Part shown: piece after piece, positions 1 to 64,000 of the stretch | Position numbering within the stretch: position 1 is the first letter of the stretch | Layout of the letters: each line of letters starts with the position of its first letter | Virus record (IMG/VR): IMGVR_UViG_3300023223_001973 | Coordinates: 1 to 64,000 of that record | Length of the DNA stretch: 64,000 bases | Origin: a virus | Reading direction: 5' to 3' (one strand) | The notes under the pieces: generated by a model | Database searches by the model: none | Told to the model about the DNA's origin: nothing | What the model saw: only the letters and a program-made list of their open reading frames with translations | Made by a program: the position numbers and the translations under genes

Positions 1-105
1 GAGTTGAATAGGGAGTCTCCTGCGTATGGTGAAGATGCTTTCTTACAACTGCTTGAGAAGTATGGTATTCACGGTAACGCTGTGATGGGTATGTTGACTG
101 GATAG
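1..105 (+). CDS. 3' end of a hypothetical gene truncated by the window edge
   Basis: Frame 1 is open from base 1 to TAG at 103-105, followed by GGAG and the next start. Confidence 0.5.
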   Translation, partial: ELNRESPAYGEDAFLQLLEKYGIHGNAVMGMLTG

Positions 106-113
106 GAGACGCT

Positions 114-896
114 GTGACCCCTGTGCATGAGCGTTGGAAGAATACAGGCCTTGTTGACAAGTATGTCGTCTCTAAGAAGGACGGCTCACCTGTCGCAGAG
201 GATGCTGAGTACTTCGTTCTCCGACTGGATGAGGCTTGCAAGGACCATAGGCATGTGATTGCGTGCCGTGCTGCGGCCTTCCTGTATGCTTCTATGATCC
301 GACAGCATCTTCCCTTGCTGTCCTCTGATATCATCCAGAAGATCAAGGTTCTGACTAAGGAACATTCAGAGGTTAACTGGTCCTCTATCTCGCCTGCAGA
401 GGTCTACCTTGAAACTGGACGACCCTCCAGTATGACCCATGAGGAATGGCTGATTACCATTGTGAATATCAAGGTTGCTATTGATGCTATCCGACAGGTG
501 CAGATTGATCTTCTGTCTGGCTTTCGTGAGTTTGTTGAGAAGAAGTTGGAGCTGGTCAAGTCTAAGGGCGACCCGCCAAGTGCTCTTGCTGTTGAAGGGT
601 TGCTCAATGACATGATTCAAGAGGTGGATGACACTGGCGCAACCTTAGGCCTCTGCATCTCTGTTCATGGCAAAGCTCCAGAGAAGGACCCTCTGACTGA
701 TATCTTCGAGACTGAGGATAAGCTCATTGCGGCCATAGGGCCTGTTAACCTCATTGGACATCTTCAATCTCATTGTTTGGCAACTGCTGATCATCCCACT
801 GAAGAGACCAAAGCTGAGACTGAGAAGTGGGAACGGACTGCCAAGATGTTGTATGAGGTTCACAACCAGTTGAAGGAGATCTGGGACCCTAGCTGA
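114..896 (+). CDS. Hypothetical phage protein
   Basis: 260-aa ORF with GGAG RBS; its stop TGA is the first three bases of the TGAACCT promoter box. Confidence 0.7.
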   Translation: MTPVHERWKNTGLVDKYVVSKKDGSPVAEDAEYFVLRLDEACKDHRHVIACRAAAFLYASMIRQHLPLLSSDIIQKIKVLTKEHSEVNWSSISPAEVYLETGRPSSMTHEEWLITIVNIKVAIDAIRQVQIDLLSGFREFVEKKLELVKSKGDPPSALAVEGLLNDMIQEVDDTGATLGLCISVHGKAPEKDPLTDIFETEDKLIAAIGPVNLIGHLQSHCLATADHPTEETKAETEKWERTAKMLYEVHNQLKEIWDPS

Positions 897-918
897 ACCT
901 AACACTCTCTTCTACGTA
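894..918 (+). promoter_or_regulatory. Phage ECF-type promoter TGAACCT-N14-CGTA
   Basis: TGAACCT 894-900, CGTA 915-918; same motif and spacing recur at seven other sites. Confidence 0.8.
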
Positions 919-955
919 CTATTGTCTAGTAGGCCTTTAGACAAAGGAGAGAGTC

Positions 956-1210
956 ATGGCATCAGTAAGAACCCAGGTTGCGGAAGCCGTTGCGGAGCGC
1001 ACATCGGACAACGGGAACTTCGAAGAGTACCGTTGCAAGTTCGATTGGGAGATCACGGACCAGCGTCTCCTGGCTCGTTTTATCGCGAAGGTGGAAGCTC
1101 ACGAACTGGAACCAAATCAGGTTCGTTGGTATGTGAAGCGCCTGAACTTCCGTAACGTCTTTATCCCAGACTCCGTTATTGACATGCTCCGCTCCGGCGT
1201 ATATGTCTAG
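956..1210 (+). CDS. Small hypothetical protein upstream of the RAMP gene
   Basis: 84 aa, AAGGAG RBS, first gene after the 894 promoter. Confidence 0.7.
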   Translation: MASVRTQVAEAVAERTSDNGNFEEYRCKFDWEITDQRLLARFIAKVEAHELEPNQVRWYVKRLNFRNVFIPDSVIDMLRSGVYV

Positions 1211-1239
1211 GCAATGCTGCCTAGACAAGGAGTTGGGTC

Positions 1240-1992
1240 ATGACGTATACACAGCGGGACCTCGATAAGCTTATGTCTAAGCGTCGGGGTCGGGCAATCG
1301 TCAAGTGTCGTGCTGTCCGCAAGATTGCGGGTGGCCAGCCTGCCGGTGACAAGGCTCTTGCAGCCTTCGTCAAGTATCACCTCGACCTGGATCCGGAAAG
1401 CAACGAAGGTAAGTCCGCTATCGCTCGGATCAAGAACGAGGAGATTGGGGAGAGGGATACCGGTACTCCCGAAGGCGAGCTGGACAACAAGGAAGTGTAT
1501 CAGGTCAACGTCATTCGACGGAATATGAATGGTCCCTTCCTCCTGGAACACCAGATCAAGGCCATGCTGAAGCAGTCTGCCAGCCGCCTTGGCTACTTTG
1601 TCAAGAAGCGTGGCTCCAAGGGTGACATGGCTGAGCTGGGCACAGTCCGCGCTCATGGAACCAGTCTTCAGTTTGCTCTCCGTCCTTGGGAAATTCACTT
1701 GCGCAAGAACGGGCAAAGTGCTCCCACCTCATACGACCAGATCACCGGTTGTGTGAGCACCACTCAGGGCAAGAAGTCCATCATGCACCATACCGAAGTG
1801 GCGGATGAGGGCTCCGAGTTTGCCTTCGAGTTCGACTGGATTCCTGACAAGCTGGGCAAGAATGCCATGCTGGAGATCATTGCTGCTGCCACGCAGATCG
1901 GCATTGGTTCCTGTCAGAGCTTGGGCTACGGGAAGTTCGAGGTCGTGGAGCTGGATATTGACATGCCTGTTAAGGTTAAGAAGGAGGCATAA
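1240..1992 (+). CDS. Stand-alone Cas7/Csm3-like RAMP-superfamily protein
   Basis: C-terminal G-rich loop IGIGSCQSLGYGKFEV, central 'FLLEHQIKAMLKQSA' helix (cf. P..S.KG.lR), 'TEVADEGSEFAFEF' strand; AAGGAG RBS. No other cas genes in the window. Confidence 0.8.
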   Translation: MTYTQRDLDKLMSKRRGRAIVKCRAVRKIAGGQPAGDKALAAFVKYHLDLDPESNEGKSAIARIKNEEIGERDTGTPEGELDNKEVYQVNVIRRNMNGPFLLEHQIKAMLKQSASRLGYFVKKRGSKGDMAELGTVRAHGTSLQFALRPWEIHLRKNGQSAPTSYDQITGCVSTTQGKKSIMHHTEVADEGSEFAFEFDWIPDKLGKNAMLEIIAAATQIGIGSCQSLGYGKFEVVELDIDMPVKVKKEA

Positions 1993-2630
1993 CTCGACCT
2001 TACGAAGCACAGCGGCCATGCATCATTCCACCGCGCGAGACGAAGCGGCATTGCGTCACAAGACTTGACATATCATGACGAAGAGGCAAAGCAACATGAT
2101 GCATGGCGTAACTAAGCGGCATGACAGGATGTAACTTAACCCAACGTAGAGGCTTAACCAGTCCAAGCTGGTCGGTACTGAACTAAGCGGCTATACAATG
2201 CACGTCTTTACGAAGCGGCGGGACCAGATAAGTCGTGACACTACCCGACGGAGTGGCAGAGCCTTACTCGACATTACTTTACGGAGTGGCAATGCAAGGC
2301 TGAGCAGTGCCGAGCGGCAGGACATAGCTCTACGCTACCACACGCAGAGGCACTACTGAATCATGCCTGACATTGCTTAACAAAGCGGCAGGACGCTACT
2401 CCACACGACGAAGTGGCATGACGCGACTCCACAGGACATGGCGGCTCGACAAGACCGAGCACTATAAGGCTGAACTGGACGAAACAGAGTGGCCAAGCCT
2501 GATGAATCTGTGCGACACAAAGCGAAGTGGCAAGACGGGATGGTACGCCACCTAACTGAACGCAGCGGCAAGTCAAAACAGGACGATACATTGCTGAGAG
2601 GCGAGACAAAACGGGACATTACGCCGCGGC
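1989..2630 (+). repeat. Pentamer-periodic array: 19 units of (NNN-RC)n closed by NNAGH-GGC; putative guide-RNA array
   Basis: Parsed by hand without gaps: 117 pentamers plus 19 GGC trimers = 642 nt; unit lengths 28/33/38/48; the 98 internal pentamers end in AC (60), GC (23), AT (8) or TC (7). Confidence 0.92.
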
Positions 2631-2635
2631 ATAGC

Positions 2636-2660
2636 TGAACCTAAAGACCTCCTCTACGTA
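2636..2660 (+). promoter_or_regulatory. Phage ECF-type promoter
   Basis: TGAACCT 2636-2642, N14, CGTA 2657-2660, directly after the array. Confidence 0.8.
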
Positions 2661-2680
2661 TTGTAAGTGAGGAGATTATT

Positions 2681-3037
2681 ATGAGTAAGGTTGCTGACAA
2701 ACTCCGGGTTATCAAGATCTATAATGATCATGGGATCTCTGAGCCTGGCGGTGTTTACATCTCCCGTAGATCACGAGGTCCCTGGAAACCACCTGCTTGG
2801 ATAGTTCACATTCAAGGTAAGAGCTTCAAGACTGCTGGTCGTGAGGATAATGGTGGTAGGGCCTTTCGTATTGAGGGCCGTGGAGATGTGAAGGACTGTC
2901 TCGCGAGAGCTATTGATTGGTGTCAGCAGAACCTTGGGACGTATTACTTTGTGAAGTCACCTTTCGGTGGCGGAAACATGGTTCAGGAGTCCTTCCTCAA
3001 GAAGGCCATCAAGAAAGCTGATGATGTGCTTGCCTGA
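2681..3037 (+). CDS. Hypothetical protein
   Basis: 118 aa, GAGGAG RBS, downstream of promoter. Confidence 0.7.
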   Translation: MSKVADKLRVIKIYNDHGISEPGGVYISRRSRGPWKPPAWIVHIQGKSFKTAGREDNGGRAFRIEGRGDVKDCLARAIDWCQQNLGTYYFVKSPFGGGNMVQESFLKKAIKKADDVLA

Positions 3038-3168
3038 TGACCTTCCAACTCTGGCCCTTCCTCAGTGGGAACTGGAGATGCTTGAATTTCAGAAGAAGCT
3101 GAAAAAGGAAATGGATGCTTATTTCCGCTCTAAAATGATAGTTCCTGCTAAATACTTTGGAGGCCCTT

Positions 3169-3672
3169 ATGAAAGTAGTCGATCTGTTAGAACTGATCAA
3201 GGACGTGGACCTGGAGGCAGAGGTCCCGAGCGAGATCATCGACAAACTGACCCAGGTACCTGATGGCTCACCGCCTCGCCCTGTCCGTGGTAAGCTTCCC
3301 AACCGTCGCAATGGAATAACCCAGAAGGTATCTGTTGCTCAGCAGACAGTCTATCTCCGATCTGGACTGTATGAAGATGGTTCTCTGGGTGAGATATTCA
3401 TTGACATGTCCAGACAGGGTGCTGGTTATCGTTCCATTATGGGCTGCTTTGCTATCGCGGTAAGTCTTGGTTTGCAGCATGGTGTACCGCTTGAACGCTT
3501 TGTTAATGCTTTTGTATGGACAAGATTCGATCCGCAAGGCCAAGTTGCTGGCCATCCTTCTATAAAACACTGTACGTCAGTGGTGGACTATATCTTTAGA
3601 GACTTGGCTTATCACCATCTTGGTGATGAGGATATGGCTAAGTATGATCCTAAGGAGCACTCTTACCTATAA
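3169..3672 (+). CDS. Stand-alone class II ribonucleotide reductase (NrdJ) C-terminal TSCPD-like domain
   Basis: [14 protein letters not shown]...[14 protein letters not shown]...[15 protein letters not shown]...[11 protein letters not shown]; GGAGG RBS before ATG 3169. Confidence 0.8.
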
Positions 3673-3687
3673 TGTCACGTAACCGAC

Positions 3688-3999
3688 TTGATCCCAGAGT
3701 CTACAGAGGTAAACGTACTACCGGTGAGGACTCATGCCGGGCATGCTCTGGTTCAGGTATCCAGCATCACGATCGGGCAGTCTGTCGCGTATGTAAAGGT
3801 AGTGGAAAGGCACAAGATGACAGACAAGGAAGAAGTAAAGGTCACTGATAAGCAGTTCTGCGATCCCAAGGGCACTGCTTTTAATAGGGAGGCAGGCCAC
3901 TTGCATGAACTGTGTGGAACTCCGATGAAACCTCTGTTCATGGGTAATGCTCTGTATGGACACCGGTGTCCCAAGTGTAATGTTGAGGTTGAGGCATGA
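3688..3999 (+). CDS. Small hypothetical protein, possible Zn ribbon
   Basis: LCGTPM...HRCPKC; start uncertain. Confidence 0.5.
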   Translation: MIPESTEVNVLPVRTHAGHALVQVSSITIGQSVAYVKVVERHKMTDKEEVKVTDKQFCDPKGTAFNREAGHLHELCGTPMKPLFMGNALYGHRCPKCNVEVEA

Positions 4000-4181
4000 T
4001 TAAGAAATCCCCACGTAATTCATATAAGAAGCGTGTACAAGACTTATTTCCTGAGTCAAAGGCCTGGAAGGTGGGAAGGAAGAAGTGGAGGATTCTTACC
4101 TCTCAGGGTCATGTCATTGGTGAACACATTTCTCCTGGTAAGGCTTGGGAGAACGCGGCTAAGCTATTTAAGTTGACATAA
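3996..4181 (+). CDS. Small basic hypothetical protein
   Basis: ATGA overlap with previous gene, GAGG RBS. Confidence 0.55.
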   Translation: MIKKSPRNSYKKRVQDLFPESKAWKVGRKKWRILTSQGHVIGEHISPGKAWENAAKLFKLT

Positions 4182-4186
4182 CTTAT

Positions 4187-4200
4187 TGCTCTTTGACAAT
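4187..4200 (+). promoter_or_regulatory. boxA-like antitermination site
   Basis: TGCTCTTTGACAAT vs rrn boxA TGCTCTTTAACA; intergenic. Confidence 0.55.
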
Positions 4201-4240
4201 TTAGTCAACCCTAACCTGCCTTGAAAGGGGGTGATGTGCA

Positions 4241-4513
4241 ATGGCAGACAAACGTTTGGCGAAGCCCGGCGACGTGGTTGTATACCACGATCCAAAGGGT
4301 GTGCCGCATAACGCTCTGGTAACCATAGCGTGGACTGAGACCTGCATCAACCTGGTGCTTGTATCGGATGATGAGGATAAGCAGGATACGTATGGTCGTC
4401 AGATTGAGCGGCAAACTTCGATGGCTCACGTTGATGAGTCAACGGTGCATGGATTCTACTGGCGTTGGCCCGATGAGGAACCCAACCCATACGTGCCGCC
4501 GAAGTCGAAGTAG
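4241..4513 (+). CDS. Hypothetical phage protein
   Basis: 90 aa, AAGGGGGT RBS. Confidence 0.7.
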   Translation: MADKRLAKPGDVVVYHDPKGVPHNALVTIAWTETCINLVLVSDDEDKQDTYGRQIERQTSMAHVDESTVHGFYWRWPDEEPNPYVPPKSK

Positions 4514-4586
4514 CCAGCAAGCGGCTTGGAACCTTAACGGAACCTGTTAGCCCGCAATCTGCCATAAGGGTTGACTGAGAGTTTAG

Positions 4587-4704
4587 AGTGGCTGCTGACG
4601 GACCTGATCAGTCCGTGCAACTGGCTGTATAATTCGAGTGGGGGAAGCGCCCACAGGGTTGCTCCAATCGTGGAGATATTGAGCACACGGTCCAGCCAGC
4701 CACT
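4587..4704 (+). ncRNA. Putative structured ncRNA of unknown class
   Basis: Terminal helix AGTGGCTG/CAGCCACT; internal hairpins ACGGAC/GTCCGT, GTGGG/CCCAC, CTCCA/TGGAG. Confidence 0.5.
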
Positions 4705-4718
4705 TGTTCTTTGACAAT
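4705..4718 (+). promoter_or_regulatory. boxA-like antitermination site
   Basis: TGTTCTTTGACAAT, ending 2 nt before the tmRNA 5' end. Confidence 0.55.
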
Positions 4719-4720
4719 AT

Positions 4721-5070
4721 GGGGGTGAATTGGATTCGACTGGCTGTATGAGCTATCGTGCTGCGTGTCGTGGTTGGTCGGTTGGCCACGTTAAAAGCCG
4801 TCCAAAAGCTTATCTGCGGAATATACCGCACGTCTGCGCTTGGTCTCCGGACCACGTGCCGTCGCTGCCTGAGCGATGTACCCAAGAAGGCACTTCGTCA
4901 AGGTGTCCCGCTGAAGACGGTTTTAGTTGGTGGGAGGACAGGTGGGGAAAGACCCACTGCCGAACCTGCGTCACGAGGGCCGGGCAATAAACGGAAACAG
5001 TGACTATGCATGTAGACGCCGGTAGTTTGGCAGTTCCAGCACGTGGGTTCGACTCCCACCACCTCCACCA
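4721..5070 (+). ncRNA. ssrA: tmRNA; tag reading frame AEYTARLRLVSGPRAVAA* (4816-4872)
   Basis: 5' GGGGGTGAATTGGATTCGAC; 3' T-arm GTGGGTTCGACTCCCAC then CACCTCC-ACCA; acceptor stem with G3.U Ala determinant; internal ORF ends in AVAA. Confidence 0.95.
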
Positions 5071-5077
5071 AATTAAG

Positions 5078-5169
5078 TCCCTGCTGCGGAGCGTCTTAAG
5101 TGGCGCATGGGAGAGCTCCTCGTGCACAGAGGAGAGGCAACCGGAAGATGGGTATCCGGCCAGTGGGGA
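5078..5169 (+). ncRNA. Putative cloverleaf-like RNA between tmRNA and tRNA-Asn
   Basis: Closing helix TCCCTGCTG/CAGTGGGGA and three hairpins (GCGTC/GGCGC, CTCCTC/GAGGAG, CCGGA/TCCGG); no TTCGA loop or CCA. Confidence 0.5.
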
Positions 5170-5175
5170 ATCTAT

Positions 5176-5250
5176 TGACCTGTAGCTCAATGGTAGAGCG
5201 CCTGGCTGTTAACCAGGAAGTTGGAGGTTCGAGCCCTCCCGGGTCAGCCA
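5176..5250 (+). tRNA. tRNA-Asn (GTT)
   Basis: TGACCTG/CGGGTCA acceptor stem, D-arm AGCTCAATGGTAGAGC, anticodon arm CCTGG-CTGTTAA-CCAGG, GGTTCGAG, encoded CCA. Confidence 0.95.
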
Positions 5251-5260
5251 AAGGAACGAC

Positions 5261-5521
5261 ATGGACACCATGAAGAAGGGGAACATGCAGGACCAGGCTA
5301 TGGGAACCTGGTTTGTGGATTCCACTGGTACTGTCTTTCTGAAGTGTCCCTTGTGTGGTAGGGTTGGTAGTCTTCGATCTCCTGGGGATAAGGAGGGTCA
5401 TGAGATTGACTCTTACGGTGTAGTCTCTCCTTCTTTAATATGTCCTCGTAAGGGTTGTCCATTTCATACTGAGATTCAGCTTGAGGATTGGAAAGATGAA
5501 GCGCACAAGCCGTTGTCCTGA
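5261..5521 (+). CDS. Small putative Zn-binding protein
   Basis: CPLC...H...CPRKGCPFH. Confidence 0.6.
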   Translation: MDTMKKGNMQDQAMGTWFVDSTGTVFLKCPLCGRVGSLRSPGDKEGHEIDSYGVVSPSLICPRKGCPFHTEIQLEDWKDEAHKPLS

Positions 5522-5726
5522 GATTAATGAGCGTAGGCTTCGAGCTCGCTTGGAAGGTGAGATTAATCAGGCTTGCAAGGAAGGTCTTATTACTGATGGT
5601 AAGATATTTAATGTTGACTGCTCTCACCCTCATGGCGACAGTGCTCACTTTGCTCTCAAGCCTTCTAAGGGTGGTGAAACTTTACCCGCGGCTATGCGTC
5701 TCTTCGAGGCTGGGTCAAGAGAGTGA
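5496..5726 (+). CDS. Hypothetical protein
   Basis: Short ORF filling the gap; ATG 5496. Confidence 0.4.
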   Translation: MKRTSRCPEINERRLRARLEGEINQACKEGLITDGKIFNVDCSHPHGDSAHFALKPSKGGETLPAAMRLFEAGSRE

Positions 5727-5729
5727 GAC

Positions 5730-6326
5730 GTGGTTACTAGCTCCCTAAGTGAGGTTGGGTTTGCTATAGGGAATGGAGAGACAAGGAATGGCGTCGATCT
5801 CGGACATATCTCTCAGTATGGTGTTATCTACGGCTGTAATGCGCTATATCGCGACTTCTCTCCTGACATCCTAGTCTCTGTTGATCGTCTTATGATTGGC
5901 GAGATCATGGAGTCTGATTACTCGGGCCGCATGATCTATCGATCTCGTGAGGAGAAAGGTTGGTTGCACTCTACCTGGGAAGATAGGTCATATATTGATA
6001 AAGGGTGGTCAGCAGGCCCGACTGCTGTATGGTTGATGTGTAAGCGACATGTGAACATTAGGCGTATATTCCTAGTAGGATTTGATTTGGATAGTACACC
6101 CGGATCAGGTGGGAAAGATCATCAGAACAACATCTACAAAGGAACCGCCAATTATCGTACGGCTGATGATCCTAATGCTCCTTCAAGGAACTGGGAGAAG
6201 CAGCTCTTGCAGGTGTTTAAGGAGTTTGGGCATATCCAGTTTGTAAGGGTTGGTGGGGAGGATCCACCAATACCCTGGCGACAGTTCTCTAACGTGTATC
6301 AAAACGACCTTGATATCTTGCCTTAG
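5730..6326 (+). CDS. GT29/Maf-like (DUF115-type) nucleotide-sugar transferase-fold protein
   Basis: AIGNGETR, IYGCNALYRDFSPDILVSVD, SAGPTA, IFLVGFD motifs. Confidence 0.65.
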   Translation: MVTSSLSEVGFAIGNGETRNGVDLGHISQYGVIYGCNALYRDFSPDILVSVDRLMIGEIMESDYSGRMIYRSREEKGWLHSTWEDRSYIDKGWSAGPTAVWLMCKRHVNIRRIFLVGFDLDSTPGSGGKDHQNNIYKGTANYRTADDPNAPSRNWEKQLLQVFKEFGHIQFVRVGGEDPPIPWRQFSNVYQNDLDILP

Positions 6327-7200
6327 GGGGTGTATTATTATCGTTCAGGTGCCTACCGGGATTGGAGACTTCTCTTGGGTCTATAGCAAACTTGCTTCTC
6401 TTGAGATTCCAGTGACAATAGAGGTCTGTGCCGGAGGACCTGCTCGCCTTCAACCTATAGCTGAGCTGCTTCCTCGCATTGAGAGGATGTATACTGGAAA
6501 TATAGGTTATGGTGAGCTAGCTGTGAAGCAGCTGCCTGCCGAGACAACTCGTGCTCAGTTGATGGCCTGGCCCGCAGGTGCACCTATTCCACTCTCATGC
6601 AATACCCACCTGGAGAATGGTAATCGTGTGGAGACCTGGCTCCCAGATATTCCTACCTATCACCATTACCCTGTTCTAGTCTCTCAGCAGGACATTGACC
6701 AGGCCAAGGCTCTTGTTCCCTTCAAGGACTATGTCTGTATCTATGCCTCAAGTAAGGCTACTTGTGCTACCTGGACGGGGTGGATGGGTCCTCAGTGGGT
6801 CGAGTTTATGAATCTATTCCGGGATAAGATAGCACCTATGAGCTTTGTTCTGATTGGTGCACAATGGGATGTGGATCTTGGAGTAGAGGTTCAACAGTGT
6901 GCTGCTGTTGCTCAGATACCCTTTGTTAATCTAGTGAACCTAACCAGGTTGGGTACTGCCTTAAAGATTATCAAGAACTCTCATTATATGGTGTCATTCC
7001 CGTCTGGGATGGGCATTATGTCTCATGTTATTCGTCAGCCCTGCACAATGTTCTATCCTTCTCCTCTTGTCAAGATGCTTCGTACTTTTGTATCTCCAGA
7101 GTCAGCTGCTCTGAATAGGTTTCATGAGACTATTTTCTGCCCACCTGCAGAGCTTATACAATGGCTGCTTGATGTTTATAAGATTAAGGAGCATCTATGA
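6250..7200 (+). CDS. GT9-like (heptosyltransferase-fold) glycosyltransferase; true start probably near 6337
   Basis: IIVQVPTGIGD N-terminal motif; NLVNLTRLGTALKIIKNSHYMVSFPSGMGIMS C-terminal GT-B motif. Confidence 0.7.
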   Translation: MVGRIHQYPGDSSLTCIKTTLISCLRGCIIIVQVPTGIGDFSWVYSKLASLEIPVTIEVCAGGPARLQPIAELLPRIERMYTGNIGYGELAVKQLPAETTRAQLMAWPAGAPIPLSCNTHLENGNRVETWLPDIPTYHHYPVLVSQQDIDQAKALVPFKDYVCIYASSKATCATWTGWMGPQWVEFMNLFRDKIAPMSFVLIGAQWDVDLGVEVQQCAAVAQIPFVNLVNLTRLGTALKIIKNSHYMVSFPSGMGIMSHVIRQPCTMFYPSPLVKMLRTFVSPESAALNRFHETIFCPPAELIQWLLDVYKIKEHL

Positions 7201-8051
7201 GGCCTGACTGCGTGAAGGTAGGCTATGGTGATCCACAGCATGGAATTGCTCTTTCTGTAGTGGTCCTATTTTGTGACTTTGATGATGAACAGACGAGGGC
7301 CTCGGCAACTGCTTGCCTACTGTCTGTTCGCGAGACTGCCCCCGTGGATTGTGAGATCATCTGTGTACTGAATAACGTCTCGACTGAGCTTCTTGCCTTC
7401 GTGGAACATGCTGCTGATCGTGATGGTCGCATTGTATTGATTAATCTTAGTGTAAACTTGGGCGTGGTGGCTAAGAATCTGGGTTATGAGATTGCCCAAG
7501 GTAAGCTCATCTTCTCCATCGATGGTGACGTTCTAGTTAGGGATAGGAAGGCCTTTACTGATTGTGTTACCTTTATGGAGAGCCGTAGACATATTCATAC
7601 AGCTCTGATAGGTCCATGTGGTGGTATCTTGGACAAGGAACGATGGACTGATGAAGACTGGCCTATTGCTAAGTGGGAAGAGGGCTCTAATGCCTTTGGG
7701 TATGATGATCCTATCGACTTTGGTGGTGAGGTTGCTGATCTTCATGGCATGAAGGTAGATGCCATACCCAGCTTGTTCTGGTGCTTTCGCAAGGAGGTCA
7801 TGGAGGAGGTAGGATCTCTGGACTGGAGGTTTGGTCCCTTTGTAGGATCTGACTCTGATTTTTGCTTTCGTGTTAAGGAGGCAGGATACGATATATGCCT
7901 TGTGAGAGTTCCTATTACCCATTATGGAGGTGGTGCGAGTACGCACAAGGCCTTCAAGAAGGACATTGATTTCCTAAGGGGAAGTCATATCAAGCTGCTC
8001 TACGATCTGTGGTATGAGAAGTTTGATGTGATAAGTGAGGGAGGCAAATGA
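7197..8051 (+). CDS. GT2 family glycosyltransferase
   Basis: LSVVVL...EIICVLNNVS...NLGVVAKNLG...FSIDGD (DxD)...DSDFCFRVKEAGY. Confidence 0.85.
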   Translation: MRPDCVKVGYGDPQHGIALSVVVLFCDFDDEQTRASATACLLSVRETAPVDCEIICVLNNVSTELLAFVEHAADRDGRIVLINLSVNLGVVAKNLGYEIAQGKLIFSIDGDVLVRDRKAFTDCVTFMESRRHIHTALIGPCGGILDKERWTDEDWPIAKWEEGSNAFGYDDPIDFGGEVADLHGMKVDAIPSLFWCFRKEVMEEVGSLDWRFGPFVGSDSDFCFRVKEAGYDICLVRVPITHYGGGASTHKAFKKDIDFLRGSHIKLLYDLWYEKFDVISEGGK

Positions 8052-8052
8052 T

Positions 8053-8385
8053 ATGAGTTTACTAGCAGTTCAACGTTTGACTGGTCGGGGCGAGATTCCG
8101 ATTGAGTTAGACTTTATGACTATTCCTGAGGCTCTTAAGGATGCTAAGGATTCGGATAGAATTGTAGTTGATGCCCGTACTATGCGGATGTTGTTTGGGT
8201 TTTGTGAGGATTGGGGGCCTCTTTCCAAGGAGAAGTGTGCTGCTCAGTATAAGAGGTTTGTAACAGCTGAGTTCTTGGATCGATGTATAAACTGTATGGA
8301 GGCAGTGGTGCAAGATGAGGCAACGAAGGAGCAAGTTCAATACTTCCTGGATCGGTTGAAAGGAGTAATGAAGGAAGAGTTGTGA
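8053..8385 (+). CDS. Hypothetical protein
   Basis: GGAGG RBS; within the cluster. Confidence 0.55.
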   Translation: MSLLAVQRLTGRGEIPIELDFMTIPEALKDAKDSDRIVVDARTMRMLFGFCEDWGPLSKEKCAAQYKRFVTAEFLDRCINCMEAVVQDEATKEQVQYFLDRLKGVMKEEL

Positions 8386-8493
8386 GTCCGGTACCAAATT
8401 ATAGCTATCATTGTAACGGAATCTGATCTTGAGGGTACTGCTATATACAATGAATCTATCTCACATTGGGACCTTTAACCCCAAGGGTGACTC

Positions 8494-9927
8494 ATGAAAG
8501 TTCTATTTGTCGCTAAAGAGTTGAGGATGGACCCCCTCGGCATCATGTATCTCAGTGCCCAGCTCAAGCATGAAGGGCATGAGGTTGAGCTTGCCCGGAT
8601 GGATGACAAGAAGGCGTCGGGTCATGATGTGGTCAAGAGGTTCCAGCCCGACGTGCTAGCATATTCCATGTGCTCTGGTCTAGAGTGCTTCTATGAACAG
8701 TGGGATAAGGAGTTTCGTAAGCTGATCAACCATAGGGTTCGGAGCATGTGGGGTGGACCCGCGGTCACCTTTGATGTTGCCTTGAGGGCTCGTCTAAGTC
8801 AGGGCCCTGACAATATGGCCTTTGGTGGTGAGTGCGAGAAGTCATTTGCTGAATACTTGCGGACCTGGGAGGAGCCCAAGCCCAGTATCGTGGATCTTGA
8901 TGAGGTTCTCCCTCCTGATAGGGCTATCGCATATCAATTCGAGAGCCTGAGGAATAACCCCATCAAGAATGTTCTTACCCGCCGTGGTTGTCACTATGGC
9001 TGTTCCTACTGCTTCAATCGGGACTGGAACAAGATGTTCCGGAAGCAGCTCCCCAAGGGCATCTATCGGTACCACTCACCCGAACGCGTGGTTGAGGAGT
9101 GCCGGCAGGTCATGAAGGACTGGCCTGTGGAGATGTTCAACTTCGTGGATGACAACTATGCCTCATCTGAGGAATGGTTAGAGGAGTTTGCTCCTATCTA
9201 CAAGAAGGAGATAGGACTCCCCTTCTTCTGCTCCGTCCGTCCGGAGGATGCCCAGAAGAATGGTCCCATCATTCCTCTGATTAAGGCTGCTGGTGGCTGG
9301 ATCGTGAACATGGCCATTGAGTCCGCCAACAAGGAGAACCGGAAGCGTGTTCTCATCCGTGGTGGTAAGGGCCTCCAGCCTGTGATTGACACCATCAACG
9401 AAGTCCACAAGCACGGCATGGTCACTCGCCTGCAAAACATTGTTGGCCTGCCGGTAGAGGACCCGCTTGCTGACGCTTATGAGACTCTGGATTTCAACAT
9501 CATGGCCAAGCCTACCTCTTCATGGGCCGCTCTTCTTCAGCCTTATCGTGGGACCAAGGTCAACGAGATCGCTGAAGCAGGTGGCTTCCTGGCTGAGGAT
9601 CATGTTACCGATGAGGAGTTCTTCGGAAGGTCTGCGCTTAAGATTCGGGATAAGAGGAAGGTCGAGAGACTGCATAAGTTGTGGCCTCTGCTCACCTGCT
9701 ATCCCATCTTCCGGAAGATTGCACCTCTTCTGATCCGTATACCGCTGCCCTTCAGCTGGTTCACGTGGTTCTTCAAGTATACGAAGAAGCACTTCGCTGA
9801 ACGGGATCTGTGGGTTGTATGTCGTAAGAAGTCAGCTCGGGATGCCAACCTGCCCTTCCCTGTCAATTCTGCTCCGAATAAGAAAAAGATAGATGCTGAG
9901 GCACTTGAGACAGCATTGGATTGTTGA
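8494..9927 (+). CDS. B12-binding-domain radical SAM protein (class B methylase-like)
   Basis: PLGIMYLSAQLKHEGHEV cobalamin-domain start; TRRGCHYGCSYC (CX3CX2C); FVDDN; AIES. Confidence 0.9.
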   Translation: MKVLFVAKELRMDPLGIMYLSAQLKHEGHEVELARMDDKKASGHDVVKRFQPDVLAYSMCSGLECFYEQWDKEFRKLINHRVRSMWGGPAVTFDVALRARLSQGPDNMAFGGECEKSFAEYLRTWEEPKPSIVDLDEVLPPDRAIAYQFESLRNNPIKNVLTRRGCHYGCSYCFNRDWNKMFRKQLPKGIYRYHSPERVVEECRQVMKDWPVEMFNFVDDNYASSEEWLEEFAPIYKKEIGLPFFCSVRPEDAQKNGPIIPLIKAAGGWIVNMAIESANKENRKRVLIRGGKGLQPVIDTINEVHKHGMVTRLQNIVGLPVEDPLADAYETLDFNIMAKPTSSWAALLQPYRGTKVNEIAEAGGFLAEDHVTDEEFFGRSALKIRDKRKVERLHKLWPLLTCYPIFRKIAPLLIRIPLPFSWFTWFFKYTKKHFAERDLWVVCRKKSARDANLPFPVNSAPNKKKIDAEALETALDC

Positions 9928-9954
9928 ACATTCTAGCTGGGACGTATTGGTTGT

Positions 9955-10725
9955 ATGAACTGTTATATGACCAAGGTTCCTTGGGTCTCCCACCCTGGCG
10001 ATGATCTCTCGATTCTAGGTGAGAAGGATGGTCTTACTGTCCTTCGGTGTTCCTTCTGTGGTCTAATCCAAGTTGACCATACGGACAAGGAAGCCTACCT
10101 AGACTCCTACCGCACTGCAGATGGTTACTTTACACGACGTGTAATGATAGGCCATGAGTCATATGCGGCTCGCCTTGCGCATGATGTGAGGGTGTCTGAG
10201 ATCCGAGTACGAAATCTCTTGTGGAGACTTCGCGCGCGGTCAAGGAGTAAGATATCCTTACTAGACATAGGGTGTGGGAATGGTGGCTTCATTAAGGCTG
10301 CTATCTCTCATGACTTCGATTGTCTCGGCGTTGATCTGTCACCTTATTTCACTAAGTGTAATGTGGAAGGCATTACTGGTGCCTCCTTTATGTGTCGTGA
10401 TCTGATTGCTCAGGGTAATGAGGGTCTGGGTCCTTTTGATGTGATTACGTTCCACGATAGCTTTGAACACTTTCTTGACCCTGTCGCCTATGTTGAGGCC
10501 CTAAGACCATTGCACAGTCCTGGGGGTCTGATAGTTGTTGAGATGCCTGATACTTCCTGCAATGAGTATGCTGAAGAGGGCATGAACTGGCGACACATGA
10601 AGCCCAAGGAACATCCGTTTCTGTATCGTGAGCAGATTATTGCTGATATGTTCAGGGATCTGGGTGTGGCTCTTGTCGATGTTGTCTATCCCATCCCTGG
10701 AAGGATGATTTTGTATCTGGGTTAG
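9955..10725 (+). CDS. Class I SAM-dependent methyltransferase
   Basis: LLDIGCGNG, GVDLS, FDVITFHDSFEHFLDP, PGGLIVVEMP; N-terminal RCSFCGL. Confidence 0.9.
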   Translation: MNCYMTKVPWVSHPGDDLSILGEKDGLTVLRCSFCGLIQVDHTDKEAYLDSYRTADGYFTRRVMIGHESYAARLAHDVRVSEIRVRNLLWRLRARSRSKISLLDIGCGNGGFIKAAISHDFDCLGVDLSPYFTKCNVEGITGASFMCRDLIAQGNEGLGPFDVITFHDSFEHFLDPVAYVEALRPLHSPGGLIVVEMPDTSCNEYAEEGMNWRHMKPKEHPFLYREQIIADMFRDLGVALVDVVYPIPGRMILYLG

Positions 10726-10727
10726 TA

Positions 10728-11384
10728 ATGGAGAAAACTCAGCTTACCCCCCACGAGTTCCAGGCGCTTTATGAGAATGTAAAGTGTCCCGGCGATCCTT
10801 CTCGGTTCAATCATTACGTCCAGTCTGCCTGGATTAAGTTCCAGATCGCTAGACTACTTCAACCTTCTAATATTGTGGAGTTAGGGGTCCGTGCTGGATA
10901 CTCAGCTTGGTCTCTGCATCATGGTTGGCCTATAGCCAACATTATAGCCTATGACAGCTATCAATCTGGCTATCAGGGAACTCAGGGACATGAGCTTGAG
11001 CTACAAGTTCATGCTGAAGAACTGCTTGAGAGGTTAGGAATAGAGCTTAGGATTGAGGATACGCAGAAGCTGAAGTCTATTCCATCTGCTGCTCTGTATC
11101 ATGTTGACGCAGACCATACTTATGAAGGTTGCTATAAGGACATTAAGCTATGCATGAACTCAAATGACGAAGCTGTGATAGTGGTTCATGACAGTAATGC
11201 TGATGCAGTTCATAGCGCAATAAAGGATGTAGTTACTTCAGCTAATCCTAGATGGTTCTGGGATAATATATCAAGTCATTGGGGTGATGCCGTCATCAGT
11301 AGGCGTCTTGAACCCTGGGTAGATAAGGTTAAACCGTTCCCTCCTAAGTTAGTGAAGTCTGACCCTGGCTGGCCCGATGAGTAG
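10728..11384 (+). CDS. Methyltransf_24-like SAM methyltransferase
   Basis: IVELGVRAGYS, HVDADHTYEG, IVVHD. Confidence 0.8.
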   Translation: MEKTQLTPHEFQALYENVKCPGDPSRFNHYVQSAWIKFQIARLLQPSNIVELGVRAGYSAWSLHHGWPIANIIAYDSYQSGYQGTQGHELELQVHAEELLERLGIELRIEDTQKLKSIPSAALYHVDADHTYEGCYKDIKLCMNSNDEAVIVVHDSNADAVHSAIKDVVTSANPRWFWDNISSHWGDAVISRRLEPWVDKVKPFPPKLVKSDPGWPDE

Positions 11385-12105
11385 GCTCATTTACTTTGAG
11401 TCCTTCCCACACACTGGGTCCTGGTTCTTGATCAACTTTATCATGTCCCATCCTGAAGTGGGTGGGTTCCTCCCTGCATACCAGCTACCACTCGCCCTAA
11501 TGGGTGTAGATAACCCTCGCAAGGTGCTTGGAGGTCCTAATGATAAACCTCCGATCACTGAACATATGGGGACTGAACATTCTGTAACCTTGGTTCATTC
11601 CCACTGTCAAGGGGCTGATAGCTGTGCTTGGACCTTCCTTAACCTGCATCATGGTGTTCTGGTCTCACTTCGCGACCCATTAATGATCCTTGTTAGCTGG
11701 AAGCAGTCTGTACCCAACTTCAACCAAGGTCAGGTGGCAAGGTACTGGAGACGGTATTGTGCCTGGTACCCTCATCTTGGGAACCTTTGTGATGTAATCT
11801 ACTTTCCTATTGACTGGCTTGCTGGTGAATCTGTTGATACGAGATCATGGTACCTTATCCAGGTGTTGGACTGCTTCGATCTAGAAACTCATACCAACAT
11901 CATACATGAGACTGCTTCCTCTTGGGAGAGGGTGGGAGGTACTGGTGAGGGTTATCGTGCTGAGGCTCAGAAGGCGTATGATGATAGAGATGTGGAGTTC
12001 TTCGAGCGTACTATTCCTGAGGGGTTTAAGGTTCTGCGTGAATCAGAGGATCTTATGAGGCCCTTCCTCGAGCAGTGGTATAAGGACCTGTTATGGTGGT
12101 CATGA
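11377..12105 (+). CDS. Sulfotransferase-like protein
   Basis: 5'-PSB-like SFPHTGSWFL; 3'-PB-like VSLRDP...VSW. Confidence 0.65.
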   Translation: MSRLIYFESFPHTGSWFLINFIMSHPEVGGFLPAYQLPLALMGVDNPRKVLGGPNDKPPITEHMGTEHSVTLVHSHCQGADSCAWTFLNLHHGVLVSLRDPLMILVSWKQSVPNFNQGQVARYWRRYCAWYPHLGNLCDVIYFPIDWLAGESVDTRSWYLIQVLDCFDLETHTNIIHETASSWERVGGTGEGYRAEAQKAYDDRDVEFFERTIPEGFKVLRESEDLMRPFLEQWYKDLLWWS

Positions 12106-12812
12106 ATGATTCTTCTGTCATATTGGTTTGTACCTCTGGTAGGAGTGGTTCTCTCTATTTGAATGAAGTCTTTAAGCATCATAAGACCGGTGAGCAGGTT
12201 GTTCTCCATGAAGAGGGTGGTCGCCCTCCTTGGCGTGAAGATTTACCTGGACTTGCTGAGTCTGGCAAGGGTCTAATTCTGACTGGTCGCAATGCTATTG
12301 CTAGTTTAGGAGTGGAGTTGGCCCCTTATACACCTAAAGTTCTACACTTAGTGAGGAATGTACATGATGTCTGTATGAGCTGGTATGAGAGGATTCCTCA
12401 AGATCATTATAATCCTGAGCATGTTGCAGGGTTTTGGCCGTATGGTAACTCTTTTTCTCATTTAGATCGTAGGTGGTCTGAGTATCAGACCTATATATGG
12501 CATTGGTTCAGTACTTACTATGCTGGATTAAGTCTGTATCCTGTGCATACAACTCGTCAGTTGTATTTCCCTGATCTAAATGATGTTGATGCTATGAATG
12601 CTATATTGGATTGGTTAGGTATGATGGAGTTGTGTAATTCTAAGTCTTTAGAGCAGTGCCTTGGTGCTAAGAATTCTAGGATTAAGCATCGGTCTGGATC
12701 TCATATTGATACTGAACATGAGATGCACGAATGGCTTGATACTATGAGTGACCGTTCTAAAGAAAAAGTAAGAACAGTGGCTCGGAGTTTGGGAGAGGGG
12801 TACTCAATATGA
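12102..12812 (+). CDS. Sulfotransferase-like protein
   Basis: TSGRSGSLYL...HE; LHLVRN...SW. Confidence 0.75.
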   Translation: MNDSSVILVCTSGRSGSLYLNEVFKHHKTGEQVVLHEEGGRPPWREDLPGLAESGKGLILTGRNAIASLGVELAPYTPKVLHLVRNVHDVCMSWYERIPQDHYNPEHVAGFWPYGNSFSHLDRRWSEYQTYIWHWFSTYYAGLSLYPVHTTRQLYFPDLNDVDAMNAILDWLGMMELCNSKSLEQCLGAKNSRIKHRSGSHIDTEHEMHEWLDTMSDRSKEKVRTVARSLGEGYSI

Positions 12813-13999
12813 AGGTCTTGATGTCCTGTCGACAGCACCCCAAGCACCTGTGTGGTGGTCTATCCATTGCTTCCTGGAATACAGCTAAGGCTGCTCGTGA
12901 TGCTGGTCATGATGTGACCTTCCTTACCGCTGAACATCCTAGTCAACCTGATCTTGCCGAAACAGAAGAGGATGGTATTAAGGTTTCCTGGGTGCAAGGT
13001 ATGTTCCATGACTCCACCGGTTATCCTGATCTATATAAGTGCCTACGTGCCCATAAGGAATGGGTCATGGGGTTCGACATTCTGCATAGCCAGTCATCTG
13101 CACTGACTCCTTGCCTAGAGTGGGGCAAGCCCATCATCTTCCAAGACCATGGAACAATGCTAGCTGCCATGCAGGATGATATGAACATGCATGCCTTTGG
13201 CATGGAGAAGAAGTTTGGCATTGCACTTGGTACCTCCTGGAAGACCGATGTAGCCTACAACAAGATGTATGACGAGTTTACCCTCTGTATTGAGGGTCAG
13301 CGTGAGATGGATTATCTTCGTAAGTTCACTCAGGTGTGGGCTACATCTGCTATCTCTGCTGAGGATCTAGTAACTCGGTACTTTCTATGTAATGTAAGGT
13401 TGTTCTATCACTCCATCTATGATCTTGTGTATCCAGGTCCTCGTGAGGCTGCTTCCACACCTGTGGTAGGGTTCTTCGCACTGGAGTTGGATGCTCCTCA
13501 GAAGTATGCCAAGCTAGGTCTCAGTCAGCTGTTGCCCATTAAGGACCAGATCTCTATCAAGTTGGTCGGGAATGGACCTGTGACAGTGGCCTGGGCGAAG
13601 GAACACTTCCCTCGTGTAGAGTATACGGGATACCTTCAAGAGTCTGATGCCTTCCAAGCTCTATGTTCAGTGGATGTCCTGTTTGAGTGCTCATGCCACC
13701 ATCGTGGTCTGAACCTTGCAGGGATTACTGCAATGGGCTTGGGTATCCCTGTTATAGCCTACCCAACTGGTGGTCACCCTGATATGATTGGAGAGGAAGC
13801 TCTATATAATATATATGGACCTGGTGGGGCACTGGTTGATCCGTTTGATGATCAGATGGCGTGCGAGGCAGTCAGGAATATTACTATTAACAGGTCTGTT
13901 CGTAGTGTGAAGGCCCGCTTACAGTTTGAGAGCAAGTTCCTTCCAAAGATCGTATCCAAGCGATTGGATGAACTGTATGCAGAGATTCTTTCCGGGTAA
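12809..13999 (+). CDS. GT4 family glycosyltransferase
   Basis: MKVLM...GGLS...GHDVTFLT; DILHSQS; AMGLGIPVIAYPTGGHPDMI. Confidence 0.85.
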   Translation: MKVLMSCRQHPKHLCGGLSIASWNTAKAARDAGHDVTFLTAEHPSQPDLAETEEDGIKVSWVQGMFHDSTGYPDLYKCLRAHKEWVMGFDILHSQSSALTPCLEWGKPIIFQDHGTMLAAMQDDMNMHAFGMEKKFGIALGTSWKTDVAYNKMYDEFTLCIEGQREMDYLRKFTQVWATSAISAEDLVTRYFLCNVRLFYHSIYDLVYPGPREAASTPVVGFFALELDAPQKYAKLGLSQLLPIKDQISIKLVGNGPVTVAWAKEHFPRVEYTGYLQESDAFQALCSVDVLFECSCHHRGLNLAGITAMGLGIPVIAYPTGGHPDMIGEEALYNIYGPGGALVDPFDDQMACEAVRNITINRSVRSVKARLQFESKFLPKIVSKRLDELYAEILSG

Positions 14000-15008
14000 C
14001 CCCACAGGAAACCCCGTTCCAATCCACAAGATTAAGGGCTTTCCTCCTGAGGCATGGGACCCTTTCAAGTATAATGAGCTTGCTTTTGTGAAGGGTCCTG
14101 TTAGGGTGCTTCCCTATCAGAAGATGGTCTTGAATCCTGAGAAGAGAGCCCGCAAGGCCATAATGCTCAAGTACTGGGGTGCTGTTGGGGACTTTTACTA
14201 CTTCCTGACCTTTGCAAACTACGTACTGAAGAAGTATTCTACCCGCAAGATTGTCCTAGCTGCTGATACCTACAGCCGGTATCAAGGCCATCCCATAGTG
14301 GAGCTATGTCAGCACAATGGTTTGATTGATGAGCTGTGGCTTCATCGGAGGAAGACGGGTGGCCCTAATACCTTCCCTTCCGAGTTCTATGCTCAGGCTG
14401 AACTTGATTCTCCTAATGTCATGTTATTCCATGTTGGAATTTACTATCCTCAGTGCCTTGTAGGTCCTGGTGTAAAAGAGTGGCCTCTGCGTCAGATGCG
14501 TCAAGCTTGTGAGAAGGAGCGTTTCCTAATCCATATTCTCTCCGAGAAAGAGCTTAGAAGGATGTATCCTCAGTTACCAGAGAAGTATGTGACATTCCAT
14601 CCTAGGACCTTTGGTAAGAATTATAAGAACGAAGTTCCCATGACGGCTATTAATGCTGTGGCCCATCTTCAAATCCCTATTGTTGTGCTCCAGTTTCAGG
14701 GTGAGAACCATGCCAAGCTGTTTGAAGAGATTCCTAATGTACATGTCTTCCATATAAATGATACTCCTACCTCTATCTGGGTGCAGTATTACGCCCAGTT
14801 TCATGTTGGCCTTGAGAGTAGCCCGCTTCTAGCTGCGGTTATTCATAAGGTCCATGCCTACTATTTCCCCTTCTCTGGCATCTCTATGTTCAAGCGTGAT
14901 CTTGGCATTGAGCCCTATTGTCATGAGTTGGATTGGGATGCCACGGCTGAAGATCTCCACAAGACCTTCAAGACTGCTCTTAAACGTAGGATTATCCCAC
15001 GCGTATAG
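13926..15008 (+). CDS. GT9-like glycosyltransferase (start probably 13968/13977)
   Basis: WGAVGD; YVTFHPR; FHVGLESSPLLAA. Confidence 0.6.
   Translation: MRASSFQRSYPSDWMNCMQRFFPGNPTGNPVPIHKIKGFPPEAWDPFKYNELAFVKGPVRVLPYQKMVLNPEKRARKAIMLKYWGAVGDFYYFLTFANYVLKKYSTRKIVLAADTYSRYQGHPIVELCQHNGLIDELWLHRRKTGGPNTFPSEFYAQAELDSPNVMLFHVGIYYPQCLVGPGVKEWPLRQMRQACEKERFLIHILSEKELRRMYPQLPEKYVTFHPRTFGKNYKNEVPMTAINAVAHLQIPIVVLQFQGENHAKLFEEIPNVHVFHINDTPTSIWVQYYAQFHVGLESSPLLAAVIHKVHAYYFPFSGISMFKRDLGIEPYCHELDWDATAEDLHKTFKTALKRRIIPRV
14981..15005 (+). promoter_or_regulatory. Variant ECF-type promoter TAAAC-N16-CGTA
   Basis: Same spacing as the main motif, followed by AAGGAGG RBS. Confidence 0.5.
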
Positions 15009-15027
15009 TAGTCAAAGGAGGAATGAA

Positions 15028-15234
15028 ATGGCTCCTGAGTTGAAGGAAGAGACCTTTAATACTGGTGATGTTGTACGAGTCCGTGAAGGGGCTGTTCATA
15101 TCAAACCTCAGTTCCATAGTACTGAGGGTACTGTGATAAGATGGACCCATGATCACTGGTATATTGTGAATATAGCTTACTCAGTAACACTGTTACGAGC
15201 AAGCGAATTACAACTTGTACGTAGAGCAGGCTGA
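15028..15234 (+). CDS. Small KOW/SH3-like protein
   Basis: FNTGDVVRV...EGTVIR...WYIV...SELQLV; AAGGAGG RBS. Confidence 0.55.
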   Translation: MAPELKEETFNTGDVVRVREGAVHIKPQFHSTEGTVIRWTHDHWYIVNIAYSVTLLRASELQLVRRAG

Positions 15235-15256
15235 ACCTTAGCCTCTGCCTTACGTA
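15232..15256 (+). promoter_or_regulatory. Phage ECF-type promoter
   Basis: TGAACCT 15232-15238, CGTA 15253-15256. Confidence 0.8.
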
Positions 15257-15278
15257 TAGGTAGTAAGGAGGACATACA

Positions 15279-16565
15279 ATGGCTGTTCAAAGACGACTTG
15301 CTGAACTCAAGAACGAATGCGAGAAGCTTGGTCTGAGCGTTACCCCGGTTGGCAAGCGTGAAGCCAAGAAGGACTTCGTCAAGGCTCTTCAGCTGCACAA
15401 TCTGAAGGTCCGTTATAAGGAAGATGCCTTTATTCCCTCCAGCTTGGCTTTTATGCTGAGTATGGAATCCCCTATGCTCTGCTTCCGCCTGCCCAATATG
15501 CCTGAGGACTTCCAGGAGTCAGTCTGGGACGACCCCAACTGGATCGCTGAGGAGAAGATCAATGGCTGCCGGATGCTGGTGATCTACAACGAGCAGGAAG
15601 GGATCAAGTTTTACTCCCGTAACCTGTCTCTCATCGACTACCTGCCAGTTGAGTATACAAACATCTGGCTAAAGAACTTTGATATCAACTCCCTGAAGGC
15701 ACTGGGTATCAGCTCCTTCATCCTCGATACAGAGGTCCTCTGCCCGGTCGCCAAGGTGGATACGACCAAGAAGGCCATGGGCGGTGGGAGTGGGGTGGTA
15801 ACCGAGACGAACTTGCAGGCCACTACGGCTCTGATGGCTCTCAACGATGCAGATAGCCTGCGGATACAGCAGGAGAACGACATCCACCTTGAGTTCCACG
15901 CCTTCCACCTCCTGGAGCTCAATGGGAACTCGTTCGAGGCCCTTCCCTATCACCAGATGGACCAGATCCTGCAGGAGACGATTACCCGCTTGCAGTCTGT
16001 GGACCTCAATGTCCGGTCGATCACCAAGTTCATCGAGGGTAAGAAGACCTTCTTCGAGAAGATCGTGGCAGCCGGCGGTGAGGGAGTGGTGCTCAAGAGT
16101 CTGAACTCTACCTACCACGCCAAAGAGTCCCGCTATCACAAGGAGTGGATCAAGGCCAAGCGGACCGTGTCCTTCTCGGCCGCTGATGGTGGCCTGGGTG
16201 ACACGATTGATGGATGGATTATGGGTTCCATGCCTGGTAACAAGGGCACTGCCTTCGAGAAGCTGGTCGGGTGCCTGCAGGTTGGCGTCTGGCTGACTAA
16301 GGCTGATGGGTCTCAGGTGATCCATCATATCGCCAACGTACCCAACCTGACCCTGGCCTTCCGTCAAGAGAATACGGTGATTGGCGAGGACGGGGTGCCC
16401 GCCATCAATCCTTCCTTCCACAACAAGGTTGTGGAGATTGATGGTCAGTGGATCTCTGCCAGGGCTCGCCGTCTGGTCCATCCTCGGCTCATCCGCTTTC
16501 GTGAAGACCGGTCTCCTGAGACCTGCGTCCTCACTGAGGAAGAGCTGACTAAGATGATCATCTAG
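15279..16565 (+). CDS. ATP-dependent DNA ligase with N-terminal SAP-like helix-extension-helix
   Basis: Motif I EEKINGCR, III ILDTEV, IIIa FHAFHLL, IV EGVVLK, V WIKAK, OB domain with HPRLIRFREDR. Confidence 0.9.
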   Translation: MAVQRRLAELKNECEKLGLSVTPVGKREAKKDFVKALQLHNLKVRYKEDAFIPSSLAFMLSMESPMLCFRLPNMPEDFQESVWDDPNWIAEEKINGCRMLVIYNEQEGIKFYSRNLSLIDYLPVEYTNIWLKNFDINSLKALGISSFILDTEVLCPVAKVDTTKKAMGGGSGVVTETNLQATTALMALNDADSLRIQQENDIHLEFHAFHLLELNGNSFEALPYHQMDQILQETITRLQSVDLNVRSITKFIEGKKTFFEKIVAAGGEGVVLKSLNSTYHAKESRYHKEWIKAKRTVSFSAADGGLGDTIDGWIMGSMPGNKGTAFEKLVGCLQVGVWLTKADGSQVIHHIANVPNLTLAFRQENTVIGEDGVPAINPSFHNKVVEIDGQWISARARRLVHPRLIRFREDRSPETCVLTEEELTKMII

Positions 16566-16574
16566 GAGGTTGAC

Positions 16575-16949
16575 ATGGATGATATGACCTGGACTCAGGT
16601 AAAGTACTCTTTCTATAATCGTCAAGATGACTATCAAGAGCATGGAGACTTGCTAGTTCAGGGGTCTCCGGAAGATCCTGAGACTATTAAGCGTTTGGTA
16701 AAGCAGCTTCAATACTGTCTTAAAAAGTGGTACTGGAGAGATAAGGGGCTTAGTGGGAGCCTGGCTATAGTAGAAGTAAATGAATTGATACGAACGGATG
16801 TACAAGCGCAGGATTTGATACAGGCTATAACTCAAGCTCATAATAATCATGTTTCTGAGTGGCGAACTAAAGCAGATAAAAAGAGGGCAGATGAGGTGGA
16901 AGCACGGGAGCGTAGTGAGCTGGCCCGTCTGAAAGATAAGTATTCCTGA
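16575..16949 (+). CDS. Hypothetical protein
   Basis: AGGAGG RBS. Confidence 0.65.
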   Translation: MDDMTWTQVKYSFYNRQDDYQEHGDLLVQGSPEDPETIKRLVKQLQYCLKKWYWRDKGLSGSLAIVEVNELIRTDVQAQDLIQAITQAHNNHVSEWRTKADKKRADEVEARERSELARLKDKYS

Positions 16950-16993
16950 TTGAGTCTGGCCGCCTTCTGGCAGGTATCATGTAAAGGTGATTT

Positions 16994-17356
16994 ATGGGTT
17001 TATTAAGTCCACTCAATCTTATGCGACGCGAGATGGGTATGCTTCGGCGAGCCATCCGAGATAATCGGTGGGAGCTGAAGATGCTTGTTAGTGATAAGCG
17101 CGGCTACCATGAAGACCTTCTTAAATTTATGTCTCACGGCGTAGGAACTGAAGCGGCTATAGATTTCTCTCGGCACCAGATGGAGAGTACGACTGCTGAG
17201 ATAGCTGAGTGTACGCGCTTCAATTACGAAACCTTGCAGAAACTCAGGAAGCTGGAGAAGGAGGTCTGGTTACTGGTTGCCAAGCTTCCCATCTGGCAGC
17301 CTGATTATGAGAACAACCTTTATAAATGGACACCTCCTGATCGGAAACCTACCTAG
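16994..17356 (+). CDS. Hypothetical protein
   Basis: AAGGTGA RBS, 120 aa. Confidence 0.6.
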   Translation: MGLLSPLNLMRREMGMLRRAIRDNRWELKMLVSDKRGYHEDLLKFMSHGVGTEAAIDFSRHQMESTTAEIAECTRFNYETLQKLRKLEKEVWLLVAKLPIWQPDYENNLYKWTPPDRKPT

Positions 17357-18210
17357 TGCTTTGCTTCCACCACAATGATCATGATGGGCGATGTTCCGCC
17401 TCCATCGTTAGCCGTTGGAACAAACGGCGGGAACAGCCTAATGAACTTCGCTTTATCGAGATGGACTATAAGCTTCCTGTCCCTGTTGGTGAGATCATGG
17501 ATGGGGAGACAGTCTTCGTAGTTGACTTCTCCTTTGAACCAGATGACATGAAGCAGGTGCGCCAGAAGGCTGGTAATGTTATCTGGATTGATCATCACAA
17601 GACTGCTGAAGAGTATGGCTATGATGATCTGGATGGTCTACGCGACTTCTCCGACAAGGGGCCTTCAGGATGTGAGCTGTGTTGGATGCATCTGTTCCCT
17701 GATGAACCTATGCCTGACATAGTAAGGCTGATAGGGGACTATGATGCTTGGCGTCTGAAGATGGAGCCAGAGTGTTACCACGCCTTCGAAGGTATGAAGA
17801 TGGAGGACACTGAGCCCGAATCTGCAACATGGGCCGAGATGCTTGATGGTGGTGGAGATCTGGATAAGATCCTCACTCAAGGGCAGTCCGCCATCAAGTA
17901 CCGTGATAACTACTGTACTGGTATATCTGATTCTCATGGTTATGAGACCGAGATTGATGGGGAGCAGGCCTATGCCATGAACATGTATGGCTTTGGGTCC
18001 AACTGCTTCGGGAGTAAGATGGAAGAGTATTCTGTCTGCATTTGCTACATCCATGACGGTCAGCAATATACGTGTTCTGTCTACTCAGAGACAGTGGACG
18101 TATCAAAGATAGCTAAGAATCACGGTGGTGGTGGACATAAGGGTGCCGCAGGCTTTGTCTGTGATGAACTACCCTTCAAAAAGACGACTGAAGCAGGGTC
18201 TGAATCATGA
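17356..18210 (+). CDS. DHH/DHHA1 phosphoesterase (nanoRNase-like)
   Basis: HNDHDG, VVDFSF, WIDHH, GGGGHKGAAGF. Confidence 0.9.
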   Translation: MLCFHHNDHDGRCSASIVSRWNKRREQPNELRFIEMDYKLPVPVGEIMDGETVFVVDFSFEPDDMKQVRQKAGNVIWIDHHKTAEEYGYDDLDGLRDFSDKGPSGCELCWMHLFPDEPMPDIVRLIGDYDAWRLKMEPECYHAFEGMKMEDTEPESATWAEMLDGGGDLDKILTQGQSAIKYRDNYCTGISDSHGYETEIDGEQAYAMNMYGFGSNCFGSKMEEYSVCICYIHDGQQYTCSVYSETVDVSKIAKNHGGGGHKGAAGFVCDELPFKKTTEAGSES

Positions 18211-18239
18211 GGTATCATATTCTGTGAACCTATGACAAC

Positions 18240-18264
18240 TGAACAACGTGCTCCCCCGCACGTA
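18240..18264 (+). promoter_or_regulatory. ECF-type promoter upstream of sigma paralog 1
   Basis: TGAAC 18240-18244, N16, CGTA 18261-18264; an extra TGAACCT at 18225. Confidence 0.65.
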
Positions 18265-18301
18265 TGTTCTATGGACTTCTAGCCTGAAAGGATCAGTTAT
18301 T

Positions 18302-18910
18302 ATGAAGGACGAGATAGTCTCCCTAGAGGAGGCATATGAGATAGCCGCACAGCTTTGTCCCTCCATCATGAAGAAGTTGGAAATACCTTCCAACAAGATA
18401 TCCGAAGAAGATGTCATAGGACAGTTTATTACGAACTTTATTGAGAAGGGTTTTCTCAATAAGTTCAACCCCCGCGTTACTTCCTTCCGGTATTATGTCT
18501 ACATGGGCGTACGCAACGCCGCAGTCTCCATGATCCGACATCTCAAGTATGAGGTCACTTCACTGGATGCGATTACCCGTCCAGACCCTGATGGCAAGGT
18601 CTTGGACATTCCTGCACCAGAGCCTGTTCAAGAGATGATCATGAAAGGTCTGCTTGAGGAGGTTTGGGACTTCTCTTTCGGGTACGGCAAGATTGCCAAG
18701 TTGTATGGAGCTGAGGAAGACCTGATTGCCGAGTTACCATCCACTGCCCGCTCTGTTCTACAGATGCTGTTCATGAAATACAGCAAGGACGAAGTTGCCG
18801 CCTTCTTTGGGGTTACTGTCTCGACCATCAATAACGTGATCAGTAGCGTCAGAGATCAGGTTAAGGCGCGAAAGATAACACCGCAGGATTGCCTGTTATC
18901 TGCCTTTTGA
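18302..18910 (+). CDS. ECF-like sigma-70 factor, paralog 1
   Basis: Region 2-like EEDVIGQF...KFNPRVTSFRYYVYMGVRNAAVSMIR; region 4 HTH LPSTARSVLQM...YSKDEVAAFFGVTVSTI. Confidence 0.8.
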   Translation: MKDEIVSLEEAYEIAAQLCPSIMKKLEIPSNKISEEDVIGQFITNFIEKGFLNKFNPRVTSFRYYVYMGVRNAAVSMIRHLKYEVTSLDAITRPDPDGKVLDIPAPEPVQEMIMKGLLEEVWDFSFGYGKIAKLYGAEEDLIAELPSTARSVLQMLFMKYSKDEVAAFFGVTVSTINNVISSVRDQVKARKITPQDCLLSAF

Positions 18911-18932
18911 ACCTAAGCCCTTCCTTAACGTA
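18908..18932 (+). promoter_or_regulatory. Phage ECF-type promoter
   Basis: TGAACCT 18908-18914, CGTA 18929-18932. Confidence 0.8.
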
Positions 18933-18965
18933 CTTTAATAGGATCACTTAAAGGAGGGCACTATT

Positions 18966-19283
18966 GTGGCTTTACTCTGGACGGTCATGAAGCGGAAGAA
19001 GGATGGTGAGTTTACTGAGGAACCTGAGGTAGCTCAGAAAGTTCAGATCATCACTTCCGATGGTACCCTTGTGCTGCGTGACTCTTCAGGTCAGATTGAG
19101 TCTTATGAGTTCCTGGCCGAGACCTTCGAGTTCTTCGAGGATGGCATTCGTATTCACGGTATTGAGATAGACCGGGATGGGGATGAGATAACTTCTGAGC
19201 AGACTCTCGACTGCGTTCCGGAAGGAATGACCATTGATGTTGAGGACTACAGCCCACTTCTTCCAACTCCTGATCATGGCTGA
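18966..19283 (+). CDS. Acidic hypothetical protein between the sigma genes
   Basis: AAGGAGG RBS, GTG start. Confidence 0.65.
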   Translation: MALLWTVMKRKKDGEFTEEPEVAQKVQIITSDGTLVLRDSSGQIESYEFLAETFEFFEDGIRIHGIEIDRDGDEITSEQTLDCVPEGMTIDVEDYSPLLPTPDHG

Positions 19284-19342
19284 TGTGATCCGGTCACTCC
19301 CTGCCAGTTACTGATAATAGAGCCTCTATTATCGGAGCTGTC

Positions 19343-20029
19343 ATGCCAGAAGCTGTCCAAACTACTTCTACAGGTGAAGAAGAGATTATTAAGGCATATA
19401 ACCTCGCTCAGAAGTTCGCTCCTGGGATAATTAAGAAGTTCAATCTTCAGGGTCAGATTGATCCAGAGGACATTGTTGGCCTCTTCATTACCAACTTCAT
19501 CGACAAGGGCTTCTTAGACAAGTTCAACCCCAAGGTTATGTCCTTTGATCGGTATGTCTGGCAGGGTCTTCGCAACTCAGCTATTCAGGCTGTTCGTAGG
19601 AAGAAGGAGCGCACCTCTATTCAGGCCATGGGTGGTGAGGAAGGTGACCTTGGAGACATTCTTCCTGCTGAAGCACCCAAGAGCCGGGAGTTCGTGGAGG
19701 AACTGATTGACGACATTGAGGACTTCAAGTTTGGTTATGGGAAGACTGCCATACTCATGAGTGAGCCGACGGACCCTTCTGATAAACCTGAGGTTATTGC
19801 TGAACTTCCTTCCTCGGCACGTTCCATTATGAAGATGCTCTCTATGGGCTACAAGCCCTTTGAGATAGCTCAGAAGTTTGGCGTCTCTCCGGGTACCATA
19901 TCTGGTGCTATGAAGAGGATTAAGACCGAGCTCAAGGCAGTCTATCCTGAACGCTTTGTCGAAGCTATTCTTCACATACCTGAAGGTATGACCCTGTTCG
20001 ACTCTACCTTAAAACATTTCCTTGGGTAA
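19343..20029 (+). CDS. ECF-like sigma-70 factor, paralog 2
   Basis: Clearly similar to paralog 1 (FITNFI.KGFL.KFNP; FGYGK.A; IAELPS.ARS); HTH YKPFEIAQKFGVSPGTI. Confidence 0.8.
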   Translation: MPEAVQTTSTGEEEIIKAYNLAQKFAPGIIKKFNLQGQIDPEDIVGLFITNFIDKGFLDKFNPKVMSFDRYVWQGLRNSAIQAVRRKKERTSIQAMGGEEGDLGDILPAEAPKSREFVEELIDDIEDFKFGYGKTAILMSEPTDPSDKPEVIAELPSSARSIMKMLSMGYKPFEIAQKFGVSPGTISGAMKRIKTELKAVYPERFVEAILHIPEGMTLFDSTLKHFLG

Positions 20030-20060
20030 CACTTCTGCGTATAACATTCGGGAGGTTACC

Positions 20061-20420
20061 ATGTTTAGGGTTCCAGCTCTCAAAGAGCTTGAAGGGGTTG
20101 ATGCTGAGCCTCTTGGTAAGAAGATCTGGAAGTATGAGCGGTTTGTACACAAGCAGCGTATCCTTATAGTAAATACCAACCTCTCTGATCCTTCTGAGAA
20201 GATCTTTATGATAGAGTACCAGATTGGGCCTGAGGTTCTCAACTCCATTATTGAAGGCGTATCTACTATAGAAGAGGCGCTCAAGAAGTATGCCAAGACC
20301 ATGCATAGTAGCCTGATTGAGATGAAGAAGAAGATTGATACGCAGCGGTTTAGAGCAAATAGCGCACCTCCACCTGGGTTTGATATTCAGGGTCCTGATC
20401 GCGGTATAATAACCCCTTGA
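20061..20420 (+). CDS. Hypothetical protein
   Basis: GGAGG RBS before ATG 20061. Confidence 0.6.
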   Translation: MFRVPALKELEGVDAEPLGKKIWKYERFVHKQRILIVNTNLSDPSEKIFMIEYQIGPEVLNSIIEGVSTIEEALKKYAKTMHSSLIEMKKKIDTQRFRANSAPPPGFDIQGPDRGIITP

Positions 20421-20442
20421 ACCTAAGCTCATGCCATGCGTA
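20418..20442 (+). promoter_or_regulatory. Phage ECF-type promoter
   Basis: TGAACCT 20418-20424, CGTA 20439-20442. Confidence 0.8.
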
Positions 20443-20467
20443 CCTTCCTTAGAAAAGGAGGTGCCGA

Positions 20468-20980
20468 ATGGGCATGACGTTTACGGAACCAACCGTAGTC
20501 ATCAACTACAAGCCTTATGCTAAGATGATGCACTACATTCGCTGGGCCAAGGGTGAAATCTCTGGCTTCGGTGAAGCAGAGTTCAGGGACAACCACGTCG
20601 TAGTGGTTAAGTCCGTTTTCATCCTTCCTCAAGAGTGTTCAGCTGCATACACTGAGCTGACCGAAGAGGGTCTCACCGACTTTCTGTACCACTGTGCTAA
20701 AAAGGGTAAGGACCCCTCTAGCTTTCGGTTCTGGTGGCACTCACACGTGAACTTCAGCGTGTTCTTCTCCACGATTGACACTGACAACATCGCAAGGTTG
20801 GCCTCTGTTGCACCTTGGGTGTCGCTCTGTGCCAACAAGAGGGGGCACATGGTTGCCCGTTATGATGATGGTGGGAAGTCTACCCCCATGGGCATCTTCG
20901 TAAACCCTACTTCTGGCTCGCACCTAATGCGCATCTGCAGAAAGCAGATAAAGCGGATGGTCGGGCCAGTGAAGTCATAG
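20468..20980 (+). CDS. JAB/MPN+ metalloprotease (deubiquitinase-like)
   Basis: GEISG (catalytic E); WWHSHVNFSVFFSTID = HxH-x7-S-x2-D. Confidence 0.85.
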   Translation: MGMTFTEPTVVINYKPYAKMMHYIRWAKGEISGFGEAEFRDNHVVVVKSVFILPQECSAAYTELTEEGLTDFLYHCAKKGKDPSSFRFWWHSHVNFSVFFSTIDTDNIARLASVAPWVSLCANKRGHMVARYDDGGKSTPMGIFVNPTSGSHLMRICRKQIKRMVGPVKS

Positions 20981-21022
20981 CTCCAGAGTCACTTTGGGAT
21001 CTTTACGGTGAAGGAGAGGACG

Positions 21023-21823
21023 ATGAATCAAGCTGACTATAGCCGTCAGTCTGACCTTGTGAACATGGCTGTCTTGCAGGGCCTCCGTGCCACGGTTATC
21101 GGTGCTGGAGCTGTGGGCTCTTACTCTGCACTGGCGTTGGCCAAGATGGGGTTGGGCACCATTGAAGTCTATGATGACGACGTTGTGGCCCCGCACAACC
21201 TGCCAAACCAGTTCTTCCGCAACTCTGACACGGGCAAGCTGAAGGTGGATGCCCTTGCAGAAATTCTGGCTGACTTCACGGATGCTACGGTAGAGCCCCA
21301 TGCTGATCTATACAACGATCAGGAGTTGTATCCTGTGGTGATCGTGGCTGTTGACTCTATGGCTGCTCGCCGGGTGGTCTGGGAGCAGTTCAAGGGTTCC
21401 AATGCTCAGGTCTACATTGAGGCCCGCATGGGCGGTCAGCTCGGTGCTGTTTATACCATCCGCAAGGCTCAAGGTGTCTTGTCTGAGGAAGACAAGCTCT
21501 GGTATGAGCAGTATCTGTATGATGACAGTGAAGCCGACCCTGTGCGGTGTACCGAGAAGTCCATCATTTACAACGTGCAGATGATATCTTCTCTGATCTG
21601 CCGTGCTCTCCGTGCTGTGATCATGCGCGAGGAAGGGTACCCGAAGGAGTTTGTCTTCGACATGCACCACATGCAGACGTACTCGCAGGAGACCCTTGTT
21701 GAGGAAGAGCTGGTAGAGATTGAGGCTGACGTTGAGGACATCTTCGATGAAGATGAGGACGAGAATGACCTGGATGATGAGTTCGGTGAAGAGGACGAGA
21801 TTGAGTATGAGGTCATTACCTGA
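21023..21823 (+). CDS. ThiF/MoeB/E1-like adenylating enzyme with acidic tail
   Basis: YSRQ, VIGAGAVGS, YDDDVVAPHNLPNQ, GKLKV, AVDSMAAR, candidate catalytic Cys in PVRCTE. Confidence 0.9.
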   Translation: MNQADYSRQSDLVNMAVLQGLRATVIGAGAVGSYSALALAKMGLGTIEVYDDDVVAPHNLPNQFFRNSDTGKLKVDALAEILADFTDATVEPHADLYNDQELYPVVIVAVDSMAARRVVWEQFKGSNAQVYIEARMGGQLGAVYTIRKAQGVLSEEDKLWYEQYLYDDSEADPVRCTEKSIIYNVQMISSLICRALRAVIMREEGYPKEFVFDMHHMQTYSQETLVEEELVEIEADVEDIFDEDEDENDLDDEFGEEDEIEYEVIT

Positions 21824-21845
21824 ACCTCCTATCTCCTTATGCGTA
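21821..21845 (+). promoter_or_regulatory. Phage ECF-type promoter
   Basis: TGAACCT 21821-21827, CGTA 21842-21845. Confidence 0.8.
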
Positions 21846-21863
21846 TAAGTAGTAGGAGAGGTT

Positions 21864-23141
21864 ATGGCAAGACGCAGTAATCCACATGAAGCCTTTCAAA
21901 ACTTCCTGAATGAGCAGGAGAGGGCTCGCTTGCGTCTTAACGATACTCCGGAAGCTGTTGAGGAAGATCAGCTCATAGAGATGGAAGACATGGACTCTGC
22001 TGTCACTGGAGGTACTTCGTCAACGACGATCCGGGTAGAGATCAATGATGGTACGGATGCTACCTTCTCGATGCGAGAGGTTACTCCTACGCCCGCAACG
22101 CGCCCTACTCAGGCTGAGGCCCGGAGAGCTCGACGCCGCCGCCTTATTGGTAGTAATCCTCCTACCCCTCGTAGGCGACGCCGCCGCCCTCGTCCCGTTG
22201 CAGACCCGACTGAGAATGAGGGGAAGGGTAGGTCGAAGCATAAGATCTTTCTGGACCCGTACAAGGACCTTTTGCCACGCGAGTTAAAGCGTAAGGGTAA
22301 GAAGTTCTTCAAGACTATTCTGTTCTCCTCTAAGCTATGGGAACGGGTAGAGTGGTACTGGCGCTACATGGCCGGTAAATCCTATCAGGGTAAGAAGTCC
22401 CGGGATACATCGGTACAGCCCTGGGTTGCCATGTTGGGTGAGAAGGATGGGGTGGTCTCTCGCTTTGTCAAGGCGGACACTGGTAGCCAAGGTCAGCATG
22501 GTGGCTGCTGGAACATGCCCGATCTGACGATTGATGAAATGACGTATGCCGCTGTAAAGCTGGCAGAACGTGGTTACTCTCTGGTTGGAGTGATTCGGGT
22601 AGGCCGGTTTGAGTTGGATGAAGCGGTAGGACTTCGCGGCCCGGCACTTCAAGAGTTTGCACAACAGGGAGCCAACTTCTTCATGCTCTCGGTAGGCATT
22701 GAGGGAGCATGCGTTGAATGTTGGGACCTTGCCAAGCGTACTATAGTTGAGCACAACTATCGTGTTTTAGCCCCGGGTGAGAAGCCCACAGAAGAGGAGA
22801 AGCGTCATGGCCAAGGAACTGAAGAAGGCAAAGAAGTCGAAGAAGGTCAAGAAGAAGTCGAGCGGCAGCTCGGAGCTGGTGCAGTCGGGAGGCATCCGAG
22901 TGATGCTGGTCAAGCTGGCGGAGCCGATGAAGGTGGCGAACCTGCAGAGGGCGTGCTCCCTCAGGGAGTTCCTGGATCGTCGGAACATGCAGCTGAGCCC
23001 GAGCATCCGGGTGAACCGGAAGGTCCGGAGCGGGGACTATGTGCTTCAGGACAACGACATCGTGACTCAGATCACCAAGGTCAGCGGCGGGAACGTGAGC
23101 TGACCGATGCGGAAAGGGCGCTGTGGGGCATCATGGAGTAG
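21864..23141 (+). CDS. Hypothetical protein with Arg-rich tract and possible inactive MPN-like domain; 3' part overlaps the Ubl gene
   Basis: AGGAG RBS; VAMLG...GYSLVGVIRVG resembles an MPN core without HxH. Confidence 0.55.
   Translation: MARRSNPHEAFQNFLNEQERARLRLNDTPEAVEEDQLIEMEDMDSAVTGGTSSTTIRVEINDGTDATFSMREVTPTPATRPTQAEARRARRRRLIGSNPPTPRRRRRRPRPVADPTENEGKGRSKHKIFLDPYKDLLPRELKRKGKKFFKTILFSSKLWERVEWYWRYMAGKSYQGKKSRDTSVQPWVAMLGEKDGVVSRFVKADTGSQGQHGGCWNMPDLTIDEMTYAAVKLAERGYSLVGVIRVGRFELDEAVGLRGPALQEFAQQGANFFMLSVGIEGACVECWDLAKRTIVEHNYRVLAPGEKPTEEEKRHGQGTEEGKEVEEGQEEVERQLGAGAVGRHPSDAGQAGGADEGGEPAEGVLPQGVPGSSEHAAEPEHPGEPEGPERGLCASGQRHRDSDHQGQRRERELTDAERALWGIME
22807..23103 (+). CDS. Ubiquitin-like (ThiS/MoaD beta-grasp) protein with Lys-rich leader, ending GG-NVS
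   Basis: SLREFL...IRVN...DYVLQDNDIV...KVSGG; own AGGAG RBS; next to E1 and JAB. Confidence 0.75.
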   Translation: MAKELKKAKKSKKVKKKSSGSSELVQSGGIRVMLVKLAEPMKVANLQRACSLREFLDRRNMQLSPSIRVNRKVRSGDYVLQDNDIVTQITKVSGGNVS

Positions 23142-23170
23142 GATATCCATGGTGTCCCCTCCTTTCCTTT

Positions 23171-23195
23171 TGAACCTCTTGCCTTCCCTTGCGTA
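23171..23195 (+). promoter_or_regulatory. Phage ECF-type promoter
   Basis: TGAACCT 23171-23177, CGTA 23192-23195. Confidence 0.8.
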
Positions 23196-23203
23196 TTATA
23201 AGT

Positions 23204-24037
23204 ATGAGCATGCAGACCCTCGCTGACAACCTTTCTAAAGAGGAACTGAGCTTCCTGTTCAGACGCAAGTCTGTCAAGGATATGGCACGTATCCTCGGTC
23301 TTACCACTTCCAATACCTATGCTCTCATGCGTGAGAGAAAGTTCCAGACTGGCAAGGAGTTTCTGAAGACTCATCAGAATGATGAGCTGGCTAAAGAAGT
23401 TGCTTGTCATGTCTCTTTTAAGGCCATGGCTAAGTATTACGCCTGTTCTGCGGCTTTTGTTAAGGCTCTTGTGAGGGATGTATATGATCCTTACCCTTCT
23501 GAGAAGGTCTTTCATGAGCCTTCACATGTCCAAGATGTATGGAATCGTACAGGTTCAGTGGCCCTTACTGGTGTGTTGTTGGATGTGACACCTTCGGTAC
23601 TCCGGGCCTTCATCAAGCAGAACAAGCTGGTCAAGCCCGATGCCCCGGACTATAATACTGACCTGTCTCATCAGTTTGGACGTCAAGCCGAACGTGATTA
23701 CCGAGAGTTTCGCAATCTGCCTATTGAAGCTGACCGGACGTATCATGATCCGAACCATCCTTACGATATTGATGATCAAGAATACGGGAAGGTGAATGTC
23801 AAGGCATCGAAGGTTGCCCGGTACAAGCAGAAGTCCTTGTTGGATAAGGAATACTGGAAGTTTGACCTTACTGGCGCACCTGCATGCAACAACTTCGCTC
23901 TCATGTTCTATCGGAAAGGCAAGCTCATCGAGATTGTGATGCTTCCTTCCTCAGCGGCATCCGCTATGAAGACCACGACTCTCATTGTGAATTACAAGAA
24001 CAGGGAAATCATACGCCTCTTTGGCCGTATCCTTTAA
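23204..24037 (+). CDS. Tandem-HTH protein with C-terminal PD-(D/E)xK-like nuclease domain
   Basis: HTH SVKDMARILGLTTSNTY; GRQAE...HPYDID...VNVKAS. Confidence 0.55.
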   Translation: MSMQTLADNLSKEELSFLFRRKSVKDMARILGLTTSNTYALMRERKFQTGKEFLKTHQNDELAKEVACHVSFKAMAKYYACSAAFVKALVRDVYDPYPSEKVFHEPSHVQDVWNRTGSVALTGVLLDVTPSVLRAFIKQNKLVKPDAPDYNTDLSHQFGRQAERDYREFRNLPIEADRTYHDPNHPYDIDDQEYGKVNVKASKVARYKQKSLLDKEYWKFDLTGAPACNNFALMFYRKGKLIEIVMLPSSAASAMKTTTLIVNYKNREIIRLFGRIL

Positions 24038-24048
24038 GGAGTTTGATA

Positions 24049-24666
24049 ATGCCTGATCCAACTGAAGCTGAGGTACCACTCGCTGCCAAGAAGGCTGAAG
24101 CAGGAGCTAAGAGGGATGTCAATACTCAAGCTGTGACTCGTATGAAGAATCTTGTAGCTGACCTTCGTGCTGAGTTGGCAACCGAACGGGCTCGTAACAA
24201 GACTGCTGCCAAGGAGCTTGTTGACTCTATTCGGAACAAGGTGCGCAAGGAGCTGGAGCTGCTTGGTAGTGCTCGCAACGAGATCCATGATCGTGTTGTC
24301 ATGATGGGCAAGAGCGTAAAAACCTCTATTGTAGAGGCTGAGGATCGGATCATGAAGGTGGTGGAAGGCGAGCTTCAGGCTGCTCGTGATCTGTTGGAAG
24401 AGAATATCATGCAGGACAAGACCGCTATTCATAGGGTCTTGGGCTCTTCCAAGGCTATCCAGTCCTTCAAGGCTAAGATGGATGTTGTGGCCTCTAGGCT
24501 TATTACTATGGAACGCTCGGTTAAGACGCAGAGTGATGAGCAACAGCGGATGAAGGATTCTCTGACTCTGCTGGAGCAGCGCATGGGTGAGCAGGAGCAT
24601 AGATTCTCCGTTGATGAAAGGGGCCACGTACTTATTAAGAAGGACAAACGTAAATCTGGTAGGTAG
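24049..24666 (+). CDS. Coiled-coil hypothetical protein
   Basis: AAGGAG RBS; heptad-rich sequence. Confidence 0.65.
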   Translation: MPDPTEAEVPLAAKKAEAGAKRDVNTQAVTRMKNLVADLRAELATERARNKTAAKELVDSIRNKVRKELELLGSARNEIHDRVVMMGKSVKTSIVEAEDRIMKVVEGELQAARDLLEENIMQDKTAIHRVLGSSKAIQSFKAKMDVVASRLITMERSVKTQSDEQQRMKDSLTLLEQRMGEQEHRFSVDERGHVLIKKDKRKSGR

Positions 24667-24667
24667 T

Positions 24668-25180
24668 ATGAACGTAGTCTTACCTCATTCTCCTTATTTG
24701 CTCATATCCCCGACCGCTGGTGAGCACTTGCACCGGTGTGCCTTAGCTGGCTTTCCAATTATCACAGGTACTGCTCAGGAGATCTCTGAAGAGCTGATTA
24801 GTCTGAAGTTAACGACGTTGGACCATCCGATTGCTGTAGGCGATATCTCCCCATCTGTGGCTGGCTATGACATTGAGGCTCGGCTTTTGAAGGTGTTGGA
24901 GAGTCTGCTGCCTGATGTTCTCTTCTTCTCTACTGTCGACGCTTTCAGCATGACCTTTCTGTCTCGCTTTGCTCAGGTGGTTAAGCAGGTTCCTATCCTG
25001 AAGTCTGTATCAGACTCTAGCCGTCTCTTTAAAGCATTCATGAGAGAGCACCCTCCGGAGATGACACTGGAAGAGGGCGTGAAGAAGGTGATAGAGATAG
25101 CTCCTTCATGCTTTGAGTTCTACATCAACTTTAGGAATTCTAAGGTACCAGCGAAGGCTAAGTTAGTGGAGCTGCTGTGA
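24668..25180 (+). CDS. Hypothetical protein
   Basis: Tightly packed ORF in the replication operon. Confidence 0.6.
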   Translation: MNVVLPHSPYLLISPTAGEHLHRCALAGFPIITGTAQEISEELISLKLTTLDHPIAVGDISPSVAGYDIEARLLKVLESLLPDVLFFSTVDAFSMTFLSRFAQVVKQVPILKSVSDSSRLFKAFMREHPPEMTLEEGVKKVIEIAPSCFEFYINFRNSKVPAKAKLVELL

Positions 25181-25815
25181 TAAACATTTACTGTTATGAT
25201 CCGGAGATAGTGGCTCAGGTCTATCCTGAACTCACGGTGGTGAGAGAAGGGGACTATGTTGGTCACGGTCAGTTGTTTATAGGTCGTGGCCAACCCTTTG
25301 GTGAACCTGATGCCTATCAGGTTACCCGGGTCCTAAACCAGCAGACAGAGATCAGCCTTCCCGATCGGTGGAAGGTGGTTGAGAAGGCTCATGAACGGAA
25401 GGGCAAGCGTATCCCTAAGTCTCTTCAGAAGTACGTTGAGCGCATGGACCCTGAAGAATTCATTACCGAGCTACGGTACTTCATGGCCTGTACTAAGTGG
25501 GTGAAGCTCTCCTCTATGGAGGCTAAGATTTATATGCTTTTCGATGCTCTAACCCAGTCCCGTGACAGCTTCATGAAGCAGTACTTTGCTCTGCGTCAGA
25601 CCTATTCATATCAGGAGATCTGGGCTTCGGTGGTTACCTTCTTCCTACGGGTGGTGAACTATGATTCCACAGACACCAACATTTCTGACTTCTACAAGAA
25701 GGTGATAGAGCGATTCAAGAACCAGTCTTCAAAGATTCGGTCAGCTCTTACCTTCTTTAATACCAATGTGTACAATGAAGTTACTGTTGTGATGTTTTTC
25801 TTATCCGTAAGGTAA
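25177..25815 (+). CDS. Hypothetical protein
   Basis: GTGA overlap, 212 aa. Confidence 0.6.
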   Translation: MINIYCYDPEIVAQVYPELTVVREGDYVGHGQLFIGRGQPFGEPDAYQVTRVLNQQTEISLPDRWKVVEKAHERKGKRIPKSLQKYVERMDPEEFITELRYFMACTKWVKLSSMEAKIYMLFDALTQSRDSFMKQYFALRQTYSYQEIWASVVTFFLRVVNYDSTDTNISDFYKKVIERFKNQSSKIRSALTFFNTNVYNEVTVVMFFLSVR

Positions 25816-25817
25816 GT

Positions 25818-26357
25818 ATGGCCACGAGTCACCCACTGTACCTACCGAAGTTCCTTTGTCCTGAGTATGAGTCTCAAACTGTTTACTCTGGAGATTTATT
25901 TGATAGGTGGCAGGCTTGTACAACCTGTCAGTACTCCAGTCCTGAGAGACGCATGCCGACTGGACAACATGATGCCTCTAACCTCATCATAGTGAAGTCC
26001 TCCGATAGCTTCCCTGTAACGCCTCTTAAGATGAATATGTTCAACCAGTTTCTGTTTAGGGAAGGTATCGACCATCATGATTATATGTTGGTAGCCTTAT
26101 ATCACTGTATGATGCATGGTAAGAAGGTGAATCCTGAGATTGAGTCTGGCTGTCTCATGTGGCTGAATGTTTTCTTCCAACGGCTGAAGAACATTGATAC
26201 CATTATTGTGTCGGGGAATGAGGTAGCTCGTTTGCTCTTTCGGAAGGAGATAGAAGCCTATATGAGAGGGACTGCTCCTGTCCAGGTCACTTACAAGGAA
26301 AGGGTATTGAACCTCACGTTACGCCCATCGTATCTTAGGAAGACGAAGGAGTTCTAA
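25818..26357 (+). CDS. Degenerate family-4 uracil-DNA-glycosylase-like protein
   Basis: CTTC...G...ASNLIIV; C...EIESGC...IIVSGNEVARLL pattern; catalytic GE.PG not conserved. Confidence 0.5.
   Translation: MATSHPLYLPKFLCPEYESQTVYSGDLFDRWQACTTCQYSSPERRMPTGQHDASNLIIVKSSDSFPVTPLKMNMFNQFLFREGIDHHDYMLVALYHCMMHGKKVNPEIESGCLMWLNVFFQRLKNIDTIIVSGNEVARLLFRKEIEAYMRGTAPVQVTYKERVLNLTLRPSYLRKTKEF
26308..26332 (+). promoter_or_regulatory. Phage ECF-type promoter (inside upstream gene)
   Basis: TGAACCT 26308-26314, CGTA 26329-26332. Confidence 0.75.
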
Positions 26358-26358
26358 G

Positions 26359-27207
26359 ATGGGCATAATGAATCTAGGTTGTCATGCAAGCGCAGCTCTC
26401 AAGGCGACCCAGATAGATGAGATGAAGAAGTATACCAACCTGTTCCAGGTGTTCTTGCAGGCTCCTCAACGCCTGATCCTGGACAAGGATCTGTTGCGAG
26501 ATGCTGCCTACCGATTACGCGATCAACACTCTGACTGCCACTTTGTTATCCATGCCCCCTTTTGGTACAATACCCAGGCTCCTAGCCGATTTCATAAGCT
26601 GACTCTTAAGTCGATTCGCCAGTACCTGGAGGTCTGTGAGGAGTTTGCCTTCTCTCACTATGTCATTCACACTGGCTCTCGAAAGGTGACTGACAAGGAG
26701 ACTGGAGAGGTCACCATTTATGACTTGCAGGAGTCGGTAGAGTTTATGACAAATGCCTTACTCAGTGTAGCCGCTAGTATTGAGGGTACCAGCGTGAAGC
26801 TTTGTCTGGAGAACACACCAAACGTAGGCACTAAAGGAGTGGGTGCTAACCAACTCCTCCATGTAGTTGAGCGTTTTAGGAATAAAGGGCTTAACAACAT
26901 CGGATTGTGCTTTGACACTGAACATGCGTATGCTCATGGTACAGAAGTTACGCACTTTGACAGGTATATCGAGTTCGCGGAAGTCATTCATTTGAACTCT
27001 GTACCGGAGAAGGTTGAGTTTGGGAAAGGGTTGGACCGACACTCTAAGACTCCAATGAGTGAGTCTGTCGGTATTGAGCCTGCATCGCTTGTGCGGTGGG
27101 CTCATCGGTACGCGGACACCATCAAGATCCTTGAGATGAATCAAGGACCGGCAACTGAGACTTTTGAATGGTTGTCTACCAACGATGTCTTGCGTATCAT
27201 TGGTTAG
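26359..27207 (+). CDS. nfo: AP endonuclease family 2 (endonuclease IV-like)
   Basis: HAPFWYN, IHTGS, LENT, CFDTEH, HLN, DRH, ILE metal-ligand motifs. Confidence 0.85.
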   Translation: MGIMNLGCHASAALKATQIDEMKKYTNLFQVFLQAPQRLILDKDLLRDAAYRLRDQHSDCHFVIHAPFWYNTQAPSRFHKLTLKSIRQYLEVCEEFAFSHYVIHTGSRKVTDKETGEVTIYDLQESVEFMTNALLSVAASIEGTSVKLCLENTPNVGTKGVGANQLLHVVERFRNKGLNNIGLCFDTEHAYAHGTEVTHFDRYIEFAEVIHLNSVPEKVEFGKGLDRHSKTPMSESVGIEPASLVRWAHRYADTIKILEMNQGPATETFEWLSTNDVLRIIG

Positions 27208-27247
27208 TGATGGGTGCTAAATCGCACCCCGGAAAAGGAGGGTTGTT

Positions 27248-27610
27248 ATGAACGTCCCTGCGGCCGCGCCTGTGCCGGCCACTCCTGCTGCCCCTGCTCC
27301 TACGGCAGCCCCTGTTGCCGGAGCTAAGCCCGGCAAGGTCGTCATTCCGAAGAAGGATTTTCTGGATGGCATCGTGCGCGCTTCGCTCATGAAGGCCCTG
27401 GAAGGTGGACCGAATGCCAACCTGCGCCTGTCCCGCGATCGCGCTGGCATCTTCTGGGACACGATCAGGAACGCTCTGGTGGCTCGTGCGGAGCAGGGTC
27501 CGTTCTCGATTCGTGGTTATGGCTCGTTCTATATCGTGACGGGCAAGGACCGTGGAGAGGGCAAGAAGCCGAATCGCTATATGCGTTCGCGGCTCAAGCT
27601 CAAGAGCTAA
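27248..27610 (+). CDS. HU/IHF-like DNA-binding protein with Pro/Ala leader
   Basis: KKDFLD...FSIRGYGSFYIV. Confidence 0.55.
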   Translation: MNVPAAAPVPATPAAPAPTAAPVAGAKPGKVVIPKKDFLDGIVRASLMKALEGGPNANLRLSRDRAGIFWDTIRNALVARAEQGPFSIRGYGSFYIVTGKDRGEGKKPNRYMRSRLKLKS

Positions 27611-27670
27611 TTCTGTTTTCCCCCACTGTTGAGTTGGAGGGAAAGTGGATAGGAACCGAGGAGAGTAGTT

Positions 27671-28819
27671 ATGCCAGAGGCACCTAAGGTGTTTGATCCA
27701 TCATCGTTCTTCGGCGGACAGGCCGGAGCTGCTCCTCCTGCGACTCCCTCCGCGGCCCCAGTTGCTGCACCGGCACCCATTGCCGCTCCTGTAGCACCCA
27801 TACCGCAGACAGCCCCTGCTCCGGCAGCTAATGTAGCTCAACCGGGGTTTGGGGTCCCTGCGGCTCCTACTCCACCAGCTCCTGCGGTTCCGACTCCTGT
27901 AGCGGCCCCGGTGGCTGCTGTTCCTGCTACCCCAGCACCACCTGTTCCCGCAGCCCCAGTGGTACCTGCTGCCCCTGCTCAGGCAGTACCTGCTGCTGTT
28001 GCACCACCCCCGGTTGCGGCGGTACCTGTCGCTGCTGCCCCAGTTGTCGCCCCTGTTCAAGCTGCCCCAGTTGTCGCCCCTGTTCAAGCTGCCCCAGTTG
28101 TCGCTGCCGTACCCGCGGCTGCTGCTGATGCCCCCTCGTTTGCTAAGACCCATGCTATTACCTTTGGTGACAAGCTCTCCCGTTACCCTGTACCACGATT
28201 CCGGGGGATCAAGGGATTCACCAAGCGTATAGGCATCCTGAACGTGACTAAGTGGTATGCTGTTAAGACCCACTATGAGCAGGGGATTGGCTACTACTTC
28301 TGCTTTGGCACCGTCTGTTGTGAGTCTAACGATCCTTCAGTAAGGTACTTGGCTCCTATGGTGGCCTACGACACTGATAAGGATGGAAACATCGTATCCC
28401 CCAACTTCGAGATCCAGTACATGGCTCTCTCGGATCAGTACTATGACCATCTGCAGTTGATACACCGGAATTATCCTCTGGATGAGATAGATATGCTTGC
28501 CATGTGTGCTGATGAGACGTATCAGAAGATGGCTTACCAACCCGCTGGTGCTGCCTCTTGGAAGCAGAACGCTGAGTGGGGTAAGGCTATCGTGGAGAAG
28601 TACCAAGAGTTGGAGCCTAACATCATGCGTTGTCATGCTACTCGTTTGGGTAGAACCCCTGATGAGTGTGTCAAGGCTCTGGCTGCTCGTCGTAGCCGTG
28701 GTTCCAACCAGCCTACTCAGACGCAGCCTACTCCAACAGCCCAGGCTCCTGGTGTTGCTCAGTTTGATATGAACGCGTTCATGAATCAGCCGGGAGGCGA
28801 TGCAGCTAGGGGTCGGTAA
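27671..28819 (+). CDS. Putative single-stranded DNA-binding protein with long Pro/Ala-rich N-terminus
   Basis: HY...YYFCFGTVCC metal-site-like segment; sits before RuvC/RecA; ~155-aa PA-rich region. Confidence 0.55.
   Translation: MPEAPKVFDPSSFFGGQAGAAPPATPSAAPVAAPAPIAAPVAPIPQTAPAPAANVAQPGFGVPAAPTPPAPAVPTPVAAPVAAVPATPAPPVPAAPVVPAAPAQAVPAAVAPPPVAAVPVAAAPVVAPVQAAPVVAPVQAAPVVAAVPAAAADAPSFAKTHAITFGDKLSRYPVPRFRGIKGFTKRIGILNVTKWYAVKTHYEQGIGYYFCFGTVCCESNDPSVRYLAPMVAYDTDKDGNIVSPNFEIQYMALSDQYYDHLQLIHRNYPLDEIDMLAMCADETYQKMAYQPAGAASWKQNAEWGKAIVEKYQELEPNIMRCHATRLGRTPDECVKALAARRSRGSNQPTQTQPTPTAQAPGVAQFDMNAFMNQPGGDAARGR
28034..28104 (+). repeat. 27-nt coding tandem repeat (AAPVVAPVQ), 2.6 copies
   Basis: GCTGCCCCAGTTGTCGCCCCTGTTCAA twice plus a partial copy. 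Confidence 0.9.
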
Positions 28820-29484
28820 TGACTTCGATTGTCGCCCTCGATGCCTCTTATCGTGGCTGTGGAATAGCTTCCTTTAGGTTTCCTGACTACCATAGCCATC
28901 AGGCTGCTCAAGATTCTGACCTGAAGCCTATCCTCGTTCTTGGTGTTATATCCTGCTCTGAAGATGCAAGTATGAAGGGTTTTCACACCCTTGTTCCCGC
29001 TGTTGGTGAGATCGTGGTTCCTCTTAGAAAACTGTTTCATCGGGTAGGAGGGAATGGCCAGGTAATCATGGAGATGCCCCCACCTAGGGGACGCATGGCC
29101 CCTGCTCTGTGGGCTCTTGATACCGCGATAGCAAGGGCTGCTGATGACTTTGGGCTATCTGTTACCGGGTGCTCTCCTATCTTGGTCAAGTCTGTTCTTG
29201 GGTCAAAGAAGGCTAAGAAGGAAGAGTCCTGTAAGCTGGTGAAGGAGCAGGTTGGCTTTTTTGACGAGACCTATGAGATGATGCAGTTCTCATTGGGTGG
29301 TGAGCTTACTCATCCTACAATGCTTGATGAGATGACCCTCCCCCTTACACTGGATGATAATAATATCGCTGATGCTCTGATCATAGGTCTGACGTATATA
29401 GCTATGTTGGGTAAGTATGGTAGGTATCTTCCGCCACCCATTGCCAACAATAAGAAGGCTTATACCTTCCGTAAGGTGTTCTAA
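28819..29484 (+). CDS. RuvC-like Holliday junction resolvase
   Basis: IVALDAS, VIMEMP, AKKEE, DNNIADALIIG. Confidence 0.75.
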   Translation: MTSIVALDASYRGCGIASFRFPDYHSHQAAQDSDLKPILVLGVISCSEDASMKGFHTLVPAVGEIVVPLRKLFHRVGGNGQVIMEMPPPRGRMAPALWALDTAIARAADDFGLSVTGCSPILVKSVLGSKKAKKEESCKLVKEQVGFFDETYEMMQFSLGGELTHPTMLDEMTLPLTLDDNNIADALIIGLTYIAMLGKYGRYLPPPIANNKKAYTFRKVF

Positions 29485-30515
29485 TGGCTCGAAAACCACC
29501 TCCGCGTCCTGGAAGGAAGGCTCCAGCTCAAGAGCTAGCAGATTATCAGAAGGTCCTTGACAAGCATAACAAGAAGTATCCTCCTCAGAAGGCTGAGTGG
29601 GTTCCTTCAGGATCTCTGGTGCTGGACTATGTGTGGGGCATGGGCTTTCCTGTCAACAAGGTCACTGTACTGTCTTCAGCTCCGGCCTTGGGTAAGACGA
29701 CGGTAGCTGTATCTACTGCCCGTGGCATACTTGAGTCTGCTGAAGGTCTCGTACTCTATCTAGATGCAGAGTCTGGATTGGATGAGTCCTTGGTGAATAA
29801 TGTTATTGGTGAGGAGCTTAAGTCTAGGTTTATTATTCATACTCCACCAACCTATGAGGCTGTCGAAGAGATGATTCAGGATTATACTGCTACTACCACC
29901 AGGTTGCTTGCTGTGATTATCGACTCAGTCACGGCTCTTCAGACGGAGAAGGTGTTAAAGGAAGGTGATGCTAGGATTGGGTCCAAGGCTGGTTATGAGG
30001 CTCTGTTCTGTATTAAGATGAAGCTCTGGTCTGCTACCAACAAGTTTGGGGTGATCTATGTTAACCAGCAGAGAGCTAACATCTCGATGACAGGACGTGG
30101 CCCTGCAACCCGCCCTGCTGGTGGCTTTGCTCTCCATCACTACTGTGATATTGAGATGCAGCTGCGGAACATGTTGTTTATCAAGAACAGTCAGAATGAT
30201 AAGCTTGGCGTGTGTGCAAGGGTCTTTACTGATAAGAACAGGATGGTAGGGAATCGGTCTGCTCCTCTCTATATTCGGTATGGAGTGGGTGTTTCTAATG
30301 TTACCACCTTAGAGAGCTTCTTGAAGCACACTGGTAGGGTGACTCAAGGTGGAGCTTACTTTAAGATAAAGATTGAGGAGCTAAACATAGAGAAGAGCGT
30401 ACAAGGTAATGTGGGTCTGAATGCCTTTGTTCAGGAGTACTTTGTGCCCCTGTTGGAGCTGATGAAGAACAGTCCTGAACAGTGTCTCGACTATTACGAG
30501 AAATATAAGCCATGA
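29484..30515 (+). CDS. recA: RecA/UvsX recombinase
   Basis: PSGSLVLDYVWG, APALGKTT, YLDAE, IIDSV, NQQR, GGFALHHY, KNR. Confidence 0.9.
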   Translation: MARKPPPRPGRKAPAQELADYQKVLDKHNKKYPPQKAEWVPSGSLVLDYVWGMGFPVNKVTVLSSAPALGKTTVAVSTARGILESAEGLVLYLDAESGLDESLVNNVIGEELKSRFIIHTPPTYEAVEEMIQDYTATTTRLLAVIIDSVTALQTEKVLKEGDARIGSKAGYEALFCIKMKLWSATNKFGVIYVNQQRANISMTGRGPATRPAGGFALHHYCDIEMQLRNMLFIKNSQNDKLGVCARVFTDKNRMVGNRSAPLYIRYGVGVSNVTTLESFLKHTGRVTQGGAYFKIKIEELNIEKSVQGNVGLNAFVQEYFVPLLELMKNSPEQCLDYYEKYKP

Positions 30516-31621
30516 AGGTACGTGTACAAAACTATCAGATCATCCAGGATATCGAGTTTGATATCGAGGGGATCACTGTAATCTCTGGCAAGACCAATAA
30601 TGGCAAGAGTGCCTTGTTCCGAGCTATCCGAGCTGCTTGCTTTGGACAGAAGGGGGACAAGTTTGTTCGACATGGTACTTCCAGTACTATGGTGGCCCTT
30701 CAGGCTGATGATAAACTATGTTCCTTTCAGAGGCAGGGCAAGAGCACTATATTCTATCTGGACTCTAAAGACTATCCTAAGACGGGTGGTAATGCTCCTG
30801 AGGAGTACAAGACTGCAATTAATATGCAAGAGATTGAGGTTGGCAAGCTCAAGATGCTTCCCAACTTCTCTAGTCAGTTCGACGGCTTGTTCATTACGGG
30901 ATTATCCCCGGTGGATGCAGCCTCCGCACTGGCCTGCTTGTTTTCTGGCGATAAGTTCCCTCAGTTGTTGAAGCGGATAGTTAAGTTTGTAAGTGAGACG
31001 AAGAAGCAGATCACTCACACTGAGGGTGCTATAGATGCTACGGATAAGAGGGTTAAGCAGCTGATAGAGATACGTGATACTCTCGTTCCTTATCAGCACT
31101 GGATAGATCAACGTCAGGTGATGGAGAGCTTGATGACTCAGTATGATGCTGTTGCTGGTCTAGTTGATAACTTTAATATTGTTGTGGCTAGAGTGGCTGA
31201 GACGGCTACTGCCGTGGCACAGATTATGGAGAGCCATAAGGTTCTCAATGATCTGGACGATGGACTGCTGGAGAGGCATACTGGGTTGAATGCTGCTAGT
31301 GTTAAGTTGGCACAGGCTTATACTCAGGCGATAGAGGTTGAGAATGTTTATCAGGAACGGAAAGAGATCAGTGAGTGCCTGGATCAGCTTAATCATGAGG
31401 ATCTTGAGAGTCGAGATGCTCTTGCGAAGATTATTACGCGTATTACTCTTGTAAGAAGAGAAGCAGGAGAGTATGCTGAGAAGGCTATGTCGGGTAGTGC
31501 CAAATTGGAGCTGATTGAAACACAGCTGAGCATCAAGTTGGAGGCTATTACTGATTGTCCCTACTGTGAGTCTGTTCTGTCGGCAGATGGTCGCTCCAAA
31601 CTGTTGGAAAGGGTTAAGTGA
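30512..31621 (+). CDS. SbcC/Rad50 (gp46-like) N-terminal half: Walker A, coiled coil, zinc hook
   Basis: VQNYQ, GKTNNGKS, Q-loop SSQFD, terminal CPYC. Confidence 0.85.
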   Translation: MKVRVQNYQIIQDIEFDIEGITVISGKTNNGKSALFRAIRAACFGQKGDKFVRHGTSSTMVALQADDKLCSFQRQGKSTIFYLDSKDYPKTGGNAPEEYKTAINMQEIEVGKLKMLPNFSSQFDGLFITGLSPVDAASALACLFSGDKFPQLLKRIVKFVSETKKQITHTEGAIDATDKRVKQLIEIRDTLVPYQHWIDQRQVMESLMTQYDAVAGLVDNFNIVVARVAETATAVAQIMESHKVLNDLDDGLLERHTGLNAASVKLAQAYTQAIEVENVYQERKEISECLDQLNHEDLESRDALAKIITRITLVRREAGEYAEKAMSGSAKLELIETQLSIKLEAITDCPYCESVLSADGRSKLLERVK

Positions 31622-31872
31622 TGCCAGATCCTATTGATGAATACCGTGCTCTTCTTAGTCAGAAGCAGAAGGCTCAGACTGAGTTGGCTACTGCAAGGGC
31701 TCTTCAGAAAGAGAAACAGAAGGAGCTGGACACTCTCTTGGCCCAGGCTAAGGAGAAGTTTGGTGTATCTACTCTTGAAGAGCTGCAAGAGCTGTTGAGG
31801 CAGAGTGAGGCTGCCATATCTCAGACAGTGATTAATGTCCGTGCTTCTGCTCCGGGACTCTTAAATGGATGA
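31618..31872 (+). CDS. Small coiled-coil protein
   Basis: 84 aa, between the SbcC halves. Confidence 0.6.
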   Translation: MMPDPIDEYRALLSQKQKAQTELATARALQKEKQKELDTLLAQAKEKFGVSTLEELQELLRQSEAAISQTVINVRASAPGLLNG

Positions 31873-32065
31873 TATTACCCTAAAAGTCTTGATTTGGACG
31901 CTCTGCGGTCTTGTGACTGGAATTGGCACTCACTTTATCCTTGGGAAGGAGTATGATGCTGGATGGGAAGCTTGTGCTGCGGGGTTTTTGATGTGGCCAG
32001 CTTTTATTATAGTCTTTATTTATATTGCCCTTTTCCATGGTTTGGGAAGAGCCCGCAAGGATTAG
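31865..32065 (+). CDS. Small membrane protein (two hydrophobic segments)
   Basis: VLIWTLCGLVTGIG; AGFLMWPAFIIVFIYIALF. Confidence 0.55.
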   Translation: MDDITLKVLIWTLCGLVTGIGTHFILGKEYDAGWEACAAGFLMWPAFIIVFIYIALFHGLGRARKD

Positions 32066-32072
32066 TATTATA

Positions 32073-32696
32073 ATGGATGATGTGGAAACACTCCGGGCCA
32101 TAGTTAACAAGACTCGCAATGTTGAGGGTGAGATCAAGACCACTCTTGCGGAGATTGTGCAGCTTGAGAAGACTGTTCAGCATGATAGGAATGAGCACCT
32201 CCGACTGACTGAGCTGGCTGCGAATGATCTTCAGGCCTCAGAGATTATTAAGATTCTCTTCGATAAGCTGTCGGAGAAGGGGTTTCATTTCTTGGAGAAC
32301 CTTGGTACTCAGGCTTTGCAGATCGTATTTCCTGATGAGTCTTATTCCTTTAAGATTAATGTAGGCTCACGTGGAGCTGAGCGAACATCAGAGTTCTTCT
32401 TGGTTGACGGAGGTAAGGAAATACCACTGAGTGAGACCGGTGGTGGGGTACAGGTTCTCCTTGCATTTGTCTTCCGGGTCTACTTTATTCTACAGTACAA
32501 GCTGCGTAGGGTTATTGTGATGGATGAGGCTTTTGCCCAGCTGTCACCGCAGTATCTGGAGACCTTGTTACAGTTCTTGCACGACCTTGTCAAGCACTTT
32601 GAGTTTAAGATTCTGTGGATCTCTCACTCACCGTACCTTGAGGGTCGAGTGACCAAGTTCTATCAGATGGTTAAGGGAAGGTTGATGGTACGATGA
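32073..32696 (+). CDS. SbcC/Rad50 C-terminal half (signature, Walker B, H-loop)
   Basis: ETGGG, IVMDEAFAQL, WISH. Confidence 0.85.
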   Translation: MDDVETLRAIVNKTRNVEGEIKTTLAEIVQLEKTVQHDRNEHLRLTELAANDLQASEIIKILFDKLSEKGFHFLENLGTQALQIVFPDESYSFKINVGSRGAERTSEFFLVDGGKEIPLSETGGGVQVLLAFVFRVYFILQYKLRRVIVMDEAFAQLSPQYLETLLQFLHDLVKHFEFKILWISHSPYLEGRVTKFYQMVKGRLMVR

Positions 32697-32884
32697 GCGA
32701 AGAGCCAAAAGTTGGGGACCTTGTTGATGTGCCTCTAGAGGCTAGACATATAATGGCTGGCAAGAGGGGTTGTTTAAGGGGCGAGATCACTCAATATGGT
32801 GCCCCTTGGTTTAAGGTTGAGTTTGATGAAGGTGTGGTGGTTGACATGTCAGCTAAACAGATGAAACCCTTTATAGTGAGATGA
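32693..32884 (+). CDS. Small KOW/SH3-like protein
   Basis: PKVGDLV...WFKVEF...MSAKQM. Confidence 0.55.
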   Translation: MSEEPKVGDLVDVPLEARHIMAGKRGCLRGEITQYGAPWFKVEFDEGVVVDMSAKQMKPFIVR

Positions 32885-32888
32885 TACA

Positions 32889-33077
32889 ATGAGTCCATTC
32901 GGACCTGAGATAGGTGCTAGTATCCTTGTTCATCCCGATTCTGGTCATATGATGGAAGGGGAGAAGGGTGTTATAAGGAAGACCTTTGCTAGGAATGATC
33001 AGCAATGGTATGTTGTGGAGTTTGAAGGTGAAGTTGAGATGCAGATGACTGCCAAACAGTTCAAAGTGATCCTATGA
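32889..33077 (+). CDS. Small KOW/SH3-like protein, paralog of previous
   Basis: PEIGASI...WYVVEF...MTAKQF. Confidence 0.55.
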   Translation: MSPFGPEIGASILVHPDSGHMMEGEKGVIRKTFARNDQQWYVVEFEGEVEMQMTAKQFKVIL

Positions 33078-33961
33078 AGCTGCTCTTCTGGACTGATCCT
33101 CATATGTCTTCCATGCGGCTGGCTGTCCGAAAGGACGACTATCCGGAGGCTATCTTTCAGAAGGTGTCTCGGGTAATGGAGTTGGCTGTAAAGGAGAAGG
33201 TGGATCTTATCTTATGTGGTGGTGATCTATACCATACCAAGAGGGTCTCTAAGACCTATGAGAATCGGGTGATTAAGCTTCTGTGCTCGATTGACATTCC
33301 ACAGGCTTGTGTGGTTGGTAACCACGATATCTGGTATGCTGATGCTTCTACTGTGGAGAGATCACCGCTTGGTACGTTCTTTGCTGCACATGCCTTTACT
33401 CCATCTCCTCCAGATCTTGTCATTGAGACAGATGATGCTATGATTATCCTGTTGCCTTACAGTCTTAACCCTACAAACTTTAATATCAACTCACCTAAGA
33501 CGAAGATCATCGCTGGACACTACTTCTTGGAGACGGGATGGGATGATGCTGTTCTACCTCCAGAGCTGACTAAGGTAGCAGACTACATCCTCCTAGGTCA
33601 TGACCATGTGACTTATCCCATAGAACGTAGAGAACGTGCCTTAATCGGACGGCCTGGATCCCTGTCTCGCGGTTCTCGTCATGAGCCAAACTGGCACCGT
33701 CCGGTCCTAGTGGCCATTCTTGATACAGATGCCGCTGAACCGTTAAGGTATGTGGAGATTCCACATGCTCCTGCTGATGAAATATTCAGTCGTGAGCGTA
33801 TAGAAGCAGAGAGAACATTAAAACAAGCACGCATCCTTGATGACCTCACAACATCCGTTTCAATGGGGGAGGATGCGCCTGAGATCCTTGCTTCTATGCA
33901 AATGTCCACTGCAGTCCGTGCCCGTGTAGATCACTGGCTTAGGGAAGGTGGAATCACCTAG
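33074..33961 (+). CDS. SbcD/Mre11 (gp47-like) nuclease
   Basis: TDPH, GGDLYH, GNHD, GH, LGHDH, PGSLSR. Confidence 0.9.
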   Translation: MKLLFWTDPHMSSMRLAVRKDDYPEAIFQKVSRVMELAVKEKVDLILCGGDLYHTKRVSKTYENRVIKLLCSIDIPQACVVGNHDIWYADASTVERSPLGTFFAAHAFTPSPPDLVIETDDAMIILLPYSLNPTNFNINSPKTKIIAGHYFLETGWDDAVLPPELTKVADYILLGHDHVTYPIERRERALIGRPGSLSRGSRHEPNWHRPVLVAILDTDAAEPLRYVEIPHAPADEIFSRERIEAERTLKQARILDDLTTSVSMGEDAPEILASMQMSTAVRARVDHWLREGGIT

Positions 33962-33970
33962 GAGAACTTA

Positions 33971-35305
33971 ATGTCGGAACCAACTGCTGAGACTGAAGTT
34001 GCTGAAACATCCTCTCCTGAGACCGTAACCGAGCCTGTTGACACTGAATCTGTTGATATTGGCAGTCTCATGGATGATGCTGGGGAGATGTCGGACGAAG
34101 CCCTGAGCGAGATGGTGACGTCGGTAAGTGATGACTCTGCCCAGTTCAAGGAGCCTGAAGAACCTCACCTGAAGATTGAAGCCAAGCAGCTCCTCAGTCA
34201 TATGAAGCTGTTTGCATCCCAGCACCGATCTCTTGCGGATGTTCTGGCACGTGCTTGCCTGATGGTTGTTCATGAGGACAGCTTCAGTGCTACAATGTCT
34301 AATGGGACGGTATCCAACTCTGTGGTGGTCCCTATTGTTAACAGAACGGAGGGAGTCCCTGATACTATCATCATTGACTATGAGTCTCTGATGAAGGTGT
34401 CTGCTCTGGCAGGTGAGTTTGTCTACCTTGTCTATGTTGATGATGTATTCTATGTGGACTTCTTTGGCGGACGAATACACATTCCCACCTTTGTGATGAA
34501 GCCAGAGGACATTGTTAATCGAGTGACTCTTGAGGCTGAGCCGGTTGATGGAACGCCTGTGGATGCAGTCCAGATGTTACAGGCTATTAACATTGCCAGG
34601 AACTACTTGGCTGCCAATCAGCTGCCAACCTTGGACTTTGCTTTCATGTTTGAGGATGGGATGCTTCTGTCGAATGGGTTTACTGCCCTTAAGACGACCT
34701 TTGAGTTTCCTGTGGAGTGCACCCTGCGGAAGGCTGATCTCCCATTTCTGACTGCTATGTGTGATATCTCCATCCAGGAGCAGGTTCATGTGTTCTCGGT
34801 GGGCACCAAACTGGTGTTCCGGACATCGAAGGTTCAGATTATACTGCCGAAGTTCACTGAGAAGTTCCCTTCGGGGTATAGCAACCATCTTCAGACGTTC
34901 TTGGATCGTAAGGATAAGTTTACGGTGGACTTTGCTAAGTTCTACCTGCTGTTGAACATGCTATCAAAGGTGTATCGAACCTCTGGAGTAGTCCAGTTTA
35001 AGGCTACGGATGGTATCTTGATCATGAAGTCCAGATCTCTTGATGACAAGGTATCCCACTTGGACTTGGCAGAGGATGGTCCGAAGGAGATGGAAGCTGA
35101 TCTCTCCTTTAGTGTACAGGGTCTGTTAGCTGTGTTGAGGGCTATCAAGGTCTTCAAGCACATGGATCTTGCCATAGTGGGTCAAGCTTTCCAGCTGTCT
35201 AATGAGACTGCTGCCTTGGTGGTATTCGGTACTGGCTCGGATATCAAGTCCAAGGTTTTCAACATGAAGAAGGCAGCCAAACGAGCTGAGTATGCAAAAA
35301 AGTAA
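33971..35305 (+). CDS. Putative beta-clamp-like (DnaN) sliding clamp with acidic N-terminal extension
   Basis: ~380-aa alpha/beta core after an acidic leader; DnaX nearby; fold inferred only. Confidence 0.5.
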   Translation: MSEPTAETEVAETSSPETVTEPVDTESVDIGSLMDDAGEMSDEALSEMVTSVSDDSAQFKEPEEPHLKIEAKQLLSHMKLFASQHRSLADVLARACLMVVHEDSFSATMSNGTVSNSVVVPIVNRTEGVPDTIIIDYESLMKVSALAGEFVYLVYVDDVFYVDFFGGRIHIPTFVMKPEDIVNRVTLEAEPVDGTPVDAVQMLQAINIARNYLAANQLPTLDFAFMFEDGMLLSNGFTALKTTFEFPVECTLRKADLPFLTAMCDISIQEQVHVFSVGTKLVFRTSKVQIILPKFTEKFPSGYSNHLQTFLDRKDKFTVDFAKFYLLLNMLSKVYRTSGVVQFKATDGILIMKSRSLDDKVSHLDLAEDGPKEMEADLSFSVQGLLAVLRAIKVFKHMDLAIVGQAFQLSNETAALVVFGTGSDIKSKVFNMKKAAKRAEYAKK

Positions 35306-35633
35306 ATCGGACTTACTCGCTCTGATTGAGGTCTTGGTTGGTAAAGGTGTCATTTCAACAACTGATGCCCGTAGGGTCAAAGAGGTATCAGACCTGGTAA
35401 AGCTTCTAGTCGCTCAAGATCTAGTAACTGAAGAAGAGGTCGAAGAACTTACTATCATGTATGGCGATTTCCTAAATCAGTTGTTGGTTTTATACCAACG
35501 AGGCGTACATGATAAAGATCTCTTCAATCGCTTGAAAGAAAAGTTCGGCGTTAAGTTCCCTAAGATCTTCACTCTTTTGGAGCAGATGCATGAGAATCCA
35601 CGACAGGGACACGATACGGCAGACGCTAGTTGA
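35292..35633 (+). CDS. Hypothetical protein
   Basis: 113 aa, overlapping neighbours. Confidence 0.55.
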   Translation: MQKSKSDLLALIEVLVGKGVISTTDARRVKEVSDLVKLLVAQDLVTEEEVEELTIMYGDFLNQLLVLYQRGVHDKDLFNRLKEKFGVKFPKIFTLLEQMHENPRQGHDTADAS

Positions 35634-38376
35634 CAACGTAAGGCTGCTTAAAGAGCCTGGTTGGTTCTTCTTCGAGGATACCAACCTTGGCAAGCCTGAG
35701 GACTTCGACAAGGCGAAGCTGCGTATCTTGATCCTGTTTCTCTCCGCAGGCGAGACCCGCGCTGTCTCCTCGACTGACATTGTGCTGACCTCGATTGTTC
35801 AACAGCATCTGGGCGATCAAGCCTTTGTGGACGTGTGCTTCTTGCCCACGCAGCACAATGCTGAGGTCTTGGATAAGCTCAACCTTCCTTGGGTCTTCGG
35901 TGGGTTGTCCCATCGCCACATCAACGAATTTGACATGGTGATTGTCTCCAATGCAATCATTGATGAGAAGATCAATATCTTCCCGCTGTTCCTGAAGAGT
36001 GACTTCCCTCTATGGTCCACTGAGCGGTTTGATAAGGAACATCCTCTTGTCATGTTGGGTGGGCATGGTGCTTCTGAGGCTGAGCCTCTCTATGGGGTCT
36101 CTGCGGATGGTAAGAACCGTTGCATTCCCGATTGTACCTATACGGGGTTTGCTGAACGCTTCTTCCCAGATATGCTGAAGACTCTTCTGGCCATGCACAC
36201 CGAGCAAAGCCTGAGGACCCGGGATAAGAAGGAGCTTGCCTTCGATCTGGTTAAGGATTATGAGAATATCTATATCCCCTGGGCCTATGATCACATCCTG
36301 GCGGAAGATAACTGGACGATTAAGGAGATCGTTCGGAACACCAAGCGGGTGCCTAAGCGTGTGAAGTTCGCTAAGGTCCTGCCTGAGGACTGTGAGAACG
36401 TAGCAGGGTTTGAGAACAAGCTCCTGTACAGTCATGGGAACTATGATTCCAATGACATCCAGATCAGCTTTGGGTGCAGTGGTGGCTATGTTTGCAGCTT
36501 CTGCCATGAGGGGAACCTACAAGCTTGGCGCGAGAAGTCTGTGGATAAGATCGTGAAGGAGATGCAGGCTGCTCGTAACAAGTCATTGTCCAGTACTATC
36601 TCCTTCTATAGTTACAACACGAATTACCACACGCAGTACGAAGACATGATGAAGGCTGCGGCATCTATGTACCCGAAGATCTCAGCCATCGCTATGCGTG
36701 CTGATGAGATCGCTGCCCGGCCCGACTACTTCAAAATGAACAAGTACCTGGGTCTCTCCCGGATAACTCTAGGCGTGGAAGGTGTCAGCGCCAGGCTCCG
36801 GGATGGCTACATGACCAAGGCTCTCAGTGAGCAGTCGATCTTTGAGGCTGCTAACGCCTGCTTTATGAACCGGTTTATGCAGGTTAAGCTGTTCTTCATC
36901 CTTGCAGGAGTGGAAGAGCAGCAGGACTGGGAGGAAGGCGTGAAGATGATTAAGACTCTGGTTCGTATGCGTGACGAGTCTGGGGCCAATACACATCTTC
37001 GTGTATCCTTCTCCATTCTGTGCTACTATCCTGACACTTCCATTGCATGGGAGGAACGTAGGGCTGTTAAGCACACCATCGAGAAGGGGCGGATCTCGTA
37101 CTTTATTGAAGAGTGCAAGAAGATGGGTGTAGGAACCCGTTTCTCTTCGCGTGGCATGTCCACTGTCTTCCAGCAGTACAATCTGGATGTTGGTCGTCCT
37201 ATGACGGCCATCTACGACCGTCTCTACAATGAGCAGGGGTTCATCTGGTACCGGAACGTACCGGACAGCATAGTTCATAGGCTTCTTGAGCTCTGTGAGG
37301 AATATGGTCTTCCCGACTATAAGAAGATCCTTGATCAGCGTCCCTATGACTGGATCTTCCCTTCTGACACTATCTTCGTCAAGAGTCGTCAGTTCTTGGT
37401 GAAGGCTGCTAAGAAGCTGAAGAACATGGAGCCTGTGATCTACTGTATGCCCACGCAGTCCAAGAATGAAGCACGTGGCTGTGACTCCTGCGGCCTGTGT
37501 AACACCAAGGAGCTGGTGGCTATTACGTCGGGTAGAGTGTCTCATGGGACGAATGTGCCTGTCGATGAGGTTATCCTGACTCTCGCCAAGAACAAGCCTT
37601 ATCATCGGTATCGGTTTGAGTTCAGGGTTCCTAAGGAGGCTGCGTTCCTGGTTAAGAGACCACTGGCTCATTATCACATTGCTAAGCTCCTGCCTGAGGA
37701 GTTCAAGCCAGAAGTGTACAGTGTGGGGTCTGATGGTGACCCGGGACGCTGGACAATCTGCAATGAGACTCCTTACTCCTTCCACGGTAAGTACTTCTTC
37801 GACCTGTTGACGAAGGTGCCCATGCCAGAGCTTCCCATGGACAGGGATCTGGGACTGCTCAAGCTGAAGGGCATCCATGAGATTCCTCTCAAGTTTGCTC
37901 TCAAGCCCAATGACCTGGTGCTGTCGGTCATGTCAGTAAGGGGAGACTCCAGGCTGTATCAAGGTCTACGGAGTGGCTCTATCAGGTTCCCCTGGATGAA
38001 GAATGACTTCCCGCTGGAGTGGTCTCATGATGCCGGTACAGTTGACTTCAGTCTTGTGAAGGGTGAGATAGATAAGCTGCTTGTGGTGCATCCTATCCGC
38101 TCTAACATGGTGAAGTGGCTGAGCGATCTGACTGGGAAGAATTACATGGGAGCTTATAAGGATAACTTTATAAGCTTGGAGCATGTGACATATATGCGAC
38201 CTGTTCCTGGATTTGGTTGTCGTCTCTGCACGTCAGATGCGTATATTGATCTGACAACTGGCAAACAGGTCTCCTTGTGCCCAGCTCATACCCAGTCCCT
38301 TGTCCTCAAGGCGCTTTCCAAGGGCAAGAAGGCTCCAGTGGTATCACCTGCGAAGGAGCTTATTCTACAGGCCTAA
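35590..38376 (+). CDS. Large radical SAM protein (TIGR03960-like architecture)
   Basis: PLVMLGG...EP; QISFGCSGGYVCSFC; TLGVEGVSARLR; VKLFFI; CDSCGLC. Confidence 0.8.
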   Translation: MRIHDRDTIRQTLVDNVRLLKEPGWFFFEDTNLGKPEDFDKAKLRILILFLSAGETRAVSSTDIVLTSIVQQHLGDQAFVDVCFLPTQHNAEVLDKLNLPWVFGGLSHRHINEFDMVIVSNAIIDEKINIFPLFLKSDFPLWSTERFDKEHPLVMLGGHGASEAEPLYGVSADGKNRCIPDCTYTGFAERFFPDMLKTLLAMHTEQSLRTRDKKELAFDLVKDYENIYIPWAYDHILAEDNWTIKEIVRNTKRVPKRVKFAKVLPEDCENVAGFENKLLYSHGNYDSNDIQISFGCSGGYVCSFCHEGNLQAWREKSVDKIVKEMQAARNKSLSSTISFYSYNTNYHTQYEDMMKAAASMYPKISAIAMRADEIAARPDYFKMNKYLGLSRITLGVEGVSARLRDGYMTKALSEQSIFEAANACFMNRFMQVKLFFILAGVEEQQDWEEGVKMIKTLVRMRDESGANTHLRVSFSILCYYPDTSIAWEERRAVKHTIEKGRISYFIEECKKMGVGTRFSSRGMSTVFQQYNLDVGRPMTAIYDRLYNEQGFIWYRNVPDSIVHRLLELCEEYGLPDYKKILDQRPYDWIFPSDTIFVKSRQFLVKAAKKLKNMEPVIYCMPTQSKNEARGCDSCGLCNTKELVAITSGRVSHGTNVPVDEVILTLAKNKPYHRYRFEFRVPKEAAFLVKRPLAHYHIAKLLPEEFKPEVYSVGSDGDPGRWTICNETPYSFHGKYFFDLLTKVPMPELPMDRDLGLLKLKGIHEIPLKFALKPNDLVLSVMSVRGDSRLYQGLRSGSIRFPWMKNDFPLEWSHDAGTVDFSLVKGEIDKLLVVHPIRSNMVKWLSDLTGKNYMGAYKDNFISLEHVTYMRPVPGFGCRLCTSDAYIDLTTGKQVSLCPAHTQSLVLKALSKGKKAPVVSPAKELILQA

Positions 38377-38392
38377 GTTATGAGGCCGCAGA

Positions 38393-39088
38393 GTGATAGG
38401 TCACGTTCAAGATCGTAGTCATTTTACACTGGATGACCGGTGGTCTCTCCATTTGAATAGAATGGGGATCACGAAGACTGGAATCTTCCGGGCTATTCCT
38501 CCTAAGAATAGTGATGGGGACTCCTTCTATGGGCAGCTCCTTCAGGAAGTACCTGAAGGGTATCTCATACCTGCTGTAGCCCACGTCTCCTACCTTGGAT
38601 TCCACTTCTGCCCTCTGGGTCTTCTCTTCAGAAATGTAGCAGATAAGGACTTCAAGATAGCATCCCGGTATAAGACCCGGGTGGCCTTCTATGTCTCCCA
38701 ACGGTTTGAAGAGAATCTTAGTCAGTTCTGGTACGGTCGCCCTATCGTCCTGCTTGAGGGCCTGCTTGATGTGGAGGCCTTCGCCTACCTGACCGATTAT
38801 CCCTTCATTATGGGCTATCTGACATCACGAGTTAATGATGCTACAGCTGCCTTTATCTCAACTCTGACTGATAAGGTGCTTCTGGTGCCAGATAATGACA
38901 GTGCTGGTCGTAGGAGTGTCTCCAAGTCTAAGGTATCCTTGAAGGCTTTTAACGTACAGTCCACGGTTCTGTCAACTCAGGCTAAGGATTTTGGTAATGT
39001 GTTGGAGAATCCAGACCAGGACGTATTAGCAGCAAAGGCAATTCTGTCTTGTTACGGTCAAGGAACCCAACTAGGAGGCACTGGATGA
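38393..39088 (+). CDS. Toprim-domain primase-like protein
   Basis: LLEGLLD, PDNDSAG, KDFG; no N-terminal Zn finger. Confidence 0.75.
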   Translation: MIGHVQDRSHFTLDDRWSLHLNRMGITKTGIFRAIPPKNSDGDSFYGQLLQEVPEGYLIPAVAHVSYLGFHFCPLGLLFRNVADKDFKIASRYKTRVAFYVSQRFEENLSQFWYGRPIVLLEGLLDVEAFAYLTDYPFIMGYLTSRVNDATAAFISTLTDKVLLVPDNDSAGRRSVSKSKVSLKAFNVQSTVLSTQAKDFGNVLENPDQDVLAAKAILSCYGQGTQLGGTG

Positions 39089-40086
39089 TCTCTTCCATAG
39101 AACGGAATACTATTCTACAAGAGGCTGATCTTGAGCATAATGGACTGAGTCTGCTGGATAGTAATGCTTTGACTGTGGAGGTTCGGCAGGCTCCCGCCGA
39201 AGGTCGGAGACAGCCCCGCCGTGTGATTATGGTGCGTGATGCTGATGGTGAGTTACCGGCCACTACACGATTTAAGAGCAATATGCTGGCCATAACAGGA
39301 ATGACAGGTCGGCTCTTCAAGGAATTGCCTCTGGACCAGCTTAATCGTGATATTACGCATCAGTTACTTACACGGGCTCATAACATTGGTTATGTCAAGG
39401 CTTCTATTGAGGATGAGATGGCTGCTGTTAGCATCTTCCCGATAGCGGATCGTGGGTATGTTCCTTATGGAACCATGATACCTGAGGGTGATTTGTCTTC
39501 CTTCACGGGGTCACCCCTCTTTGAGGACTCTGTCTCATTTATGACTATGGATAGAACTCTCGATCTAGGTGGGTCGCCCATCTTTATCGGTGTTCATGCC
39601 CGTGCCTCAAGTAATGGTATGGCTAAGACCAAGGTGCATCTTGGGTTTTATAGGACCCAATGCACCAACAGTGCCATCGATATAGGATTTGGTGGCTTTG
39701 ATTTAAGGGAGCTTGATGCGTCCCTCTTCAGAAGTGCCCTTGGAGAGATGCAGGGTAGGCTTAATGAGTATACCCAATCTGTGGAGTCCTTCATAGAAGG
39801 AGCTCAGCGTCTATCTATCTCAGATCAGGTCTTTAGGCAGAATGCCTTGGGCCAGCTGGCCATTCCAACCAAGATGAAGGATCTGGTAGAGTTATCTGCT
39901 AGTACCCCGGATGTGGTAAGTGAGTTGCTTGAGCGGGCAGGTGTGGAGCATGTTCACAACCTGTGGGAGGCCTTTAATGTTCTTACTCATCTGAGTTCCT
40001 TGGCTCCTACGGTGTCTCAGAGAACGACTTATGCTGCTACATCACTGACCTGGGCTAAGAACCTGATGGGCATAGCTAGGAACTGA
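39085..40086 (+). CDS. DUF932-like protein
   Basis: SSNG...GFYRTQCTN; NLWEAFNVLT. Confidence 0.6.
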   Translation: MISSIERNTILQEADLEHNGLSLLDSNALTVEVRQAPAEGRRQPRRVIMVRDADGELPATTRFKSNMLAITGMTGRLFKELPLDQLNRDITHQLLTRAHNIGYVKASIEDEMAAVSIFPIADRGYVPYGTMIPEGDLSSFTGSPLFEDSVSFMTMDRTLDLGGSPIFIGVHARASSNGMAKTKVHLGFYRTQCTNSAIDIGFGGFDLRELDASLFRSALGEMQGRLNEYTQSVESFIEGAQRLSISDQVFRQNALGQLAIPTKMKDLVELSASTPDVVSELLERAGVEHVHNLWEAFNVLTHLSSLAPTVSQRTTYAATSLTWAKNLMGIARN

Positions 40087-40184
40087 GCTCTACCCTGTCA
40101 TAACATTTATTCATGGAGTACCTTCCATGCGTATTATGGTTTTAGATGAGGATGTGGTGACAGAATTGGAAGGAACCTCCCACT

Positions 40185-41255
40185 GTGCTGACTATCGATT
40201 ACCGACCCAGAAGGTTCTCAGAGATAGTCGGTCAACGTGAACCAATCTCAGTTATGAGAGCTGTGGCTGACCAGCCTGATACAGCTCCCCGTGTCTATCT
40301 TTTCCAAGGAGGGCGTGGTCTAGGGAAGACTACGCTTTCTCGCGTGTTTTCTCGCGTTCTGTTGTGTGCTAACCCTGCTGGTGGTGATGCTTGTTTAGTC
40401 TGTGAGGCCTGCGTAGGATTCACTGATATTGGAACTCACTATCAGGAGTATGATGCAACCCAGGTTGGTAATGTTAAGTTTATGAGGGACCTGAGTGACC
40501 ATCTTCGATTTACTGCTGTGGAAGGGTTTCGTGTTGTAGTTCTGGACGAGATTCAGTCAGCTTCCATTCAAGCTATGTCTGCTCTTCTCAAGTTGCTAGA
40601 GGAAGGACCTAAGAATACCTTCTTCCTCTTGTGTACCACCGACCCTGATAAGCTGCTTCAAACCATTCGCTCCCGATCTGTGGAGCTGAGTTTCTCACCT
40701 GTATCTGATACTGAGGTTCGTTCTCTCCTGGTAAGGATCGCTCAGGGTGAGAAGATGGATCTGCCTCAAGCTGTCCTTGATAGCATTGTCTCATTCTCCT
40801 TTGGGTATGCGCGGGAAGCTGTAATGCGACTCGATGTGTACCTGAAGGTGCAAGACCCGGATAAGTTCTTAGGAATGATGTATATTCCTGAGAAGGATAT
40901 TATTCAGATGTTTCTGGCTTTCAAGAGGGGTGATCAGGCAATATTTGAAGAATCTCTGAGCCGTCTTTCTGCTTATCCGATGGCTCATCTACGGAAGAGC
41001 TTTGAGGTATTTACCTTGAATGCAATGAAGGCTCTGGTGGACAATAAGGAGGCAAGTGTTGCCTATGTCCCTATTGTTGAGGCCTATGGAATACAGCTCT
41101 ATCAGGTATTGACTGTTCTGTCTCAAGGATGGGTGGTCAACTGTTTCCAGAGTGATACTATGTTTCAAGCCTTTACTTGGTTCCTATATAGCCAATTCTC
41201 TAAGGAGCAGACTGCCTCTGCTTCTAAGGAAGATGATCGGTTCAAAAAGGGTTAA
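40185..41255 (+). CDS. dnaX: Clamp loader, DNA Pol III gamma/tau-like
   Basis: YRPRRFSEIVGQ, GGRGLGKTT, C..CLVCEAC, LDEIQ, ALLKLLEE, TIRSR. Confidence 0.9.
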   Translation: MLTIDYRPRRFSEIVGQREPISVMRAVADQPDTAPRVYLFQGGRGLGKTTLSRVFSRVLLCANPAGGDACLVCEACVGFTDIGTHYQEYDATQVGNVKFMRDLSDHLRFTAVEGFRVVVLDEIQSASIQAMSALLKLLEEGPKNTFFLLCTTDPDKLLQTIRSRSVELSFSPVSDTEVRSLLVRIAQGEKMDLPQAVLDSIVSFSFGYAREAVMRLDVYLKVQDPDKFLGMMYIPEKDIIQMFLAFKRGDQAIFEESLSRLSAYPMAHLRKSFEVFTLNAMKALVDNKEASVAYVPIVEAYGIQLYQVLTVLSQGWVVNCFQSDTMFQAFTWFLYSQFSKEQTASASKEDDRFKKG

Positions 41256-42298
41256 TGTTGAAGGACTTTGCAACTTTGCAGGCTCTTCTGAGAGATGAAG
41301 AGTTTGACGCCAATGTGGTGTTAAAGGACATTGAGGATGTCTTATATGTCAATGCGTCCCGCATGCACCGGAGGTTGGACCGGGATCTCATTCTAGAGCT
41401 GCGCTCTGTTTACTTTGAAGATATCTGGACAATGGATAGACCCGTTGAGGAACCTCTCCGGTTTATACATTCCCATGCTAAGAGAGTAATCTACGCCTCG
41501 ACTCCTCGTCATGTCTCTCTAGATAGTCTTCCACCAGTGTTTGTTGCTACTACTCGGACTGAGAACCCCTGTGATATACTTGCCCCTGTCTTAGGTACGG
41601 CTCTACATCAGAAGATCAAGGATACCTATGAGGAGCTGGTCGGGCCAATTACTTATACGCAGGCAGCTGCTATTGCTGCCACCCAGAGTTATCTAGGTCA
41701 GATGATAGCTGGAGCCATGTTTAAGAGGATGGGTCAAGGTGTGACTGGATACGAACCAACCATTATTGCTGATGAGGATGAAGAGGTCTCCTGTTTGAAC
41801 CTTTCAACACGGGAGAAGGAGGTTCTGATTGGTGTTATTTGTGCTAAGCTAGGTAAGAAGTGGGCACCCCCTGCCTATGTTTTAATGGGTGATACTTTTG
41901 TTCTCGCTCTGTTCTCATTCTTGGGTAGTGCGTTCGCCCCAGAACAGGAGGGCTACTTTCGTAATGTCTTCCTGAGTAGCAGGGTGTACTGTCATCTCAC
42001 CAAGTTATACCGAGAAAGAGGAAAGGAGAGTGCAGAGCGCGCATGTGGCAAGAGATTTGGACTTCGGAGGAGGGACGTCCAGAATAGGTTTGGTCACATA
42101 GTGCGACTGCTAAAACGCTATGACGCTTTCACAGCCACGTACTGTAGGCAGCTCTGGACAGACGCCGTCCATGCTGGAATTGTCAGCCGAGATAGGAAGC
42201 GTCTGCGAGCAGCTAGTGAGAAGTCTCAGCAAGTTTCGGGATCTGAAGGAGAAGCGCGAAGCCCTGATGGAGAACATTCTGGAGAACCCAGCGATTAA
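41255..42298 (+). CDS. Hypothetical protein
   Basis: 347-aa ORF, TAATG overlap. Confidence 0.65.
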   Translation: MLKDFATLQALLRDEEFDANVVLKDIEDVLYVNASRMHRRLDRDLILELRSVYFEDIWTMDRPVEEPLRFIHSHAKRVIYASTPRHVSLDSLPPVFVATTRTENPCDILAPVLGTALHQKIKDTYEELVGPITYTQAAAIAATQSYLGQMIAGAMFKRMGQGVTGYEPTIIADEDEEVSCLNLSTREKEVLIGVICAKLGKKWAPPAYVLMGDTFVLALFSFLGSAFAPEQEGYFRNVFLSSRVYCHLTKLYRERGKESAERACGKRFGLRRRDVQNRFGHIVRLLKRYDAFTATYCRQLWTDAVHAGIVSRDRKRLRAASEKSQQVSGSEGEARSPDGEHSGEPSD

Positions 42299-42572
42299 GG
42301 GGGATCCGGATAGGCCGGGATCGGGAGATCCAGCGCTTCAGTTGGAGGTCTGCATGAAACTACACAGGATGGAGATTGACACTGTGGAGTCTCTCCGGAA
42401 GATGATGGCTCAGTCGGACCTGGAGAAGTTCTTGAGGGCTCAGGGCCTGATGGAATTGGTGGGTGTTATGGGTCAGATGGGTCCTGAGGGTATTGAAAGG
42501 GTTAAGCAGTTTTTGGCAGTATCTGGTAACTCCCCTGAAGTGGAGGGTGTAGGTGAGCGACCTCAGCTTTGA
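42171..42572 (+). CDS. Possible terminase small subunit
   Basis: Helical protein directly upstream of and overlapping TerL; positional inference only. Confidence 0.4.
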   Translation: MLELSAEIGSVCEQLVRSLSKFRDLKEKREALMENILENPAIKGDPDRPGSGDPALQLEVCMKLHRMEIDTVESLRKMMAQSDLEKFLRAQGLMELVGVMGQMGPEGIERVKQFLAVSGNSPEVEGVGERPQL

Positions 42573-44472
42573 ACACTTAGGGCCGGATGAGCAGGATCTT
42601 GTACGCGAGCTCATGCGGCTTCAAGATATAACTACCACTCGCTCGGCTGAGGTGGAGATAATACCTGTAGCCGAGTGGTTGAATAGTGACTATCATGTAG
42701 GTGCTATTAAGGATCACATCTATCCCTTCTGGAAGGAAGAGATAAATGATATATTTGGTGATGGTATTGAGCTTAATTACAATGAGATAATTATCACTGG
42801 GTCCTTGTCTACAGGTAAGAGTTGGGCGGCCCTAGTGGTGTGGCTACGTCTTCTTTATATCTTCTCTCACTTTGATAATCTGCCTCGTCTGCTAGGGTTG
42901 TATCCTGGCTCACGTGTCTTCATGGCTTATCTCTCTGTCTCCATCTCGGAGGCTGAGTTTACTGGGTTTGGTGACTTCCGGAATATGTTAGATGCTACTC
43001 CTTACTTCAGGGATCAGTATAAGCGGAATATGAACAAGAGCTCAGTGTTGGAGTTGCCTAACGGTCTGAATATACTCTCAGGATCTGATGTGCTTCACTT
43101 TATTGGTCAGAACCTGTTCTCTGTGATCTTTGACGAAGCCAACTATGTTCGTAGAGGTGGTGGTAATCCTGGTGATGTTGATAAGGCCTTGACCATCTAC
43201 AAGGCTGCCCGTCTGAGAATTAGAACTCGTATGGCTAACTCTAAATCTATGCTTGCAGGTTTGAACATTCTAATCTCGTCTGTGACACATCAGTCTTCCG
43301 CGACAGAACAGATTATTGCGGACTCAAAGACTACATCTGAGACTAAGGTAATTGCTACCAAGGTGTATGAAGCTCGTCCGGCAGGGACCTATAAGCCTGA
43401 GAAGTTTATGTTCTTCGTGGGTAATGATCTTTACAGTCCGCGAGTGTTAGAGTCTCGGGATGACATGTTGACTCTGCTTCCTGAGACTGAGAGAGTGAAG
43501 ATCCCACCTGGTGAGTTTACCTCTCCACAGGATGTGATGGGCTTTCTTCCTGAGGATATGAGGGATCTTATAGAGCTGGTTCCTGTTGACTTTCTAGTTG
43601 ACTGCCGACGTTACCCTGAACAGGCTCTGATGGACATAATCGGCCACTCTGTGGCCGCTAAGCATAATTTCTTTAGGGATAGGGCCTCTTGGAATGCCTG
43701 TGTAGAGCTGGGTAAGAAGCTGAATATGAGGCACCCGTTCTCACAGGAGTCAGTGACTGTCAGTGTGAAGGGTGATACCCTGCTCTCTGATTACCTTGAC
43801 CTGCCCTATCTCAAGCAGCTTATTGGAGAACAGCCACTCTTCATGGCCCTTGACCAATCTATCTCTGGTGACGCTACGGGTATGGCTGGTGCCTTTCCTC
43901 TCTTTATGCCTGATCTTGAGGAGTATATCATTGTCTTGGCCTTTGCTCTCCGGATTGTTCCTCCGGGCGGTGATGATGAGATCATGATTGAGAAGTGTAG
44001 GAAGCTGATACCTTATCTGAAGGGTAATGGCATCCGAGTACGCTTGGCCACCTATGACCAGTACCAGTCTCGGTCAAGTATCCAGCTGCTGATGGTGCAG
44101 GGGATTAATGCTGAGTTATTCTCCGTTGATGCTAATGATGAGTGTTGGATGGAGGCTGCTAACCGAATATATCAGCGTCGTCTTGCCATGTATGAGTACG
44201 CTCCTTTCCGTACGGAGTGGTTTAAGTTGATACATGATCGAGTGAGGCGTAAGATTGATCATCCCAAGGATGGGTCAAAGGACGTAGCGGATGCAGCAAC
44301 GTCAGCCATTTTCCATGCCTGGATGTCTGTCGCTGAGAGAGAGGCCAGGAAGGGCAGCAATGACAGGATGAATGCAGTGCTCAGTGTTCTAACCAAAATG
44401 GCTAAGCCTGATGAGTCTATGAAGTCCATAACCCAGTCCTTCTTTGGGGATGTTAAACAAATCAGTATTTAG
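42553..44472 (+). CDS. Terminase large subunit
   Basis: TGSLSTGKS, VIFDEAN, LISS; nuclease ALDQS..GD, TYDQYQS, KIDHPKDGSKDVADA. Confidence 0.9.
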   Translation: MSDLSFEHLGPDEQDLVRELMRLQDITTTRSAEVEIIPVAEWLNSDYHVGAIKDHIYPFWKEEINDIFGDGIELNYNEIIITGSLSTGKSWAALVVWLRLLYIFSHFDNLPRLLGLYPGSRVFMAYLSVSISEAEFTGFGDFRNMLDATPYFRDQYKRNMNKSSVLELPNGLNILSGSDVLHFIGQNLFSVIFDEANYVRRGGGNPGDVDKALTIYKAARLRIRTRMANSKSMLAGLNILISSVTHQSSATEQIIADSKTTSETKVIATKVYEARPAGTYKPEKFMFFVGNDLYSPRVLESRDDMLTLLPETERVKIPPGEFTSPQDVMGFLPEDMRDLIELVPVDFLVDCRRYPEQALMDIIGHSVAAKHNFFRDRASWNACVELGKKLNMRHPFSQESVTVSVKGDTLLSDYLDLPYLKQLIGEQPLFMALDQSISGDATGMAGAFPLFMPDLEEYIIVLAFALRIVPPGGDDEIMIEKCRKLIPYLKGNGIRVRLATYDQYQSRSSIQLLMVQGINAELFSVDANDECWMEAANRIYQRRLAMYEYAPFRTEWFKLIHDRVRRKIDHPKDGSKDVADAATSAIFHAWMSVAEREARKGSNDRMNAVLSVLTKMAKPDESMKSITQSFFGDVKQISI

Positions 44473-44480
44473 GAGTTCTC

Positions 44481-46292
44481 ATGGCAGATGATTTCAAACT
44501 GTCGTTCAATCCCGCTAACCTTCTTCAGAAGATCTTTAGGCAGCCAGACGTTGTCAGAGCGGATGTTGTAACTGATAGGACTCCTTTGGGTCCTGGTGAT
44601 GAACAGAGGTTAATGCGTTATGGCTTCTCAATGCAGGACCTTGGCTCTTTGGTGGCCAAAGAGACCCTGGTTAACTTTGAGCGTACGGCCCTCTATAGGG
44701 AGATTGATCGAGCTCTCCTATATCCGTTGATGAGTGCCGCTATGGAGCTCTATGCGGATGTGAGTACCAACTTCTCTCAGCTTCATAACTCTACGGTCTG
44801 GGTAACAGGTGAGGGAAAGCATGCTAATGAAGTGACCAAGTTGTTTGAGAGGATTAACGTTGAGGAGCGCATCTTCGACTGGGCCTATAGTACTGGGAGC
44901 TTTGGTGACTTGTTTGCCATAATTCACGCTCATCCTGGGCTTGGCATCCTCAGTGTTGAGGATGATGACCACCCTATTAACATCTCTCGTATTGACTATA
45001 ATGGTCGCCTTGTTGGGTTCTTCGATACACCCTTTGGTCAGGCTAAAGCAGAGAGGGAGTTAAGACCTCCTTGGTCGATGGTTCACTTTCGTCTGCTTGG
45101 TGCTAAGCGCAAGCGGCCTATGTTTAATGATCCTCTGTATTCTGAATTCCGCACCGTCAGCATGATCGATCCTGATACCCGCCATATTACTGCTAGGTAT
45201 GGTTCTTCTCTTCTTGGTAATGGTCTACCGACATACAAGCGTCTGCGCATGGCTGAGGACTCCTTACTCATAGCACGGCTGTCTAAGGGCCCTCTCCACT
45301 ACGTTTATAAGGTGAAGGTGGAAGGTGATAATGCTCAGGCCATCGATGCCATCATGCAGAACTATGAGAACTTGCTTAAGAGGAGTAAGGCCATTGATAC
45401 CCAGCGGGGTGAGGCTGGTGGTCAAGCCAATTATGAGAACGTCTATGCTGCTCTTCCCAACGCTGAAGATGTGTTTCTGCCTGTCTGGGGTGATGCTAAG
45501 AATGATCTTGTTATTGACAAGATGGGTGGCGAGACTGACATCAAGTGGATTAAGGATGTGGACGCTCTGAGGAGTCAGCTGGCTTGTGCTCTACGTGTAC
45601 CGCTTCAGTTGCTTGGTGGCTTTACGAGTGAGCTACCTGGATCTCTAGGTAGGAGTGCTATTGAGACTCTGGATATCCGGTTCGCTAGGTCTGCTCGTAG
45701 GTTACAGCGTGCTGTGATTGAGGGTTTATATCGTATAGCTCAGATTCACTTGTCCTATATGGGTCTATCTCCTGATACTAGGCACTTCGAGATCCATATG
45801 GCTGAAACTTCCACGGCTGAGGAGGAAGAGCTCAAGGATGCCCTGGACAGGGGCGTTGACATCGTGGATCGCATGTATGAGATGACAATTAAGTTTCTGG
45901 GTGAGGAGATTGACAAGAAGGCTCTGTTGAACTATCTTAACCAGAAGATACTGAAGCTTAATGACTTTAATATTAATGACTTTATTGAGCAGAAGCCTAC
46001 CGTATCGAAGGAGGGTCTGCCTCTTGAGACGGCTCCTCCTGATGCAGGTGAGTTGCCAGCAGAGGCTAGGCAGTATGCTAATGCCTTGCTTGATACTATC
46101 TCTGAGCATAAGAATGGTAAGCAGAATGGTGGGCCGATGAAGGGCAAACACCGGGATGGTAGTTCGCAGTCTTCGGATCTTAAGGCCTATACCTATTATC
46201 AGAAGGGTCTATGGGAGAAGAGGTTTAAGGATCGTAAGGTGATGGTTACTGACTCTCGCGAGTCGGAAGGAGGAAGTGATGTCAACTCATGA
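44481..46292 (+). CDS. Portal protein (T4 gp20-like)
   Basis: YGSSLL...LRMAEDSLLIARL...EDVFLP...GG...DV..L...L..ALRVP...DIRFAR..RLQ. Confidence 0.88.
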   Translation: MADDFKLSFNPANLLQKIFRQPDVVRADVVTDRTPLGPGDEQRLMRYGFSMQDLGSLVAKETLVNFERTALYREIDRALLYPLMSAAMELYADVSTNFSQLHNSTVWVTGEGKHANEVTKLFERINVEERIFDWAYSTGSFGDLFAIIHAHPGLGILSVEDDDHPINISRIDYNGRLVGFFDTPFGQAKAERELRPPWSMVHFRLLGAKRKRPMFNDPLYSEFRTVSMIDPDTRHITARYGSSLLGNGLPTYKRLRMAEDSLLIARLSKGPLHYVYKVKVEGDNAQAIDAIMQNYENLLKRSKAIDTQRGEAGGQANYENVYAALPNAEDVFLPVWGDAKNDLVIDKMGGETDIKWIKDVDALRSQLACALRVPLQLLGGFTSELPGSLGRSAIETLDIRFARSARRLQRAVIEGLYRIAQIHLSYMGLSPDTRHFEIHMAETSTAEEEELKDALDRGVDIVDRMYEMTIKFLGEEIDKKALLNYLNQKILKLNDFNINDFIEQKPTVSKEGLPLETAPPDAGELPAEARQYANALLDTISEHKNGKQNGGPMKGKHRDGSSQSSDLKAYTYYQKGLWEKRFKDRKVMVTDSRESEGGSDVNS

Positions 46293-46581
46293 TCAACTGC
46301 GTGAGGCTATGATTAACCGACTTACTGAGAACCAGTCAGGAGGATCAACATCTCCTAATACCCCACCCCCAGTTCCTATCCATGATCAACCTGTTGAGGA
46401 GTCCACTGAGGTACCTTCCGAGTCTAAGATCTTTGAGGGCATGGACCTGACCGAACTCCTTACCAGTCAGCTCAAAGATAGGGTTCCAACCACAGGCATG
46501 TCACCAAGAGTCAGTGATGAGGTTCGTGAAACTGCTATTAAGAACTCTCAGATTGACTTAATCCGGACATTGAACCTGTGA
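46276..46581 (+). CDS. Hypothetical head-region protein
   Basis: GGAGG RBS. Confidence 0.55.
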   Translation: MMSTHDQLREAMINRLTENQSGGSTSPNTPPPVPIHDQPVEESTEVPSESKIFEGMDLTELLTSQLKDRVPTTGMSPRVSDEVRETAIKNSQIDLIRTLNL

Positions 46582-46955
46582 ACCCGGAGCTGTTAAACCA
46601 GGTCACTTCTGCAGAGAAGTATTTCGAGAACACTCGGTATCATAGGGAGTTAACTGCTGTTCTTGATGCGTTTAAGCGCGAGGATGAGGCAGAACTGAAG
46701 GTATCCCTTAGCAAGTTACCGACGTACTCCGAGCTACTGAAGACGTTGATTCGGAAGCTTAAAGGTAAGTCGGTGTACAGTACCTTGAAACGCTTGTCTA
46801 CGGGGAATCCAAGGAGTAAGTGGGATGCGTTGAAGGGGCTTACTTCTCTGGCAACTCATGCCTGTATTGAGTGTGAGAGGGGGAGTACTGAGTATCGCTT
46901 GGTTTTAGCTCATCTTTACGAGAAGATTGGTGCTAGTCTGTTTTCTAAGGAGTGA
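46578..46955 (+). CDS. Hypothetical head-region protein
   Basis: GTGA overlap. Confidence 0.6.
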   Translation: MNPELLNQVTSAEKYFENTRYHRELTAVLDAFKREDEAELKVSLSKLPTYSELLKTLIRKLKGKSVYSTLKRLSTGNPRSKWDALKGLTSLATHACIECERGSTEYRLVLAHLYEKIGASLFSKE

Positions 46956-48655
46956 ACATGCAGGGTGACTTTCAGTCTTATATGCGTGAACAGGAAAGTA
47001 TTGTTCCTCTTCCTCTGAGGCACCCTGATGGGAATAAGGTCAGGCCAATAGGTCTGGATGAGGCTGAAGGTGATGAACCCCCTGAGGCTGGTAATGATGA
47101 GAAGGAGTTCTTTGGGTCTAAGGGGCCGGACCAGAACTTTTACTTCACCCGTGATGGTGAGGACCTCGTCATTATTGATGCTGAAGGCATCATCGTATTC
47201 TCTGCCGAGCAGCGTGATATTCCCACAGAAGACCTTGTCGATTTCCTGATCTCTGCTGCCCGTGACCTTGAATTGGACGCTGTGGCAATGGAGGTTCTCC
47301 AGCGTTATGATCTGCTTGCTCCTCGCAAGGATGAAGAGCAACCTGATGTTGTTACTCCTCCGCGCAGAGATACGGGTGCTGAGGAACCTGACTTGGGTTC
47401 CCAGGGGCCAACTGAACCTGTTGAAGATCCTCCGATGCCTGAATCTCGTGTGAACGAGATAAAGAAAGAAGATCACCCTTACTACGCTGTGGCTATGGAC
47501 TTTGTTCAGAAGTTCAATGATCTTGGTATCTCCGTTGATGTGCCTGAGGATACTATAGAGTTAGCAGGCCCTGGTGAGGAGTATGATCCTCATGATACTG
47601 AGTATGGTACAGTTCATGAAGAGTCTATAATGCTGTATCGTCCTTCGGATACAGGAAATGTTGCGGATTCTATTAACATCCAGAGTGATGGAATGGTCCA
47701 TAGCTTGGGTGACTTTGGTCAGTTTAATAAGCAGATGTCTGTTGAGGAAGTGGCTGTAATGCTTGACCAGCATCTGGCAAGGCTCAAGGGTCAGTCCACC
47801 ACTGAGCCTGCTATGCCAGAGGGTAAGGTACCTACCCACGCTCAGGATGATGAGAAAACCAAGAAGTCTCTCCTTGAGGAAGGTGAGCCTGTTGCTCCCT
47901 CTGAGGAGACTGATCTTGAGGATGAGGTAAAGCCCACTGAGACTCTCCCGAAGGAGAAGCTGGATGACGTGCCTGCTAAAGGTGCTGAAGCTACTCCGGG
48001 TGCTTCTACTTCGGGAACTGAGCCTGATGCTATTCCTGCAGAAGCCCCTGCTGTTGAGGAGCCTGCTGTTGAGGTTCCTGTTGAGGGGAAGCTTCCCACT
48101 CTTCCTGTTAAGTCGGAAGAGCAGTTGATTAATCAGCTTCGGGAGGAGTTCTTGGAAGAGGGTGATGCCAAGGGTCAGACCCACTATCAAGCTTCGAGGT
48201 CTCAGCAGCAGAACAAGAACTCAGCAGATGCATCGGCTACGTCGGCTTCTAAGTCTGGTGACACTCCTTCCAGTGATGCGATGTCTCAGTCTAAGACGTC
48301 GGCTTCCAAGTCACAGCAGCAGAATGCTAACTCATCCTCCGCTAAGACCTCTTCTGCTATGAATACAGGTGAGTCTGGTGGAACGGCTGCGCATCCGGGT
48401 GGTAAGTCCAAGCAGCAGAATGCTAATGCACCGGCGGCTTCTGACACGGCGGCTTCGAGGACTGGTGATCAACCCCCGAGTGATGCACTGGCTCAGGGTG
48501 GAGTGAGGACTCCAAAGTCTGGTCAGCAGAATACCAACAAGAAGGACGCTCCTGCTACATCTTCTCAGCGTGCTTCCAGTGAGCGTAGGCGTCGTCTGCG
48601 CATGAGGACTGCAGTTGAGCGTAGGAAACGTCGGTTAGCGAGGGAAAGTAAGTAG
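46952..48655 (+). CDS. Acidic prohead-core-like protein with C-terminal SxQQN repeats
   Basis: Between portal and protease; four SQQQN/SKQQN/SGQQN repeats; Arg-rich end. Confidence 0.6.
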   Translation: MNMQGDFQSYMREQESIVPLPLRHPDGNKVRPIGLDEAEGDEPPEAGNDEKEFFGSKGPDQNFYFTRDGEDLVIIDAEGIIVFSAEQRDIPTEDLVDFLISAARDLELDAVAMEVLQRYDLLAPRKDEEQPDVVTPPRRDTGAEEPDLGSQGPTEPVEDPPMPESRVNEIKKEDHPYYAVAMDFVQKFNDLGISVDVPEDTIELAGPGEEYDPHDTEYGTVHEESIMLYRPSDTGNVADSINIQSDGMVHSLGDFGQFNKQMSVEEVAVMLDQHLARLKGQSTTEPAMPEGKVPTHAQDDEKTKKSLLEEGEPVAPSEETDLEDEVKPTETLPKEKLDDVPAKGAEATPGASTSGTEPDAIPAEAPAVEEPAVEVPVEGKLPTLPVKSEEQLINQLREEFLEEGDAKGQTHYQASRSQQQNKNSADASATSASKSGDTPSSDAMSQSKTSASKSQQQNANSSSAKTSSAMNTGESGGTAAHPGGKSKQQNANAPAASDTAASRTGDQPPSDALAQGGVRTPKSGQQNTNKKDAPATSSQRASSERRRRLRMRTAVERRKRRLARESK

Positions 48656-48683
48656 GTTCTTTCTGACTCTGTAGGAGAGTAAT

Positions 48684-50285
48684 ATGTTTCTTAATGAACG
48701 GTTCCTGGTCAAGTCTGAACTTCTTGAGATGGAGACCAAGAACCTCCCTCAGGGTGTGCTTCTTCGTGTTACTTACCCCGTATGCAACATTGGGGAGAGG
48801 AACCACAACAACCGGATCTATGAGGTACAACTGTGGGAGCAAGTCCTGGCAGAGAAGGATCTAAAGGAGAAGCTTGCTGCTCGCACGCTCTTCGGTCATG
48901 CTGAGCACCCGGAAACCACAGCATCCAATGTGGAGAAGGTCTCCCATGTCATTACCAAGATGTGGCTGGATGAGGAGATTGGAAAGCTGAAGCAGACCTT
49001 CGAGGTCCTGGACACTCCTTATGGTCGTATTGTAGCCACTCTTCTGAATGCTAACTGTGGCCTGGGTTGCTCGACTCGTGCAGAGGGTGACCTGGAGGAG
49101 AAGGAAGACGACAAGGGCAAGTACCATCGCGTTATCCCTGAATCCTACCGCTATATTACTACAGACTTTACCGCTGATCCTTCTACGATTGGTGTATATC
49201 CCGAGAGTATTGAGAACCATCTGGTTAGTCAGGTTAAGGCTGGTATGGAAGCCAAGAAGATGGATCCAGCCTTTGCGTGTGCTCTGCTGGAGGGGATGAA
49301 GAGTAAGGATGCCAAGGTCCTCCTTGAGTCTATCAAGGAAATGCATGGTGGTGATGCACATTCTAAGCCTGCCTCAGACATGGAATCTCCACCTATGCCA
49401 CCGGCAACCAATCCTGAAGCAGCTCTGGAAGCCATGTATACCTGTCCCAAGTGTGGCAAGGAAGCCATGTATGAGATCACCTCTGAGAAGATCAACTGCG
49501 AGTGTGGCTCCTTCATGAAGAAGAACGAGCAGTATGAGTCTCGCTTGGTCTTCGAGGACTTTGATGCTGCAGTGGCCTGGTTTACTGAGGCATTTGCCAA
49601 GATTGCTGATGAGGAGCTTCAGGATAAGGTCAGGCAGGTTAAGGGTGCTCTGACTGAGAGCAGACCCTCTGCCATTTCCAAGCAGATGCGGTCACTTCGT
49701 GGTCAACTTGCTGAGTCTAAGGCTGAACTCTCGGTCTTGGGTGAGATTGATGAGGAACGAGCCTCTGGTCTGATTGCTGCCATAAAGCAGGTTGCGGAAT
49801 TAGAGGCACTCATGGCTACTGTGGAGTCCAAGTCCCATGAAGATAAGGAAGCTTTCGGAAGGAAGCTCATGAAGTCTCTTAAGGCTTCCATGAAGGAGAG
49901 ACTTGCCACTGAAGCTACAAGCAGGCAGAAGTTAGAGGCTAAGTATAGTACAGTTTCTTCTGAGACTGGAACCTTAAGGGCAAAGATTGAGGAGCTTCAG
50001 GGGCAGGTAGCCACGCAGGCCAAAGCCCATAATCAGGAGCTTATCAAGAAGTACGCTCAGGTTACCGTGGAGAAGACAGGACTGAAGCTTTCGAAGCAGT
50101 TTCAAGCACTTCTTGAAAAGGCATCCTCGGAAACTGAAGTCGATAACATGCTTGATCGAGTCAGGGATGAAATAACTGAAGGGATGATACATTCTGCGAT
50201 CCCTGCCCTGAAGGTTAAGCCTGATGCCTCGGAACCAAAGGATGTGATCTCGGAAAGTATTCACAGTGCTATGGAAGGTATGTAA
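48684..50285 (+). CDS. Prohead protease (T4 gp21-like) fused to coiled-coil scaffold
   Basis: NHNNRIY, GHAEHP, LDTPYG, GCSTRAEG, DFTADPS; long helical C-terminus. Confidence 0.88.
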   Translation: MFLNERFLVKSELLEMETKNLPQGVLLRVTYPVCNIGERNHNNRIYEVQLWEQVLAEKDLKEKLAARTLFGHAEHPETTASNVEKVSHVITKMWLDEEIGKLKQTFEVLDTPYGRIVATLLNANCGLGCSTRAEGDLEEKEDDKGKYHRVIPESYRYITTDFTADPSTIGVYPESIENHLVSQVKAGMEAKKMDPAFACALLEGMKSKDAKVLLESIKEMHGGDAHSKPASDMESPPMPPATNPEAALEAMYTCPKCGKEAMYEITSEKINCECGSFMKKNEQYESRLVFEDFDAAVAWFTEAFAKIADEELQDKVRQVKGALTESRPSAISKQMRSLRGQLAESKAELSVLGEIDEERASGLIAAIKQVAELEALMATVESKSHEDKEAFGRKLMKSLKASMKERLATEATSRQKLEAKYSTVSSETGTLRAKIEELQGQVATQAKAHNQELIKKYAQVTVEKTGLKLSKQFQALLEKASSETEVDNMLDRVRDEITEGMIHSAIPALKVKPDASEPKDVISESIHSAMEGM

Positions 50286-50318
50286 ACTTTAACTTCACTC
50301 TCTAAGGAGACGGGTACC

Positions 50319-51809
50319 ATGAAGAATAATAACGAAGCTATTGCGGCAGCAGTACAGAGTCGCATGGATGAGATGACGAACCGTCGTTCAGCTCTGGTTA
50401 ATAGCTGGGCCAAGTACGTCAACGCCGTGGATACCTACGTCAAGGAGAAGCGGGGTAACTCCCTGTCGGACTGGGAGAAGATGAACATCGCCCAGTGTCT
50501 CGAAAACGCTCTTATTGAGGGTGGGCTTCGCCAGAATGCCCTGTTCGAGACGACCTTCGCCGACAACATCACCTTCCTGGGCATTCAGCTGCCCGTGATT
50601 GCTGCCTTGCTGCCGTCTCTCGTGCTGAACGAGATCGGCATGGTGCAGGCTCTGGATCGCCGGCAGGGTGCGGTGTTCTATCTGGACCTGCAGTATGGTA
50701 CCACGAAGGGTAACGTGGCCTCCGGAACGGACATGATCAACGCCCAGACGGGCCATGATCGGACCACGCAGGGTCGGAGGTTTGCTACGAACCGAATCAA
50801 TCAAGAAGCCCTCGGCACTGGTGACGGATCGACGGCCACCTTCGCCGGGACTCTGGACTTCAAGCCCGTGAGAGTAGATGGTGACGTCACAGTGCTTCCT
50901 GATGGCGCCATTTCGATCACTGATGGTCTTGAGACCTTCACGGACTCCACGGGGAGTGGGACGCTCACTGGCGACCTTGGTGGCACGGGTACCATCACAT
51001 ACGCCACAGGCGTGTTCAGCGTCACCTTTAACACCGCTCCTGTGTTGGCTGCCGTTGTCTCCGCGTCCTACCGCTTCAACATGGATCGGGATACGACCGG
51101 GATCGGTGAGGTCAACGTCTCGATGCGGTCCGAGAATATTACCGCTGAGGACTTCAAGCTGCGGGCAAACTTCTCCCTGGGTGCAGCCATTGACCTGGAG
51201 AAGGCACATGGGCTGAAGTTGGAGTCCGAGCTGGTCAAGTTCCTGGGTGGAGAGATCAAGTTCGAGATTGACCACTTGGGTATCGACGTGATCAGGGAAG
51301 CTGCGGAAGGGGCCAATGCAGCCACGGCGGTGGGTACCTGGACCGCTACCCCGACCGATGGACAGGAATGGCTCTGGAAGAAGTACGAGTTCAACGACCA
51401 GATCGAAAAGGGCTCGAACTTCATCTTCGCCAAGACGTTGCGCGGGATGGCGACCTTCATCCTATGCGGAAACAACGTGGCGCGGGTATGCAAGCAGCTG
51501 ACCCCGCACTTCAAGGCAGCCCCGGGTCTGGACAAGCAGAAGCCCACGGGCCCGATGGTTATCGGCACACTCGACGGCCGCACCGTGGTTCAGGACCCCT
51601 TCCTCCCGATCAACCGGTACTACCTGGGATTCAAGGGTGACAGTTACCTGTTCTCCGGCTTCATATATGCCCCATACATTCCGCTGTTCGCAACCCCCAC
51701 CCTGGTAACCGCTGACACCCTTGCCCAGAAGGGCTTCTTCAGTGCTGCCGGCTTCAAGATGATTAATGAAGGTCTGTACAACTTCGGCGATATCGCAGGC
51801 CTGCTCTAA
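50319..51809 (+). CDS. Major capsid protein (T4 gp23-like)
   Basis: MVQAL...GAVFYL; KLRANFSLGAAIDLEKAHG; EIKFEID; GFKG...YAPYIP. Confidence 0.92.
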   Translation: MKNNNEAIAAAVQSRMDEMTNRRSALVNSWAKYVNAVDTYVKEKRGNSLSDWEKMNIAQCLENALIEGGLRQNALFETTFADNITFLGIQLPVIAALLPSLVLNEIGMVQALDRRQGAVFYLDLQYGTTKGNVASGTDMINAQTGHDRTTQGRRFATNRINQEALGTGDGSTATFAGTLDFKPVRVDGDVTVLPDGAISITDGLETFTDSTGSGTLTGDLGGTGTITYATGVFSVTFNTAPVLAAVVSASYRFNMDRDTTGIGEVNVSMRSENITAEDFKLRANFSLGAAIDLEKAHGLKLESELVKFLGGEIKFEIDHLGIDVIREAAEGANAATAVGTWTATPTDGQEWLWKKYEFNDQIEKGSNFIFAKTLRGMATFILCGNNVARVCKQLTPHFKAAPGLDKQKPTGPMVIGTLDGRTVVQDPFLPINRYYLGFKGDSYLFSGFIYAPYIPLFATPTLVTADTLAQKGFFSAAGFKMINEGLYNFGDIAGLL

Positions 51810-51832
51810 ATCACGAAGCATACAAAGTTGCT

Positions 51833-51875
51833 AAGGAAGGGGGAGGACCTAAAATCCTTCCCCTTCTTTCGTTTT
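51833..51875 (+). terminator. Rho-independent terminator after the capsid gene
   Basis: AAGGAAGGGGGAGGA-CCTAAAA-TCCTTCCCCTTCTTT then CGTTTT. Confidence 0.8.
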
Positions 51876-52019
51876 AATTAAGTCACTTGGCTCGTACCTG
51901 GCATTAATTAGGCTTCTTGAGTAGACCACTCCCTCCGTATTATATCTTCTACTTCAGACAAGGCATTCCTCGCGTATTATCTTGAGATGCATTATCTTTC
52001 CACTTGAAAGGAGGTTGGC

Positions 52020-52463
52020 ATGATCACTGAACGTATGGTTTGTTCTTCTAACATGAAGCTTGGTGCTAACAAGAAGGTCTATGACCTTAAGGCTCATGTT
52101 CCTCAGGAAGTTGAGTTTGCTGATAAGGCTGAGCTGGATGCTCTTAAGGCTGTAATACCCGGGTTTACGGTCGCTCCTATCGCTCCTGCTGGCCCTGGTG
52201 TTGAGAACTTGTCGGCTCCTGCCACTCCTCCTGCACCACCCCCGGTTCCTACAACTATTCCTCCTACTCCTCAGCCTCCTGAAGAGGTAGATGATTCCAA
52301 GGACCCACGTCTTCCCAGTGACACCGGTGGCGAGGTTAAGCTGCTGACTGGGTTGAAGTCGATGAAGAAGGCTGAGCTGATCAAGCTCTGTACAGATAAG
52401 GGGTTGGATTCCAAGGGAACTAAACCTGAACTGGTCGAGAGGCTCGAAGCTTTGCAGCTCTAA
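52020..52463 (+). CDS. SAP-domain protein with Pro-rich linker
   Basis: C-terminal LKSMKKAELIKLCTDKGLDSKGTKPELVERL. Confidence 0.75.
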   Translation: MITERMVCSSNMKLGANKKVYDLKAHVPQEVEFADKAELDALKAVIPGFTVAPIAPAGPGVENLSAPATPPAPPPVPTTIPPTPQPPEEVDDSKDPRLPSDTGGEVKLLTGLKSMKKAELIKLCTDKGLDSKGTKPELVERLEALQL

Positions 52464-52478
52464 ATTCCTGGGGTAAAC

Positions 52479-53513
52479 ATGACTCTGCTAGAGATCCAGC
52501 GGTGGCTGGCTCGTGAGTTTGATCCGATTAAGCTAGCTACCCCTGGTGAGACAATTGAGCAGCACGTTCTGAATGCGGTCCGCTATTGGAATAACCATTC
52601 CGCTTATCGTTTCATTCGCATGTATAATGCGACTACGGCACGTGACCCTAATAATCCTAATACCTTCGGTACAAGGATACAGATCTCCTCTCAGTATAAG
52701 CATGTGGCTCAGGTGTTCCCTGCCTCTGATACTGAGTTTGTCTTTAGGTCGCATCCCCTTTGGACTCTCCTTGGATTTACCATAGTTGATAATGTCACTT
52801 CGGATCTTATCCTCCTGGGTGAGACCTATCGGAACTATCGCTACTATATTGGTGAAGATTTCAAGTGGCAGTTCGAGCCTGAATTTGATCCTGCTGTGGG
52901 TGGTTTCCTCTATCTTCATCAGCTGCCTATAGATTCCAACAGAGTTGCAGTAGTGGGTTCAAGAAGGATTGTTCTCTCAACGACTGCTGCTATTCTAACG
53001 GGTAATCGATCTACTTTTACTCAGAGGGCAGGTGATACGATCAAGATTATTGCTGACGGTGTCGTATTTGATGACATTGACATGAATGTAGCCACTGTGT
53101 CCGAAGTAGCAGTCAATATTAATGGTGCCGCAGGCCAGACTATAGCTACTTTGAATGTTAATGGATTCCTGGTTCTTACTTCCCTTGCCCAGGGCTATAA
53201 TGCGACTATGCAGATCCTGGATGGCACTAATAGCAATGGTGGTGAGGCCAATAAGTTGTATGCTGGTATTCCTCAGTTTATTGATGGTATTGGTGATGCT
53301 GACATTGTGGATCAGTATATTCTGGACTTCCTTCTGTATTATTCTAAGGCTCTTCTTCAGCAGGCTGAGGGGCGTCTGCTTCGGAAAGGTGACATCATTG
53401 GTGCTAAGAATGATGGTGATACCATGATGAAGGAAGGTAAGCAAGAGCAGACAGAGCTGGAGAAGAGGTTGTCCTATGAAGGTAGGTGGCTCGCGTTAAC
53501 CCGGAAGGGGTAG
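52479..53513 (+). CDS. Neck/head-completion protein (gp13-like)
   Basis: Position after MCP; YSKALLQQAEGRLLRK...NDGDTMMKEG..E..ELE. Confidence 0.65.
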   Translation: MTLLEIQRWLAREFDPIKLATPGETIEQHVLNAVRYWNNHSAYRFIRMYNATTARDPNNPNTFGTRIQISSQYKHVAQVFPASDTEFVFRSHPLWTLLGFTIVDNVTSDLILLGETYRNYRYYIGEDFKWQFEPEFDPAVGGFLYLHQLPIDSNRVAVVGSRRIVLSTTAAILTGNRSTFTQRAGDTIKIIADGVVFDDIDMNVATVSEVAVNINGAAGQTIATLNVNGFLVLTSLAQGYNATMQILDGTNSNGGEANKLYAGIPQFIDGIGDADIVDQYILDFLLYYSKALLQQAEGRLLRKGDIIGAKNDGDTMMKEGKQEQTELEKRLSYEGRWLALTRKG

Positions 53514-53515
53514 CA

Positions 53516-54313
53516 ATGAGCCGGGAACTGCTAGAAGTCACTCTAGATGCTCTCCTTAAGCAGCAGAGTTCTATTACACAGGCCTTTCCCCAGTTTTATG
53601 ATAGGGTTAAGGCTATTGCTCGTAAGGGCGGAGTGCGACTGAAGGAGTTGAGACCTGATGGTGTATGGCGTTTCTCTTGCCAGTCAGGGACTAAACAAAA
53701 TGTACGGTATGATGTCTTTGTTAGGTTCTCTGGGATCGGTAGGGCTATCGAGCAGGCTGCCTCTGATGCTCAGTATTGGAAGAAGGATAAGTCTGGCCTG
53801 AATGCCACGGCTCTAGCCAATGATGTTATCTACAACTCCGACATCCAAACCTACTGCGAGTGTCCCGCGGATCTATACTGGGCCCACCAGTATACTCGAT
53901 CTAAGTCCACTTTTAATGCCAAGTACACGCTCGACATTACCCAAGCTCCGTCCAGAAACAATGTTGCTCAGAGAGGGGCCTTCTGTAAGCACACCCAGCT
54001 GGTCATCGATGTCCTCCCGATGTACCATAGCTCGGTGGCTAAGTATCTTAAAGACCACTACGCCAAGGAGATGAAGGCTGCTGAGGATGTTAATCGAACT
54101 GCGATTACTGGAAAGGAACCTGAAAAGAAGATCATAGTTCCTGGCGAGGTGAAGCCTAAGCCTGGGAAGAGGATTATTACTCCTACGGAAGAACCTGAAG
54201 AGGAACCCGAGGAGAAGAAACCTAAGGAAGAGCCTGAGAAGGAGCCGGAAGAAGACGAGGAAGAGGAGACTGAGGAAGAGCCTGAAGACGAGGAAGAGGA
54301 GAATAAAAAGTGA
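53516..54313 (+). CDS. SWIM-like Zn-finger phage protein with acidic tail
   Basis: YCECPADLYW...FCKH. Confidence 0.6.
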   Translation: MSRELLEVTLDALLKQQSSITQAFPQFYDRVKAIARKGGVRLKELRPDGVWRFSCQSGTKQNVRYDVFVRFSGIGRAIEQAASDAQYWKKDKSGLNATALANDVIYNSDIQTYCECPADLYWAHQYTRSKSTFNAKYTLDITQAPSRNNVAQRGAFCKHTQLVIDVLPMYHSSVAKYLKDHYAKEMKAAEDVNRTAITGKEPEKKIIVPGEVKPKPGKRIITPTEEPEEEPEEKKPKEEPEKEPEEDEEEETEEEPEDEEEENKK

Positions 54314-55230
54314 ATGTTCCTGACCTGACCAATCGCATCATTAATGAGACGACGTTTGCTGATGCTATTGCCTTCCTCCCATCCCACCTTCCTGATATGA
54401 AGAAGGCTATTCTGCCTCTGACCAAGGATAAGAAGAAATGGAAGATAGAGATCCTTGAGCAGGACCTTGATACTTATTATGTCAAGTTTGAGGACCGCCT
54501 GGCAGTCTCTGTCAAGAAGAGGTATATGGAGCACTTCATGAGGAACATATTTGGTTCCCGTGCTCCTGTTATCCAGCACATAATGGAGGTTGACCTGTCA
54601 TTATCTCTCTCGGAGGCTGTAGAGGACACTATTAAGGATGAGATGAAGCGTCTGAAGAGGGTGTTGAAGGGTCTGCCTAGGCGTAATCCTTACCGTCAGA
54701 GTGTTGTGAATTTTGCTGCCTTTAAACAGTACTTGGGGCCTAATCTTCAGGATATAACAGGTGCTGAAGTTCTCATCAATCTCAATCAGTATGACCAGGA
54801 TGTTGACAACCTTCTGACAGCTGTGAAGAGGGAGTACAACGATGACTTGGGTCAACTCCAGTTGCTGATTCAGGCCATGGAGCAGTCCCGACCTGTCGGG
54901 CAGTTCCCCATCTTTGACCGGTATACCACATTTATGGGTGCAACACTACGCCGTCCTGACCCAGACGTAGAGTTGGAGTATCAGGTCGGTGTGTTTATGA
55001 CCCAAGTACCGTTTGAGTCTGTCACTGCCAGTGATGATGAGTTCCTTGAAGAGTTAGATGATGCTTTGGTCAAGACTAGTGGGATGAAAGCTTACCCCCG
55101 GGGTAAGAACTTTACTGGTGGGTTCTTCGTGAGTTTAGCTGATGAGATAATGGACGCTGAAGAAGAGGAGGAGCCTGCTGCTCCCCCTGAAGAGGAGGAC
55201 GAAGATGGCGACGGCGAAGAAAGCCCTTGA
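54310..55230 (+). CDS. Hypothetical protein
   Basis: 306 aa, acidic tail. Confidence 0.65.
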   Translation: MNVPDLTNRIINETTFADAIAFLPSHLPDMKKAILPLTKDKKKWKIEILEQDLDTYYVKFEDRLAVSVKKRYMEHFMRNIFGSRAPVIQHIMEVDLSLSLSEAVEDTIKDEMKRLKRVLKGLPRRNPYRQSVVNFAAFKQYLGPNLQDITGAEVLINLNQYDQDVDNLLTAVKREYNDDLGQLQLLIQAMEQSRPVGQFPIFDRYTTFMGATLRRPDPDVELEYQVGVFMTQVPFESVTASDDEFLEELDDALVKTSGMKAYPRGKNFTGGFFVSLADEIMDAEEEEEPAAPPEEEDEDGDGEESP

Positions 55231-55630
55231 GGTTTATAAGGCTCTTCTCAGGGTCTTTGGTGATTATGCAGACGATGTCCCTGCCACTGGTGTTGATCGT
55301 TATTTTAACATGGCAGTGGAGAAGGGTCAGTCTGTCATTCCTCGGGATGAGAAGGCTCTTCAGATCCTACATTCTATCCTCTGTCAGGGGGATCATACCT
55401 CAGCTTACAGGACCTCAGCCTTGCTGAATATGCGGTTTGCTGACCTTGCTGCTAACTATAGCCCTGTCTATGTGGATGGTGAGCATCAGGGTGAGGCCTA
55501 CTGGAAGAAGGGTGATGATCTCTATGACAGGGTACAGGCGTTGTTGAATTTCGAGGGGCCGAAAGGGTCATGGACTGACGCTGAAGGTAAAAACGTTACG
55601 GTTCAGATCCCTCCCCCTAAGGAGGAGTAA
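55205..55630 (+). CDS. Hypothetical protein
   Basis: GAGGAGG RBS. Confidence 0.65.
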   Translation: MATAKKALEVYKALLRVFGDYADDVPATGVDRYFNMAVEKGQSVIPRDEKALQILHSILCQGDHTSAYRTSALLNMRFADLAANYSPVYVDGEHQGEAYWKKGDDLYDRVQALLNFEGPKGSWTDAEGKNVTVQIPPPKEE

Positions 55631-55632
55631 GG

Positions 55633-58600
55633 ATGGATGCAGCTACTTCGCTTGAAGGTTTGCTTCAGGGGCTCATGACTGAGCTTGAAACGCAGGATCT
55701 CCACCCTGTTGCTGTTGTAGAGCAGGATGACATGGATCTTCCGCGGGATGCTCTTCCTGATGAGGAAGAGGAGCCTGAAGAGGATGATATTCCTGTTCCT
55801 GAAGAGCCAGAGGAGCTTGCTCCCGAGCTTCCTGAGATCACAGATGCCCTCGCCCAGGAGTTCTACGAGAAGTTAGAGGTACCCGATACCATCGAAGTCT
55901 CTGCTCTTAAGTCGGGCATGGAGGCTGAGCTTGAGCATTGGGAGACCTCTGGTGAGAGCATGGAAGTGGTTGCCCGCATTGCTGTTGATCACTTGCTTGA
56001 GTCTCCTACCTACTATGAAGCTCTGGCTGCTATGATAGCTGACCTTGAGGCTGAGCAGGGCCCGACCGATCCTGAAGAGCCTCTTGAAGAGCCAGAGGAA
56101 CCTGTTGAAGAACCTGAAGAGGAAGAGGAGGAGCCTACTGAGTCTCGTGTTCAAGAGCAGGCTGGTTCTAAGTATGCTATGGGTGAAGTGGGGGAGTGGG
56201 ATGCTATTAGTGTTAACCTGACTTCTGACCGGTTGGAGTTTACTTCTCATGATGAGAGTGAGGGTCCTGAGGGTTATGACTTCACGATGAAAAAGGAAGG
56301 GAACGAGTGGGTGGTTGATAGGGAGGAGACTTCTTATAATGTTCAAGGCAGTCATGTTCTTTGGCTTATAGCTAGTGGGTATAAGGATTGGGATGAGGCA
56401 GGGGAGAAGGCTCCAAAGCGGGATGAGGATGTCCGTATTCCTGATGCTAAGATGTTCGATGCTGTGAAGCAGATGGCAGAGGAAGAGGCAGCCTCTCTTA
56501 CTTTGGGATCTTCTGAGGGACCTGAAGAGGCCCGTATTCGTGAGCAGGCCGAGGGTGAGTCTGAGAATGTGTTAGGGCTCGAATGGAAGTACCCGAAGCC
56601 TGTTGCCCGCGTGGATCAGCTTGTCGCAGAGTATGGTCAGCCTCAGACTGTGGCTGATGATCGGGTAATCTGGACTGAAGGCATTGAACCCTTTAGCGAG
56701 ATTAGGGTTGTTGATGAGGAGATACCTCATGATAAGCCCAAGCCTCATGCTGACTATCTTTATGCCTCCATGCCTTATAATGTTCCTGAGGATAAGGTGG
56801 CTGACGTTGAGAAGATCAGTAAGTCGGTAATGTATGATCCTCTCAAGCAGGTCATTACAGCTCGCTGTGATAACATGGCTGCCAATGTTACAAGCCTGTA
56901 TCTTGCCCAGCAGATAGCTGATGGTGAGATGACTGCTGATGAAGCCTCTGAGCAGTATGGTGACACCATTATGAAGGCTATGGAGGATGAGGCACTGGTT
57001 CAGGACATGAAGGGCAAGCTCAAGCCTATGATGGGTGAACTACCTCCTGAGGATGGTGAGCCTGAAGAACGTATCGTGAATCCCATGATTGGTGCTAATG
57101 AGGCTAAGGGTGCCGTCAAGGGCCTTGCCAAGAAGGCTGGCCGCTCTGTTAAGAAGGCTGAGGAGATCTGGAAGTCCGTCAAGAAGGACTATCTCACGCG
57201 CAACAAGAAGACCGAAGATGAGATGACTGATCGTGACTGGGAGAAGGTTACTGGAGCAGTCAAGCACTCTCTCGGTCTTAAGGCTGGTGAGTCTCGTGTA
57301 AGTGAAGACAAGGGCTGGATTGCGTTTGGGAAGAACCATAATGAGTATGTCCTCCTAAGTGAGGATAGGGAGCAGTTCTGGGCTGGTAATGAGAAGGGCT
57401 GGACCAAGACCTATGAAGAGGCTAAGGTATTCTCCTCTCAAGAGGAGGCTGAGAAGGCTGCTAAGTCACTAGGCCTTGATCCCTATGAGTCTCGCGATAA
57501 GGAGTCCCGTGCTGATGAACTCCAGTCTGGTATGTTTATTGAGGGCCATGAGGGTGATGACATTAAGGAGCCCGACATTCCCAGGGATTTTGATGAGGAA
57601 GAGTTTGAGGCCTGGCAAGAGGCTGGTGGTACCTCTCTAGCTGATCTTTCCTTAGAACAGCAGAAGAAGCTGTTTCAGGAGGAAGATTCTGGGGGACCCC
57701 CCGCTGACGAGACTAAGGGACGCGGATTTGGCTCTTCAGGAGTCTCTCGTGAGGAGGAGATGAAGGCTGAGGGAGCAGTCATGGATGCTGGTATCAAGTA
57801 TGATACCAAGAATTATGACATCGCTAATGGTCGCCTTGAGTTTGCACAGTCTTTACCTGGTCGAGGAGCTTCAGCTGATGTTGTCGCTGTCTGGGACCTG
57901 AAGGCTCATAAGCTTATTGACATGGAGGAAGGTAGAGTTCCTAATGTTACAGCTCCTGAGGCTGACAAGATTAAGGACCTTCGTGAACAGGGTTATATGC
58001 CTTTAGCCAAGGGTCTTACGCAAGAGGATGCTGATAATATGGCCAAGGTGAAGGATGGTGTGGTCTCTCCTGATCCTGAGAACCCTGAGAAGTTTATGGT
58101 CCTGGTTAAGGAATCTCTGTGGGAGGAAACCCCTTCTGAGGAAGGTCCTCCTAAGGAGGATAATGGTCCCCGTATTGAGTTCCGTAGTGAGGCTGAGGAG
58201 GATCTCTGGGATACTGAGCTGCTGGGTCAGATCTCGGATGGGGCTTATGAGAACTATCGTGGATCTCATTATCGGCACTGGGATCAGCTTCCTACAAGGG
58301 TTAACCCTGATCTACGTCGTCCGCGGGTGGTTAACAGTCAGTATAAGAATTACTTCCCATTTCATAAGGACCTGATGGATGCCGTTGGTCCGCGGATGTT
58401 GAAGATTGTCAGGCGGACCATGCCTGAGGCTACTTCGGAGGATCTCCGCAAGATGCTGGTTCATATCAGCAATGCTGTGAGATACCCCGTTCGTGAGGTT
58501 AGAGAATCGATGCGTGAAGGATTGACCACTACTCCTAATGATGTTGCTAAGTCCGGTGGTGGTACCTTTGCCAAGAAGGGTGAGACTGTCCAAGCTGAGA

Positions 58601-59625
58601 GGATCTCTGATGAGTCTGGTGGCACGACATTGATCCTGACCAACCCTGAAGAGGGTACTCGTGAGATCCTCCAGTTTGAGTCTGAGCAGGCTATGTCAGA
58701 TGCTGGCTGGAAGGTAGAGGAGACCAAGATGAATGAGGAAGGCATTATACCTCCTGTGAAGCAAGGTAAGGACGAACCTCATCCTATCAAGGATCCCATT
58801 GCATCCGATGTGGATACCTTGAAGGATAAGGACATGGAGGATGAGCGTGTGAAGCCTGCTGAGATGGACTTTGATGAGCAGGGTAAAATGTATATGGATG
58901 CTGTCCTCAGCACAGAGGGTTTGCCTGGCGCTGGACCGTCCGGTCAGGAAGGTACAACTGAATCTATGGAAGAGGCAGACGTACCTAAAGTAGCACTGCC
59001 TCGCGGGTTCCCAAAGTTGGATCAGGACACTTGGGAGAAGGCTGTTGCCTCGCTGCACAAGCGAGGTACCTTGAAGAAAGGTGATAAATACAATTATGCA
59101 GCTCTTATAGCTGTGTATAGGAATATGGAGGCTAAGGCTGAGAGAGAAACAATGACGCCTACTAAGGAATTCCGGGATCTTCATGGGTTACTCTCTGGTT
59201 TAGGAGGTCCTGTGAATGAGCAGGGTAACTTCGCTGTTGCTCGTCCTGATGATATTGGGACTACTGAGGTTAGGGGAGATACATACTATCAGACCTATGG
59301 TGGACCGGGTGGTAGTGAGCCTCCCATTCCTGAGTGGCTTCCCTCGGCTGTTGTCGAGCAGTTCAAACAAGCTTGGACGGATGAGTTTAAGGCCCAGGCT
59401 GAGGCAGAAGCTGGGGAGGGTGAGGACCTTGACGATGTGATGTTTAACATGTCTCAGACTACTTATGATGACGCCTCTGGGTTCCTTGTTGTGGGACCAA
59501 GTATGTCTGAGGATTTCTCAGGTGTTGATCACTGGACAGTGGGCCCCTTCAAGGCTCAGGTTAAGCTGCCTGGCTCTGAGGAAGAGTCAGCTGTTGAGGT
59601 TTGGGGTGGTATCTCTGGGGTGTAG
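55633..59625 (+). CDS. Very acidic modular protein, putative internal-head polyprotein (includes DUF5661-like module)
   Basis: GMEAELEH...IAVDHLLESPTYY; modules separated by ES(R)xxE-like linkers. Confidence 0.6.
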   Translation: MDAATSLEGLLQGLMTELETQDLHPVAVVEQDDMDLPRDALPDEEEEPEEDDIPVPEEPEELAPELPEITDALAQEFYEKLEVPDTIEVSALKSGMEAELEHWETSGESMEVVARIAVDHLLESPTYYEALAAMIADLEAEQGPTDPEEPLEEPEEPVEEPEEEEEEPTESRVQEQAGSKYAMGEVGEWDAISVNLTSDRLEFTSHDESEGPEGYDFTMKKEGNEWVVDREETSYNVQGSHVLWLIASGYKDWDEAGEKAPKRDEDVRIPDAKMFDAVKQMAEEEAASLTLGSSEGPEEARIREQAEGESENVLGLEWKYPKPVARVDQLVAEYGQPQTVADDRVIWTEGIEPFSEIRVVDEEIPHDKPKPHADYLYASMPYNVPEDKVADVEKISKSVMYDPLKQVITARCDNMAANVTSLYLAQQIADGEMTADEASEQYGDTIMKAMEDEALVQDMKGKLKPMMGELPPEDGEPEERIVNPMIGANEAKGAVKGLAKKAGRSVKKAEEIWKSVKKDYLTRNKKTEDEMTDRDWEKVTGAVKHSLGLKAGESRVSEDKGWIAFGKNHNEYVLLSEDREQFWAGNEKGWTKTYEEAKVFSSQEEAEKAAKSLGLDPYESRDKESRADELQSGMFIEGHEGDDIKEPDIPRDFDEEEFEAWQEAGGTSLADLSLEQQKKLFQEEDSGGPPADETKGRGFGSSGVSREEEMKAEGAVMDAGIKYDTKNYDIANGRLEFAQSLPGRGASADVVAVWDLKAHKLIDMEEGRVPNVTAPEADKIKDLREQGYMPLAKGLTQEDADNMAKVKDGVVSPDPENPEKFMVLVKESLWEETPSEEGPPKEDNGPRIEFRSEAEEDLWDTELLGQISDGAYENYRGSHYRHWDQLPTRVNPDLRRPRVVNSQYKNYFPFHKDLMDAVGPRMLKIVRRTMPEATSEDLRKMLVHISNAVRYPVREVRESMREGLTTTPNDVAKSGGGTFAKKGETVQAERISDESGGTTLILTNPEEGTREILQFESEQAMSDAGWKVEETKMNEEGIIPPVKQGKDEPHPIKDPIASDVDTLKDKDMEDERVKPAEMDFDEQGKMYMDAVLSTEGLPGAGPSGQEGTTESMEEADVPKVALPRGFPKLDQDTWEKAVASLHKRGTLKKGDKYNYAALIAVYRNMEAKAERETMTPTKEFRDLHGLLSGLGGPVNEQGNFAVARPDDIGTTEVRGDTYYQTYGGPGGSEPPIPEWLPSAVVEQFKQAWTDEFKAQAEAEAGEGEDLDDVMFNMSQTTYDDASGFLVVGPSMSEDFSGVDHWTVGPFKAQVKLPGSEEESAVEVWGGISGV

Positions 59626-59627
59626 TT

Positions 59628-60506
59628 ATGGAAGAGTTTGAGCCCCTCTTTAACTTTCTAATGGAAGGAAACGTCGGACCTCTCATTGAGCAGGAACCTG
59701 CCACTGGGATGAAGCAGGACCGTCTTCCACGTGAGGAGGCTCTCAAGCGCTTCGACCTTGTGAAGGCCACTCTTGTTGAGTTGGGGATTGACGCTGATGC
59801 CATAGAACCTGGTGGCTCCATACGACGGGGTAAGGACACTGTTGGTGATCTTGATGTTGGCATCTTCGACTATGACAAGATAAGCAAAGGATTCTACAGC
59901 CGGTTTGTTGAGACTATGAAGGCTAAGGGTCATGAGGTTACGCCTAAGACCTTGGGAGCCTCTCAGACCTCTCTTCTCATTGATGGGTTTCTGGTTGAGC
60001 TGAAGAAGTTCCCTACGGAGTCTTACGGTGCGGCCATGATCTTTATTACGGGTCCTGGCCAGTACAACCTTGACATGAGGGGCTGGGCTAAGGGTAAGGG
60101 CTACAAGCTGAATCGCTATGGTCTCTTTGATGCTGCCTCTGGTAAGATGTATCCCTCCGACAAGGAGGAAGGGATCTACAAGCAGTTGGGCATCCCTTAT
60201 GAGCAACCTAGTGCAAGGCTTAAGTTTAGTCCTCCACGTGAGGAGAGACCTGCAGACCCGAAGCCTGATGAGACTCAGATACCTGAAGAGCTCTGGAACA
60301 AGGTCCCTGATGACGTTAAGGCTAAGCTGAAAGACTTCGATGTTCCTGCCGTTGATGAGAACGGGATTCGACTGGGCAAGGACTTCCTCTGGAACAAGAA
60401 GGTCAGGCAGAGGTACCATATCACATACTCCCAGGCGAAGAGGTCTGGTCAGGAGATGAAACCCAAGTTTGAGCTTCCTGCGGAGTTCAAGCTGGATCGC
60501 TATTAG
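59628..60506 (+). CDS. polX: Minimal family X DNA polymerase
   Basis: GGSIRRGKDTVGDLD, FITGP..YN..MR..AK.KGYKLNRYGLF, EEGIYKQLGIPY..P..R. Confidence 0.88.
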   Translation: MEEFEPLFNFLMEGNVGPLIEQEPATGMKQDRLPREEALKRFDLVKATLVELGIDADAIEPGGSIRRGKDTVGDLDVGIFDYDKISKGFYSRFVETMKAKGHEVTPKTLGASQTSLLIDGFLVELKKFPTESYGAAMIFITGPGQYNLDMRGWAKGKGYKLNRYGLFDAASGKMYPSDKEEGIYKQLGIPYEQPSARLKFSPPREERPADPKPDETQIPEELWNKVPDDVKAKLKDFDVPAVDENGIRLGKDFLWNKKVRQRYHITYSQAKRSGQEMKPKFELPAEFKLDRY

Positions 60507-60514
60507 GAGAGGTT

Positions 60515-60820
60515 ATGTCCTTTGAAGAGATTTATGAGAAGGTAGAGGAAGCTCGACCTACTCAGGCTGACTATGAGAGATTCCAGCAGGAGTATAAAAC
60601 TTTTCTTGATGGATCTGGCCTAGATGGTGACATCAATAATGTCGCTGATGAGGTATTTTATGAGATATGGCCGGTCTCTGAGGAGGAAGAAGGAAAAGCT
60701 GTAGACTTTCTTCAGAGGCTTGCTTCTAAGTATAAAATGCGGTATAGCCACTATGGTACGAAGGGTGATGGACAGTTTCATAACCATTATGTAGCATGGG
60801 ACTTACAGTGGATGGTTTGA
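60515..60820 (+). CDS. Putative internal-head protein
   Basis: N-terminus MSFEEIYEKVEE; AGGAG RBS. Confidence 0.6.
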   Translation: MSFEEIYEKVEEARPTQADYERFQQEYKTFLDGSGLDGDINNVADEVFYEIWPVSEEEEGKAVDFLQRLASKYKMRYSHYGTKGDGQFHNHYVAWDLQWMV

Positions 60821-60832
60821 TAGGAGGTTGTT

Positions 60833-61399
60833 ATGGAGTTTGGTGATATCTTCGAGAAGGTGAACGAGGTTAAGATCAACGAGGGTTGGGAAGCCTACCC
60901 ACTTCCTAAAACTCTAGAAGATCTAATGTATACCCTTAAGGGTATGAAAGTGGGTGAGTATGCTATTACTGATGTGGTGAAGAATAAGGGTGGAGAGGGT
61001 GTTACCATTACTGGTGAATGGGGTCCGGAGAAGGTTGATTTGTACCCTTGGGGTCCTAATGCTCTTGAGCTCAGTCTTTCTGGTGATATTTACGAAGAGG
61101 GTGAGTATCCTGCTTCCCCAGAAAGGGGTCCTAGACTCAACCAGGATGCTAGTCTTTTTCAGGAAATGTTTGACGATATGAGGAACTTTGATGTTATTGA
61201 TCAGACTAACTCTGATGTCTCTGTTGACAATATTGAGCGGCTTGGGTTTGGTGAGTATAAGACTGGTGAGGATGAAGCTGGTGAACCTGAGTATACTATT
61301 CCTGTTGAGGTTCTTCAGAAGAGAATGGAAGAGGCCGACACTGGAGTTACTGAAGAGGCTGTATTAGATTTCATTGATGATCTTTTGACTTCTAGGTAG
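60833..61399 (+). CDS. Putative internal-head protein
   Basis: N-terminus MEFGDIFEKVNE; AGGAGG RBS. Confidence 0.6.
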   Translation: MEFGDIFEKVNEVKINEGWEAYPLPKTLEDLMYTLKGMKVGEYAITDVVKNKGGEGVTITGEWGPEKVDLYPWGPNALELSLSGDIYEEGEYPASPERGPRLNQDASLFQEMFDDMRNFDVIDQTNSDVSVDNIERLGFGEYKTGEDEAGEPEYTIPVEVLQKRMEEADTGVTEEAVLDFIDDLLTSR

Positions 61400-61407
61400 G
61401 ATCAACT

Positions 61408-61962
61408 GTGTACTTTGATGAAATCTTCGACAAGGTGAATGAAGACTCTAATTACGTCTACACCGCTCAGGTAGACCTTGGCACCAATCGTAAAGGCTAT
61501 CAGCAAATGGGCCCATACACTGTGCCTGAAGGGAAAACCTTTGCTGGTGATAATTATCCATCTGAGCAGGACTATATTGCTGATCTTATAGCAAAGGGTT
61601 ATGATGAGACTGGGCAACTGAGGAATGTTACTGATCCTCGTTATAGTGTTCAATATGAGGCTCAAGTGAATGAGACTAACATGATAGGCTTCGCAGCTGG
61701 CACTCTCCCTCTTAAGGTTACTCAGGAGCAAGAGACAAGGGAGGTATGGACCTGTCCTCATTGTGATAAGGAAATTCAAGAGAAGACTCTCTTCTGCGAG
61801 GACTTGGATTCTAAGGAATACACTCATAGTCCTTGTAAAGGAAAGGTTTCTCTACCACAGACCACGGAGGGTGAGGATGATATTACTCGCTTCCTAAGTG
61901 GCAAGGATAGTCATGGCCAGGGTGAGGATGTATCCTTTTATGCTATGACCCCGAGAGGTTGA
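61408..61962 (+). CDS. Putative internal-head protein with CxxC
   Basis: N-terminus MYFDEIFDKVNE; CPHC...HSPC. Confidence 0.6.
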   Translation: MYFDEIFDKVNEDSNYVYTAQVDLGTNRKGYQQMGPYTVPEGKTFAGDNYPSEQDYIADLIAKGYDETGQLRNVTDPRYSVQYEAQVNETNMIGFAAGTLPLKVTQEQETREVWTCPHCDKEIQEKTLFCEDLDSKEYTHSPCKGKVSLPQTTEGEDDITRFLSGKDSHGQGEDVSFYAMTPRG

Positions 61963-61963
61963 T

Positions 61964-62245
61964 GTGTTTGGTGAGCTATATGAAGCAATTTTAGAGAAGC
62001 GTGGAACTGGAAAGAGGGCTCGTGTCCCTGGTATACTAGATGTACCAAGGGGTAGATCTGCCTTTAGTATGGGGATTGGTCATTATGTGAAGTTGGCCAA
62101 GCAGCATGGTAAGTCGAAGATCCTGAGTGCTCTCAAGAACCTGGAGCAGCTGAATAAGATACCGTTTCCTAAGTCTTCAGCTGCTGCGAATAAACTGATT
62201 AACCGGCTTACAGCCTCTTCCAAGTGGAAGAAGCTCAAGAGGTAA
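61964..62245 (+). CDS. Putative internal-head protein, basic
   Basis: N-terminus MFGELYEAILE followed by a K/R-rich body. Confidence 0.6.
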   Translation: MFGELYEAILEKRGTGKRARVPGILDVPRGRSAFSMGIGHYVKLAKQHGKSKILSALKNLEQLNKIPFPKSSAAANKLINRLTASSKWKKLKR

Positions 62246-62246
62246 T

Positions 62247-62519
62247 ATGTTTCACGGCCTGTTTGAACGTTTGAGTGAGGATCAAGAGCACGGCCGCGTT
62301 CTCCTCATTAAGATGAATGAAGAGGGTTATGAGTCTCTGATGCCTATGCTACAGCATCTAGAGAATGCTGGCAACGTTGGACACTCTCTATCTGTGGAAA
62401 TGGATGATGACAAGTATGGGTGGGATGGTGACGGTAATGCTAGGATCTTGGGAATTATTGACTTAACTGCTGAAGAGGTCAAAGCGGCTTCTGAAGCTGA
62501 GCCTGTTGAAGGAGAGTAA
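62247..62519 (+). CDS. Putative internal-head protein
   Basis: N-terminus MFHGLFERLSE. Confidence 0.6.
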   Translation: MFHGLFERLSEDQEHGRVLLIKMNEEGYESLMPMLQHLENAGNVGHSLSVEMDDDKYGWDGDGNARILGIIDLTAEEVKAASEAEPVEGE

Positions 62520-62520
62520 G

Positions 62521-63807
62521 ATGTCGGACAAGAATCCTAACCTTGGTTTCCAGGGCTTGCTTGAGTCCATGAATGCTGTGGAGCTCAATGAAGAGACTCT
62601 CCCTGTGGAAGAGGCCCGTATTAATGAAGTCTTAACTTCTGATGAGCGGAAAGCTATTAATGATTGGCTTGAGCCTTATGACGCTCGGTTGATGCCGCAT
62701 GACTCCTCCGCTGAAGATGATGTGATGATCTCAACTAAGCGTCTTGAGAGTCCTGAGCAGTTTTCTAAGCTCCAGAGTGAGGCTGCGAAACGCTGGCCTC
62801 GCTTTGAATGGGATCAGGGTGGAGATTTCTTAGTGGGTAATGTGAAGGAATCCCGCGTTGATGAGGCTGTCCGTCAGCGTCGTAAGTGGTATCCTGATGG
62901 TACTGTTGAGGAAGAGATTGAGTGGGATGAGGACCACCATATGGCTGCTATGGCTGATGGTGCTAAGCTCCCTGAGAGTCTCGTGAAGGAGAACGCTGAG
63001 GAGCTGATCGCCAAGTTCGTCCAGTCCGAGCATAAGAAGGACAAGGATCGTTATACCGTTGAGTATGGTGGTCAAACCTACACTGGCGAGAGTGTTGATG
63101 ATCTCATCGAGCAGCTGACCTCTAAGGGTCCTGACGAGTCCAAGGTGGAGGAGAATGAGGAATATGATCCTAAGCAAACTCGGGGGGCAAATGCCGCTAA
63201 TTGGATTAGGAACCGTTCTCGCGAGACAGGTGGGTGGGTCAATATCCCTTGGGGTGAAGGTGTTCGCTTTGGTTTGACCGATGTTGTTAAGGATCAGGTT
63301 CCTGAGGGGGAGAAGATTGTTGGTGATCCTTCACAAGAGTGGATTCTTAATCAACCAGATGCTGAGTATGGTGATTATATGTATGAGCCTCCTCAGACTT
63401 TAACAGGGATTTATCTTCCTTATTTGGATGATTTTCAGGGAGATCCTTCTTTTGAGGAGATGATGACTGCCTTGAAAAGGGCAAATGAGAGTCAGGTAAT
63501 TGAGCAAGGACCAGGAAGGAGGGGTGGCCCTGGGAGCACTCCTATAGTTCAGGTACCATTTGGTGCTGGTAGTGGCCCTGGAAGGAAAGATGGTCTGTTG
63601 TCGATCTCTGTTGTTAATGACGCTGATCCTCCTGAGTCCTGGCAATGGAACCTGAACATTTTGGTATCTACTGGCGATAGTGTTGAGTTGACGGGCGTGA
63701 CTCCGGATTCGATTGAGACATTGATGATTCAGCTTGGACAGGCTAAGGATGAGCTTGCTAAGCAGCCTCCCTTTAAGGACAAGGACGAGTCTCTCGACTA
63801 TGCTTAA
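62521..63807 (+). CDS. Acidic modular protein, putative internal-head polyprotein
   Basis: FQGLLESM leader; EEARINE, ESRVDE, ESLVKE, ESKVEE, ESQVIE linkers. Confidence 0.6.
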   Translation: MSDKNPNLGFQGLLESMNAVELNEETLPVEEARINEVLTSDERKAINDWLEPYDARLMPHDSSAEDDVMISTKRLESPEQFSKLQSEAAKRWPRFEWDQGGDFLVGNVKESRVDEAVRQRRKWYPDGTVEEEIEWDEDHHMAAMADGAKLPESLVKENAEELIAKFVQSEHKKDKDRYTVEYGGQTYTGESVDDLIEQLTSKGPDESKVEENEEYDPKQTRGANAANWIRNRSRETGGWVNIPWGEGVRFGLTDVVKDQVPEGEKIVGDPSQEWILNQPDAEYGDYMYEPPQTLTGIYLPYLDDFQGDPSFEEMMTALKRANESQVIEQGPGRRGGPGSTPIVQVPFGAGSGPGRKDGLLSISVVNDADPPESWQWNLNILVSTGDSVELTGVTPDSIETLMIQLGQAKDELAKQPPFKDKDESLDYA

Positions 63808-64000
63808 AGATCTTCTCGAAAGACTGACTGAGCAGGAGGAGCCTGTACAAGAACATCTCCCCAAGGCTTGGGGTATTCTATACGCCAACCCCAATCCTGA
63901 TGACTCTCGCAAGCAGTGCCTTAACTGTATAATGTGGTCTAGGGACAACCGTTGCAGCATTCATGAGTCTGATGAGGAGACTACAGAGGATCACACCTGT
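63800..64000 (+). CDS. 5' part of a Cys-rich protein truncated by the window edge
   Basis: MLKDLLERLTEQ...QCLNC...RCSIH...HTC, open to the end. Confidence 0.55.
   Translation, partial: MLKDLLERLTEQEEPVQEHLPKAWGILYANPNPDDSRKQCLNCIMWSRDNRCSIHESDEETTEDHTC

What the first reader, a model, noticed from the sequence alone, without database searches (positions are those of the whole stretch)
1240..2630. Lone Cas7-like RAMP gene plus a pentamer-periodic array: candidate non-CRISPR RNA-guided system
Seen: the 642 nt from 1989 to 2630 parse without gaps into 19 units. Each unit has 4-8 internal pentamers NNN-RC, then NNAG(C/T/A), then GGC (e.g. 2418-2445 atgac gcgac tccac aggac atggc ggc). All 98 internal pentamers end in AC or a single-base variant (AC 60, GC 23, AT 8, TC 7), while the first three bases are free and no two units match. 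The adjacent protein has the RAMP C-terminal G-loop (GIGSCQSLGYGKF). No cas1/2/3/5/6 and no CRISPR repeat occur in the window. Known: Cas7-family RAMPs polymerise along guide RNA with a fixed nucleotide period. Inference: each unit is a guide; the fixed dinucleotide is the per-subunit handle and the variable triplet carries target information. From memory (unverified), this resembles recently reported viral RAMP systems with GGY/NN pentamer RNAs (VIPR), but the register here is 3 variable + 2 fixed with an explicit delimiter, so it may be a distinct class.
Basis: partly seen in the sequence, partly recalled or inferred. Interest (0 to 1): 0.97.

Follow-up and report, generated by a model that had tools for sequence, protein, structure and literature searches.

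The report
Phage VIPR guide-RNA system, non-canonical repeats
A phage gene for a Cas7-like RAMP protein is followed by 19 short pentamer-periodic guide-like units, and this is a divergent member of the VIPR RNA-guided systems described in 2026 preprints, not a new class.

Summary
Window 1989-2630 parses into 19 units, each of length 5k+3. Internal pentamers read NNN-R-Y: position 5 is Y in 98 of 98, and position 4 is R in 91 of 98. Each unit ends with NNAGN and then GGC.

The adjacent 250-aa protein (1240-1992) folds with high confidence as a Cas7-type RAMP. Its homologues carry the same punctuated array, on the gene's strand, in 34 of 45 non-redundant loci.

It is not a new class. VIPR (Vipr RAMP plus pentamer vrRNAs) was published in 2026. 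A later preprint reports non-canonical GAC/NN and CAC/NN VIPR arrays. Profile comparisons link this family to canonical Vipr, including phage SUSP1, through an intermediate clade.

The best reading is a stand-alone VIPR locus in a tailed-phage genome. The handle is xAC instead of GGY, and many short guides are concatenated without 3' tails. A handle-only GGC triplet separates the guides.

Three things were not settled:
- Whether the third "variable" base pairs with the target.
- Whether the units are cut apart.
- What the guides target. No self-target was found, and six gapped scans of viral contigs gave no exact hit.

The punctuated architecture may match the published "staggered arrays". I could not check the figure.

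The parts
893..925 (+). Candidate phage promoter or regulatory motif (GCTGAACCTAA-N9-CTACGTA) ahead of the operon
   Evidence: The same motif recurs at 2635 and, with variation, at 15231. Each copy lies 20-40 nt upstream of an RBS and ATG. No sigma-70-type promoter was found in 800-2800. Its function is inferred.
956..1210 (+). 84-aa ORF of unknown function, first gene of the apparent operon; not a conserved partner
   Evidence: ORF list. No Pfam or PHROG match. No relative in any of the homologous loci. The ESM Atlas gave only sub-threshold hits.
1240..1992 (+). vipr-like gene: a 250-aa Cas7-type RAMP with its G-loop at residues 221-233
   Evidence: AF2 pLDDT 91.7, pTM 0.84. Foldseek PDB: 198 hits at E<=1e-3, and all listed are CRISPR Cas7-family RAMP subunits or effector complexes (Cmr/Csm, type VII, type IV Csf). 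VIA Z 11.9 and 11.8 to Cmr-beta and Csm3. Viral RAMPs in BFVD at E 4e-13. hhalign A1~A2 100%, A2~canonical Vipr 95.6%.
1989..2630 (+). Array of 19 vrRNA-like units. Each is (NN-xRY) x 4-8, then NN-AGN, then a handle-only GGC. Unit ends: 2016, 2049, 2087, 2120, 2153, 2191, 2219, 2257, 2290, 2318, 2351, 2389, 2417, 2445, 2493, 2531, 2569, 2602, 2630
   Evidence: Parse and composition. Significance and non-coding status. Unique in the genome. No stable RNA fold, z -1.5. The first unit overlaps the vipr stop codon (TAA at 1990-1992), and the end of the coding sequence (GGAGGC, 1983-1988) resembles a delimiter.
2635..2667 (+). Second copy of the promoter-like motif, starting 5 nt after the last GGC; it marks the end of the unit and the start of the next gene (2681-3037)

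Best explanation
This is a stand-alone VIPR system of a tailed phage: a divergent Vipr (a Cas7-like RAMP) with its cognate vrRNA array.

Shown here: the RAMP fold, remote homology to canonical Vipr, and conserved co-location and co-orientation of the array with the gene.

Inferred by analogy with the SUSP1 VIPR structures:
- The array is transcribed with the gene from the + strand.
- One Vipr protomer binds each pentamer.
- Each protomer sequesters the x-A-C handle, the counterpart of G1-G2-Y3.
- The following NN is presented for gapped pairing with double-stranded DNA of competing mobile elements, which silences them.

The clade differs from canonical type II VIPR in four ways:
- The handle is R-Y (mostly AC), with a loose first base.
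- Guides are short, 4-8 repeats here and 3-13 across the family.
- There is no structured 3' tail.
- Many guides abut one another. They are separated only where an AGC handle is followed directly by a handle-only GGC, which shifts the register by +3.

I take this junction to be the filament stop or start, or the processing site. That is an inference.
For: - Fold.
- Homology chain: A1~A2 hhalign 100%, E 5e-44. A2~A4 (canonical Vipr family including SUSP1) 95.6%, E 1e-8. A1~A4 shows a weak match over the same region, E 5e-4.
- SUSP1 locus re-found, with YNNGG runs on the gene strand.
- Arrays with the same 5k+3 logic occur in 34 of 45 non-redundant homologous loci, always on the gene's strand and mostly 10-130 nt from it. 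Of the 11 loci without one, 8 have under 300 nt of downstream flank.
- Family-wide over 2,499 pentamers: position 4 A81/G15, position 5 C81/T18.
- Between homologous units, positions 4-5 almost never change (0-3%), while positions 1-3 change at 13-25%.
- Phage context: portal, prohead protease and major head protein; IMG/VR virus record.
- No Cas1 or CRISPR. No self-target, as reported for VIPR.
- Literature: VIPR definition and variants, mechanism, GAC/NN and CAC/NN variants.
Against: - Direct A1-to-canonical similarity is weak (33% probability; 4.7% against SUSP1 alone; phmmer gave nothing). Membership therefore rests on a transitive link.
- No transcription, processing, binding or target evidence exists for this locus.
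- The canonical defining motif GGY and the 3' tail are absent.
- No conserved accessory (vap) gene.
- One homologue with full flanks (L003) has no array within 4 kb.
Confidence: 0.85

Rival explanations
1. A distinct, non-VIPR class of RAMP-guided system. The whole variable triplet pairs with the target (3 variable + 2 fixed), and each delimited unit is an independent guide.
For: - Position 3 changes as fast as positions 1-2 between homologous and paralogous units.
- Its composition differs between loci with identical or near-identical G-loops, for example G 55% versus C 41%. So position 3 does not look protein-specified.
- On the G-loop alignment, the residues that read G1 and G2 in SUSP1 (D177, W178) are S224 and C225 here.
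Against: - The homology chain to canonical Vipr.
- YNNNG-type repeats with the same 3+2 register are already counted as VIPR.
- GAC/NN and CAC/NN arrays have been published as divergent VIPR.
- Position 3 is compositionally biased (G 40% family-wide).
- Period-3 scans, which include the contiguous-triplet case, gave no hit.
Confidence: 0.08
2. The array is one long RNA, or a DNA-level element, that binds the RAMP without guiding it. Examples are a scaffold, a decoy or sponge, or an autoregulatory 3' UTR. The units would then not be separate guides.
For: - The array is fused to the gene's stop codon and has no internal promoters or terminators.
- No target was found anywhere.
Against: - Positions 1-3 are hypervariable, while the handle and punctuation are conserved across 39 loci. 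That is the signature of programmable guides.
- Related arrays share the units nearest the gene and differ in the units farther from it, as guide repertoires do.
- Solo and decoy vrRNAs in the literature are still guides.
Confidence: 0.05
3. The periodic region is translated as a repeat peptide, or is a decaying remnant without function.
For: Short ORFs of 49-82 aa overlap it.
Against: - Period 5 with +3 shifts cannot hold a reading frame.
- There are 6-12 stops in every frame.
- The architecture is conserved at 33-60% protein identity across dozens of loci.
Confidence: 0.01

Closest known systems
VIPR systems (Vipr + vrRNA), type II exemplars from phage SUSP1 and a P. fulva prophage; bioRxiv 10.64898/2026.04.26.720920 and 10.64898/2026.04.26.720927
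   Same: - A phage-encoded minimal RAMP with RRM core, G-loop and thumb.
- An adjacent same-strand array with 5-nt period.
- A conserved pyrimidine followed by variable bases.
- No cas genes or CRISPR.
- No self-targeting.
   Different: - The handle is xAC (R-Y) rather than GGY.
- Guides have 4-8 repeats rather than 9-16.
- There is no ~40-nt tail or pseudoknot.
- 19 guides sit back to back rather than as separate ~100-nt vrRNAs.
- The protein is 250 aa rather than ~190 aa, with an extra N-terminal helical region.
- No vap gene.
- Sequence similarity is detectable only through an intermediate clade.
Non-canonical VIPR arrays (GAC/NN, CAC/NN and others) reported in bioRxiv 10.64898/2026.10.21.760802, and the YNNNG/NNNGG/NNNNG variants and 'staggered arrays' of the first VIPR paper
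   Same: - The same dominant pentamers: family members here are G-rich or C-rich at position 3, which gives GAC or CAC.
- A Vipr-like fold lies next to the array.
- Tail-less abutting vrRNAs are mentioned for 'staggered' arrays.
   Different: - The text I could read does not describe the 5k+3 punctuation (AGC followed by a handle-only GGC) or the short unit length.
- The window's own array is the most relaxed at position 3 (G 37, A 27, T 27, C 10%).
- I could not see the figures or tables, so identity with these clusters is probable but not verified.
Class 1 CRISPR Cas7 backbone subunits (Csm3, Cmr4, type VII Cas7, Csf2)
   Same: Best structural matches (Z 10-12). Periodic protomer-per-segment binding of a guide, with thumb-induced base flipping.
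   Different: No CRISPR repeats, no Cas5, Cas6, Cas1 or Cas10 context, 5-nt rather than 6-nt period, and the periodicity is written into the guide sequence itself.

Membership tests
VIPR system | Protein with RAMP fold (RRM core, G-loop, thumb) | tested here: met
   AF2 pLDDT 91.7. Foldseek top hits are Cas7-type RAMPs at E 3e-8. VIA Z 11.9. G-loop at residues 221-233.
VIPR system | Homology to the Vipr protein family | tested here: met
   Transitive: A1~A2 100%, E 5e-44; A2~A4 (canonical, including SUSP1) 95.6%, E 1e-8. The direct A1~A4 comparison gives only 33%, E 5e-4.
VIPR system | Adjacent non-coding array of tandem pentamers on the gene's strand | tested here: met
   34 of 45 homologous loci have one.
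VIPR system | GGY/NN repeat consensus | tested here: not met
   The repeat is NN-x-R-Y with AC dominant. The authors allow 'a related consensus' (YNNNG and others), and GAC/NN and CAC/NN have been reported.
VIPR system | Conserved structured 3' tail after the repeat tract (type II) | tested here: not met
   Units abut directly, with only AGN-GGC between them. No significant fold. No Rfam hit. Tail-less architectures exist in other VIPR types.
VIPR system | Accessory vap gene | tested here: not met
   No neighbour is conserved across the family. Stand-alone vipr genes are described in the VIPR paper.
VIPR system | Viral or proviral location without cas genes or a CRISPR array | tested here: met
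   Portal, protease and major head protein. IMG/VR virus record. No Cas1. No CRISPR-like repeats.
VIPR system | vrRNA expression, co-purification with Vipr, and DNA targeting by the 1-nt skip rule | not testable with these tools
Target searches gave nothing.
Hammerhead-interspersed VIPR arrays | Ribozymes between vrRNAs | tested here: not met
   Rfam E-value scan of 1-8000 found only a tmRNA and a tRNA.
Staggered VIPR arrays (fig. S18 of the VIPR paper) | Successive vrRNAs abut, the end of one marking the start of the next | tested here: inconclusive
   The architecture is compatible, but only the legend is available. No figure or sequence could be compared.
CRISPR-Cas class 1 effector | CRISPR repeat-spacer array plus Cas5, Cas6, large subunit or adaptation genes | tested here: not met
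   Only Cas1 was searched as a family.

The most novel reading that the evidence does not exclude
In this clade the code is different from canonical VIPR. Only two bases (R-Y) are sequestered per protomer, and all three variable bases read the target. The AGC-GGC junction would be a minimal 'repeat' at which the RAMP itself, or a host RNase, cuts a multi-guide precursor into 28-48-nt guides. That would make it a repeat-spacer-like array intermediate between VIPR and CRISPR.
Probability: 0.2. Interest if true: 0.7.

Novelty: new member of a known kind. Interest (0 to 1): 0.42.

Why it matters
VIPR is a very recent class of programmable DNA-binding system. This locus and about 40 relatives collected here document a clade with three notable features:
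- A different handle, AC instead of GG.
- Much shorter guides.
- A tail-less array of up to about 20 guides, punctuated by a 3-nt register shift.

If confirmed experimentally, the clade would show how handle specificity and guide length can vary. It could also show how multi-guide arrays are delimited without structured tails, and whether a three-base-per-protomer code exists. All of this bears on engineering VIPR and on the proposed VIPR-to-CRISPR transition. As a discovery of kind, it is already covered by 2026 preprints.

Tried and rejected
- **Self-targeting.** All 19 guides were run against the 99.7-kb genome under seven rules (2 or 3 variable bases, target period 2-5). Results were no better than shuffled guides.
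- **Cross-targeting.** 170-272 guides from all loci were run against 350-410 kb of held DNA. There was no enrichment for period 2, 3 or 5. A small excess at period 4 (246 versus 209 +/- 12) was scattered over many loci with no pattern.
- **Gapped exact-match scans of IMG/VR.** The window's longest guide at periods 3 and 4, and four long guides from relatives at period 3, all gave 0 hits. Only exact matches can be found this way.
- **Codon-likeness of the triplets.** Sense-frame stops occur at the expected rate. The apparent depletions fit TA avoidance.
- **GC of position 3 versus locus GC.** The correlation is weak.
- **G-loop residues versus position-3 preference.** No covariation.
- **Conserved neighbour (vap).** None found.
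- **Direct sequence matches.** Pfam gave only a sub-threshold Cas6_C hit. PHROGs gave none. The PDB sequence profile gave none. The phage collection gave none by DNA or protein.
- **Tools unavailable.** Supplementary tables of the VIPR paper are not held.

Full report
**Observation**

I re-parsed window 1989-2630. It splits without gaps into 19 units of 28-48 nt, every one of length 5k+3. The 98 internal pentamers have a purine at position 4 in 91 cases (A68, G23, T7). They have a pyrimidine at position 5 in all 98 (C90, T8).

Each unit ends with NNAGN and then GGC (19 of 19). Positions 1 and 2 are close to uniform. Position 3 is mildly biased (G 37%, C 10%).

The pattern is not chance. P(98/98 Y) is about 2e-31. 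Shuffles of the array give essentially no units. My unit caller finds units nowhere else in the 99.7-kb genome and none on the minus strand. Lag-5 autocorrelation singles out this region. Every reading frame has 6-12 stops.

Units 13 and 14 are 85% alike. The first unit overlaps the stop codon of the upstream gene. The gene's last bases (GGAGGC) look like a delimiter.

**The protein**

ORF 1240-1992 (250 aa) has no significant Pfam or PHROG match. With an alignment of 38 homologues, AlphaFold2 gives pLDDT 91.7 and pTM 0.84.

- Foldseek against the PDB returns 198 hits at E<=1e-3. All listed hits are CRISPR Cas7-family RAMP subunits or effector complexes: Cmr/Csm (type III), type VII and type IV Csf.
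- An independent aligner gives Z 11.9 and 11.8 to a type III-B Cmr-beta subunit (6s6b_I) and Csm3. The 28 best entries are all CRISPR RAMPs.
- In the viral structure library the best hits are phage RAMP proteins (E 4e-13).

The RAMP assignment is therefore solid.

**Relatives**

Sequence searches found 51 close homologues and 175 clusters at 50% identity. I fetched 4 viral, 46 metagenomic and 1 genomic locus.

- A caller for 'delimiter, 5k+3 spacing, at least 75% R-Y pentamers' finds arrays in 39 sequences, 38 fetched loci plus the window's own genome, 503 units in all.
- Called units lie on the gene's strand. A stricter first pass found one isolated minus-strand unit in total.
- Among 45 non-redundant loci, 22 have the array downstream, 10 upstream and 2 on both sides. 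The array usually lies 10-130 nt from the gene.
- Of the 11 loci without a called array, 8 have under 300 nt of downstream flank.
- Family-wide over 2,499 pentamers, position 4 is A81/G15 and position 5 is C81/T18. The last pentamer is nnAGC followed by GGC. Units hold 3-13 pentamers, with a mode of 5-6.
- Some sub-clades use CTGCGGC or GGGCGGC as the junction.
- No neighbouring protein is conserved with the gene.

**What is known**

VIPR systems were described in April 2026. They consist of a phage-encoded ancestral RAMP (Vipr) with vrRNAs made of 9-16 YNNGG repeats and a structured 3' tail. One protomer binds per pentamer. GGY is flipped into the protein, and NN pairs with DNA while every third target base is skipped.

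The authors list seven types, alternative repeats (NNNGG, YNNNG, NNNNG), hammerhead-interspersed arrays, and 'staggered' arrays in which one vrRNA ends where the next starts.

An October 2026 preprint reports 21 clusters of non-canonical period-5 arrays beside Vipr-like folds. It names GAC/NN and CAC/NN. In my loci, position 3 is G-rich in some lineages (up to 64%) and C-rich in others (up to 52%). These are the same GAC and CAC patterns.

**Membership**

- I located the SUSP1 VIPR locus. I then built a canonical Vipr alignment, A4, from a canonical vipr gene found in locus L054, its homologues, and SUSP1.
- This family (A1) matches a more distant clade (A2) at 100% probability, E 5e-44.
- A2 matches canonical Vipr at 95.6%, E 1e-8.
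- A1 against canonical directly is weak: 33%, E 5e-4, over the same region.
- A2-type loci carry NNNCC pentamers punctuated by nnCGC plus GAC, the same 5k+3 logic with other letters. In L054 such a system sits beside a canonical one.
- The window is phage: portal, prohead protease, major head protein and DNA ligase, in an IMG/VR virus record.
- There is no Cas1, no CRISPR and no ribozyme.

I therefore file the locus as a divergent VIPR system. The canonical GGY consensus, the tail and a vap gene are all absent.

**How it probably works**

By analogy, the operon is promoter-like motif at 893, orf84, vipr, array, with a second copy of the motif at 2635. It gives an RNA on which Vipr polymerises with a 5-nt step.

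In the canonical register the unit reads GGC-NN-(xAC-NN)k-AGN, and the next unit starts with GGC. The +3 shift arises because an AGC handle is followed directly by a handle-only GGC, with no NN between them. I infer that this junction ends or starts a filament, or is the cut site. The array RNA has no significant structure (z -1.5).

On the G-loop alignment, the SUSP1 residues that read G1 and G2 (D177, W178) are S224 and C225 here. This fits the relaxed first base and the A at the second. That alignment has low confidence.

**Two or three informative bases?**

- Position 3 changes as often as positions 1 and 2 between homologous or paralogous units (13-25%, against 0-3% for positions 4-5).
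- The composition of position 3 differs between loci with identical G-loops. So it does not look protein-specified.
- It is nevertheless biased, and published analyses treat it as part of the handle.

Target data would decide this, and I found none. There was no self-target, no enrichment among held loci, and no exact hit in six gapped scans of viral contigs.

**Verdict**

The claim of a separate class is not supported. The locus is a new member of a recently described kind. Its punctuated, tail-less, short-guide architecture and AC handle deserve experimental follow-up.

Noticed in passing
window 4721-5250: A tmRNA gene (Rfam 108.7 bits; tag peptide AEYTARLRLVSGPRAVAA) and a tRNA-Asn(GTT) lie among phage genes, 2 kb from the VIPR locus. 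The record is classed 'provirus' by IMG/VR, so this could be a phage-borne tmRNA or an ssrA integration site.
   Followed up: partly
window 893-925, 2635-2667, 15231-15263 (also about 93189 of the genome): Repeated motif GCTGAACCT(A/T)A-N9-CT(A/T)ACGTA lies 20-40 nt upstream of an RBS and ATG. A CT-rich stretch in it can pair with the downstream GGAG RBS. It is a candidate phage promoter or translational control element.
   Followed up: partly
L054 800-3400: Two VIPR systems sit side by side on one viral contig. One is a canonical 191-aa Vipr (1661-2236) with several NNGGC arrays, each ending in an AAGACAAGGAC-like tail. The other is a 220-aa relative of the intermediate clade (2474-3136) with an NNNCC array punctuated by GCGAC.
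   Followed up: partly
L056-L069 (for example L057 3201-3581): The intermediate clade (A2) uses NNN-C-C pentamers with units ending nnCGC plus GAC. This is the same 5k+3 punctuation logic as here, written in different letters.
   Followed up: partly
L003 (same contig as L036), 163-kb viral contig: A vipr homologue (39% identity) has full 4-kb flanks but no period-5 array nearby. It may be an orphan protein or have a distant array.
   Followed up: no
L013 versus L017; L046 versus L048: Related arrays share their first units in the same order, with point changes and whole-pentamer indels, then differ completely at the far end. L046 holds several near-duplicate guides that differ at one or two variable bases.
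   Followed up: partly
window 28034-28104: A perfect 27-nt tandem repeat (2.6 copies) lies inside ORF 27671-28819.
   Followed up: no

Follow-up and report, generated by a model that had tools for sequence, protein, structure and literature searches.

The locus studied here raises the question of what an array of five-letter repeats placed directly behind a single RAMP gene is for, which letters of each repeat are read, and against what. It lies in the window, the 64,000-nt stretch (positions 1 to 64,000) of virus record IMGVR_UViG_3300023223_001973 that was analysed. A sequence-only reading had proposed a gapped guide code, used by a nuclease-free complex, in which the three variable letters of each repeat pair contiguously with promoters and ribosome-binding sites. 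Our analysis points instead to what is probably, in an uncultured phage, a divergent locus of the VIPR (Viral Interference Programmable Repeat) class, consisting of a lone Vipr-type RAMP gene and a co-directional 19-unit vrRNA array in which two letters per pentamer are read. The record is a virus record of 99.7 kb and the related loci are found among IMG/VR contigs, so the system is encoded by a virus or provirus, as VIPR systems are.

VIPR is a CRISPR-like, RNA-guided DNA-silencing class first described in 2026, with the Vipr, vap1 and vrRNAs of Escherichia phage SUSP1 as the reference type II system (10.64898/2026.04.26.720920, 10.64898/2026.04.26.720927, 10.64898/2026.10.15.759431). In the text available for two of these papers, a Vipr-vrRNA filament silences transcription without a nuclease, other mobile elements are targeted in their protein-coding sequences, the wobble base of each codon being the one skipped, and reprogrammed guides function at promoter-proximal sites (10.64898/2026.04.26.720920, 10.64898/2026.04.26.720927). 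SUSP1 Vipr residues D177, W178 and R179 are described as reading G1, G2 and Y3 of the fixed GGY, and in the published structure the letter at G1 sits opposite the skipped target base. Vipr proteins are small Cas7-like RAMPs of a single RRM, with a G-loop and a thumb, and the repeat tract is followed by an invariable structured 3′ tail, which forms a pseudoknot in the SUSP1 clade. The VIPR papers also report an absence of self-targeting and admit “a related consensus” besides GGY. YNNNG, NNNGG and NNNNG repeats and tail-less “staggered arrays” appear in the methods and fig. S18 legend of 10.64898/2026.04.26.720920, and “GAC/NN, CAC/NN” clusters in 10.64898/2026.10.21.760802, the non-canonical arrays of which are ~10 repeats long.

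The vipr-like gene (1240–1992, + strand) encodes a 250-aa single-domain Cas7-like RAMP with a glycine-rich loop, IGIGSCQSLGYGKFEVV, at its end. An AF2 model of the protein (pLDDT 87) gave Csm3, Cmr4 and Cas7, including type VII Cas7, as its best Foldseek matches in the PDB (E 5e-8 to 1e-6), and weak HMM matches to Cas6_C and Cas7_IIId are located over the G-loop region. A PDB sequence search with the protein returned nothing meaningful. With hhalign, the protein family aligned to the SUSP1 Vipr family with a probability of 87.4% (E 3.7e-6) over 155 columns and with the G-loops in register; the profile matched the single SUSP1 Vipr sequence with E 0.0055. A tblastn search of 50,697 phage genomes gave no match, and the relationship to SUSP1 Vipr is therefore a distant one. 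On these profile alignments the 250-aa protein is a distant homolog of SUSP1 Vipr and the locus a divergent VIPR member, and the gapped, noncontiguous code and the nuclease-free RAMP complex of the sequence-only reading consequently agree with the published mechanism. In the hhalign alignment D177, W178 and R179 of the SUSP1 G-loop are paired with Ser, Cys and Gln, substitutions that, judged from the alignment, fit a relaxed G1 and an A at G2.

The array (1984 or 1989 to 2630, + strand) overlaps the vipr stop codon (1990–1992) and is composed of 19 head-to-tail units, each containing five to nine pentamers of the pattern NNN-(A/G)-(C/T) closed by GGC, such that every unit length is 5n+3. Five pentamers are found in U1 (1989–2016), U7 (2192–2219), U10 (2291–2318), U13 (2390–2417), U14 (2418–2445) and the final unit, U19 (2603–2630); six in U2 (2017–2049), U4 (2088–2120), U5 (2121–2153), U9 (2258–2290), U11 (2319–2351) and U18 (2570–2602); and seven in U3 (2050–2087), U6 (2154–2191), U8 (2220–2257), U12 (2352–2389), U16 (2494–2531) and U17 (2532–2569). 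The longest unit, U15 (2446–2493), has nine. An HMM parse places the start one pentamer earlier, at 1984 within the end of the upstream gene, and U1 has six pentamers if this GAGgc is included. Among the 117 pentamers letter 4 is A in 68, G in 42 and T in 7 (94% purine), and letter 5 is C in 100, T in 13 and A in 4 (96% pyrimidine), while the third letter of the triplet shows almost no bias (A 26, C 10, G 37 and T 26%). The internal fixed trinucleotide is thus N-A/G-C, and the canonical GGY is absent except for the GGC unit delimiter.

The array occurs once within the 99.7-kb genome. Only 3 nt separate one unit from the next, with no structured 3′ tail of the VIPR kind, and the RNA fold of the array is not significant on either strand (z −1.5 and −0.9). 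An Rfam scan of the array found no family and no ribozyme. Within positions 1–3300 a scan of both strands found zero sigma-70 promoter-like sites, and two terminator-like sites, the number expected from shuffling, both lie within the vipr gene. Downstream of U19 the ribosome-binding site and ATG of the next gene occupy 2668–2683. Tandem-repeat and ORF scans of the window yielded nothing beyond the pentamer array and the lone RAMP, and the neighboring genes have no informative family match. We infer the strand, ends and expression of the units. The frequency of TAA, TGA and TAG among the triplets led us to reject their reading as peptide codons.

The association of gene and array is not confined to this phage. 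We found 51 metagenomic homologs of the 250-aa protein, and in at least 11 distinct related loci, with protein identities of 33–59%, the same type of pentamer array adjoins the vipr gene on the gene’s strand; the array is co-oriented with the gene in every locus parsed, and most units carry the GGC delimiter. Among 185,579 GTDB species genomes there is a single copy. Across the family the fixed letters are AC in 67% of repeats and GC in 13%, and in two relatives, L002 and L003, G occupies the third triplet position in 61% and 57% of pentamers, respectively, giving G-A-Y/NN. No units are common to different loci, and the units are therefore hypervariable. An all-against-all BLASTP comparison of the ORFs within ~4 kb in 19 loci showed vipr to be the sole common gene; no accessory vap gene beside it is conserved among the 19, by a method that remote homologs could escape.

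Which letters are read can be approached from the register and from the targets. In the published GGY/NN register the third letter of each triplet falls on the protein-held G1 position, and the delimiter GGC is the canonical GGY itself. A codon-phase test was positive for a 3-nt target period only (z 1.8–4.0, with nothing at periods of 4 and 5), a signal much weaker than that of coding fragments, for which calibration with real genes gave z 6–9; it is compatible with the three-letter target period of the sequence-only reading and blind to the difference between NNN and NNx. The NNx rule depends on a single unit of L002, a relative of 33% identity. Read as NNx (18 specified bases), this nine-repeat unit (7424–7471 of L002) matches 10 IMG/VR contigs exactly, in at least 6 sequence contexts, compared with 0, 1, 0, 0 and 0 matches for five other 18-base patterns. 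All 10 matches are antisense, in frame and at the ends of ORFs encoding (I/M)AD(D/E)(D/E)VPF-stop, two of the target genes are Enc34-type ssDNA-binding proteins, and the base skipped is the codon wobble position. The third letters of the unit agree with the targets at 1–3 of 9 positions, where 2.25 are expected by chance. Thus the triplet’s third letter probably goes unread and the first two carry the code, and with 5–9 repeats per unit only 10–18 bases would then be read. Two further L002 units gave 0 matches each in IMG/VR as NNx, and the other L002 units have no match at the loci encoding the SSB tail.

No targets were found for the 19 units of the window, for which all units were compared with their own genome and the other loci, and U15 and U8 with IMG/VR. 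In exact IMG/VR scans U15 had 0 matches as NNx (9 repeats) and 0 as a contiguous 18-mer; with a 1-nt gap after each triplet it had a single match, judged to be chance because its extension agrees at only 4 of 9 positions. U8 as NNx (14 bases) had at least 117 matches, chance or redundant, with several unrelated, internally redundant protein groups among the matches listed; at these loci no other unit of the window co-matched, again among the matches listed. Within the 99.7-kb genome the best self-matches with skips of 0, 1, 2 and 3 and as NNx equalled those of shuffled controls, and perfect NNx self-matches numbered 0, compared with 1.1 in controls. The complete genome of L002 has no self-match within 3 mismatches, and 153 units of at least five triplets searched against 183 kb of loci under four skip rules gave nothing above controls.

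The promoter words that gave rise to the sequence-only reading are present as it described them. Cutting at GGC and dropping letters 4 and 5 reproduces all 19 of its strings exactly (compared by eye), with TTGACA in U12, its reverse complement TGTCAA in U3, TATAAT at the start of U7, TGGTATAA at the end of U4, ATG at the start of U5 and U14, and 256 hexamer windows as claimed. Whole triplets would on that account pair contiguously, with the dinucleotides looped out, and the targets would be host or competitor sigma-70 promoters and ribosome-binding sites, with the phage’s own ECF-type promoters spared. The three exact promoter hexamers in 351 decoded nt are nominally unusual: shuffling gave means of 0.34 (triplets across the array, P 0.005), 0.51 (bases within units, P 0.016) and 0.93 (triplets within units, P 0.053). 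Compatible with the proposal are also the 3-nt period, the transcriptional repression that VIPR complexes bring about and, in the published accounts, the activity of reprogrammed guides close to promoters. However, the motif set, strand and position were all picked after looking, AGGAG and GGAGG have 0 occurrences in the decoded strings, and the excess does not recur in related arrays, where 155 units in 11 arrays (2,883 nt) hold 1 promoter hexamer against 1.5–2.0 expected (P of at least the observed number 0.77–0.91). Moreover, triplet position 3 supplies 2 letters of every six-letter box; this position is the counterpart of the sequestered G1, is G-biased in relatives and agrees with the putative targets of the L002 unit at chance level. 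The natural targets described in the VIPR papers, like the putative ones of the L002 unit, are coding sequences in which the wobble base is skipped. The promoter and ribosome-site words formed by the joined triplets look like coincidence, and we consider this account of the array highly improbable.

A contiguous reading can be kept without the promoters if the former G1 has become a third read letter, so that whole triplets address stretches of 15–27 nt in the genes of rival elements. The near absence of bias at this letter in the window array is what such a code would give, a Ser stands where SUSP1 Vipr has its G1-binding Asp, and in the published structure the letter faces the target base that is skipped; an extra letter would also be of advantage to units this short, since it would restore specificity, and the codon-phase test comes out the same for NNN and NNx. 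The chance-level agreement of the third letters of the L002 unit with its 10 targets and the G bias that several relatives retain speak against it, as does, more weakly, the unmatched 18-mer of U15, and we regard a three-of-five code as doubtful. Guides made from the minus strand, in antisense orientation to vipr, would have the form Y-NNN-G with a 5′ GCCGC handle. Their fixed letters, G (85%) and Y (94%), come nearer to the canonical G2-Y3 than A-C does, and YNNNG repeats have been reported (10.64898/2026.04.26.720920). Yet the parsed arrays all run with the gene and abut its stop codon, the YNNGG arrays of SUSP1 are located on the vipr strand, the G-A-Y of L002 would become R-T-C, unlike GGY, and the delimiter is a canonical GGY on the + strand only; in addition, no promoter-like site was found for either strand within 1–3300, and the + strand carries nearly all of the window’s long ORFs. 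This orientation is improbable; it would leave the read letters unchanged, since either strand of double-stranded DNA can serve as target. That the array is not a guide at all, and serves as a protein-binding decoy or scaffold RNA or as a structural repeat at the DNA level, would account for the failure of the window’s units to yield a target, but is scarcely credible given the strict linkage to a Vipr-homologous RAMP across divergent loci, the two hypervariable positions between fixed ones in units that turn over among loci, and the L002 unit, which reproduces, in register with the codons, the conserved end of a gene.

In the divergent VIPR locus that we favor, the pentamer in the GGY/NN register would be NN followed by a G-biased N, A/G and C/T. 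Letters 1 and 2 of the triplet would form the programmable dinucleotide, and letter 3 together with the following R and C would be the fixed trinucleotide that Vipr protomers keep from the target. More canonical trinucleotides would flank each unit, with the GGC of the previous delimiter opening it and xGC closing it. As in the characterized systems, protomers may coat the unit, one per pentamer, and the NN pairs may bind double-stranded DNA with every third target base skipped, so that the target reads NNxNNx. The bound filament would block transcription without cutting. Its likely targets would be neither sigma-70 promoters nor ribosome-binding sites but genes carried by competing phages, satellites or prophages.

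The locus shares with SUSP1 a phage-encoded minimal Cas7-like RAMP of detectable profile homology, adjacent co-directional tandem pentanucleotides in which fixed and hypervariable letters alternate, and the lack of nuclease genes, adaptation genes and self-targeting; one L002 unit also fits the rule of NN plus a 1-base skip, the base passed over being that of the wobble position. It differs in its fixed trinucleotide (G-biased N-A/G-C versus G-G-Y), in its 5–9 repeats per unit versus 9–16, in the absence of a conserved vap gene, in protein length (250 versus ~195 aa) and in the G-loop (GSCQS versus GDWRP). In place of the SUSP1 3′ tail and pseudoknot there is a bare GGC, and the units are therefore packed head to tail. 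The non-canonical VIPR-like arrays, compared by the motifs and legends of their papers, have in common with it a five-letter period and an A-C-type fixed part beside a Vipr-like fold.

The class 1 CRISPR-Cas backbones, in which Cas7, Csm3 or Cmr4 filaments form on crRNA, are similar in their RAMP fold, G-loop and thumb and in having one subunit per periodic RNA segment with bases flipped out regularly, but their period is 6 with 5 of 6 letters read, compared with a period of 5 and probably only 2 of 5 here. Long repeats, acquired spacers, cas1/cas2, Cas5, Cas6 and a large subunit are lacking in the locus. Membership of CRISPR-Cas itself was rejected: scans of the window did not find 20–50-nt direct repeats, acquired spacers, adaptation genes or the effector set. 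TIGR-Tas systems are likewise phage-carried guide arrays of short period, but the period is 18 or 36 nt and the effector has a Nop domain; they contain no RAMP and are therefore a different family.

The sequence-only reading, working from raw letters, had arrived at the central concept of a class that did not appear in print until 2026, and the correction is to look for targets among the genes of rival phages. The VIPR catalogue would gain a compact, tail-less and vap-less N-A-C/NN variant with very short units, supported by ~50 homologs and at least 11 parsed arrays. From one L002 guide, the codons of the conserved SSB-type C-terminal tail would be a natural target class, one not encountered in the available text of the VIPR papers. 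That the code has expanded in this clade from two to three read letters per pentamer is, in our view, quite doubtful. If it has, the letter once held at G1 would have been released by loss of the G1-binding Asp and could pair with the target base that is otherwise skipped, and the GGC-delimited units would read contiguous 15–27-nt targets, which is the joining rule of the sequence-only reading minus its promoter claim. Such a reading would constitute a second, experimentally distinct VIPR code, and a third read letter in this clade would extend the range of programmable DNA binders that can be designed.

An array of 19 head-to-tail units (1989-2630, + strand; start at 1984 by HMM parse) begins at the stop codon of a vipr-like ORF of 250 aa (1240-1992, + strand). 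Each unit consists of 5-9 pentamers followed by GGC, and all unit lengths are 5n+3 (28, 33, 38 or 48 nt). The variable part of the pentamers is letters 1-3; among the 117 pentamers letter 4 is A in 68, G in 42 and T in 7, and letter 5 is C in 100, T in 13 and A in 4. The last codons and stop of the gene are overlapped by the first array pentamers (1984-1992), and because gene and array share this sequence they probably form a single transcript. We found no second comparable array in the rest of the 99.7-kb phage genome and no Rfam family or ribozyme in the array; neither of its strands is predicted to fold more stably than shuffled sequence (z -1.5 and -0.9).

The window protein has 51 homologues in metagenomes. 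Its AF2 model is confident (pLDDT 87), and the top PDB matches of the model are the Cas7-family backbone subunits Csm3, Cmr4 and type VII Cas7 (E 5e-8), while sequence HMM libraries yielded weak matches only, on the C-terminal G-loop. The window family profile matches that of the Vipr family of Escherichia phage SUSP1 over 155 columns (probability 87%, E 3.7e-6), G-loop on G-loop, and from this match the window locus is a distant member of VIPR (Viral Interference Programmable Repeat). In SUSP1 we located vipr at KT454805 28474-29061 (minus strand), with YNNGG arrays on the vipr strand both upstream and downstream of the genes.

VIPR is described in 10.64898/2026.04.26.720920 with a cryo-EM companion (10.64898/2026.04.26.720927), and has been followed up in a biology paper (10.64898/2026.10.15.759431) and a language-model survey (10.64898/2026.10.21.760802). 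As set out in these papers, the guide RNA (vrRNA) consists of YNNGG pentamers coated by the minimal RAMP protein Vipr, one protomer per repeat, with GGY sequestered and NN presented, and the complex on double-stranded DNA passes over one target base in three (the third) and silences transcription without cleavage. The natural targets they describe are satellites, prophages and other VIPR loci, mostly in coding sequence, where the skipped base is the wobble position. The carriers are mostly phages. The first paper mentions ‘staggered’ arrays without a tail and lists the non-canonical repeats NNNGG, YNNNG and NNNNG, to which the survey adds GAC/NN and CAC/NN; seven VIPR types are in print.

Among 19 related loci (two of them, L001 and L013, from one contig), a like array adjoins the gene, on the gene strand, in at least 11 distinct loci, at protein identities down to 33%. 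Most of the other loci lie on contigs that break off a few hundred bases or less from the gene. GGC delimits most units across at least 11 related array loci, and the family consensus is a repeated NNN-AC, then NNN-GC, then GGC. No units are common to different loci, the only near-duplicates lying inside single arrays, and the variable letters therefore turn over quickly. Adjacent units may be near-duplicates or ‘tiles’ of one decoded string (letters 4-5 of each pentamer dropped) offset by whole triplets, as in L006 (1888-1953), L018 (2115-2310), L007 and L008; in one case CGC GGC GCG GCA CAT GGG adjoins GCG GCA CAT TGG GCG ACT. Such pairs suggest that units originate through local duplication, or through slippage that stays in register with the pentamers. 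Some relatives have upstream or two-sided arrays (L002, 5586-5967 and 6833-7687; L015, 1855-2705), always on the gene strand, much as in SUSP1, where one vrRNA lies upstream and three lie downstream.

No neighbour gene besides vipr is conserved among the related loci. Upstream of vipr in the window, ORF 114-896 (260 aa) has a weak N-terminal match to a PHROG annotated as a sulfatase-modifying factor enzyme (E 2e-7); as it is not kept beside vipr in other loci, an accessory role is unlikely. ORF 3157-3672 encodes a standalone TSCPD domain (Pfam E 1.2e-8) similar to the C-terminal region of class II ribonucleotide reductases. Shortly downstream of the locus come a tmRNA of full length (4721-5070, Rfam 108.7 bits) and a tRNA (5176-5247).

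On the gene strand, 96% of the window pentamers have a pyrimidine at letter 5 and 94% have a purine at letter 4, and a G bias at letter 3 (37% in the window) is kept in several relatives (L002 61%, L003 57%). The pentamer therefore reads NN + (G/N)-(A/G)-(C/T) and aligns with NN + G1-G2-Y3, and the GGC delimiter is itself a canonical GGY. Of the SUSP1 Vipr residues, D177 recognises G1, W178 makes the stacking contact with G2 and R179 contributes to the Y3 pocket (10.64898/2026.04.26.720927); the window family has S, C and Q at the aligned positions, which fits loosened selectivity at G1 and an A at G2. Reading the array on the minus strand, as Y-NNN-G, is possible but less likely, since every array runs in the same direction as its gene and the G-A-Y repeats of the L002 type would become R-T-C.

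Which letters are read was examined in two ways. Decoded letters from 174 units were laid on hypothetical targets under each spacing rule and scored for a period-3 composition signal. The signal was positive only at a 3-nt (equivalently 6-nt) period (z 1.8 under a strict null, 2.8-4.0 against within-unit shuffles), with none at periods 4 and 5; in calibration, real gene fragments sampled by each rule scored z 5.6-10, and did so only under the true rule. This is compatible with NNx (letters 1-2 read, third target base skipped) or NNN, not with gapped triplets. Exact IMG/VR scans with five 18-specified-base patterns (window unit U15 three ways and two L002 units) gave 0, 1, 0, 0 and 0 matches. 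As NNx, L002 unit 7424-7471 (IMGVR_UViG_3300047160_010893) matched 10 IMG/VR contigs in at least six sequence contexts. All 10 matches are antisense to the last eight codons and stop of ORFs ending (I/M)AD(D/E)(D/E)VPF, and in all 10 it is the wobble base that is skipped. The third guide letters agree with the target at 1-3 of 9 positions (chance, 2.25), which speaks against the contiguous pairing of all triplet letters proposed in the sequence-only reading. The canonical SSB acidic tip is DDDIPF, and we take the shared ending to be the acidic tip that SSB-type proteins typically have; two of the matched ORFs are Enc34-type ssDNA-binding proteins. The unit looks like a guide directed against a conserved tail motif shared by several unrelated phage proteins; as it is one unit of one relative, we take it chiefly as support for the spacing rule and for targets in coding sequence. 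Allowing up to three mismatches, the complete L002 genome contains no site for it. On contig L027, and likewise L030, two ORFs 771 bp apart both end in the coding motif for the SSB-like tail (5406-5431 and 6177-6202), with 17/18 and 18/18 guide matches.

For the window's own units, searches of the phage genome and of the comparison loci gave no target; exact IMG/VR scans gave none for U15 (2446-2493, 9 pentamers) beyond one chance match, and the 14-base pattern of U8 (2220-2257, 7 pentamers) is too short to be informative there. The sequence-only reading had seen promoter and ribosome-site words in the joined triplets, and dropping letters 4-5 regenerates all 19 of its strings and the words quoted. 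Three promoter hexamers stand against shuffle means of 0.34-0.93 (P 0.005-0.053), with motifs, strands and positions picked post hoc. Each box draws two of its six letters from the position probably not read, and the four promoter words are not enriched in 155 units of 11 other arrays (1 versus 1.5-2.0 expected). The words therefore look coincidental, and that decoding detail and target class were probably wrong; the general mechanism proposed with them, a gapped guide and nuclease-free repression, was right and matches the published VIPR class.

The window carries a Vipr-homologous RAMP with a conserved, co-oriented, hypervariable pentamer array. By homology, the + strand of the array would be transcribed together with vipr, one protomer would bind each pentamer, and NN would be presented for gapped pairing with double-stranded DNA, leading to silencing; by the example of one relative, coding targets would be read as NNx. 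The locus is a genuine and tidy, if divergent, representative of the VIPR class, whose publication dates from 2026.

What the first reader, a model, noticed from the sequence alone, without database searches (positions are those of the whole stretch)
1983..2640. Unit lengths are quantised at 5n+3 and the array is fused to its flanks
Seen: lengths are 28,33,38,33,33,38,28,38,33,28,33,38,28,28,48,38,38,33,28. The closing pentamer has AG at positions 3-4 in 17/19 units and G4 in 19/19, always followed by GGC. The first GGC (1986-1988) lies in the RAMP gene's last codons, the first pentamer contains its stop codon, and two extra pentamers (atagc tgaac) run into the next promoter's -35 box. Inference: the 3-nt register break marks a processing or filament-termination site without needing Cas6; the array is co-transcribed with the gene; units evolve by whole-pentamer gain/loss rather than Cas1-type acquisition.
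Basis: partly seen in the sequence, partly recalled or inferred. Interest (0 to 1): 0.7.

Follow-up and report, generated by a model that had tools for sequence, protein, structure and literature searches.

The report
Phage VIPR guide array, AC-scaffold type
The odd five-base-periodic array is real and is the guide-RNA array of a VIPR system, a CRISPR-related, phage-borne RNA-guided DNA silencer first published in 2026; this copy belongs to a divergent branch that spells its repeats NNNAC instead of GGYNN and separates its short guides by a 3-base register break.

Summary
Window 1986-2630 holds 19 units bounded by GGC, with lengths 28/33/38/48, all 5n+3. Each unit is built of NNN[A/G][C/T] pentamers.

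The upstream 250-aa gene (1240-1992) folds as a Cas7-type RAMP: pLDDT 92, best matches Csm3/Cmr4, Z 11.7. It aligns remotely but collinearly with the Vipr protein of phage SUSP1 (hhalign E 4.5e-5).

In about 36 of 46 metagenomic relatives the same gene sits beside the same kind of array, always on the gene's strand. The array usually starts within a few bases of the preceding stop codon. Across the family, 260 of 348 delimiter spacings are 5n+3. Small indels between homologous arrays are 5 or 10 nt. Unit-block gain/loss and about 10% one-base slips also occur.

This is a VIPR system (bioRxiv 10.64898/2026.04.26.720920 and companions), so the kind is already known. This scan also met VIPR loci before, in at least 12 other genomes.

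Three things differ from the characterised type II:
- the scaffold is nAC rather than GGY;
- guides are short (4-11 repeats) and have no tail;
- the delimiter AGC·GGC is two scaffold triplets with the variable NN left out.

Targets and the pairing rule could not be determined. RNA ends could not be tested.

The parts
894..918 (+). Promoter-like motif TGAAC-N14-TACGTA upstream of the module (orf84, vipr, array)
   Evidence: Three + strand copies in the window (894, 2636, 15232) against 0.02 expected. Each lies about 20-40 nt upstream of an RBS and ATG. Promoter function is inferred.
956..1210 (+). 84-aa ORF immediately upstream of the RAMP gene; a possible lineage-specific accessory gene of unknown function
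   Evidence: No Pfam or PHROG hit. Only one homolog among 5.8 billion proteins. Absent from the other family loci. The model has low confidence, pLDDT 59, and is all-helical.
1240..1992 (+). vipr-like gene: 250-aa single-RRM Cas7-type RAMP with a C-terminal glycine-rich loop (IGIGSCQSLGYGKFEVV)
   Evidence: AlphaFold model pLDDT 92, pTM 0.83. Foldseek top hits are Cmr4, Csm3 and type VII Cas7, E 4e-8 to 1e-6. VIA-align Z 11.7, and ranks 1-28 are all CRISPR RAMPs. hhalign against the SUSP1 Vipr family gives E 4.5e-5 over 155 columns, with the G-loop aligned. 52 close homologs, and 522 at E<=1e-3 in 1.84 billion representatives.
1986..2630 (+). Array of 19 guide-like units bounded by 20 GGC delimiters. 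Each unit reads GGC-(NNN[A/G][C/T])n, with a closing pentamer NNAGN before the next GGC
   Evidence: No structure and no Rfam family.
2631..2640 (+). Two further in-register pentamers, ATAGC TGAAC, that overlap the start of the next promoter-like motif
2636..2660 (+). Second copy of the promoter-like motif, ahead of the next gene (2681-3037)

Best explanation
This is a VIPR (Viral Interference Programmable Repeat) locus of a divergent clade.

Transcription (inferred): one + strand transcript, probably starting at the motif at 894, carries orf84, the Cas7-like Vipr gene and, directly fused to its stop codon, 19 short guide units.

Register (shown from sequence): read in the register of the published system, each unit is 5'-GGC NN (nAC NN)k AGN-3' followed by the next GGC. 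The pentamer is a scaffold trinucleotide n-A/G-C/T plus two fully variable bases. The first scaffold base has become nearly free.

Mechanism (by analogy with the solved SUSP1 complex; not shown here): one Vipr protomer binds each pentamer. It flips out the A-C scaffold bases and presents the variable bases for gapped pairing with double-stranded DNA of a rival element, which silences it.

Delimiter: AGN·GGC is two scaffold trinucleotides with the intervening NN omitted. Successive units are therefore 3 nt out of register, which is why every unit is 5n+3. I infer that a filament cannot run on in phase across the junction. It would thus set the length of each ribonucleoprotein and mark where the transcript is cut, replacing the pseudoknot tail or hammerhead used by other VIPR types.

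Evolution (shown by comparison): units change by pentamer indels, duplication, block gain or loss, and replacement of units.

Targets and the exact pairing rule are unknown.
For: Protein:
- Cas7/RAMP fold at high confidence.
- Remote but collinear profile match to the bona fide Vipr of SUSP1, YP_009199429.1 (identity of that protein confirmed in 10.64898/2026.10.15.759431).
- The G-loop residues that read G1/G2/Y3 in SUSP1 (D177, W178, R179) are replaced in this family. That fits a different scaffold.

Gene-array association:
- 5-nt-periodic arrays lie next to the gene, on the gene's strand only, in about 36 of 46 metagenomic loci. They lie either downstream or upstream of the gene. None was found on the opposite strand.
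- In SUSP1 the YNNGG repeats are also on the gene's strand.

Family statistics:
- Logo: positions 1-3 carry <=0.1 bit, position 4 is A .77 / G .17, position 5 is C .85 / T .14.
- Position 3 has lineage-specific bias. This matches the GAC/NN and CAC/NN non-canonical VIPR motifs reported in 10.64898/2026.10.21.760802.
- 260 of 348 delimiter spacings are 5n+3.

Transcription strand:
- A + strand terminator follows the array in L040, and + strand promoters follow the arrays in L008, L009 and L016.
- Arrays begin right after same-strand stop codons.

Other:
- No RNA structure or known RNA family.
- Published VIPR biology and architecture.
Against: - No RNA or binding data exist for this clade.
- The canonical GGY/NN motif and the structured 3' tail are absent.
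- No conserved accessory (vap) gene was found.
- The profile match to the type II Vipr is only 68.7% probability.
- No target was found under any rule tried, so guide function is inferred from kinship alone. Searches covered the own genome, 320 kb of related loci and seven exact-pattern IMG/VR scans.
- Five to seven dinucleotides per guide would give low specificity, which leaves open whether the third variable base also pairs.
- A-C on one strand reads G-T on the other, so the motif alone does not fix the transcribed strand.
Confidence: 0.75

Rival explanations
1. Same VIPR system, but the array is transcribed from the opposite strand. The guides would then be the YNNNG repeats (G-T/C-N-N-N) that the VIPR discovery paper lists as an alternative repeat type, with GCCNCT as a 5' element.
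For: The reverse complement of NNN-A/G-C/T is G/A-Y-NNN. That is YNNNG, which one search lists as a described alternative. G-T is closer to the canonical G-G-T of SUSP1 than A-C is.
Against: - In every locus the C-strand is the gene's sense strand, as the G-strand is in SUSP1.
- Arrays abut the preceding stop codon and are followed by + strand promoters or, in L040, a + strand terminator. No minus-strand promoter or terminator signals were seen.
- The semi-constrained position is p3, where the G1 equivalent falls in the + strand register, in 15 of 21 loci. This last point is weak.
Confidence: 0.13
2. The array makes a non-targeting RNA. It could be a scaffold, or a decoy or sponge that titrates Vipr proteins (its own or a rival's). 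The variable bases would then be free filler and not guides.
For: Positions 1-3 are near-random in composition. No target was found. Decoy solo vrRNAs are documented in satellites (10.64898/2026.10.15.759431).
Against: - Homologous units are conserved between diverged arrays at 78-96% identity while their neighbours are replaced. Filler would not behave so.
- Unit content is unique rather than repeated.
- The published relatives are programmable guides.
Confidence: 0.08
3. A DNA-level element, such as an array of protein-binding sites (iterons, a centromere or a packaging signal) with half-turn spacing, unrelated to RNA.
For: A 5-bp period is half a helical turn, and the motif is strand-symmetric in type (R-Y).
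Against: Orientation relative to a RAMP (RNA-binding) gene is strict in about 36 loci. The register breaks by 3 nt every 23-53 nt, which destroys helical phasing. The array is embedded in operons between a stop codon and the next RBS.
Confidence: 0.03

Closest known systems
Type II VIPR of Escherichia phage SUSP1 / Pseudomonas fulva prophage (Vipr + vap1 + vrRNAs; bioRxiv 10.64898/2026.04.26.720920 and 10.64898/2026.04.26.720927)
   Same: - Phage-borne.
- A small single-RRM RAMP with G-loop and thumb.
- 5-nt tandem-repeat RNA genes on the gene's strand, upstream or downstream of it.
- No cas genes and no CRISPR array.
- Variable bases alternate with fixed scaffold bases.
   Different: - The protein is 250 aa against 195, and only remotely alignable (E 4.5e-5).
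- The scaffold is n-A/G-C/T rather than G-G-Y, and the G-reading residues D177/W178/R179 are not conserved.
- Guides have 4-11 repeats against 9-16.
- There is no ~40-nt pseudoknot tail; a 6-nt AGN·GGC junction stands in its place.
- There are 19 abutting units rather than four separate ~100-nt genes.
- No conserved vap gene was found.
- The pairing rule has not been established.
VIPR 'staggered arrays with overlapping vrRNAs' and alternative repeats NNNGG/YNNNG/NNNNG (same paper, Fig. S17/S18 legends and methods); non-canonical GAC/NN and CAC/NN VIPR-like clusters (bioRxiv 10.64898/2026.10.21.760802)
   Same: Guides are tail-less and abut directly, so that the end of one marks the start of the next. 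The pentamer consensus is non-GGY, and a Vipr-like fold is encoded alongside.
   Different: Only the legends and text are held, not the figures or tables. I therefore could not verify that this family, its AGC·GGC junction or the 5n+3 rule are what those papers show. Here the third scaffold position is nearly free (NNNAC), where those papers report a fixed GAC or CAC.
Class 1 CRISPR Cas7 backbone filaments (type III Csm3/Cmr4, type IV Csf2, type VII Cas7)
   Same: These are the best structural matches to the protein (Z 10-11.7). In the known systems one RAMP protomer binds each short RNA period and flips bases at fixed intervals.
   Different: CRISPR has a 6-nt period with no base identity required at the flipped position. 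It has long repeats cut by Cas6 or Cas5, spacers acquired by Cas1-Cas2, and multi-protein effectors. None of these is present here.

Membership tests
VIPR system | Vipr protein: small stand-alone RAMP (RRM core, glycine-rich loop, thumb) outside a CRISPR-Cas context | tested here: met
   Model pLDDT 92. Foldseek and VIA-align top hits are all Cas7-type RAMPs. The C-terminal G-loop is conserved in 37 relatives. No CRISPR-like repeat was found in 64 kb.
VIPR system | Sequence homology of the protein to an experimentally characterised Vipr (SUSP1 YP_009199429.1) | tested here: inconclusive
   Family-to-family hhalign: probability 68.7%, E 4.5e-5, 155 collinear columns from helix 1 to the G-loop. 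Against the single sequence, E 0.0099. tblastn against phage records found nothing.
VIPR system | Tandem 5-nt repeat RNA gene(s) next to vipr, on its strand, with fixed scaffold bases alternating with hypervariable bases | tested here: met
   Window array. About 36 of 46 related loci. Logo. SUSP1 orientation control.
VIPR system | Canonical GGY/NN (YNNGG) repeat | tested here: not met
   The repeat is NNN-A/G-C/T. GGC occurs only once per unit, as the delimiter. The literature accepts 'a related consensus' and GAC/NN or CAC/NN variants.
VIPR system (type II architecture) | Invariant structured 3' tail (pseudoknot) after each repeat tract | tested here: not met
   Units abut with only AGN·GGC between them. 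Fold z-scores are -1.2 and -1.0, and there is no Rfam hit.
VIPR system | Accessory vap gene in the operon | tested here: inconclusive
   No neighbouring gene family is shared across the loci. The 84-aa ORF in the same operon has a single homolog and a low-confidence model. The discovery paper also reports stand-alone vipr genes.
VIPR system | vrRNA expressed, bound by Vipr, and directing gapped-code DNA binding or silencing | not testable with these tools
Target searches under 0-3-nt skip rules found nothing above controls.
CRISPR-Cas | Array of identical direct repeats (about 23-50 nt) separated by unique spacers, with cas1/cas2 or effector cas genes | tested here: not met
   The only conserved element between units is 6 nt. 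TRF finds no such array. Neighbouring ORFs have no Cas domains. No neighbour is conserved.

The most novel reading that the evidence does not exclude
The AC-scaffold clade uses a pairing geometry different from the published one. Only two bases per pentamer (A-C) would be sequestered, and three consecutive guide bases would pair. That would be a step between VIPR's 2-nt segments and the 5-nt segments of CRISPR Cas7 filaments. The AGN·GGC junction would be a self-contained filament stop and cleavage mark that lets one transcript yield 19 short, tail-less guides with no ribozyme, Cas6 or pseudoknot. A weak hint: joined as contiguous triplets, the window's guides contain exact sigma-70 -35 or -10 hexamers 3 times against 0.39 expected (P 0.0075, post hoc). 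That would point at promoters as targets.
Probability: 0.2. Interest if true: 0.7.

Novelty: new variant of a known kind. Interest (0 to 1): 0.42.

Why it matters
VIPR was published only in 2026 as an RNA-guided DNA-binding system with a non-contiguous code and as a candidate ancestor of CRISPR backbones.

A clade that keeps the 5-nt period but changes the scaffold bases would show how much of the code is plastic. This one also loosens one scaffold position, drops the tail and packs many short guides head to tail with a fixed 3-nt register shift.

It gives a natural test case for two questions: how filament length is set, and how arrays are processed without dedicated nucleases.

The family is almost entirely metagenomic, with one MAG hit among 185,579 reference genomes. 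A survey based on NCBI nr and contigs of 20 kb or more could therefore easily miss it.

If the third variable base pairs, that would bear on the evolutionary path from VIPR to Cas7, and on the design of compact programmable repressors.

Tried and rejected
1. Self-targeting. Each of the 19 units was scanned against the whole 99.7-kb genome, with 3 or 4 variable bases per pentamer and 0-3 skipped bases. Results were no better than shuffles.

2. 159 family units were scanned against 320 kb of related loci under eight rules. Nothing exceeded controls, apart from unmasked array copies at period 5.

3. IMG/VR exact-pattern scans gave no convincing target.
- Two 20-22-position NNx patterns: 0 hits.
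- A 16-position core: 5 hits with chance-level third-base agreement.
- Window unit 12 as NNx: 120+ hits with a binomial third-base distribution and a best of 19/20.
- Window unit 15 as NNx: 0 hits.
- Two contiguous 20-mers: 0 hits.

4. Codon reading of the triplets. In-frame stop codons looked depleted. However, all frames are depleted, and the effect is explained by TA-dinucleotide depletion. Rejected as evidence for coding targets.

5. Junction dinucleotide statistics, tried as a way to infer the skip rule, were too weak to use.

6. Substitution rates at positions 1-3 between homologous units show no clear difference.

7. The TAGCTGAAC motif seen after the gene in L002 is probably a coincidence.

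8. A borderline pentamer run on the minus strand at 95678-95732 of the genome, outside the window, lies inside a 475-codon open frame. It is probably chance.

9. The 84-aa ORF got nothing useful from Pfam, PHROGs, the Atlas or folding.

Full report
**The observation**

Window 1986-2630 is a chain of 19 units, each beginning with GGC. Nearly every pentamer is NNN-A/G-C/T: in the window, position 5 is C 91% / T 9% and position 4 is A 65% / G 26%.

The closing pentamer is NNAGN in 17 of 19 units, and position 4 is G in all 19. GGC 1986-1988 overlaps the last two sense codons of ORF 1240-1992, and the first pentamer ATAAC contains its TAA stop.

After the last GGC, ATAGC TGAAC stay in register. 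TGAAC starts a motif, TGAAC-N14-TACGTA, that occurs three times in the window (894, 2636, 15232). All three are on the + strand and each lies just ahead of an RBS and start codon; 0.02 were expected by chance.

The array is unique in the 99.7-kb viral record. It scores 159 on a pentamer-chain detector, against 11.2 for the shuffled genome.

**The gene**

ORF 1240-1992 has no Pfam or PHROG match and no relative among 50,697 phage records. It does have 52 close metagenomic homologs, and 522 at E<=1e-3 among 1.84 billion representatives.

Folded with a 37-sequence alignment, the model has pLDDT 92 and pTM 0.83. Foldseek and an independent all-against-all structural search both put Cas7-family RAMPs on top: Cmr4, Csm3, gRAMP, type VII Cas7 and type IV Csf2. 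Scores reach E 4e-8 and Z 11.7.

**The association**

I fetched related loci from IMG/VR (3), JGI/ENA metagenomes (46) and GTDB genomes (1, an Elusimicrobiota MAG). The same detector finds arrays in about 36 of the 46 metagenomic loci. They are always on the gene's strand and never on the other. About two thirds lie directly downstream of the gene and one third directly upstream. Most loci without an array are contigs that end near the gene.

Nothing else is conserved around the gene. The 84-aa ORF that shares the window's operon has a single homolog.

**Family-wide anatomy**

The following comes from 250 distinct units in 35 loci.
- Positions 1-3 of the pentamer carry at most 0.1 bit each.
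- Position 4 is A .77 / G .17, and position 5 is C .85 / T .14.
- Units hold 3-11 pentamers, with a mode of 6.

Independently of any pentamer model, I measured distances between successive AGNGGC motifs. They are 3 mod 5 in 260 of 348 cases. Most of the remainder are double units (1 mod 5) or belong to a 5n+4 class. The 5n+4 units carry one extra base inside the unit, conserved between sister arrays.

Position 3 is slightly constrained, with a bias that differs between lineages: G in L005 and L038, C in L045 and L009.

The array has no significant secondary structure on either strand (z -1.2 and -1.0) and no Rfam match.

**How the arrays change**

L005 and L010 share units at 78% identity and differ by 5-nt gaps. 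L012 and L016 differ by two 10-nt gaps. Within L005, two sister units differ by two pentamers.

L024 and L026 differ by a 307-nt block of units. L043 and L046 share their first nine units exactly and then carry different units.

So pentamer gain and loss is real. It is accompanied by unit duplication, block indels, unit replacement and occasional 1-nt slips.

**What it is**

A literature search found that this kind of system was published in 2026 as VIPR.
- VIPR is a phage-borne stand-alone RAMP (Vipr) with RNAs made of 5-nt tandem repeats, canonically YNNGG.
- The GGY scaffold is sequestered by the protein, and the NN bases pair with double-stranded DNA while skipping every third target base.
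- One protomer binds one repeat in a helical filament.
- A later preprint reports 21 VIPR-like clusters with non-canonical motifs, including GAC/NN and CAC/NN, each next to a Vipr-like fold.

I fetched SUSP1. Its YNNGG repeats are on the same strand as vipr. I built a 33-sequence alignment of its Vipr family and compared the two family profiles. The result is E 4.5e-5, probability 68.7%, over 155 collinear columns from RRM helix 1 to the G-loop.

In SUSP1, D177, W178 and R179 read G1, G2 and Y3. These residues are replaced in the present family. I take that as consistent with its different scaffold bases.

**Register and delimiter**

In the published register, scaffold triplet then NN, the present repeat reads (n)(A/G)(C/T)-NN. 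The delimiter then reads AGC·GGC: two scaffold triplets with the NN between them left out. Each unit is therefore GGC NN (nAC NN)k AGN, with length 5(k+1)+3. This accounts for the quantisation by itself.

At array starts, some loci have only GGC directly after the stop codon (window, L012, L016). Array ends keep the full AGC·GGC. GGC is thus needed on both sides of every unit.

That the junction stops filament growth or directs cleavage is an inference from the one-protomer-per-pentamer structure. It has not been tested.

**Strand**

A-C reads G-T on the other strand, so the motif cannot decide which strand is transcribed. The context favours the gene's strand.
- Arrays begin at or within about 15 nt of the stop codon of the preceding same-strand ORF, in both arrangements.
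- L040 has a -14 kcal/mol hairpin plus T6 on the + strand, 10 nt after its array.
- L008, L009 and L016 have sigma-70-like + strand promoters just after theirs. The L008 one is TTGACA-N17-TATAAT.
- No minus-strand signals were seen.
- The window's array is followed at once by the + strand promoter-like motif.

I put the + strand at about 85%.

**Targets**

None was found. The searches are listed under Tried and rejected. The pairing rule for this clade (NN with one skip, or NNN with 0-2 skips) stays open.

An apparent depletion of stop codons in the triplets turned out to be TA-dinucleotide depletion.

Joined as contiguous triplets, the window's guides contain exact TTGACA or TATAAT hexamers 3 times against 0.39 expected (P 0.0075). 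The idea was formed after looking at the data and gained no support from database scans. I treat it as a lead only.

**Earlier notes of this scan**

Other agents have already reported VIPR loci in at least 12 other genomes. They include C-rich arrays and a "contiguous-code" clade. I used these as leads for which rules to try, and none of their claims is relied on here. A sibling note on this same array suggested promoter-spelling guides. I tested it as described above.

**Verdict**

The finding is real, strongly non-random and conserved. It is a member of a kind published in 2026, not a new kind.

It differs from the characterised type II system in five ways:
- the nAC scaffold;
- the nearly free third scaffold position;
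- short tail-less guides;
- the AGC·GGC register-break delimiter, with the resulting 5n+3 rule;
- the lack of a conserved accessory gene.

Parts of this are probably covered by the papers' "staggered arrays" and "GAC/NN, CAC/NN" remarks. I could not check their figures or tables.

**Limits**

No RNA evidence could be obtained. The closest relatives could not be fetched.

Noticed in passing
window 4721-5070 and 5176-5247: The phage encodes a tmRNA (Rfam 108.7 bits, E 1e-42) and a tRNA (72 bits) about 2 kb downstream of the VIPR module.
   Followed up: partly
window 894-918, 2636-2660, 15232-15256: A phage-specific promoter-like motif, TGAAC-N14-TACGTA, occurs three times. All copies are on the + strand and each is just ahead of an RBS and ATG. 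Two of them bracket the orf84-vipr-array module, so the module looks like one cassette between two copies of the same signal.
   Followed up: partly
window 3157-3672: A 171-aa ORF has a TSCPD domain (E 1e-8) and a weak match to the C-terminal part of the ribonucleotide reductase large subunit (phrog_84). It is a stand-alone fragment-sized gene.
   Followed up: no
window 28034-28104: A perfect 27-nt tandem repeat of 2.6 copies (TRF score 142) is the strongest simple repeat in the window. It is in frame (27 = 9 codons), so it is probably a repeat in a protein.
   Followed up: no
window 7197-8051 and 8494-9927: A GT2 glycosyltransferase and a B12-binding radical SAM enzyme lie in a run of tightly packed + strand genes. 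Other first-reader notes on this window describe this as a glycan-modification cluster.
   Followed up: no
L004 / L035 (IMGVR_UViG_3300031576_000004, 163 kb), gene at L004 4001-4744: This homolog (39% identity) has no pentamer array within 4-5 kb on either side and is followed by a cluster of tRNA genes. Either its array is elsewhere on the contig or the gene is solo.
   Followed up: no
L043 1390-1722 vs L046 5740-6540; L024 vs L026: Sister arrays share their gene-proximal units exactly and then diverge completely. Another pair differs by a 307-nt block of units. Turnover is thus polarised or cassette-like, reminiscent of CRISPR arrays although no acquisition genes are present.
   Followed up: partly
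L040 1939-1975: A strong intrinsic terminator (CCCCGGAGCAATCCGGGG + T6, -14.1 kcal/mol) lies 10 nt after the last delimiter of that array, on the array's strand.
   Followed up: yes
window 3098-3154: A weak fluoride-riboswitch-like match (18.8 bits against a gathering score of 34, E 0.1). It is most likely chance.
   Followed up: no
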